Source: Promethearchaeota archaeon (GTDB taxonomy: Archaea > Asgardarchaeota > Lokiarchaeia > Sigyniarchaeales > SOKP01). Taken from it: 15,061 nt of DNA. Positions 1 through 15,061 of the stretch are shown here, one piece after another (positions within the stretch are counted from its first letter, which is position 1; every line of letters starts with the position of its first letter). The notes beneath the pieces are model-generated. The model worked only from the letters and a program-made list of their open reading frames with translations, was not told the origin of the DNA and did no database searches. Made by a program: the position numbers and the translations under genes. The DNA is taken from contig JBHLMQ010000066.1 in NCBI GenBank assembly GCA_048938005.1, positions 1 to 15,061 on the forward strand. Reading direction: 5' to 3'.

Positions 1-705
1 ACTTTTGTTGGAGGAATTGAAGTTGATATGTTAATAGCAGGGGGATGTGTTTCAGAAGTAAAATCTTGTTTTGTTGGCTTGGAAATTTTTGGAATGGCTC
101 CACATTATAGAAAAGCTGTGGAATCTGCTTCAATCAAAATATCAGAGGAGAGTGAAGCTACTATCGCTTTAGGACTAAGAGCATCCTACTTAAAGGTTCC
201 GTTCATGCCTTTAAAAGGCATTATCGGAACTGACATGCCAAAAGTAAGAAATGACATCAAACAAATTGAAGATCCTCTTGGTTCTGGTACTCAGGTTATT
301 GCAGTACCTAAAATAGATTTAGATGTAGCAATCTTACATATTCCTTATGCTGATGAATTAGGAAATGGTAATATTGCTGGTGCTGTATGGATGGATGCCG
401 ATATGGCTAAAACAGCTAAAAAAACCATAATAATATGTGAGAGATTAGTTGAAACAGAGGATATTCGATACTTACCTGGAAAAGCTCAATTACCTTTACA
501 AACCACAATTGCTGTTGTTAAAATGCCTTTTGGGGCACACCCAACCTCATGCTATCCTATTTATACATTTGATCCCCTTCATATTCAAAACTATTTAAAG
601 ACTAATTTTGAAGAATATAAGAAAAAATTTATAACGAACAAAACTCCTACTCAATATTTAGAAGAAACAGGTGGAGTAAAAACTATTTTTAATATTCTAT
701 TGTAG
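1..705 (+). CDS. Family I CoA-transferase-fold protein, alpha subunit (GctA/IpdA-like), 5'-truncated by the window
   Basis: The frame is open from base 1 (TFVGGIEVDMLIAGG), so the ATG at 28 is internal. Motifs DMLIAGGCV, LGLRA..VPFMP..GTD, DVAILHIPYADELGN and AVVKMPFGAHPTSC are typical of CoA-transferase subunit A. A beta subunit follows. Confidence 0.9.
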   Translation, partial: TFVGGIEVDMLIAGGCVSEVKSCFVGLEIFGMAPHYRKAVESASIKISEESEATIALGLRASYLKVPFMPLKGIIGTDMPKVRNDIKQIEDPLGSGTQVIAVPKIDLDVAILHIPYADELGNGNIAGAVWMDADMAKTAKKTIIICERLVETEDIRYLPGKAQLPLQTTIAVVKMPFGAHPTSCYPIYTFDPLHIQNYLKTNFEEYKKKFITNKTPTQYLEETGGVKTIFNILL

Positions 706-710
706 GAGGT
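704..710 (+). promoter_or_regulatory. Shine-Dalgarno-like ribosome binding site AGGAGGT
   Basis: AGGAGGT overlaps the TAG stop at 703-705 and ends 7 nt before the ATG at 718. Confidence 0.7.
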
Positions 711-717
711 AAAGATA

Positions 718-1596
718 ATGAGTGAATATTCAAAAAATTATACTGTGGATGAAATAATGACTGTTTTAATGGCGAGGGAGGTTAGAAATGATGATATAAT
801 GATTGTTGGTGTCGCAACTCCTATGGTATGGGCTGCTTTCACTTTGGCAAAAGTAACTCATGCTCCCGATGCGATATATCATTATATTATGGGAAATACA
901 TTTGTGCAAGAACCTCGACAAGTAAGCTTACTTTATCTTGAAATGAATACTGCGAGGGCATATCGTTTTCAGGATAGTGTAGAATGTACATTAGAGTCTC
1001 TACCTTCGGATAAACTAACTACAATTGAATTCTTTAGACCAGCTCAGATTGATCAATATGGGAACAGTAATAATATATGCATTGGTGATTGGAATAAGCC
1101 GAAAATTAGACTTCCTGGAGCTGCGGGAATTCTTGATTTTAGCATGTTTTATGCTCGAGGTTCATTCTTATATACACCGAGACATGATAAAAGAACATTT
1201 GTCCCTACTGAAAAAATCGATTTTATTTCTGGTGTTGGATTTCCAAATGGAAAGCCATCAATATGCGGAGGTTCCGGTCCCCAATGTGTAATTACTAATT
1301 TAGCTTATTTAGATTTTGATGAGAATAGTAAAAAGATGAGAGTAGCTTCCATTCATCCTGGAATTGACCTTGAGAAAATTAAAGAATCAACTGGATTTGA
1401 ATTAGTTATTCCGAAAGAGATAAAAGAAACCAAACCTCCTACCCTTAATGAAATCAAGCTTCTAAGAGAAAAAGTGGATCCCTTAAGTATTAGAAAATTA
1501 GAAGTTTTCTCTGGGAAGGAAAGAGAAAATTTGTTGGATGAGATTATACAAAAGGAATTAGCAATGGAAAAAAGATTTCCAAGATTATTGATTTAA
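718..1596 (+). CDS. Family I CoA-transferase-fold protein, beta subunit (GctB/AibB/IpdB-like)
   Basis: Motifs AREVRNDD..VGV, AKVTHAPD, AQIDQYGNSN, KPKIRLPGAAG, DFISGVG, VITNLAYLDFD, SIHPG..STGFEL and LLREKVDP. The canonical ExG catalytic motif is replaced by IMG. Confidence 0.9.
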   Translation: MSEYSKNYTVDEIMTVLMAREVRNDDIMIVGVATPMVWAAFTLAKVTHAPDAIYHYIMGNTFVQEPRQVSLLYLEMNTARAYRFQDSVECTLESLPSDKLTTIEFFRPAQIDQYGNSNNICIGDWNKPKIRLPGAAGILDFSMFYARGSFLYTPRHDKRTFVPTEKIDFISGVGFPNGKPSICGGSGPQCVITNLAYLDFDENSKKMRVASIHPGIDLEKIKESTGFELVIPKEIKETKPPTLNEIKLLREKVDPLSIRKLEVFSGKERENLLDEIIQKELAMEKRFPRLLI

Positions 1597-1649
1597 ATTT
1601 TAAAAAAATAATATCAAATAATAATAAAAATAAATTTAGTGAAATTATA

Positions 1650-2435
1650 ATGCCCAAAAAGAAGGTTAAAGATATTGATATGTATTATGAATTGACTGGA
1701 GAAGGTGATTCCTTATTACTTATCCATGGATTAGGATCAAGCACGCGTGATTGGGAAGAACAAGTTCCGGCTTTTTCCCACAAATATAAAGTTCTAACCA
1801 TTGATCTTAGGGGTCATGGACAATCAGATAAACCTAAAGGTCCTTACAGCATGCAAATGTTTGCTGAAGATATCGCAGAATTATTGAAAAAATTGGGGAT
1901 AAATTCAACTCATATTTTAGGGATTTCTTTAGGTGGTGGAGTTGCTTTTCAATTTGCCGTAGATTATCCTGACTTAGTAAAAAGTCTTATAATTGTTAAT
2001 GCTGGTATAGAGATACCTATGAATTCATTTAAAATGAAATTAGAAGCGTTTAAACGTACATTTATAGTAAAATTAGTAGGGATGAAAAAGATGGGTAAAG
2101 TTCTTGCACCTCGATTGTTCATAAAACCTGAACAGGAGGAATTACGTAAGAAATTAATTAAAAGATGGGCAGAAAATGATAAAAAGGCTTATCTTTCCGC
2201 AATGCGTGCCCTAATAGGTTGGAGTATTCGAGATCAACTAGACAAAATTAATTTTCCAACACTGGTGATCGGATCGGATAATGATTATGCTCCTTCTTCA
2301 GTAAAAGAAGAATATGCAGCATTAATCCCTAATGCGAGGTTTATAGAAATTAACGATGCCAGACATGCAGTTCCCATTGAGAAGCCTAAGGAATTTAATG
2401 AAATTGTTATGAACTTTCTATCGGAACAATCCTAA
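1650..2435 (+). CDS. Alpha/beta-fold hydrolase (3-oxoadipate enol-lactonase-like)
   Basis: LIHGLG oxyanion motif, DLRGHGQS, nucleophile elbow GISLGG (Ser93), PTLVIGSDND (acid residue) and ARH (His); 261 aa. Confidence 0.92.
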   Translation: MPKKKVKDIDMYYELTGEGDSLLLIHGLGSSTRDWEEQVPAFSHKYKVLTIDLRGHGQSDKPKGPYSMQMFAEDIAELLKKLGINSTHILGISLGGGVAFQFAVDYPDLVKSLIIVNAGIEIPMNSFKMKLEAFKRTFIVKLVGMKKMGKVLAPRLFIKPEQEELRKKLIKRWAENDKKAYLSAMRALIGWSIRDQLDKINFPTLVIGSDNDYAPSSVKEEYAALIPNARFIEINDARHAVPIEKPKEFNEIVMNFLSEQS

Positions 2436-2490
2436 ATGCCAAGTTCTATAATTTAATTTTTATTAATATTAATTTTTATGAGAATTAAAG

Positions 2491-3732
2491 ATGGTACAAT
2501 CATTTAAGATTCCTTGGGCAGCATGGTATGGAGATATAGATTTTAATCTTGAATTTCCGGATTCTTGGGATGTAAAAATATTTGGTATGAAAGATGCTGA
2601 TGAAATTTCACAAAAAGAGATTGAAATTGCTATAAATAATCCAATTGGAACTCCCTCACTTATCGAACTGGCTAAAGGAAAGCAAAATGCGATTATCGTT
2701 GTTGAAGATATTTCAAGACCTACTCCAATGGAGAATATCTTAAATATCATTATAAATCAATTAAATTCAGTGGGCATTGAAGATGAGAAAATTACTATCA
2801 TTTATGCGCTTGGTTCACACCGTCCGTTAGATAGAAGGGATTCTATAAAAAAATTGGGATTAAGTATAGTAGATAGGATTAATATCGAAAATCACCATCC
2901 ATATGAAAATCTAATTTATTTGGGTGAATCTAAAATGGGAACTCCCATCTACTTGAATAAAACTTATCATGAAGCTGATCTAAAAATTGCAGTTGGAACC
3001 GTAGTTCCACATCCTTTAGCGGGATATGGTGGTGGAGCTAAAATTATATTACCAGGGATCTGTGGAATCCAAACTCTTGAGGCAAATCATAGAACTGGCG
3101 TCGAGGGCAATGCTGGTGGAATAGGATTTGTAACCGAATTGAGAAAAGACATTGAAGAGGTTTGTGAAAAAGTGGGACTTGATTTTTCGATAAATATTAT
3201 ATCAACAATAAGAAGGGGAATTGCAGGGATTTATGCAGGTCATTTTATTAATGCACATAGGAAAGCAATGGAAATGGGTAAAAAAATATATTCAACTGAA
3301 TTACCACCTAATTTGAATTTGGATATCGGTTTTTTTAACCTATATCCTGAGGATACTGAATTATCTCAAGCTATTAAAGGATTTAATTTCTATTCTAGTA
3401 ACCTTATAAAAAGAGATGGAGCAATTGTATTTCTTACAGCAGCTAGCGAAGGAAGAGGGTTTCATTCATTGCAAGGTGAAACAGGAGGAAAATTGTATCA
3501 GAATTGGGGTAAGTCGACTAAAATTAAATGGCTCTTAAAAAACAGAAAATTTGGAATCTTTTCTCCTAATATCAACAAGTCCGATGTTCTACATTTTTAT
3601 CCCGAAAGAACAATCTTTAGAAACGATTTTAAAGATATGGTAAAACAGCTTGAAAAAATTTATGGGAAATTTCCTAAAGTTGGCATCTTTCCTTGTAGTA
3701 TTCAATTACCAAAAAAGGAAAAAAATACATAA
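2491..3732 (+). CDS. larA: LarA-family nickel-pincer-dependent 2-hydroxyacid racemase/epimerase (substrate uncertain)
   Basis: Motifs NPIGTP, EDISRPTP, ALGSHR, ENHHP, PHPLAGYGGGAKIILPGI, ANH and QAIKG match the LarA (DUF2088) family. Confidence 0.88.
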   Translation: MVQSFKIPWAAWYGDIDFNLEFPDSWDVKIFGMKDADEISQKEIEIAINNPIGTPSLIELAKGKQNAIIVVEDISRPTPMENILNIIINQLNSVGIEDEKITIIYALGSHRPLDRRDSIKKLGLSIVDRINIENHHPYENLIYLGESKMGTPIYLNKTYHEADLKIAVGTVVPHPLAGYGGGAKIILPGICGIQTLEANHRTGVEGNAGGIGFVTELRKDIEEVCEKVGLDFSINIISTIRRGIAGIYAGHFINAHRKAMEMGKKIYSTELPPNLNLDIGFFNLYPEDTELSQAIKGFNFYSSNLIKRDGAIVFLTAASEGRGFHSLQGETGGKLYQNWGKSTKIKWLLKNRKFGIFSPNINKSDVLHFYPERTIFRNDFKDMVKQLEKIYGKFPKVGIFPCSIQLPKKEKNT

Positions 3733-3793
3733 AGGAAAAAAGTATTAAACCGAAGAATAAAATAGAATAAATATCTCTTATTTTCTTTACTAT

Positions 3794-5470
3794 TTAAAAT
3801 TCAAGAATCGCCCCTTTTGCTGCAGAAGAAACGAGCTTTTTGTACTTTAAGAGTGCCTTATTTTTAATATCTTTTTCAACTGGTTTCCATTTTTTTAATC
3901 GTTCTTGTATTTCATTATCAGAAATTTCTACTTCAAGAATTCTGTTTGGAATATCAATATTAATTAAATCTCCATCTTTAATTATGGCAAGTGGTCCACC
4001 TACATAAGCTTCTGGGCTTATATGACCAATACATGGACCTGAAGTAGCACCTGAAAAACGTCCATCAGTAATTAAAGCAACACGATCTAAATCACGCTTT
4101 CTCACTAGAGTCATTGTAACAGCTAACATTTCGGGCATACCAGGACCACCTTTTGGACCTTCATACCTAATTATTATTACTGAATCATTTGAAACTTGAT
4201 TTGAAGTTAATGCGTCTATAGCGTCTTGTTCACCATTAAAACATATTGCAGGTCCTTTAAACATTAACATATTTTGATTATTTACAGCTGATTGCTTTAT
4301 TACCGCTCCTTCTGGTGCCAAATTCCCTTTTAAAATCACAGTCCCGCCTTCTGTAAAAAGTGGATTGTTCAATGGTCTTATTACCCTCTCATCTAAAACT
4401 TGAATTTTTCGAATGGATTCTCCAATTTTTTTTCCAGAAACAGTTAAACAATCTAAATGAAGTAAATCTTTTAATCTACATAAAACCGCTGGGATACCTC
4501 CTGCTTTATATAAATCTACAATGCCAAAATCTCCCGATGGAATAACGTTTACTATTGTCGGTATCTTTTTACTATATTCATTAAAAAGTTCCAAATCAAG
4601 ATTAATTCCCATCTCATATGCAATTGCAGGTAAATGTAACGTTGAATTAGTAGATCCTCCAATTGCTAAATCAACCATTATAGCATTTTCTAAAGATTTT
4701 TCGGTCATAATTTGTGAAGGAGTTATTTCTTTTTCTATAAGTTCAATTATTTTTTTTCCTGAATTTTTAGCTATCATATATTTCATTTGAGTCATTGCTG
4801 GAATCGTTGCAGCATTAGGTAAGGTCATTCCAAAAGCCTCCATTAAACATTGAGTGGTATTAGCTGTACCCATCAATTCACAAGCACCGTATGTTGCACA
4901 TGAAATACAACCTATAATATGAGTAGGATCATCATAATTTCTTTGGTTAATTCCTTTATATTCTGGCATGAATCTTACTTCATATAGGTTCGGTCCGCCT
5001 GGAACGCAAATTGTTGGTATATCAAGTCGAACCGCCGCCATCAAAATTGCAGGATTAATTTTATCACAGCTAGAAATTGTAACCATAGCATCAAATTTAT
5101 GGGACTCTACCATTAATTCAATTGAATCCGCGATTATTTCTCTCTGAGGCAAGATATTGCGCATACCTTCAAATCCCATCGCAATCCCATCACAAGGAGC
5201 AACTGTACAGAACTCGAAAGGTACTCCACCTGCCTCAAGAACTCCATATTTTACTGCTTCTGAAAGAATTTGTAAATGTTTATGACCTGGATTAATTTCA
5301 TTCCAAGTATTTACAACTGCAATGAATGGCTTATTATTAATCTCTTCTTCATCTAGACCTAATCCCTTCAATAATTCCAATTTCCCATAATTCATTGGTG
5401 TTTTTTTAATCCCTTCAAAAATACTTTTACTTCTTCTCTTTAAATCAATTTCTTTATCATTCATATTCAT
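3794..5470 (-). CDS. ilvD: IlvD/Edd-family Fe-S dehydratase (dihydroxy-acid or sugar-acid dehydratase)
   Basis: Motifs KPFIAVVN, PGHKHL, CDGIAMG, REIIADSIE, CDKINP, GAC..GTANT, GGSTN..LH, GNLAPEGAVIK, RYEGPKGGPGMPEM, LITDGRFSG and GHISPEA. The start could be 5470 or 5464. Confidence 0.93.
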   Translation of the reverse strand: MNMNDKEIDLKRRSKSIFEGIKKTPMNYGKLELLKGLGLDEEEINNKPFIAVVNTWNEINPGHKHLQILSEAVKYGVLEAGGVPFEFCTVAPCDGIAMGFEGMRNILPQREIIADSIELMVESHKFDAMVTISSCDKINPAILMAAVRLDIPTICVPGGPNLYEVRFMPEYKGINQRNYDDPTHIIGCISCATYGACELMGTANTTQCLMEAFGMTLPNAATIPAMTQMKYMIAKNSGKKIIELIEKEITPSQIMTEKSLENAIMVDLAIGGSTNSTLHLPAIAYEMGINLDLELFNEYSKKIPTIVNVIPSGDFGIVDLYKAGGIPAVLCRLKDLLHLDCLTVSGKKIGESIRKIQVLDERVIRPLNNPLFTEGGTVILKGNLAPEGAVIKQSAVNNQNMLMFKGPAICFNGEQDAIDALTSNQVSNDSVIIIRYEGPKGGPGMPEMLAVTMTLVRKRDLDRVALITDGRFSGATSGPCIGHISPEAYVGGPLAIIKDGDLINIDIPNRILEVEISDNEIQERLKKWKPVEKDIKNKALLKYKKLVSSAAKGAILEF

Positions 5471-5641
5471 ACACTACAATTGTGTAAATATTATTTTTCT
5501 ATATATTATATTCAAATTAATAACATTTAAAAAATAATTTTTCACATACCATACAAAATTAACCTCGAATCAATAGATATTGAAAAAGATAAACCTTTAT
5601 CATAAATTATAATTACTTTTTAATCAACCTAAGATTAAAAT

Positions 5642-5773
5642 ATGAAATCAGAAGACATATTAGAATTGGGTTAGCAAGTGGAAGAGATCGACTTTAATTA
5701 TAATTTATTATCATCAATCGATTCACATAATGTAAAAATAGGTCCATGGAAGATAAAGACTTTAAAAATCTAA
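5642..5773 (+). pseudogene. Possible gene remnant with an in-frame TAG, resembling the extreme C-terminus of a GH38 alpha-mannosidase-like beta-sandwich
   Basis: Reads MKSEDILELG*QVEEIDFNYNLLSSIDSHNVKIGPWKIKTLKI* with TAG at 5672-5674. The ending resembles the PxEIKTLxx C-terminus of GH38 enzymes (judged by eye). Confidence 0.3.
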
Positions 5774-5786
5774 CTATATAAAAAAA

Positions 5787-7508
5787 TCAATTTCTTGAAT
5801 AATTTTCTAATAATTCTTGCTTTCTATTCTTTATACTATCAAAATCATATTTCTGTTCAAAAAAGAAATCAAAAGGATCTTTAATATCATCTAAAAGTGG
5901 TTTTGAATACAAATTTTCATACATGTAATTTCCTTTTTCTGTTATATTTATGTTATCATCATCAATTTGAATTAAAATACCAATATCAATAAGGTTATAA
6001 ATTATAGAACCTATTCCCTCTTCTTTAAATGAGTATAATCCAAAATGAGACAATTCTGTATATATTAAATCTCCTTTTCTTAAGCAATCTTGAAATAATT
6101 GAATCAGCTGCTTATTAGTGAACGTCTTTTGGTTATTATGATAAAGAACAGTAAGGATCCATTTAACAATATATTCCTTAAAATTTTCTTCATAAGTCAT
6201 CTGAAAGCTTCCTAATTCGATACCTTCCTCCTTACTAGTAATAAATTCCTTGAAGATTTCAATAACTTCTTTAAAAATGAAAATACAGATCACTATTGCT
6301 ATAATTGGGTCTAAATAATAGAGAAATGTTGCATTAATAGTCCTCCCAAAATCTGAAAAAAGAGCACCGATAATTATACCAATAGAAATGATTATATTAA
6401 CTCTCGAATCTATAGCACTTGCCACCAATGATGAATTCCTACTCTTTTTTCCAACAAAGTTTTTCAGTGCTCTCATATAGGTATTCAGGAAAATTGATAT
6501 CATAGCTATTATTATAATAATCTGTGTATTTGAAATCTGCTTAGGGCCACGTATTAAGGATTCAATTGAACTGTATAAAAGTGAACCACCAGCAAAACTC
6601 ATTAAACTAATTAAAATTATGTTAACAAGTCTTTCTTTTCTATATTTAATACCGATACCGATTAATACAACAGCGATACAGTCAAGAAAATTCTCAAAAC
6701 CCTCTGCTGTTAAAGATTCAGAATTAAATAATCCTATAAAAATTTTAAGAAGACTTAGTATGAATAATCCGATAAATGATCTTATAAGAACACTACTACT
6801 TGTTAAAATCTTATTGAATTTGGCATTTTGATTATTAAGTGTGTCATTCCAAATTTTTTCTTGCTTTTGACCCTCTTGGTTTAATTTAACTATATTATCA
6901 TTAATATCCGCTAGTCTAAGTCCACATAAATGGTAGATGCTAGAAATAGAAGTTTTTTCATCAAAATATACGTTAGGAATAAAGATATTAAAAGTTCCTT
7001 TTATTTGGTTTTTCAATTCAGAAAATAATAGACTCTTTTGAGGTGATTTTATTAAATTTTCCATTGCAGCATACTCAACTCTATTAATTGGAAATAAATT
7101 TGATTTTCTTCTATGGAATGCTACCGCAACAATTCTGATAAGAGGATTAATAGAAATTAATATTAAAATAATTAATCCTAGGAAAAAAATAAAAAAACTG
7201 GAAGGACTAAATCCTAAGTATCCATTACCCTTAGCTAAAAAATCCGAAATAAAATAGAGTTGCACATAAAAAAAAATAAGAAAAAACATAATCCAAGGAG
7301 TTATTAAGGATCTTACAACCTTTTTTACGTGAAATTGTTTAAAGAAATCATTAATTCCACGCCGAATATAATGTCCCGTGAAGAAAACTCCTATATATGT
7401 AATCCAAAAACTATAAAAAAAAGATTTTAGAAAAACAATTTCAATGATAGAGGAAATTAAAGAGATTAAAACATAAATAATAAGGACTTTTTTAGCGTTT
7501 AGTGTCAT
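5787..7508 (-). CDS. Multidomain membrane protein with a cation diffusion facilitator (CDF)-like transmembrane domain
   Basis: Residues ~240-420 show the CDF pattern: LKIFIGLFNSESLTAEGFENFLD, SSIESLIRGP, GKKSRNSSLVASAIDSRVN, YLDPIIAIVI. There is an extra N-terminal hydrophobic block and two soluble domains. Confidence 0.75.
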   Translation of the reverse strand: MTLNAKKVLIIYVLISLISSIIEIVFLKSFFYSFWITYIGVFFTGHYIRRGINDFFKQFHVKKVVRSLITPWIMFFLIFFYVQLYFISDFLAKGNGYLGFSPSSFFIFFLGLIILILISINPLIRIVAVAFHRRKSNLFPINRVEYAAMENLIKSPQKSLLFSELKNQIKGTFNIFIPNVYFDEKTSISSIYHLCGLRLADINDNIVKLNQEGQKQEKIWNDTLNNQNAKFNKILTSSSVLIRSFIGLFILSLLKIFIGLFNSESLTAEGFENFLDCIAVVLIGIGIKYRKERLVNIILISLMSFAGGSLLYSSIESLIRGPKQISNTQIIIIIAMISIFLNTYMRALKNFVGKKSRNSSLVASAIDSRVNIIISIGIIIGALFSDFGRTINATFLYYLDPIIAIVICIFIFKEVIEIFKEFITSKEEGIELGSFQMTYEENFKEYIVKWILTVLYHNNQKTFTNKQLIQLFQDCLRKGDLIYTELSHFGLYSFKEEGIGSIIYNLIDIGILIQIDDDNINITEKGNYMYENLYSKPLLDDIKDPFDFFFEQKYDFDSIKNRKQELLENYSRN

Positions 7509-7651
7509 GGATTTCTTTTACTCTTAACCTTAACACATTTTTAATAGAGAATTTAATTGGATTATAAGTAAAATAAATTCTTTTTTATATATAATAAATT
7601 CCCTAGGAAAACTTAAAAAATTTTTTTTCCTTCAAAACTATTATTAAAAGA

Positions 7652-8434
7652 CTAATTTTTTAAAAATTTGGGATTTAATATTATTTTTACTAATTTATTT
7701 AGAGCTAAATAGCTTTTTGAATTTTCAGAGATATCTATTATTGATTTCCCCATTAATTCTAATTTTGTTATATTATTATCTTCTGGAATTTCCCCCAAAA
7801 GAGGTAATTCAAGATCCCTTATTTTTTTGAGAATATAATCAATGTTTCCTTTAACTCTATTCAAAATAATGCCAAGCTTTTTGTATTTAGTAAATTTCTT
7901 AGCACTTTTACGAATAGCATCGGCAGTTTCAATACTCCTTATTGAAATATCTGAAACAATTAAAACAATATCAACAGTTTCTATTACCATTCTATTGATT
8001 TGCTCAAGTCCGGCTTCACAGTCTATTATGACAATATCAAAATCTTTAGAAATCGATCCTATAACCTTTCGTAAGAGAGTGTTTGAAGGACAGAAACAAC
8101 CGGGGCCCTCGGGTTGCCCTATAGATAATAAACTAAAATTTTTACTTTCAGTTATCGCATTATATACTTGAAAATCAATATTTTTTGCTACTTCTTCGAA
8201 ATTTCTTGCTTTTGTTAATAGTTCATCTATAACTTCTGTTCTTAACTTTTCAAGACTTTTTTCTGGAATTAAATTTACCAGATGACTTAAATGAGGATGA
8301 GCAGGATCTGCATCAATTAATAACATTTTATATTTATAAGTTTTCGAGATACTCTTTGCTAAAAGTGTTGTTATTACTGTCTTACCAGAACCACCTTTTC
8401 CAACAATCGATAATACAAGAGGTTTATTTTCCAA
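7652..8434 (-). CDS. cooC: CooC/AcsF-type nickel-insertion ATPase (MinD/ParA-like)
   Basis: Deviant Walker A GKGGSGKT, LIDADP, the metal-binding GPGCFCP (CxC) motif, IDCEAGLEQINR, ILNRV and IPED. Confidence 0.9.
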   Translation of the reverse strand: MENKPLVLSIVGKGGSGKTVITTLLAKSISKTYKYKMLLIDADPAHPHLSHLVNLIPEKSLEKLRTEVIDELLTKARNFEEVAKNIDFQVYNAITESKNFSLLSIGQPEGPGCFCPSNTLLRKVIGSISKDFDIVIIDCEAGLEQINRMVIETVDIVLIVSDISIRSIETADAIRKSAKKFTKYKKLGIILNRVKGNIDYILKKIRDLELPLLGEIPEDNNITKLELMGKSIIDISENSKSYLALNKLVKIILNPKFLKN

Positions 8435-9191
8435 TTCTTTCTCTCTCCACTAATACTTGTTTAATATTGTAACATTCTTCTTGATAAGGACATATTTCAC
8501 ATCCCCAGTCATATTCGCAATCGATTCTTTTTCTCCATTCATCAATTTTAGCTTTTAATTCTTCTTGAAATTTATTGGTTATTTTTGACGAGATTTCGAT
8601 AAATTCATCTATAGAATCTGGATATGAGCAAATGATAAATATTTCCATTCTTTTTATTAGATTCTTAAATTTCTGTCTATAAAGGTATATTATAGCATTT
8701 GATAAAAATTCGAAAGATATATTCCTATTATATACATCTTTACTAATTCTACACCAAAACCTACGAGGGATAGTTCTTATTGAGAATCCTTCTATTCCGT
8801 TTGATAAGAGATTCAATGATTTCAAATCATAATATATTTTTTTGGACAAGTCCTTAACTCCAATCAAAACAAATAATCCAAAATTAACACTAGATTCTGA
8901 AATTTGATGAATTTCAGGACCTAATATTGTAATATTTCCATCTTCAATTAGGTTTGTCTCAGTAATAGGATATATTAACGAAAAAGAGCGTTTATTCATT
9001 CCACCAAGTTCTAGTTTAGTCTCTTCTTGAAGGATTATTTCTCGATTTTCATCTATTCCTACCTTAATTCCTGAATCCTTGAAAAATCTGATAGGATCAG
9101 AGTTGACTTTATAATTGGTTAATAATTTTCCATTTCTATTCTCTTTAACAACGAAATTCCTAATATTTTTAATTATATCTTCATTCATCAT
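8424..9191 (-). CDS. Acetyl-CoA synthase (AcsB/CdhC) middle-domain-like protein with a C-terminal 4-Cys motif
   Basis: ELGG..SFSL, IEDGNITILGPEI, FGLFVLI, IEGF and WCRISK resemble the ACS central domain. The protein ends with CEYDWGCEICPYQEEC and overlaps cooC by 11 nt. Confidence 0.7.
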   Translation of the reverse strand: MMNEDIIKNIRNFVVKENRNGKLLTNYKVNSDPIRFFKDSGIKVGIDENREIILQEETKLELGGMNKRSFSLIYPITETNLIEDGNITILGPEIHQISESSVNFGLFVLIGVKDLSKKIYYDLKSLNLLSNGIEGFSIRTIPRRFWCRISKDVYNRNISFEFLSNAIIYLYRQKFKNLIKRMEIFIICSYPDSIDEFIEISSKITNKFQEELKAKIDEWRKRIDCEYDWGCEICPYQEECYNIKQVLVERERIGK

Positions 9192-9247
9192 ATTTTACAG
9201 AAAAATCTAATAAGATAACAATGAATTTAATTACAAAATAATTAAAT

Positions 9248-9280
9248 ATTTATAATCTTAAGTAAAATTTACTTTTATAA
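9248..9280. promoter_or_regulatory. Candidate divergent promoter: two TATA-like boxes flanking a palindrome
   Basis: TTATAA at 9250-9255 and 9275-9280 flank AAGTAAA-A-TTTACTT (9260-9274) in the 117-bp gap between divergent genes. Confidence 0.4.
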
Positions 9281-9308
9281 TCAATTTAAATTAAGAAGGA
9301 ACTTTAAT

Positions 9309-9731
9309 ATGATTTCAATACAGGAACCTGAAGACATTATCTCAATAGCGATCCATAATATATTGTCACCTAGAATTAATGATAAAGAATTTTATGATCA
9401 TGTACATAATTGGAATAAGAAAGTTGTAATTGAAATAAAACCCTTTTATCCATTAACCATCATTTTGGAAGGTGATGAAATCCGATTCGAAGTTGGAGAA
9501 ACTAAAGATGCTGATATAAAACTAAAACTCGGGTTACAATCAATGTTGGATGTTGCTTACGGTAGAGAAGACCCAATTCTTGCAGTGCAAAAAGGAATAA
9601 TGGAGTTGCAAGGTTTAGGCGATGACAGCGAAAACTTGGTAAGATTTTATGATATTTTTTTAAATTCTATGCAGAAAGTTGCTAATCAGCCTAATATTAA
9701 CTATCATGAAATAAGTAAAAAAATAAGATAA
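9309..9731 (+). CDS. SCP2 (sterol carrier protein 2)-like lipid-binding domain protein
   Basis: 140 aa. The pattern FEVGETKDADIKLKL..LDVAYGREDPILAVQKGIMELQG matches the SCP2 signature D-P..A...G.+.+.G. Confidence 0.7.
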   Translation: MISIQEPEDIISIAIHNILSPRINDKEFYDHVHNWNKKVVIEIKPFYPLTIILEGDEIRFEVGETKDADIKLKLGLQSMLDVAYGREDPILAVQKGIMELQGLGDDSENLVRFYDIFLNSMQKVANQPNINYHEISKKIR

Positions 9732-9746
9732 AGGGGATAGATATAT

Positions 9747-11225
9747 TTGACACTCATAAAAGAAAGGAACATATTTGAAAAAATAAGTAAAAAAGGTGTT
9801 TATGAGAAACTAGTTGAGATTTTTGGAGAAGAAAACGTTACTGATAAAAAAGTTGATCTATATCCATATTCTTATGATATGACAGAATGTGAACCACATA
9901 TGCCTGATTTTGTGGTTATTCCAGAAAATAGGGATCAACTAATTGAATTAGTTAAGTTTTGTAACTTTAATCTAATCCCTATTGTACCGTATATAAGTGG
10001 TAATAATGTAGGAGGTCTAACTATTCCAGAACAAGGAGGAATTATAGTAGATTTTGGAAAAAAAATGAATAAAATTTTACATATTAATGAAAATATGATG
10101 TATGCTATACTTGAACCTGGTGTAACATTCGGCCAATTAAAAAAATACTTAGATGAGAATTATCCTAATTTGAGATATAGCTATCCTTATGCTCCTCCTT
10201 ATGCTGGGGTAGTTGGGAATGCAATACTTAGTGGAATGAATAGTCTCTCCTGTAAAATTGGATCAATGGGGGATTCTTTAAATGGCTTAGAAGTAATTAC
10301 CGCAGAAGGTGATGTTGTAAGAATAGGATCATGTTTCTATGGTAAAGAGGAATCAGATCCAGATTCGTGGTGGTCTCGTTATCCTATGCCAGACTTGTTA
10401 GGATTGTTTGTGAATTGGCAGGGAATGACAGGATTAGTAACCAAATGCGCGGTTCAATTATGGCCAAATGATCCTTTTCAAAAAGCTTATGTTGCAATTG
10501 TATTTGGATTAACTGATGTCGCAGATGTTCTTAGAGATGTGGGGAAATCTGAAGCTGTAGATGATATGTCAATTTTTAATATTCAAGCAGTCAAATTAAA
10601 TATAGGTATTGAAAATCCTAAAAAATTTCCCGAAGAACCTAATTTTGTAGTTATTATATCAATCTCTGCAAAAACAGAAGATCTTTTTGATGCTAAAAGG
10701 AGATATTTATTCGGAATTATTAATAATTTAAATGAAAAAGGAAAGAAAATGGTTATAGCTGATTTTGATGACTTCTCTAAGTTATTAAGTTTAAAAGTTC
10801 GAGTTGCTTACGATTTACCAGCAGTTCTTTTCGCAACAGTGCCAAAATCTGGGATTACTTGGTTTGGAAGTTATTGTCCAACAAATAAATTTGAAAAATT
10901 AATAGAAAAAATAGACGAGATTTTTCAAAAATATGATTATCATAGCCCTATCATCTATGGCAAGATTATGAAATACGCACATTATGGAATTTTTCGACCG
11001 ATAATTCCCTACGATAAATTCAAGGAAGAAGAAAAAGTACACCAAATGTTAGAAGAAATGACCGATTTTTGTTTGGATTTAGGGTGTATCCCTTATAAAA
11101 CTCCCACTTGGATGACTGCAAAAATGCGTGAGAAAATAAATCCAGGTTGGTTAAAATTATTCGAAAAAATAAAGAATTGTATGGATCCAAATAATATATT
11201 TAATCCAGGAAGGTGGAACACATAA
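9747..11225 (+). CDS. FAD-binding oxidoreductase, VAO/PCMH (GlcD-like) family
   Basis: Motifs YSYD, PDFVVIP, SGNNVGG..PEQGGIIVDF.KMNKIL, EPGVTFGQL, GLEVITAEG.VVRIGS, PDLLGLF..QGMTGLVTK and C-terminal DPNNIFNPG. TTG start preceded by a GGGG purine run. Confidence 0.9.
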   Translation: MTLIKERNIFEKISKKGVYEKLVEIFGEENVTDKKVDLYPYSYDMTECEPHMPDFVVIPENRDQLIELVKFCNFNLIPIVPYISGNNVGGLTIPEQGGIIVDFGKKMNKILHINENMMYAILEPGVTFGQLKKYLDENYPNLRYSYPYAPPYAGVVGNAILSGMNSLSCKIGSMGDSLNGLEVITAEGDVVRIGSCFYGKEESDPDSWWSRYPMPDLLGLFVNWQGMTGLVTKCAVQLWPNDPFQKAYVAIVFGLTDVADVLRDVGKSEAVDDMSIFNIQAVKLNIGIENPKKFPEEPNFVVIISISAKTEDLFDAKRRYLFGIINNLNEKGKKMVIADFDDFSKLLSLKVRVAYDLPAVLFATVPKSGITWFGSYCPTNKFEKLIEKIDEIFQKYDYHSPIIYGKIMKYAHYGIFRPIIPYDKFKEEEKVHQMLEEMTDFCLDLGCIPYKTPTWMTAKMREKINPGWLKLFEKIKNCMDPNNIFNPGRWNT

Positions 11226-12404
11226 ATGGTTGAAATTGATAAGAGTTTAATGGGAAAAGAATTCCTAGAAATGGCATTTGACAATTGTATTAAATGTAGT
11301 ACTTGTAAGTATGGTTATAAGAGTTTTGATAAAATTTGCCCTTCAGGTGAAAAATTCTTATTTGAATCATATTGGGCTTCAGGGAGGATAAGAACAATAA
11401 GAGGATTATTGCTCGGAGATTTGGAATGGAATGAAGATCTTAAAGATCCAATATTTGCATGTTCTACCTGTGGTGCTTGCATGGATTCTTGTCAAGCCCC
11501 CCATGCGGATTATATTGTTGATATGATTGAAGCGCTCAGGGAATTGGCAGTAAAAAATATTGGGCCAGCAAAAAATCAAGAATTTTTAGTCTCACGATGC
11601 GAAGAAAGTTGTAACCCCTACGGAGAACCTAATTCCGATAATCAAGAATTAAAAAAGAAATATGATTTACCAGATAAAGCAGAGTGGGTATACTATATAG
11701 GATGCACATCAAATTATCGTCAACAAAACCTCCGAGATTCAACAATAAGATTTCTTAAAAAAGTCGGTATTAATTTTACATTAATTGATGAACATTGCTG
11801 TACAAGTCCAATGATAAGAACTGGTCAAATTAATATTTGTAAAGATTATATGAATTACAATGTCGCACAAATAATGAAAACAGAGGCTAAAAGTGTAATA
11901 ACTTCATGCGCTGGGTGTTATAGAACACTTAAGAAAGATTTTAAGAGATTTGGAGAAGAATATGATTTTGAGGTATTCCATACAATAGAGTTAGTAAAAA
12001 GATTAATAGATGAAGGGAAATTAAAGTTCAAGTCAGAATACAATAAAACAGTTACTTATCATGATCCATGCCATCTGGGTCGACACATGGGAATTTATGA
12101 AATTCCAAGAGAAATTTACAGGAAAATTCCCGGTCTCAAATTAGTAGAAATGAGAAGAAATCGGAATTTTGCGTGGTGTTGTGGTGCGGGAGGGGGAATC
12201 AAAATTGGATATCCAGAATGGGCAATAGAAGTTTCAAAAGAAAGATTAGAGGAAGCTAAAGAAACTGGTGCAACTGTAATATCTTCAACTTGCCCATTTT
12301 GTAGAACAAATTTAAGTGATGCTAATGAAAACTATAATATCGAAATGGAAGTTCTTGATTTAATGGAGATTATCGATCAGTTAGATATCGAAGTTAAGGA
12401 TTAG
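11226..12404 (+). CDS. Fe-S oxidoreductase with 2x[4Fe-4S] and two CCG domains (GlcF/HdrD-like)
   Basis: Ferredoxin motifs CIKCSTC..CP and CSTCGACMDSC; CCG domains GC..CCTSP..SCAGC and YHDPCHLGR..CCGAGGG..CPFC. The ATG directly follows the upstream TAA. Confidence 0.92.
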   Translation: MVEIDKSLMGKEFLEMAFDNCIKCSTCKYGYKSFDKICPSGEKFLFESYWASGRIRTIRGLLLGDLEWNEDLKDPIFACSTCGACMDSCQAPHADYIVDMIEALRELAVKNIGPAKNQEFLVSRCEESCNPYGEPNSDNQELKKKYDLPDKAEWVYYIGCTSNYRQQNLRDSTIRFLKKVGINFTLIDEHCCTSPMIRTGQINICKDYMNYNVAQIMKTEAKSVITSCAGCYRTLKKDFKRFGEEYDFEVFHTIELVKRLIDEGKLKFKSEYNKTVTYHDPCHLGRHMGIYEIPREIYRKIPGLKLVEMRRNRNFAWCCGAGGGIKIGYPEWAIEVSKERLEEAKETGATVISSTCPFCRTNLSDANENYNIEMEVLDLMEIIDQLDIEVKD

Positions 12405-12441
12405 AGATTAATTCAAATAAAAAAGATATATAATTCATTCT

Positions 12442-13143
12442 TTAATTCGGATACAACTCAATTTTACGTCCTTTTCTTGTTAAACTTATTAAATTTTCTT
12501 CAGATAACTTATCAATATGATACTTAATAGTATTACGAGAAAGATTTAAGACTCGAGATATATCAGAAGAATTAATTCCAGGATTTTCTTGGATTATATT
12601 TAGAATTTCTGAAGTCGTTTTTGATTTTATGATTAGATTTTTGAAGTTATCTTTTGATTCAAATGAAGAAGTAATTGGAAAATAAATTGTATATTGCCCA
12701 TATTTTTCTTTCTTTATAATATGATATTTTAATAAAACATCTAAATGCCATTGCAATTGACCTTTCTGCAAATCGCAGCTTCGTAACAATTCATTATGAT
12801 GTATTCCTGGATTATTGAGAATTTGCTTTAATATATTTAAACGATTTTCATTTTCAAATATTTCTGTAACTGTAAGATAAGATCTCCCTTTTTTAATATG
12901 GGTTTTTCTTATAAAGTACCCTCTATATTCTTTTATTGATAACACTTCAAAAATAGAAAATAATAAAATTGATGCTATTAAAAGAGAAATAATGACTATC
13001 CCTACTGTAATTGCTTCGTTAATCCCAAAAAATAAATCATATAAGTTAATTAGCTGATATAGAGTAACTGATAATAAAATAAGAGAAAAAATGATTAGTG
13101 TGAATTTTACCAAAATAAGGCGATTATATTTTTTACCTTGCAT
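12442..13143 (-). CDS. Membrane-anchored transcriptional regulator with tandem winged helix-turn-helix domains
   Basis: Two N-terminal hydrophobic helices, then two similar wHTH units: ILKQILNNPGIHHNEL..LQWHLDVL and ILNIIQENPGINSSDI..IKYHIDKL. Confidence 0.88.
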   Translation of the reverse strand: MQGKKYNRLILVKFTLIIFSLILLSVTLYQLINLYDLFFGINEAITVGIVIISLLIASILLFSIFEVLSIKEYRGYFIRKTHIKKGRSYLTVTEIFENENRLNILKQILNNPGIHHNELLRSCDLQKGQLQWHLDVLLKYHIIKKEKYGQYTIYFPITSSFESKDNFKNLIIKSKTTSEILNIIQENPGINSSDISRVLNLSRNTIKYHIDKLSEENLISLTRKGRKIELYPN

Positions 13144-13176
13144 TTTAATAATAAACTTCTTTTCGACAATTGAAAA

Positions 13177-13770
13177 TTAGTCTTTTTCGATTTTATTTCT
13201 TTTTAATTTTAAGAATGGAAACATAAAAGATACATTATTGGCATAGGCTAAAAATTCATCTCCATATTTAGCTTTTAGGGCAAAATCTTCGATCTTTCCT
13301 AAAAATATGTAAGCTATAACCTCCGCCACCCAAATAAAAAATATAATAGTATAACCATTCATATCAAATAAATTAAAATTGAAAACTGGACTAGTTTGAA
13401 AAGATATTAAAGTCAGGCCAAATGTCATAATAATAAATGCTAAATATTGAGGATGTCTCATATATCTATATGGTCCGCTTTGAATCAATTGTTTTCTATG
13501 AGTTAATTGATATATAAGCGAGTAAATGTAAAAAATGAAACCAAATAATGTAAAATAAATTCCAGGATTTCTAAACATAAATCTAAGATCATAGAATAGA
13601 ATCCCAGGATTTTGAAAGAAGAAAGCTAAATAACTTATTAGTGGCACACTCATTATACCCATCCAAATAGCTGTGCAAGGTACATATTGGAAAATTGGAA
13701 TTAGGAAAGAAGAAATACTTGTAGAAATTGAAGCTATTTTATTTTTATTCTTATTTTTCTTAAGATTCAT
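13177..13770 (-). CDS. Isoprenylcysteine carboxyl methyltransferase / PEMT family membrane protein
   Basis: LIQSGPYRYMRHPQY and ED..LKAKYGDEF..Y..V..MFP motifs; several TM segments. Confidence 0.85.
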   Translation of the reverse strand: MNLKKNKNKNKIASISTSISSFLIPIFQYVPCTAIWMGIMSVPLISYLAFFFQNPGILFYDLRFMFRNPGIYFTLFGFIFYIYSLIYQLTHRKQLIQSGPYRYMRHPQYLAFIIMTFGLTLISFQTSPVFNFNLFDMNGYTIIFFIWVAEVIAYIFLGKIEDFALKAKYGDEFLAYANNVSFMFPFLKLKRNKIEKD

Positions 13771-13880
13771 TTATATTTACCTTTTAATTTTTTGTTTTAT
13801 TCGTAGAATAAGAGATATTTCTGCTTATAAAGCTTTAAGGTGCACTTTTCGAACAATTTCAAAAAAAAAAGAAATATTGC

Positions 13881-14396
13881 TTATTCTTTTCTTAACTTTT
13901 TCTTTAATAATATATATCCTATTATTTCTAAACCAGCACCTAAGAATAGCCCAATCATCCCAAATCCAGGACTTAAAAGGCCCCAAAAACTATGATTATG
14001 AGATAATATTGTTGATACTTCTTTCATGACCATCCAAGTTATTGTTAACATCACTGTTAATATAGGAAAGACTAACCAGATACTTTTAGGGGATATATTT
14101 CTCTTCTTATATCTAATAGTACTTATTAAAAGAAATATATTTAAACCAATAATTAAAAATGAAATTGTAAAGGAGATATAACCAGTAAAACTCGTATTTA
14201 ATCCAATCCTAGTTGTTGTAAGAATCCCATTTGTATAATCAAAAGCAATATAAAAATCTAACATCCAACGGTAAAACTCAGAGTAAAAGGACGATTCTTG
14301 ATAAGCAAAAGTAGCTGCTGGAGTTAAAAAAGAGATAAGTATTATAAGTCCACCAATAAACGGGAATATCCATATATATTTCTTAATTTCTACCAT
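13881..14396 (-). CDS. Hypothetical 4-TM membrane protein
   Basis: 171 aa with four hydrophobic segments and a basic C-terminal tail. It fits between its neighbours and has an upstream AGGTG SD-like motif. Confidence 0.75.
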   Translation of the reverse strand: MVEIKKYIWIFPFIGGLIILISFLTPAATFAYQESSFYSEFYRWMLDFYIAFDYTNGILTTTRIGLNTSFTGYISFTISFLIIGLNIFLLISTIRYKKRNISPKSIWLVFPILTVMLTITWMVMKEVSTILSHNHSFWGLLSPGFGMIGLFLGAGLEIIGYILLKKKLRKE

Positions 14397-14427
14397 ACTA
14401 TAATTTACACCTTATACTTTCGAACTT

Positions 14428-15061
14428 TTAATTAAGGATTTTATGTTTTAGAGTATAACTTTTCTTGATAATGAAGATCATAATTATAATTAGTAGTAAA
14501 GTGAAGTTCCCACTGATTATTAGAAAAGGAATTAGTGAGTCTCTGGTTATATGGTCAATGGTAACCTCAATATATGTAAAGGGTCCAAGTCCATTTTCAG
14601 AGGGGGGAGCTGGCGTTTTTGCACATATATAAGTGGTAATTAGGTAAAATTCATCAATTTCAGAACCAAATATATCCTGAGTAATTGATTTAGTCTCTTT
14701 ATTAGTTAAGTCTTGATATAGATGCCACCCTAAAGTATCATGAAAAATAATGGATATCCCTATTGTTTTATCTAGGTCTTTCTGGATCTCAATTGTAAAT
14801 TCATTAGAAGGAGATTGTATTTTATGAATATGAAAACCATAATAGTAAAGCTTTACTTTATCGTTAAGGAGAGGAACCTCAGCAATATTATATTTAGTAA
14901 CTCGAGCATCTATAGTTTCAAAACCATAAAGGTTGTTCCAAAATCCTACCTTATCTAATGTTAATGCTGTGATCCAATTCAAATATAATTGATTAAATGT
15001 AATATTATAGCCTTCTCTTTGTAACACATTTTCTATTCCATGAGCTCCATCTGCAGGTTCC
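14428..15061 (-). CDS. C-terminal part of a surface protein with a C-terminal TM anchor (possibly metallopeptidase-like), 5'-truncated by the window
   Basis: The frame stays open upstream of the GTG at 15027 to the window edge (EPADGAHGIENVLQREG...). It ends in a hydrophobic helix plus KK..K tail. No catalytic motif lies within the window. Confidence 0.7.
   Translation of the reverse strand, partial: EPADGAHGIENVLQREGYNITFNQLYLNWITALTLDKVGFWNNLYGFETIDARVTKYNIAEVPLLNDKVKLYYYGFHIHKIQSPSNEFTIEIQKDLDKTIGISIIFHDTLGWHLYQDLTNKETKSITQDIFGSEIDEFYLITTYICAKTPAPPSENGLGPFTYIEVTIDHITRDSLIPFLIISGNFTLLLIIIMIFIIKKSYTLKHKILN

Follow-up and report, generated by a model that had tools for sequence, protein, structure and literature searches.

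Alpha-beta pairing is a textbook feature of the enzymes related to glutaconate CoA-transferase (GctAB), whose beta subunit carries a catalytic glutamate. To our knowledge, the only transferase-fold enzymes rebuilt with loss of this residue that have been studied are IpdAB, the COCHEA-CoA ring-opening hydrolase of steroid catabolism, and AibAB, a 3-methylglutaconyl-CoA decarboxylase. In AibB, the site of the GctB glutamate is occupied by Cys56 (PMC7756340). The same work proposes that Glu72 of the beta subunit (Glu72B) is the ultimate proton donor and describes a hydrogen bond from the NH of Gly134B to the enolate. In IpdB, the site holds Gly57, and Rhodococcus jostii IpdAB was inactive as a CoA-transferase when the short acyl-CoAs acetyl-, propionyl-, and succinyl-CoA were tested with their corresponding acids (PMC5380842). 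A sequence-only reading of the locus described here had cited these two enzymes as precedents for a missing beta-subunit glutamate, and both precedents hold.

The locus lies at the start of the window, by which we mean the whole stretch of 15,061 nucleotides of a Lokiarchaeia genome that was analyzed. It encodes an alpha and a beta subunit with the following features.

Positions 1 to 705, forward strand: alpha subunit, C-terminal 234 amino acids (open reading frame listing; matches GctA 1poi_A at 8.8e-28 and IpdA 6co6_A at 4.9e-17).
Positions 145 to 177, forward strand: alpha active-site motif E49-E-S-E52-A-T-I-A-L-G58-L59, in which E49, E52, G58, and L59 are common to IpdA.
Positions 718 to 1596, forward strand: beta subunit, 292 amino acids, starting 12 bases past the alpha stop (open reading frame listing; matches GctB 1poi_B at 5.7e-30).
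Positions 886 to 888, forward strand: beta Ile57 (codon att), in the column of the GctB catalytic glutamate, AibB Cys56, and IpdB Gly57 (HMMER and clade-profile alignments).
Positions 940 to 942, forward strand: beta Glu75, equivalent to AibB Glu72B, a proposed proton relay (aligned exactly in an Anaerolineae clade member; off by at most one residue in the clade-profile alignment).
Positions 1027 to 1038, forward strand: beta Glu104-Phe-Phe-Arg107 (EFFRPAQID), versus GFLGxAQID in transferase-type subunits; E104 and R107 are found in 77 of 85 clade tips.
Positions 1114 to 1128, forward strand: beta P133-G-A-A-G137, the retained thioester-polarizing loop, in which G137 corresponds to AibB Gly134B (counted from the clade-profile alignment).

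The alpha open reading frame is listed as open at its 5′ end, where it is truncated by the start of the contig. Its missing N-terminus lies at the end of another contig of the same genome (C6), which overlaps the start of the window by exactly 77 bases, and alpha Glu52 is approximately residue 98 of the full-length protein. The Pfam family CoA_trans is matched by the beta subunit at 33.3 bits (cut-off 23), by the alpha fragment at 20.4, and by a full-length alpha orthologue at 59.1. NCBIfam returned zero family matches for either the alpha or the beta subunit, and the ESM Atlas offered generic CoA-transferase cluster names for the pair and nothing more specific. A search of longer proteins for domain fusions yielded one protein of 569 amino acids that carries only the CoA_trans domain and is apparently an alpha-beta fusion.

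Several lines of evidence place Ile57 at the catalytic position of the beta subunit. The sequence around this residue reads ...THAPDAIYHYIMG... and is aligned by HMMER without gaps to AibB (THAPDLTYLA-x-VG), such that Ile57 falls on AibB residue 56. In the clade profile, the GctB glutamate (VE-SG) falls in the Ile57 column. The pairwise HMMER alignment of beta with GctB contains a three-residue gap and sets Tyr54 opposite the catalytic glutamate instead, and neither alignment puts a glutamate at the site. An alignment-free check, which covers the sequences where a pattern located the HAP motif and leaves out 12 clade and 9 Glu-keeping sequences, found no glutamate at +4 to +10 past the Pro of this motif in 73 of 73 clade members, whereas all 15 Glu-keeping sequences covered have one at +7. 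The sequence-only reading had reported Ile57 in place of the E-x-G of GctB (Glu54) and FFRPAQID in place of FLGxAQID. The former is confirmed by the coordinates, HMMER, the profile, and the HAP check, and the latter is found at residues 105 to 112. In an alignment of 137 sequences, consisting of the query, its nearest 50%-identity cluster representatives, and one paralogue from this genome, just 16 keep a glutamate in the GctB column. As far as these alignments reach, loss of the beta glutamate is a family trait rather than a one-off event.

Beta Glu75 had been flagged at the outset as a residue that might itself occupy the vacated position and so refute this interpretation. Its column holds E in 67 and D in 34 of the 121 Glu-less sequences, and D in 14 of the 16 Glu-keeping ones. 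Because the column is ancestrally acidic, Glu75 is not a relocated nucleophile. Beta Glu65 was also rejected as a substitute nucleophile, its column being variable (E in 21, R in 18, a gap in 16, D in 12, and A in 12 of 121). Positions 104 and 107 are glycine in 12 and 10, respectively, of the 16 Glu-keeping betas. Residues Q110, D112, G115, N118, and G134 are invariant in alignment A1, where G137 is at least 90% conserved, and the columns of the Gly loop and of the AQ(I/V)DxxGNxN core are conserved in the Glu-less and Glu-keeping classes alike.

In the alpha subunit, which reads ...ISEESEATIALGLRA, Glu52 is encoded by the codon gaa at positions 154 to 156. This residue sits in the column of IpdA Glu105, which we take to be the catalytic residue of that enzyme. 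Between the IpdA chains 6co6_A (mdEgm) and 6coj_A (mdAgm), this column is the sole difference, and 6COJ is the structure of an IpdA variant with this residue changed to Ala. The placement of the alpha glutamate in the Glu105 column, originally made by eye, is therefore borne out by alignment to both chains. A role for Glu52 is proposed by analogy with IpdA, for which the data show that the depositors solved a variant at this residue and for which the catalytic function is presumed. All 58 Loki alphas and all 19 other clade alphas have Glu52. Among alphas that partner Glu-keeping betas, position 52 is N in seven, L in one, and H in one, and position 58 is R in eight and S in one.

A tree of 196 betas, built without IpdB, AibB, and GctB sequences, places the Loki beta in a clade of 85 members (support 0.963). 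The beta glutamate is absent from all 85, E104 and R107 occur in 77, E75 occurs in 80, and the alpha partner, where known, has Glu at position 52 (32 of 32), although the counted sequences are mutually related and such counts overstate the number of independent events. By these alignments, the pair falls within a large clade that stands apart and is marked by signature residues of its own. Clade members occur in 24 of 151 sampled Anaerolineae genomes, and a literature search found no published study of the clade.

The states of the two subunits are also paired. In 32 pairs, absence of the beta glutamate is combined with beta R107 and alpha E52, and in nine Glu-keeping pairs alpha has N, H, or L at position 52, with R58 in eight of the nine. 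Among loci of three named genomes and the 151-genome Anaerolineae sample, a high-scoring class has no beta glutamate and reads EFFRP(A/G)Q, with EFLRPAQ at four loci, and each of the 13 alphas found for it carries EE[ST]E or EHTE. A low-scoring class has the beta glutamate, GF(L/I)GxAQID, and alpha SN in seven of seven. Exactly one active-site glutamate is present per pair, and the glutamate and arginine changes covary across the subunits. Such a pattern might be produced if the enzyme had remained a CoA-transferase with a relocated nucleophile, alpha Glu52 forming the acyl-anhydride and CoA-thioester intermediates and beta Arg107 replacing alpha Arg58, and retention of the thioester loop and core motifs would fit this possibility. 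However, we consider it unlikely. R. jostii IpdAB has the same glutamate arrangement and shows no transfer from acetyl-, propionyl-, and succinyl-CoA to the corresponding acids (PMC5380842), which supports a non-transferase reading. Furthermore, Glu-keeping paralogues coexist with clade members in the same genomes. This genome carries one on contig C80 (motif NVIEIG), and 16 of the 24 clade-bearing Anaerolineae genomes also have a shorter match of the lower-scoring class, with the glutamate present in every one examined. The clade enzyme is therefore no simple replacement of the transferase.

The interpretation that we favor, with moderate confidence, is that the pair is a Gct-family alpha/beta enzyme that does not transfer CoA and that might instead act as a hydrolase, lyase, isomerase, or decarboxylase by acid/base chemistry on an acyl-CoA. 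The alignments indicate that both subunits are homologous to GctAB, that beta has lost the nucleophilic glutamate, that alpha has gained a glutamate in the IpdA Glu105 column, and that beta has gained Glu104 and Arg107 and kept Glu75, along with the thioester-polarizing Gly loop and the AQ(I/V)DxxGNxN motif. By homology, Glu52 of alpha and both Glu75 and Arg107 of beta are predicted to face the thioester. An acyl-CoA thioester would be bound at the Gly loop, alpha Glu52 would serve as the general base for water addition to the acyl chain or for its deprotonation, beta Glu75 would relay the proton, and beta Arg107 would anchor the acyl chain through a carboxylate or oxo group. Overall, the enzyme would most likely hydrate its substrate as IpdAB does and then hydrolyze a C-C bond by a retro-Claisen reaction, or else carry out a close lyase, isomerase, or decarboxylase step, and the candidate substrates would be unsaturated, beta-oxo, or carboxylated acyl-CoAs.

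Gene neighborhoods differ between lineages and present no consistent acyl-CoA pathway. Across 68 Loki-type loci, the window, and contig C6, the neighbors include cobalamin genes, DUF169, nitroreductase, thiolase-DUF35, and others, and a steroid ring C/D catabolic context (ipdC, echA20, fadA6, etc.) was not found in this same set. Near the pair in some Loki loci are a thiolase-DUF35 couple, a MaoC hydratase, and flavin reductases of the nitroreductase and OYE types. In this genome, an M28 peptidase follows the thiolase-DUF35 pair, HMG-CoA synthase is not at that position, and no AibC-type setting (aibC, mvaS) was seen there. The genes downstream of the pair in the window were discarded as partners, being near beta in few of the 68 loci (alpha/beta-hydrolase in four, LarA-like in three, and IlvD in two).

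A cobalamin-dependent mutase lies beside relatives of the pair, and among solved structures it is matched best by 2-hydroxyisobutyryl-CoA mutase. This mutase has F and A in the columns of methylmalonyl-CoA mutase Tyr89 and Arg207, the arginine presumably binding the carboxylate, and Y in the column of HcmA Asp117. The sole counterpart in this genome is a paralogue on contig C62 that is 43% identical and of the isobutyryl-CoA-mutase type. In view of the F, A, and Y residues, the 2-hydroxyisobutyryl-CoA mutase match, and the presence here of this paralogue only, the notion of a methylmalonyl-CoA decarboxylase acting beside methylmalonyl-CoA mutase was dropped as a specific proposal.

In Anaerolineae, the pair is flanked by a pyrimidine-5′-nucleotidase-type HAD hydrolase and an aminotransferase, and in Bathyarchaeia its neighbor is DUF362. 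These HAD hydrolase-alpha-beta-aminotransferase and alpha-beta-DUF362 clusters contain no CoA-ester enzymes, and so a role away from CoA esters deserves mention, either as a binding or regulatory pseudo-enzyme or as a free-acid enzyme tied to amino-acid or nucleotide metabolism. We regard such a role as highly improbable given the strictly conserved charged residues at the predicted active site, the retained thioester loop, and a beta identity of 64 to 88% across the 68 Loki-type loci (among the matches listed). Moreover, all characterized relatives that we know of bind CoA esters.

Perhaps the pair exemplifies a class of cofactor-free enzymes, widespread and unstudied, that cleave or rearrange C-C bonds of acyl-CoAs in anaerobes (Lokiarchaeia, Bathyarchaeia, Methanofastidiosia, and Anaerolineae). 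Its active site would be mirrored across the subunit interface (Glu from beta to alpha, Arg from alpha to beta), and in Lokiarchaeia it would serve a cobalamin-linked route in which an acyl-CoA mutase also takes part. This broader proposal is tentative and speculative. Databases name such proteins 'glutaconate CoA-transferase subunit B' or 'acyl CoA:acetate/3-ketoacid CoA transferase beta subunit', and therefore, when metabolism is reconstructed for Asgard archaea, Bathyarchaeia, and Chloroflexota, CoA-transfer steps would be counted of which the clade enzymes are probably incapable. This Glu-less clade, distinct from IpdAB and AibAB, is a large one, with relatives encoded in at least 585 stretches of species-representative genomes. 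Its coupled two-subunit residue changes make it a clear, testable case of a transferase scaffold apparently rebuilt for other chemistry.

Among solved structures, the best match of both Loki subunits is GctAB, the glutaconate CoA-transferase of Acidaminococcus fermentans (PDB 1POI). The beta subunit scores 107.8 bits with GctB versus 64.4 with IpdB (approximately 1e-16), and the alpha subunit scores 100.6 with GctA versus 65.5 with IpdA (1e-43 for GctA with the full-length alpha orthologue). The clade profile yields 179 bits for GctB and 148 or 136 for IpdB, with E-values of 1.1e-51 for GctB, 1.4e-42 for AibB, and 2.4e-42 for IpdB. The two-subunit layout, AQIDxxGNxN, and the Gly loop are common to GctAB and the Loki pair. 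In contrast, GctB has its catalytic glutamate (VESG) where the Loki beta has Ile57, GctA has Gln in the alpha Glu52 column, and GctB has GG in the E104/R107 columns and lacks the approximately 30-residue C-terminal extension of the Loki beta.

AibAB from Myxococcus xanthus (PDB 5MZW and others) resembles the pair in its loss of the beta glutamate (Cys56) and in an identical THAPD, and AibB is the best solved match of an Anaerolineae clade member (1.7e-26). Because AibB Glu72B and Gly134B correspond to beta Glu75 and G137, the pair could work in the manner of AibAB and decarboxylate, without a cofactor, a glutaconyl-type or another carboxylated acyl-CoA, a reaction in which Glu75 would protonate the enolate and Arg107 would position the leaving carboxylate. 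The thiolase-DUF35, MaoC hydratase, and flavin reductases of some Loki loci would then be a loose echo of the Aib pathway. However, Glu52 and Gly58 of the Loki alpha are replaced in AibA by Gly and Arg, respectively. Likewise, AibB reads VFFGAAE where the clade has EFFRPAQ, which puts V, G, and E at columns 104, 107, and 110. This mechanism would also leave the invariant alpha glutamate unexplained, this genome has an M28 peptidase and no HMG-CoA synthase after its thiolase-DUF35 pair, and the mutase beside relatives lacks the presumed carboxylate-binding arginine of methylmalonyl-CoA mutase. An AibAB-type decarboxylase is thus rather improbable.

IpdAB, compared here through the R. jostii structures 6CO6, 6CO9, and 6COJ and the mycobacterial structure 6CON, has likewise lost the beta glutamate (IpdB Gly57), and its alpha subunit shares E49, E52, G58, and L59. 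It is nonetheless a weaker match than GctAB. The alignment of beta residues 54 to 100 with IpdB is unreliable, and the IpdB residues that would correspond to approximately 54 to 108 did not align. Its steroid-catabolism context was not found at the Loki-type loci covered, and the hosts of the clade are anaerobic archaea and Chloroflexota. The IpdAB/AibAB-type identity suggested by the sequence-only reading is not sustained, since GctAB is the best match, AibA has Gly in the alpha-Glu column, and neither a steroid-catabolism nor an Aib-type gene context was seen at the loci covered, making the pair an orthologue of neither enzyme. Rather, as judged from its conserved residues, the clade combines the alpha motif of IpdA (ExxE…GL) with Glu72 of AibB.

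The gene pair sits at the very start of contig C7 in a 3.72-Mb genome of 101 contigs, of which the window represents bases 1-15,061 of C7.

1-705, + strand: alpha subunit, C-terminal 234 codons, gene cut by the contig start
718-1596, + strand: beta subunit, 292 amino acids, start 12 bases past the alpha stop

The missing N-terminus of alpha is found at the end of another contig of the same genome (C6), where positions 15019-15095 of locus L105 overlap exactly with window positions 1-77. Because this 77-base overlap is exact, the genome carries alpha intact, and the interruption reflects a gap in the assembly. The order upstream on C6 is DUF35 (-), thiolase (-), LRR protein (-), the corrinoid adenosyltransferase CobO (-), and DUF169 (+). 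Contig C69 carries another complete copy of alpha, followed by homoserine dehydrogenase, and no second beta orthologue was found in this genome. Given that the estimated contamination of the genome bin is 7%, the C69 copy may represent a second strain.

The sequence-only reading had proposed that beta lacks the catalytic glutamate of glutaconate CoA-transferase (GctAB), with Ile57 (codon att, 886-888) in its place and the variant motif FFRPAQID, which indeed occupies beta residues 105-112. This absence proved robust to the method of comparison. Beta matches GctB (1poi_B; 5.7e-30), IpdB of the steroid ring-opening hydrolase IpdAB (6con_B; 9.5e-17), and AibB of the 3-methylglutaconyl-CoA decarboxylase AibAB (about 2e-16 to 9e-16). 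In the ungapped HMMER alignment with AibB, Ile57 lies opposite residue 56, which is the AibB substitute for the Gct glutamate (PMC7756340). With a profile from 31 members of the surrounding Glu-less clade, the GctB glutamate falls in the Ile57 column, and the pairwise alignment with GctB opens a gap that sets Tyr54 opposite this glutamate, again leaving no Glu at the site. An alignment-free count, which left out 12 clade and 9 Glu-keeping sequences because the motif pattern was unmatched, found no Glu at +4 to +10 past HAP in 73/73 clade sequences and a Glu at +7 in 15/15 ordinary transferase-type (Glu-keeping) relatives.

Loss of the beta glutamate characterises the family. In a search of the full library, 2001 cluster representatives reached E ≤ 0.001, and 110 reached ≤ 1e-30. 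A 137-row alignment was assembled from the query, 135 listed representatives (at least 240 amino acids), and a paralogue on contig C80 of the same genome. The Ile57 column is hypervariable (G30, E16, T14, A14, S13, L8, P8, and more rarely F6, Y5, M5, I4, V4, C2, H2, D2, N1, and 3 gaps), and by these counts the Glu-less state is the rule among the nearest relatives. In a FastTree phylogeny with 196 beta sequences and the Glu-keeping group as root, the query belongs to a clade of 85 tips (support 0.963). The beta glutamate is missing in all 85; E75 is present in 80, and E104 together with R107 in 77. Alpha position 52 is Glu in each of the 32 clade tips with a known partner. Both glutamates are missing from the 25 tips next outward, whose known partners all (8/8) carry A, T, or G at alpha position 52.

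It had also been considered that a different beta glutamate, Glu65 or Glu75, might have taken over the position of GctB Glu54. Glu65 was ruled out as a substitute because its position is not conserved. The Glu75 column is acidic in both classes (E in 67 and D in 34 of 121 Glu-less sequences; D in 14/16 Glu-keeping sequences), which speaks against a nucleophile that arose to replace the lost one. Furthermore, Glu75 corresponds to AibB Glu72B; the match is exact when an Anaerolineae clade member is aligned and off by at most one residue with the clade profile. Glu72B forms a hydrogen bond to Cys56B and may ultimately supply the proton (PMC7756340). The shared acidity and the match to Glu72B point to Glu75 as a helper residue of ancestral origin, not a nucleophile that has moved. 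In AibB, the enolate is contacted by the NH of Gly134B (PMC7756340), whose equivalent, counted from the clade-profile alignment, is beta G137, and the thioester-polarising loop is kept in beta.

In alpha, the glutamate thought to align with IpdA Glu105 (Glu52; codon gaa, 154-156) does fall in that column, opposite the sole residue that differs between the IpdA chains 6co6_A and 6coj_A, the latter carrying an Ala variant. IpdA Glu105 reportedly acts as a catalytic base. Residues E49, G58, and L59 of alpha are also common to IpdA. The Glu52 column holds Gln in GctA and Gly in AibA, and position 58 of AibA is Arg. Loci from three named genomes and a 151-genome Anaerolineae sample were scored against the clade profile.

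Subunit features of loci grouped by clade-profile score
High-scoring class (293-397 bits, plus one partial copy at 259 bits): beta with no Glu57, E75, and EFFRP(A/G)Q (EFLRPAQ in four loci); alpha with EE[ST]E or EHTE in 13/13 alphas found
Low-scoring class (209-252 bits): beta with Glu present ([FY]E[FSA]G) and GF(L/I)GxAQID; alpha with SN, 7/7

Several alpha positions distinguish the clade from the partners of Glu-keeping betas: E versus N7, L1, H1 at position 52 and G versus R8, S1 at position 58 (9 partners each), L versus F or Y at 59, and TSC versus G, E/S, M at 182-184. Among unambiguous alpha-beta pairs, 32 combine an absent beta Glu with beta R107 and alpha E52, and 9 combine a present beta Glu with N, H, or L at alpha 52 (R58 in 8/9), counts that overstate independent events because the sequences are mutually related. 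We read this pattern as a possible coupled swap, in which a Glu would have passed from beta to alpha and an Arg from alpha to beta; the swapped positions would presumably face each other in space.

Of 24 other genomes of the genus, 19 have orthologue-level matches (82-87% identity), and a single contig-end fragment and a single decayed copy were also found. No orthologue was detected in 16 genomes of other families in the order, where the best match has 37% identity. Species-representative genomes contain at least 585 relatives, the best 80 of which comprise 68 Loki-type loci (64-88% identity) and 12 others (38-45% identity), mostly from Anaerolineae and other Chloroflexota but including two Bathyarchaeia, one Methanofastidiosia, and one bacterium. 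A clade member occurs in 24/151 sampled Anaerolineae genomes, 16 of which also have a match of a shorter, lower-scoring class with Glu present wherever examined. The C80 paralogue is likewise Glu-keeping and adjoins MaoC and crotonase genes.

For the best 80 loci, ORFs were clustered and the labels confirmed by Pfam. The Loki-type gene order, a composite built from many of the 68 loci, is DUF35 (-), thiolase (-), sometimes MaoC (+), CobO (-), DUF169 (+), alpha (+), sometimes inserted gene(s), beta (+), HTH regulator (-), ICMT-like methyltransferase (-), MeaB (-), mutase small subunit (-), and mutase large subunit (-).

Recurrence of neighbouring genes in 68 Loki-type loci
HTH regulator: 37/68
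Nitroreductase: 31/68
ICMT-like methyltransferase: 31/68
CobO: 27/68
DUF169: 24/68
MeaB: 22/68
Mutase B12-binding subunit: 13/68
Thiolase: 12/68
Mutase large subunit: 11/68
DUF35: 8/68
MaoC: 8/68
OYE: 7/68

Alpha and beta are adjacent in 27 of the 58 alpha-holding Loki-type loci. They are separated by an NfsA-like nitroreductase in 16/58, by a threonine-synthesis cassette in 10/58 (L023, L037, L048, L050, L054, L060, L066, L067, L078, and L086), and by other inserts in 5/58. The cassette has four genes (ACT protein, homoserine dehydrogenase, threonine synthase, and ThrH), and such splitting of the subunit genes of one enzyme is unusual. In a number of Loki-type loci (L034, L038, L039, L045, and L070), a cassette 3′ of beta encodes DUF2284, a corrinoid protein, the corrinoid activator RACo, and a 600-aa AMP-forming acyl-CoA ligase, adding to the regional cobalamin theme. 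The Anaerolineae cluster consists of a HAD hydrolase (pyrimidine 5′-nucleotidase model, score above cut-off), alpha, beta, and a class I/II aminotransferase, and the Bathyarchaeia cluster of alpha, beta, and DUF362. Because neighbourhoods differ among the three groups, context does not fix the substrate.

In relatives, a split cobalamin-dependent acyl-CoA mutase is encoded with MeaB within a few kb of beta (large subunit loci L028, L032, L037, L040, L059, L069, L075, and L077), and the best solved match of this mutase is 2-hydroxyisobutyryl-CoA mutase. What we take to be its three specificity positions read Phe, Ala, and Tyr, and thus its substrate would lie outside the known ones. No orthologue of this mutase was found in the present genome, whose sole mutase match is 43% identical and of the isobutyryl-CoA-mutase type. 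Other genes of the window are as follows.

1650-3732, + strand: alpha/beta-hydrolase and LarA-like nickel-pincer racemase homologue, directly 3′ of beta
7652-9191, - strand: CdhC-like protein and CooC/MinD-type ATPase, genes overlapping by 11 bases
9309-12404, + strand: SCP2-domain protein, GlcD-like FAD oxidase, and CCG/4Fe-4S protein

The hydrolase is nearest to 3-oxoadipate enol-lactonase and the LarA-like protein to malate racemase, both with scores below cut-off. Their arrangement 3′ of beta is rare in relatives; of the window's own genes downstream of beta, the alpha/beta-hydrolase recurs near beta in just 4 of the 68 Loki-type loci, the LarA-like gene in 3, and IlvD in 2. For the CdhC-like protein (255 aa), the match is confined to the N-terminal part of CdhC, a subunit of acetyl-CoA synthase (54 bits, cut-off 24), and its pairing with the ATPase also occurs in three related loci (L021, L031, and L085). 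The SCP2, GlcD-like, and CCG genes likely form a 2-hydroxyacid dehydrogenase unit, and none of them lies within 7 kb of beta across the best 80 related loci.

No published work on the clade was found in the literature searched. Among solved structures, both Loki subunits are nearest to GctAB, AibB is the top-ranked match for the Anaerolineae clade member, and the clade profile gives 179 bits for GctB, 149 for AibB, and 148 or 136 for IpdB. On these scores and differing top matches, the clade is about equally distant from GctAB, IpdAB, and AibAB and an orthologue of none. Hence, of the original proposal of an IpdAB/AibAB-type enzyme, the kind of enzyme stands and the family assignment does not: judging from its residues, the pair is probably an enzyme of Gct fold that has been repurposed away from CoA transfer and bears an IpdA-type glutamate. 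R. jostii IpdAB, which has the same Glu arrangement, is described as showing no CoA transfer with short acyl-CoAs (PMC5380842). The clade shares its alpha motif with IpdA and Glu72 with AibB, and its own additions are E104, R107, and a C-terminal extension.

Follow-up and report, generated by a model that had tools for sequence, protein, structure and literature searches.

An acetyl-CoA synthase-derived domain protein and its CooC-type ATPase are encoded with acyl-CoA radical enzymes and 2-hydroxyacid dehydrogenases

Acetyl-CoA synthase (ACS) and its CooC/AcsF maturases are seen as specialists of the Wood-Ljungdahl pathway, an ancient machinery of CO2 fixation; CooC/AcsF ATPases insert nickel into CO dehydrogenase (CODH) and ACS. 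An earlier reading of a contig from an Asgard archaeon, made from its letters (hereafter the sequence-only reading), pointed to a small protein resembling a single ACS domain (here called mini-ACS) that is coupled to a CooC-type ATPase, with no CODH/ACS genes nearby. What would such a pair be for? The window that we examined is the entire 15,061-nt contig, so that 'nearby' cannot extend beyond this length. Within it, profile matches reveal no CODH/ACS genes near the pair, in line with that reading. The features of the locus are the following:

8424..9191, minus strand: mini-ACS, 255 aa, ATG start; A2 (CoA-binding) domain with a ~48-aa N-terminal extension and a C-terminal Cys loop
8748..8756, minus strand: W146-C147-R148 of mini-ACS, W146 being aligned with Trp405 of C. 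autoethanogenum ACS
8472..8519, minus strand: Cys motif C225-x5-C231-x2-C234-x5-C240 of mini-ACS, a putative [4Fe-4S] or metal site
7652..8434, minus strand: CooC/AcsF-family P-loop ATPase, 260 aa, TTG start
8424..8434, minus strand: overlap of the mini-ACS end and the ATPase TTG start, 11 nt
8378..8401, minus strand: deviant Walker A motif G12-K-G-G-S-G-K-T19, from the ATPase translation
8090..8098, minus strand: CxC metal-binding motif C113-F-C115 of the ATPase, aligned on the CxC of CooC1 (3kje)
5787..7508, minus strand: cation-diffusion-facilitator (CDF) transporter, 573 aa, 143 nt downstream of the ATPase on the same strand
9192..9308, no strand: AT-rich divergent intergenic spacer, 117 nt
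9309..12404, plus strand: divergent unit of three genes
9309-9731, plus strand: SCP2-like gene, first of the divergent unit
9747-11225, plus strand: GlcD-like FAD oxidase, second of the divergent unit
11226-12404, plus strand: CCG/TfrB-HdrD-like Fe-S protein, third of the divergent unit

Because its SCP2-like neighbour lies on the opposite strand beyond the 117-nt spacer, mini-ACS heads its transcription unit by layout, as had been proposed. Judged by layout as well, the spacer is the putative promoter region of both divergent units. The CDF transporter gene is possibly a member of the mini-ACS/ATPase unit. The window also holds a gene for a LarA-like nickel enzyme; LarA is found near the pair in only 3 of 39 Asgard loci.

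A widespread family built on the ACS A2 domain

Bacterial AcsB/ACS consists of domains A1-A3, and archaeal CdhC of A2-A3 (Pfam PF03598 and PF19436). The mini-ACS gene is a complete open reading frame, and sequence and fold searches agree that its product resembles the middle (A2) domain only. The Pfam CdhC model PF03598 matches residues 49-188 (E = 2.2e-14; 54 bits against a cut-off of 24), the NCBIfam cdhC models span residues 39-234 (model positions 4-194 of 464), and all 15 sequence matches in the PDB are ACS. The AlphaFold model from a 133-sequence alignment reaches a pLDDT of 91.5, with the Cys loop as its least confident part (block pLDDT 58-84); it replaces an earlier model from 26 Asgard sequences (pLDDT 70.7) that was poor in the Cys region. 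In a Foldseek search, each of the 23 matches at E ≤ 0.001 is ACS, and the next match follows at E = 0.4. Compared with the genome's own CdhC by hhalign, mini-ACS scored a probability of 99.4 in a profile-profile alignment that ends at residue 218, ahead of the cysteines. Relative to CdhC, it carries ~36 additional N-terminal residues.

The C-terminal A-cluster domain is missing. PF19436, the A3 model, has no match in mini-ACS at E ≤ 0.01; the protein ends 15 residues past C240, and Cys-Gly-Cys, the two-nickel-ion site of ACS, does not occur in its 255 residues. The sequence-only reading was thus right that the Ni-binding region of the A-cluster is lacking. Because domain A3 and the nickel-binding Cys-Gly-Cys are missing, mini-ACS, judged by its sequence, cannot be an acetyl-CoA synthase. 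The genome encodes a true CdhC on contig C31, intact at 479 aa and with a PF19436 match of 4.9e-72; matches to the Prismane/CODH family lie on contigs C46, C17 and C26.

Such proteins of ~240-280 aa occur in Asgard archaea, Chloroflexota and Bacillota. A homolog search gave 418 matches, and the 120 of these 418 that were listed measure 253-278 aa. A search of clusters returned 287 at E ≤ 0.001, the best 150 of which are all short proteins, and among 608 further clusters are some whose names point to Chloroflexi and Dehalococcoidia; in another search, the closest clusters came from Bacillota. On a tree, the Asgard copies group in a separate clade. The gene studied here has the length of the family, an A2 domain with a C-terminal Cx2Cx5C, and a CxC ATPase gene following it. 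Our literature search for the family found no paper and no published name.

The sequence-only reading had raised the prospect of a decaying cdhC fragment and had also proposed one piece of a split ACS. It is true that mini-ACS spans only the first ~195 positions of the CdhC model. Both ideas nevertheless have next to no chance of being right: intact relatives of this length number in the hundreds and have invariant cysteines, a finding on which we rejected the decaying fragment, and the Asgard copies have their separate clade. The split enzyme is contradicted by the genome, which is 95% complete and has no orphan A3, its only PF19436 match being the intact CdhC. A search for fused forms among longer A2 proteins gave two matches, both 597-aa proteins of the true-ACS type, which is weak evidence.

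The cysteine loop, the putative CoA site and the ATPase

Mini-ACS has six cysteines (147, 188, 225, 231, 234 and 240). Counted on the translation, the last four have the spacing given by the sequence-only reading, and all four are kept in 121 of 121 close homologs. Among 133 diverse members, C231, C234 and C240 are present in every one and C225 in 107; in the other 26 the fourth cysteine is absent or aligned elsewhere. In pairwise alignments, C231-x2-C234 falls on the CxxC that opens the A-cluster cubane motif, an equivalence that rests on low-posterior alignment ends because the profile-profile alignment stops at residue 218. The motif had been placed roughly where the A-cluster domain would begin. 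This placement holds and can be refined: with C231-x2-C234 on the first A-cluster CxxC, mini-ACS would reach a few residues into domain A3.

Beyond the CxxC the two motifs diverge. The ACS cubane is bound by C-x2-C-x8-C-x9-C, the spacing also found in the genome's own CdhC, whereas mini-ACS has C-x5-C-x2-C-x5-C, with its third cysteine at x5 rather than x8 and its fourth upstream rather than downstream. The same spacing as in mini-ACS is known from other proteins. RseC binds an O2-sensitive Fe-S cluster with a CX5CX2CX5C motif, the last three cysteines of which are conserved (PMC11729352), and WhiB-like proteins bind [4Fe-4S] with Cys-X2-Cys-X5-Cys (PMC5462746). The upstream fourth cysteine of RseC is poorly conserved too. 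The likeness to RseC/RnfF and WhiB-like proteins is an analogy of spacing only, without kinship in sequence or fold to mini-ACS, and the surrounding domain differs.

A second conserved element lies in the putative CoA site. In the ACS of C. autoethanogenum, the adenine of acetyl-CoA is stacked against Trp405. The aligned residue of mini-ACS, W146, occurs in 128 of 133 diverse members, and R148 occurs in 126 of 133. By contrast, Arg383 and His386, the ACS residues for which a role at the acetyl and thiol groups has been proposed, are not conserved: mini-ACS has K124 and N127 in their place, and these two positions vary across the family. W146 is also part of the ATPase interface predicted by co-folding (below), so that its conservation may reflect ATPase docking rather than CoA binding.

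The partner gene is an intact cooC of the CxC type that overlaps mini-ACS, as the sequence-only reading had it; overlapping layouts also occur at four other loci (L004, L018, L019 and L033). The best solved relative of the ATPase is CooC1 (3kje; E = 3.8e-14), followed by MinD (9.3e-10), and the protein matches Fer4_NifH over its full length (E = 2.4e-11). In its Walker A motif G12, K13, G14, G15, G17 and K18 are invariant in alignment A6, and G-C113-F-C115-P lines up with the CxC of CooC1. The ATPase thus shares with CooC1/AcsF a deviant Walker A, an aligned CxC and a place beside an ACS-derived protein; mini-ACS, like ACS, is partnered with a CooC/AcsF-type ATPase. The ATPase differs from CooC1/AcsF in a signature of its own, G-C-[FY]-C-P-x-N, which is found in 80 of 80 partner ATPases, in a presumed client without a nickel site of known kind, and in a gene position away from CODH and ACS. 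The genome has three further CxC paralogs, which are only 30-33% identical to it.

The two genes stay together. An ortholog of the ATPase follows mini-ACS in 34 of 39 Asgard loci and adjoins it in 55 of the 56 metagenome loci with room downstream, counts taken over loci that are relatives of one another and not independent samples. Co-folding of the two proteins gave an ipSAE of 0.68 (runs 0.68, 0.68 and 0.71) against 0.20 for the best of three controls; of 157 solved complexes 116 reach the ipSAE mark, as against 2 of 215 mismatched pairs. Contacts are at least 90% the same from run to run, with partner pLDDT of at least 83. The predicted interface includes ATPase residues 115-117 and mini-ACS residues 138-146 and 238-253. 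The stoichiometry of the co-fold is 1:1, whereas CooC proteins work as dimers. We know of no solved CooC-ACS complex.

Of the roles first proposed for the pair, that of a metal- or Fe-S-binding module keeps its core: the cysteines, the gene pair and the co-fold argue for a conserved, A2-derived candidate with a dedicated ATPase, although the split-ACS variant falls away. The proposed CoA-binding regulator found no specific support. In such a scheme mini-ACS would sense CoA or acyl-CoA and regulate neighbouring enzymes or transport, and its cysteines would bind structural zinc. In its favour, the Trp that would stack on CoA is conserved, a zinc site could arise from four cysteines so close together in a loop, and 11 of 39 Asgard loci have a gene for an HTH regulator near the pair. 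Yet a Pfam search detects no DNA-binding or signalling domain in mini-ACS, and structural zinc would not need a dedicated, conserved CooC-type ATPase that is predicted to bind. We regard this role as highly improbable.

Gene neighbourhoods

If the pair does not neighbour CODH/ACS, what does it neighbour? The named neighbours at 39 Asgard and 76 metagenome loci include no CODH/ACS, and the loci examined show no CFeSP or other Wood-Ljungdahl neighbours either. Rather, the mini-ACS/ATPase pair belongs with HGD-D-type radical enzymes and GlcD-CCG dehydrogenases, a context that the sequence-only reading had missed. HGD-D-type enzymes are radical enzymes of the benzoyl-CoA reductase/2-hydroxyacyl-CoA dehydratase family.

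All 33 metagenome loci whose upstream sequence extends to 3.5 kb or more have HGD-D on that side, and 30 of the 33 have the activator BcrAD_BadFG there too; these bacterial neighbourhoods represent one Chloroflexota-like branch (alignment A5), with the Bacillota and three-Cys branches left out. The diverse alignments A3 and A4 were too little conserved for the metagenome scan, and the closer A5 was used. Among the Asgard loci, 18 of 39 contain HGD-D and 31 of 39 contain CCG, and the commonest operon layout is HGD-D, HGD-D, GlcD', CCG', mini, ATPase. The divergent SCP2-like/GlcD/CCG arrangement of the window recurs in 7 of 39 Asgard loci, in at least three places on the mini-ACS tree. No HGD-D gene stands beside the pair in the window; the 11 HGD-D matches of the genome are on other contigs. 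GlcD/CCG are not among the recurrent neighbours in the bacterial set, so that no single client enzyme is common to all contexts.

Two genomes each have a second mini-ACS that lacks an ATPase and sits directly beside an HGD-D cassette, and the only orthologous ATPase sits with the other mini-ACS copy. This arrangement agrees with the ATPase serving mini-ACS, and mini-ACS in turn the enzyme.

The pair shares operons with the HGD-D components of benzoyl-CoA reductase/2-hydroxyacyl-CoA dehydratase/double-cubane reductase systems, and, like the HGD-D activators, combines an ATPase with a candidate cysteine-ligated cluster. It is unrelated in fold to the ASKHA-type BcrAD_BadFG activator, which is present in addition in 30 of the 33 bacterial loci counted above. 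Our literature search found no role of a CooC-type ATPase or an ACS domain in HGD-D systems, and we know of none described. The Asgard GlcD-CCG context and a co-fold that passed its controls are new here.

Possible roles of the pair

We give an even chance to the following reading: mini-ACS is an ACS-derived, CoA-binding Fe-S protein that has its metal site loaded by a dedicated CooC-type ATPase and serves acyl-CoA and 2-hydroxyacid enzymes. The A2 domain would be combined with a short loop of three invariant cysteines (Cx2Cx5C) and a variable fourth, set at the start of what is the [4Fe-4S] part of the A-cluster; the loop would most likely hold an oxygen-sensitive [4Fe-4S] cluster, possibly with an extra metal. 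In the predicted complex the ATPase docks on the Cys-loop and putative CoA-binding face, and by analogy with AcsF acting on ACS it may use ATP to load or repair the metal site. Once loaded, mini-ACS would be a redox-active accessory that binds CoA or acyl-CoA, with the HGD-D-type radical enzymes and GlcD-CCG 2-hydroxyacid dehydrogenases encoded alongside as its probable clients. The pair would then contribute to 2-hydroxyacid and acyl-CoA fermentation, not to CO metabolism.

A different division of labour, possible but on balance unlikely, takes up the maturation scaffold of the sequence-only reading: the ATPase would build a metal or Fe-S unit on mini-ACS, which would act only transiently, as a scaffold or adaptor, and the finished unit would pass to the unusual clusters of HGD-D-family proteins (including double-cubane ones) or to CCG proteins. 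CooC-family ATPases are metal insertases, and CooC1 is the best solved match of this one. The proportions suit a shared maturation machine too: the genome has one pair for 11 HGD-D matches, and some metagenome operons have two HGD-D pairs with a single mini/ATPase pair. HGD-D proteins beside the pair match the double-cubane reductase model, below its cut-off, and downstream of the ATPase the window, like 7 of 39 Asgard loci, has a gene for a CDF metal transporter. However, the Trp and Arg of the CoA site are kept family-wide, which a scaffold would not need; the orphan mini-ACS copies stand beside HGD-D cassettes without an ATPase; and, to our knowledge, the well-studied HGD-D enzymes mature without such a pair.

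The relation to NifH suggests another arrangement, in which, much as in the nitrogenase iron protein, ATP hydrolysis by an ATPase dimer would drive low-potential electrons through the mini-ACS cluster into the HGD-D or CCG enzyme. Reduction of HGD-D enzymes has to be powered by ATP, the ATPase matches the NifH family over its full length, and the commonest Asgard layout has no BcrAD_BadFG within the 5-kb flank. That activator could lie just outside the flank, however, and it is already there in nearly all the bacterial loci; moreover, the Cys motif of the ATPase is the CxC of CooC and not the cluster ligands of NifH. We consider electron injection of this kind improbable.

A bolder version of the metal-loaded mini-ACS, and one that we hold to be quite improbable, gives it a minimal A-cluster-like site. 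C234 would bridge a [4Fe-4S] cubane to a nickel delivered by the ATPase, a CoA thiol or a partner protein would complete the coordination, and an organometallic or thioester-handling step would be carried out for HGD-D or GlcD-CCG enzymes. Here C234 would be the equivalent of the ACS cysteine that bridges cubane and nickel. Were such a site present, it could serve, for example, acyl transfer to CoA or CoA-thiol redox at CCG clusters, and would amount to a second, non-Wood-Ljungdahl use of ACS chemistry.

The family shows that a pared-down ACS domain, stably paired with a maturase-type ATPase of its own, was drawn into chemistry of another kind, that of ATP-driven acyl-CoA radical enzymes and, in Asgard archaea, of flavin/CCG hydroxy-acid dehydrogenases. 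If mini-ACS binds a cluster and CoA, it would be a so far unnoticed part of enzymes at the heart of anaerobic amino-acid and aromatic breakdown, and relevant also to models of Asgard fermentation. Small and cleanly defined, it therefore offers a simple system for how a CooC-type ATPase recognises an ACS domain and delivers metal. The mini-ACS genes are widely labelled 'CO dehydrogenase/acetyl-CoA synthase beta subunit', a label that can falsely signal carbon fixation.

Identity and extent of the mini-ACS family

We refer to the shortened relative of acetyl-CoA synthase (ACS) as mini-ACS. Its gene overlaps that of a CooC/AcsF-family ATPase by 11 nt. Statements about what lies near this pair refer to the 15,061-nt contig C7, which is the window in full, in an Asgard archaeal genome of about 30% GC and 95% completeness.

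Genes of the window
1-1596: two CoA-transferase subunits (Pfam/NCBIfam)
1650-2435: alpha/beta hydrolase
2491-3732: LarA-like nickel-pincer 2-hydroxyacid racemase (LarAH6, a malate racemase, is the best model at 248 bits, cut-off 500)
3794-5470: IlvD
5787-7508, minus strand: cation-diffusion-facilitator (CDF) transporter, 573 aa, 143 nt after the ATPase gene
7652-8434, minus strand: ATPase, 260 aa, TTG start (ORF reading)
8424-9191, minus strand: mini-ACS, 255 aa (ORF reading)
9309-9731, opposite strand to mini-ACS: SCP2-like gene, its upstream neighbour across 117 nt
12442-13770, minus strand: double winged-helix regulator (HVO_0163-type N-terminal HTH plus HTH_24) paired with an ICMT-like membrane methyltransferase

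Because the SCP2-like gene lies on the opposite strand across 117 nt, the layout bears out the sequence-only reading that the mini-ACS gene heads its unit. The sole Pfam match of its product is CdhC (PF03598, the CoA-binding middle domain A2 of ACS; residues 49-188, E 2.2e-14). NCBIfam cdhC/AcsB models span residues 39-234, equivalent to positions 4-194 of the 464-position model of CdhC, the archaeal ACS; the family profile matches residues 49-213 to approximately 328-493 of bacterial ACS, and the 15 PDB sequence matches are ACS without exception. The AlphaFold model (133-sequence alignment; pLDDT 91.5, pTM 0.82), which is weakest in the cysteine loop (block means 58-84), returned 23 Foldseek matches in the PDB at E<=0.001, every one of them ACS (best 4.2e-11, TM by query 0.5-0.6; next match E 0.4). 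Profile alignment (hhalign) to the genome's own 479-aa CdhC gave a probability of 99.4, with mini-ACS 38-218 on CdhC 4-185. By sequence and by fold, the resemblance to ACS noted in the sequence-only reading holds.

The sequence-only reading had also offered mini-ACS as one piece of a split ACS-like enzyme. The true CdhC carries both PF03598 and the A-cluster domain PF19436; a Pfam search of mini-ACS reported PF03598 alone and no PF19436, and a PF19436 search of the 95%-complete genome returned the true CdhC and no second match. The split enzyme is therefore unsupported and we rejected it; that mini-ACS is a fragment or split enzyme of any kind seems to us extremely improbable.

Archaeal CdhC lacks an equivalent of the first ~36-48 residues; in the family profile, residues 1-48 (window 9048-9191) align to 259-310 of C. 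autoethanogenum ACS, a bacterial protein, at the close of domain A1. This alignment gives a hint that the ancestor was a bacterial-type ACS.

Mini-ACS is a real, large family. A protein search at E<=0.001 returned 418 proteins; the top 120 all measure 253-278 aa, at 53-83% identity, the named ones among them coming from Promethearchaeota, Hodarchaeota, Thorarchaeota and Lokiarchaeota. An exhaustive search of 50%-identity representatives found 287 clusters at E<=0.001 (133 at E<=1e-10), and the best 150 of the 287 are short proteins throughout, with no full ACS. PF03598 matches 131 of 133 diverse members. A profile of non-Asgard members added 608 clusters at E<=1e-10, some labelled 'carbon monoxide dehydrogenase' and coming from Chloroflexi or Dehalococcoidia, and the ESM Atlas holds clusters of 239-247 aa, commonest in Bacillota. 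Within the phylum, 59 of 301 sampled genomes carry the gene (51 of 68 in the window's own family), nearly always as a single copy. Our search of open-access main texts found no description of the family, nor any of a pairing between CooC and an ACS domain in operons for benzoyl-CoA reductase (BCR) or 2-hydroxyacyl-CoA dehydratase (HAD).

The cysteine loop and a putative CoA site

Mini-ACS has cysteines at 147, 188, 225, 231, 234 and 240 and no Cys-Gly-Cys in its 255 residues; its translation confirms the motif C225-x5-C231-x2-C234-x5-C240. The four C-terminal cysteines are invariant in 121 close homologs (C147 in 119). Across 133 aligned diverse members the expected conservation of all four holds for C231, C234 and C240, which are invariant, but not for C225, found in 107 and gapped in 26; one branch has Cx2Cx5C alone.

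BLASTP against the genome's own CdhC (E 9e-12, 26% identity) places the 'WGCEIC' of mini-ACS on 'YGCVLC', which holds the A-cluster cubane motif's first CxxC. A phmmer alignment to C. hydrogenoformans ACS gives the same placement and runs as far as chain index 512 of 1ru3_A, with low posterior values. Since the profile-profile alignment ends ahead of the cysteines, the equivalence is positional and no more than moderately supported. The CdhC spacing is canonical (C-x2-C-x8-C-x9-C); in mini-ACS, by contrast, the third cysteine falls at x5 and the fourth lies upstream. In E. coli RseC the motif CX5CX2CX5C, its last three cysteines conserved, forms a cluster that is sensitive to oxygen and shows a 420-nm band like that of [4Fe-4S] (PMC11729352), and WhiB-like proteins bind [4Fe-4S] through Cys-X2-Cys-X5-Cys plus a distant fourth cysteine (PMC5462746); the likeness to mini-ACS is one of spacing, by analogy and not homology.

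According to a preprint on C. autoethanogenum CODH/ACS, acetyl-CoA is bound mainly by domain A2, its adenine stacked on Trp405 and its acetyl group near Arg383, His386 and Gly399 (10.1101/2024.08.05.606187). Alignment to chain 6ytt_A put R, H, G and W exactly at 383, 386, 399 and 405, confirming the numbering. Trp405 and Arg407 correspond to W146 and R148 of mini-ACS, kept in 128 and 126 of 133 diverse members, and Arg383 and His386 to K124 and N127, both variable across the family. W146 might be conserved for docking of the ATPase and not for CoA. That mini-ACS acts as a CoA sensor, a role that would draw on this site, we regard as quite improbable.

The partner ATPase

The top solved relative of the ATPase is CooC1 (3kje, E 3.8e-14), with MinD behind at 9.3e-10, and its G-C113-F-C115-P aligns on the CooC1 CxC. 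Further matches are to CbiA and, weakly, to NifH-family models; that the pair forms an ATP-driven electron-injection module is in our estimate unlikely. Among extracted partner ATPases, taken as full-length ORFs passing length filters, G-C-[FY]-C-P-x-N occurs in 80 of 80, of which the 48 from metagenome loci are the real test, the 32 from Asgard loci having been picked with a CxC-requiring pattern, which makes their count circular. The two motif cysteines are the sole invariant cysteines of the alignment. The genome encodes three further CxC-type CooC paralogs, 30-33% identical to the partner ATPase:

Contig C97, 69440-70210
Contig C12, 1675-2412
Contig C9, 18140-18898

These three contigs have no CODH- or ACS-family matches; the genome's Prismane/CODH-family matches lie on C46, C17 and C26. 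One in-frame TGA was flagged in the search hit for the C97 paralog; as the ORF reading is an intact 258-aa frame, this TGA probably falls outside the gene.

The ATPase gene comes next after mini-ACS in 34 of 39 Asgard loci, all sampled loci being related to one another. Of the exceptions, L036 stops 160 nt past the mini-ACS gene, and L007, L010, L014 and L023 have no ATPase within 5 kb downstream. For the bacterial-type metagenome set, 219 loci were confirmed and 80 kept; these are 55-86% identical to the query and hence one related branch. The match ORF was present in 76 of the 80 (that of L113 was mis-called), and of the 56 with at least 700 nt downstream, 55 have the ATPase gene directly after mini-ACS.

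Co-folding of mini-ACS with the CooC-type ATPase, the check that the sequence-only reading had proposed, passed its controls, giving an ipSAE of 0.68 (runs 0.68, 0.68, 0.71) against 0.20 for the best of three controls, with at least 90% of contacts agreeing between runs and partner pLDDT of at least 83. Solved complexes attain this ipSAE mark in 116 of 157 cases and mismatched pairs in 2 of 215, counts that are rough here as custom alignments were used. The predicted confident interface comprises ATPase residues 79-101 and 115-133, including C115-P116-S117, and mini-ACS residues 50-55, 125-131, 138-146 (R139, W146) and 238-253 (C240). The model, a support for binding of mini-ACS to the ATPase and not a demonstration of it, is 1:1, whereas CooC proteins act as dimers.

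Gene neighbourhoods and a candidate role

Bacterial-type loci form a co-directional operon of two HGD-D genes (PF06050, the radical-enzyme family of BCR and HAD), their activator ATPase BcrAD_BadFG (PF01869), mini-ACS and the CooC-like ATPase. All 33 metagenome loci that extend 3.5 kb or more upstream carry HGD-D, and 30 of the 33 carry the activator; acyl-CoA dehydrogenase, enoyl-CoA hydratase, ChsH2-type, CoA-ligase-type and CoA-transferase genes also occur, and no GlcD or CCG gene recurs in this set. Around the 39 Asgard loci we observed a CCG protein in 31, a GlcD-like flavoenzyme in 28, HGD-D in 18, and SCP2 and CDF in 7 each. Fourteen of these 18 are laid out co-directionally as HGD-D, HGD-D, GlcD', CCG', mini-ACS, ATPase, and 4 (L007, L010, L014, L040; Pfam confirmation on L014) have a divergent HGD-D, HGD-D and BcrAD_BadFG cassette. 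The HGD-D proteins match double-cubane reductase, BCR and HAD models, each below cut-off.

In the window, the mini-ACS-ATPase unit is divergent from the SCP2, GlcD-like and CCG genes, a layout common to 7 of 39 Asgard loci and found at no fewer than three places, including the deepest Asgard branch, on a mini-ACS tree of 42 sequences (4 bacterial outgroups; partial loci L023, L035, L039 and L041 left out; midpoint-rooted for drawing). The top match of the window's CCG protein is thiol:fumarate reductase subunit TfrB (NCBIfam, 213 bits, below the cut-off of 385). Elsewhere in the genome, at C65:3326-9301, an HGD-D, HGD-D, BcrAD_BadFG cassette is convergent with a second CCG'/GlcD' pair. The cassette is this genome's ortholog, and its arrangement with the CCG'/GlcD' pair is the one that houses mini-ACS in other Asgard genomes; here mini-ACS is absent from it. 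This adjacency of HGD-D and activator to CCG'/GlcD' links the three modules across the group despite rearrangement.

The genomes of L007, L010 and L014 have an orthologous ATPase elsewhere, 63-65% identical. In G302 and G303 it adjoins a second mini-ACS copy, so that one ATPase accompanies two paralogs and the ATPase-less copy sits directly beside the HGD-D cassette. The orphan is divergent from the two HGD-D genes and BcrAD_BadFG and is followed by a 132-aa CxxCxxCC (PF03692) protein. This pattern fits an ATPase serving mini-ACS and mini-ACS serving the enzyme. Two-paralog Asgard genomes (L007, L010, L014, L023; L139, L140) have one copy with the ATPase and one orphan.

We give about even credence to mini-ACS being an ACS-derived, CoA-binding Fe-S protein whose dedicated CooC-type ATPase would load or repair its putative metal site, and which would assist HGD-D-type radical enzymes as well as GlcD-CCG dehydrogenases in the metabolism of acyl-CoA and 2-hydroxyacids. 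The weak points of this accessory role are the uncertain cysteine-loop alignment, the loss of the ACS catalytic Arg and His, and the lack of a client enzyme common to all contexts. That the pair is purely a maturation scaffold is a lesser, rather doubtful possibility. New here are the Asgard-specific GlcD-CCG and SCP2 context, the six-gene operon order, the pattern of orphan paralogs, and the control-passing co-fold together with the residue mapping onto acetyl-CoA-bound ACS.

The window's run of 2-hydroxyacid/acyl-CoA genes (1-5470) fits this theme through its CoA-transferase, LarA-like and IlvD genes, which lie near the pair in just 2-6 of 39 Asgard loci (LarA in 3). The CDF transporter, whose N-terminal extension of ~240 aa has no Pfam match, is directly 3' of the ATPase in the window and in 7 of 39 Asgard loci, and may be a metal-supply link. 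The winged-helix regulator and ICMT-like methyltransferase lie near the pair in 10-11 of 39.
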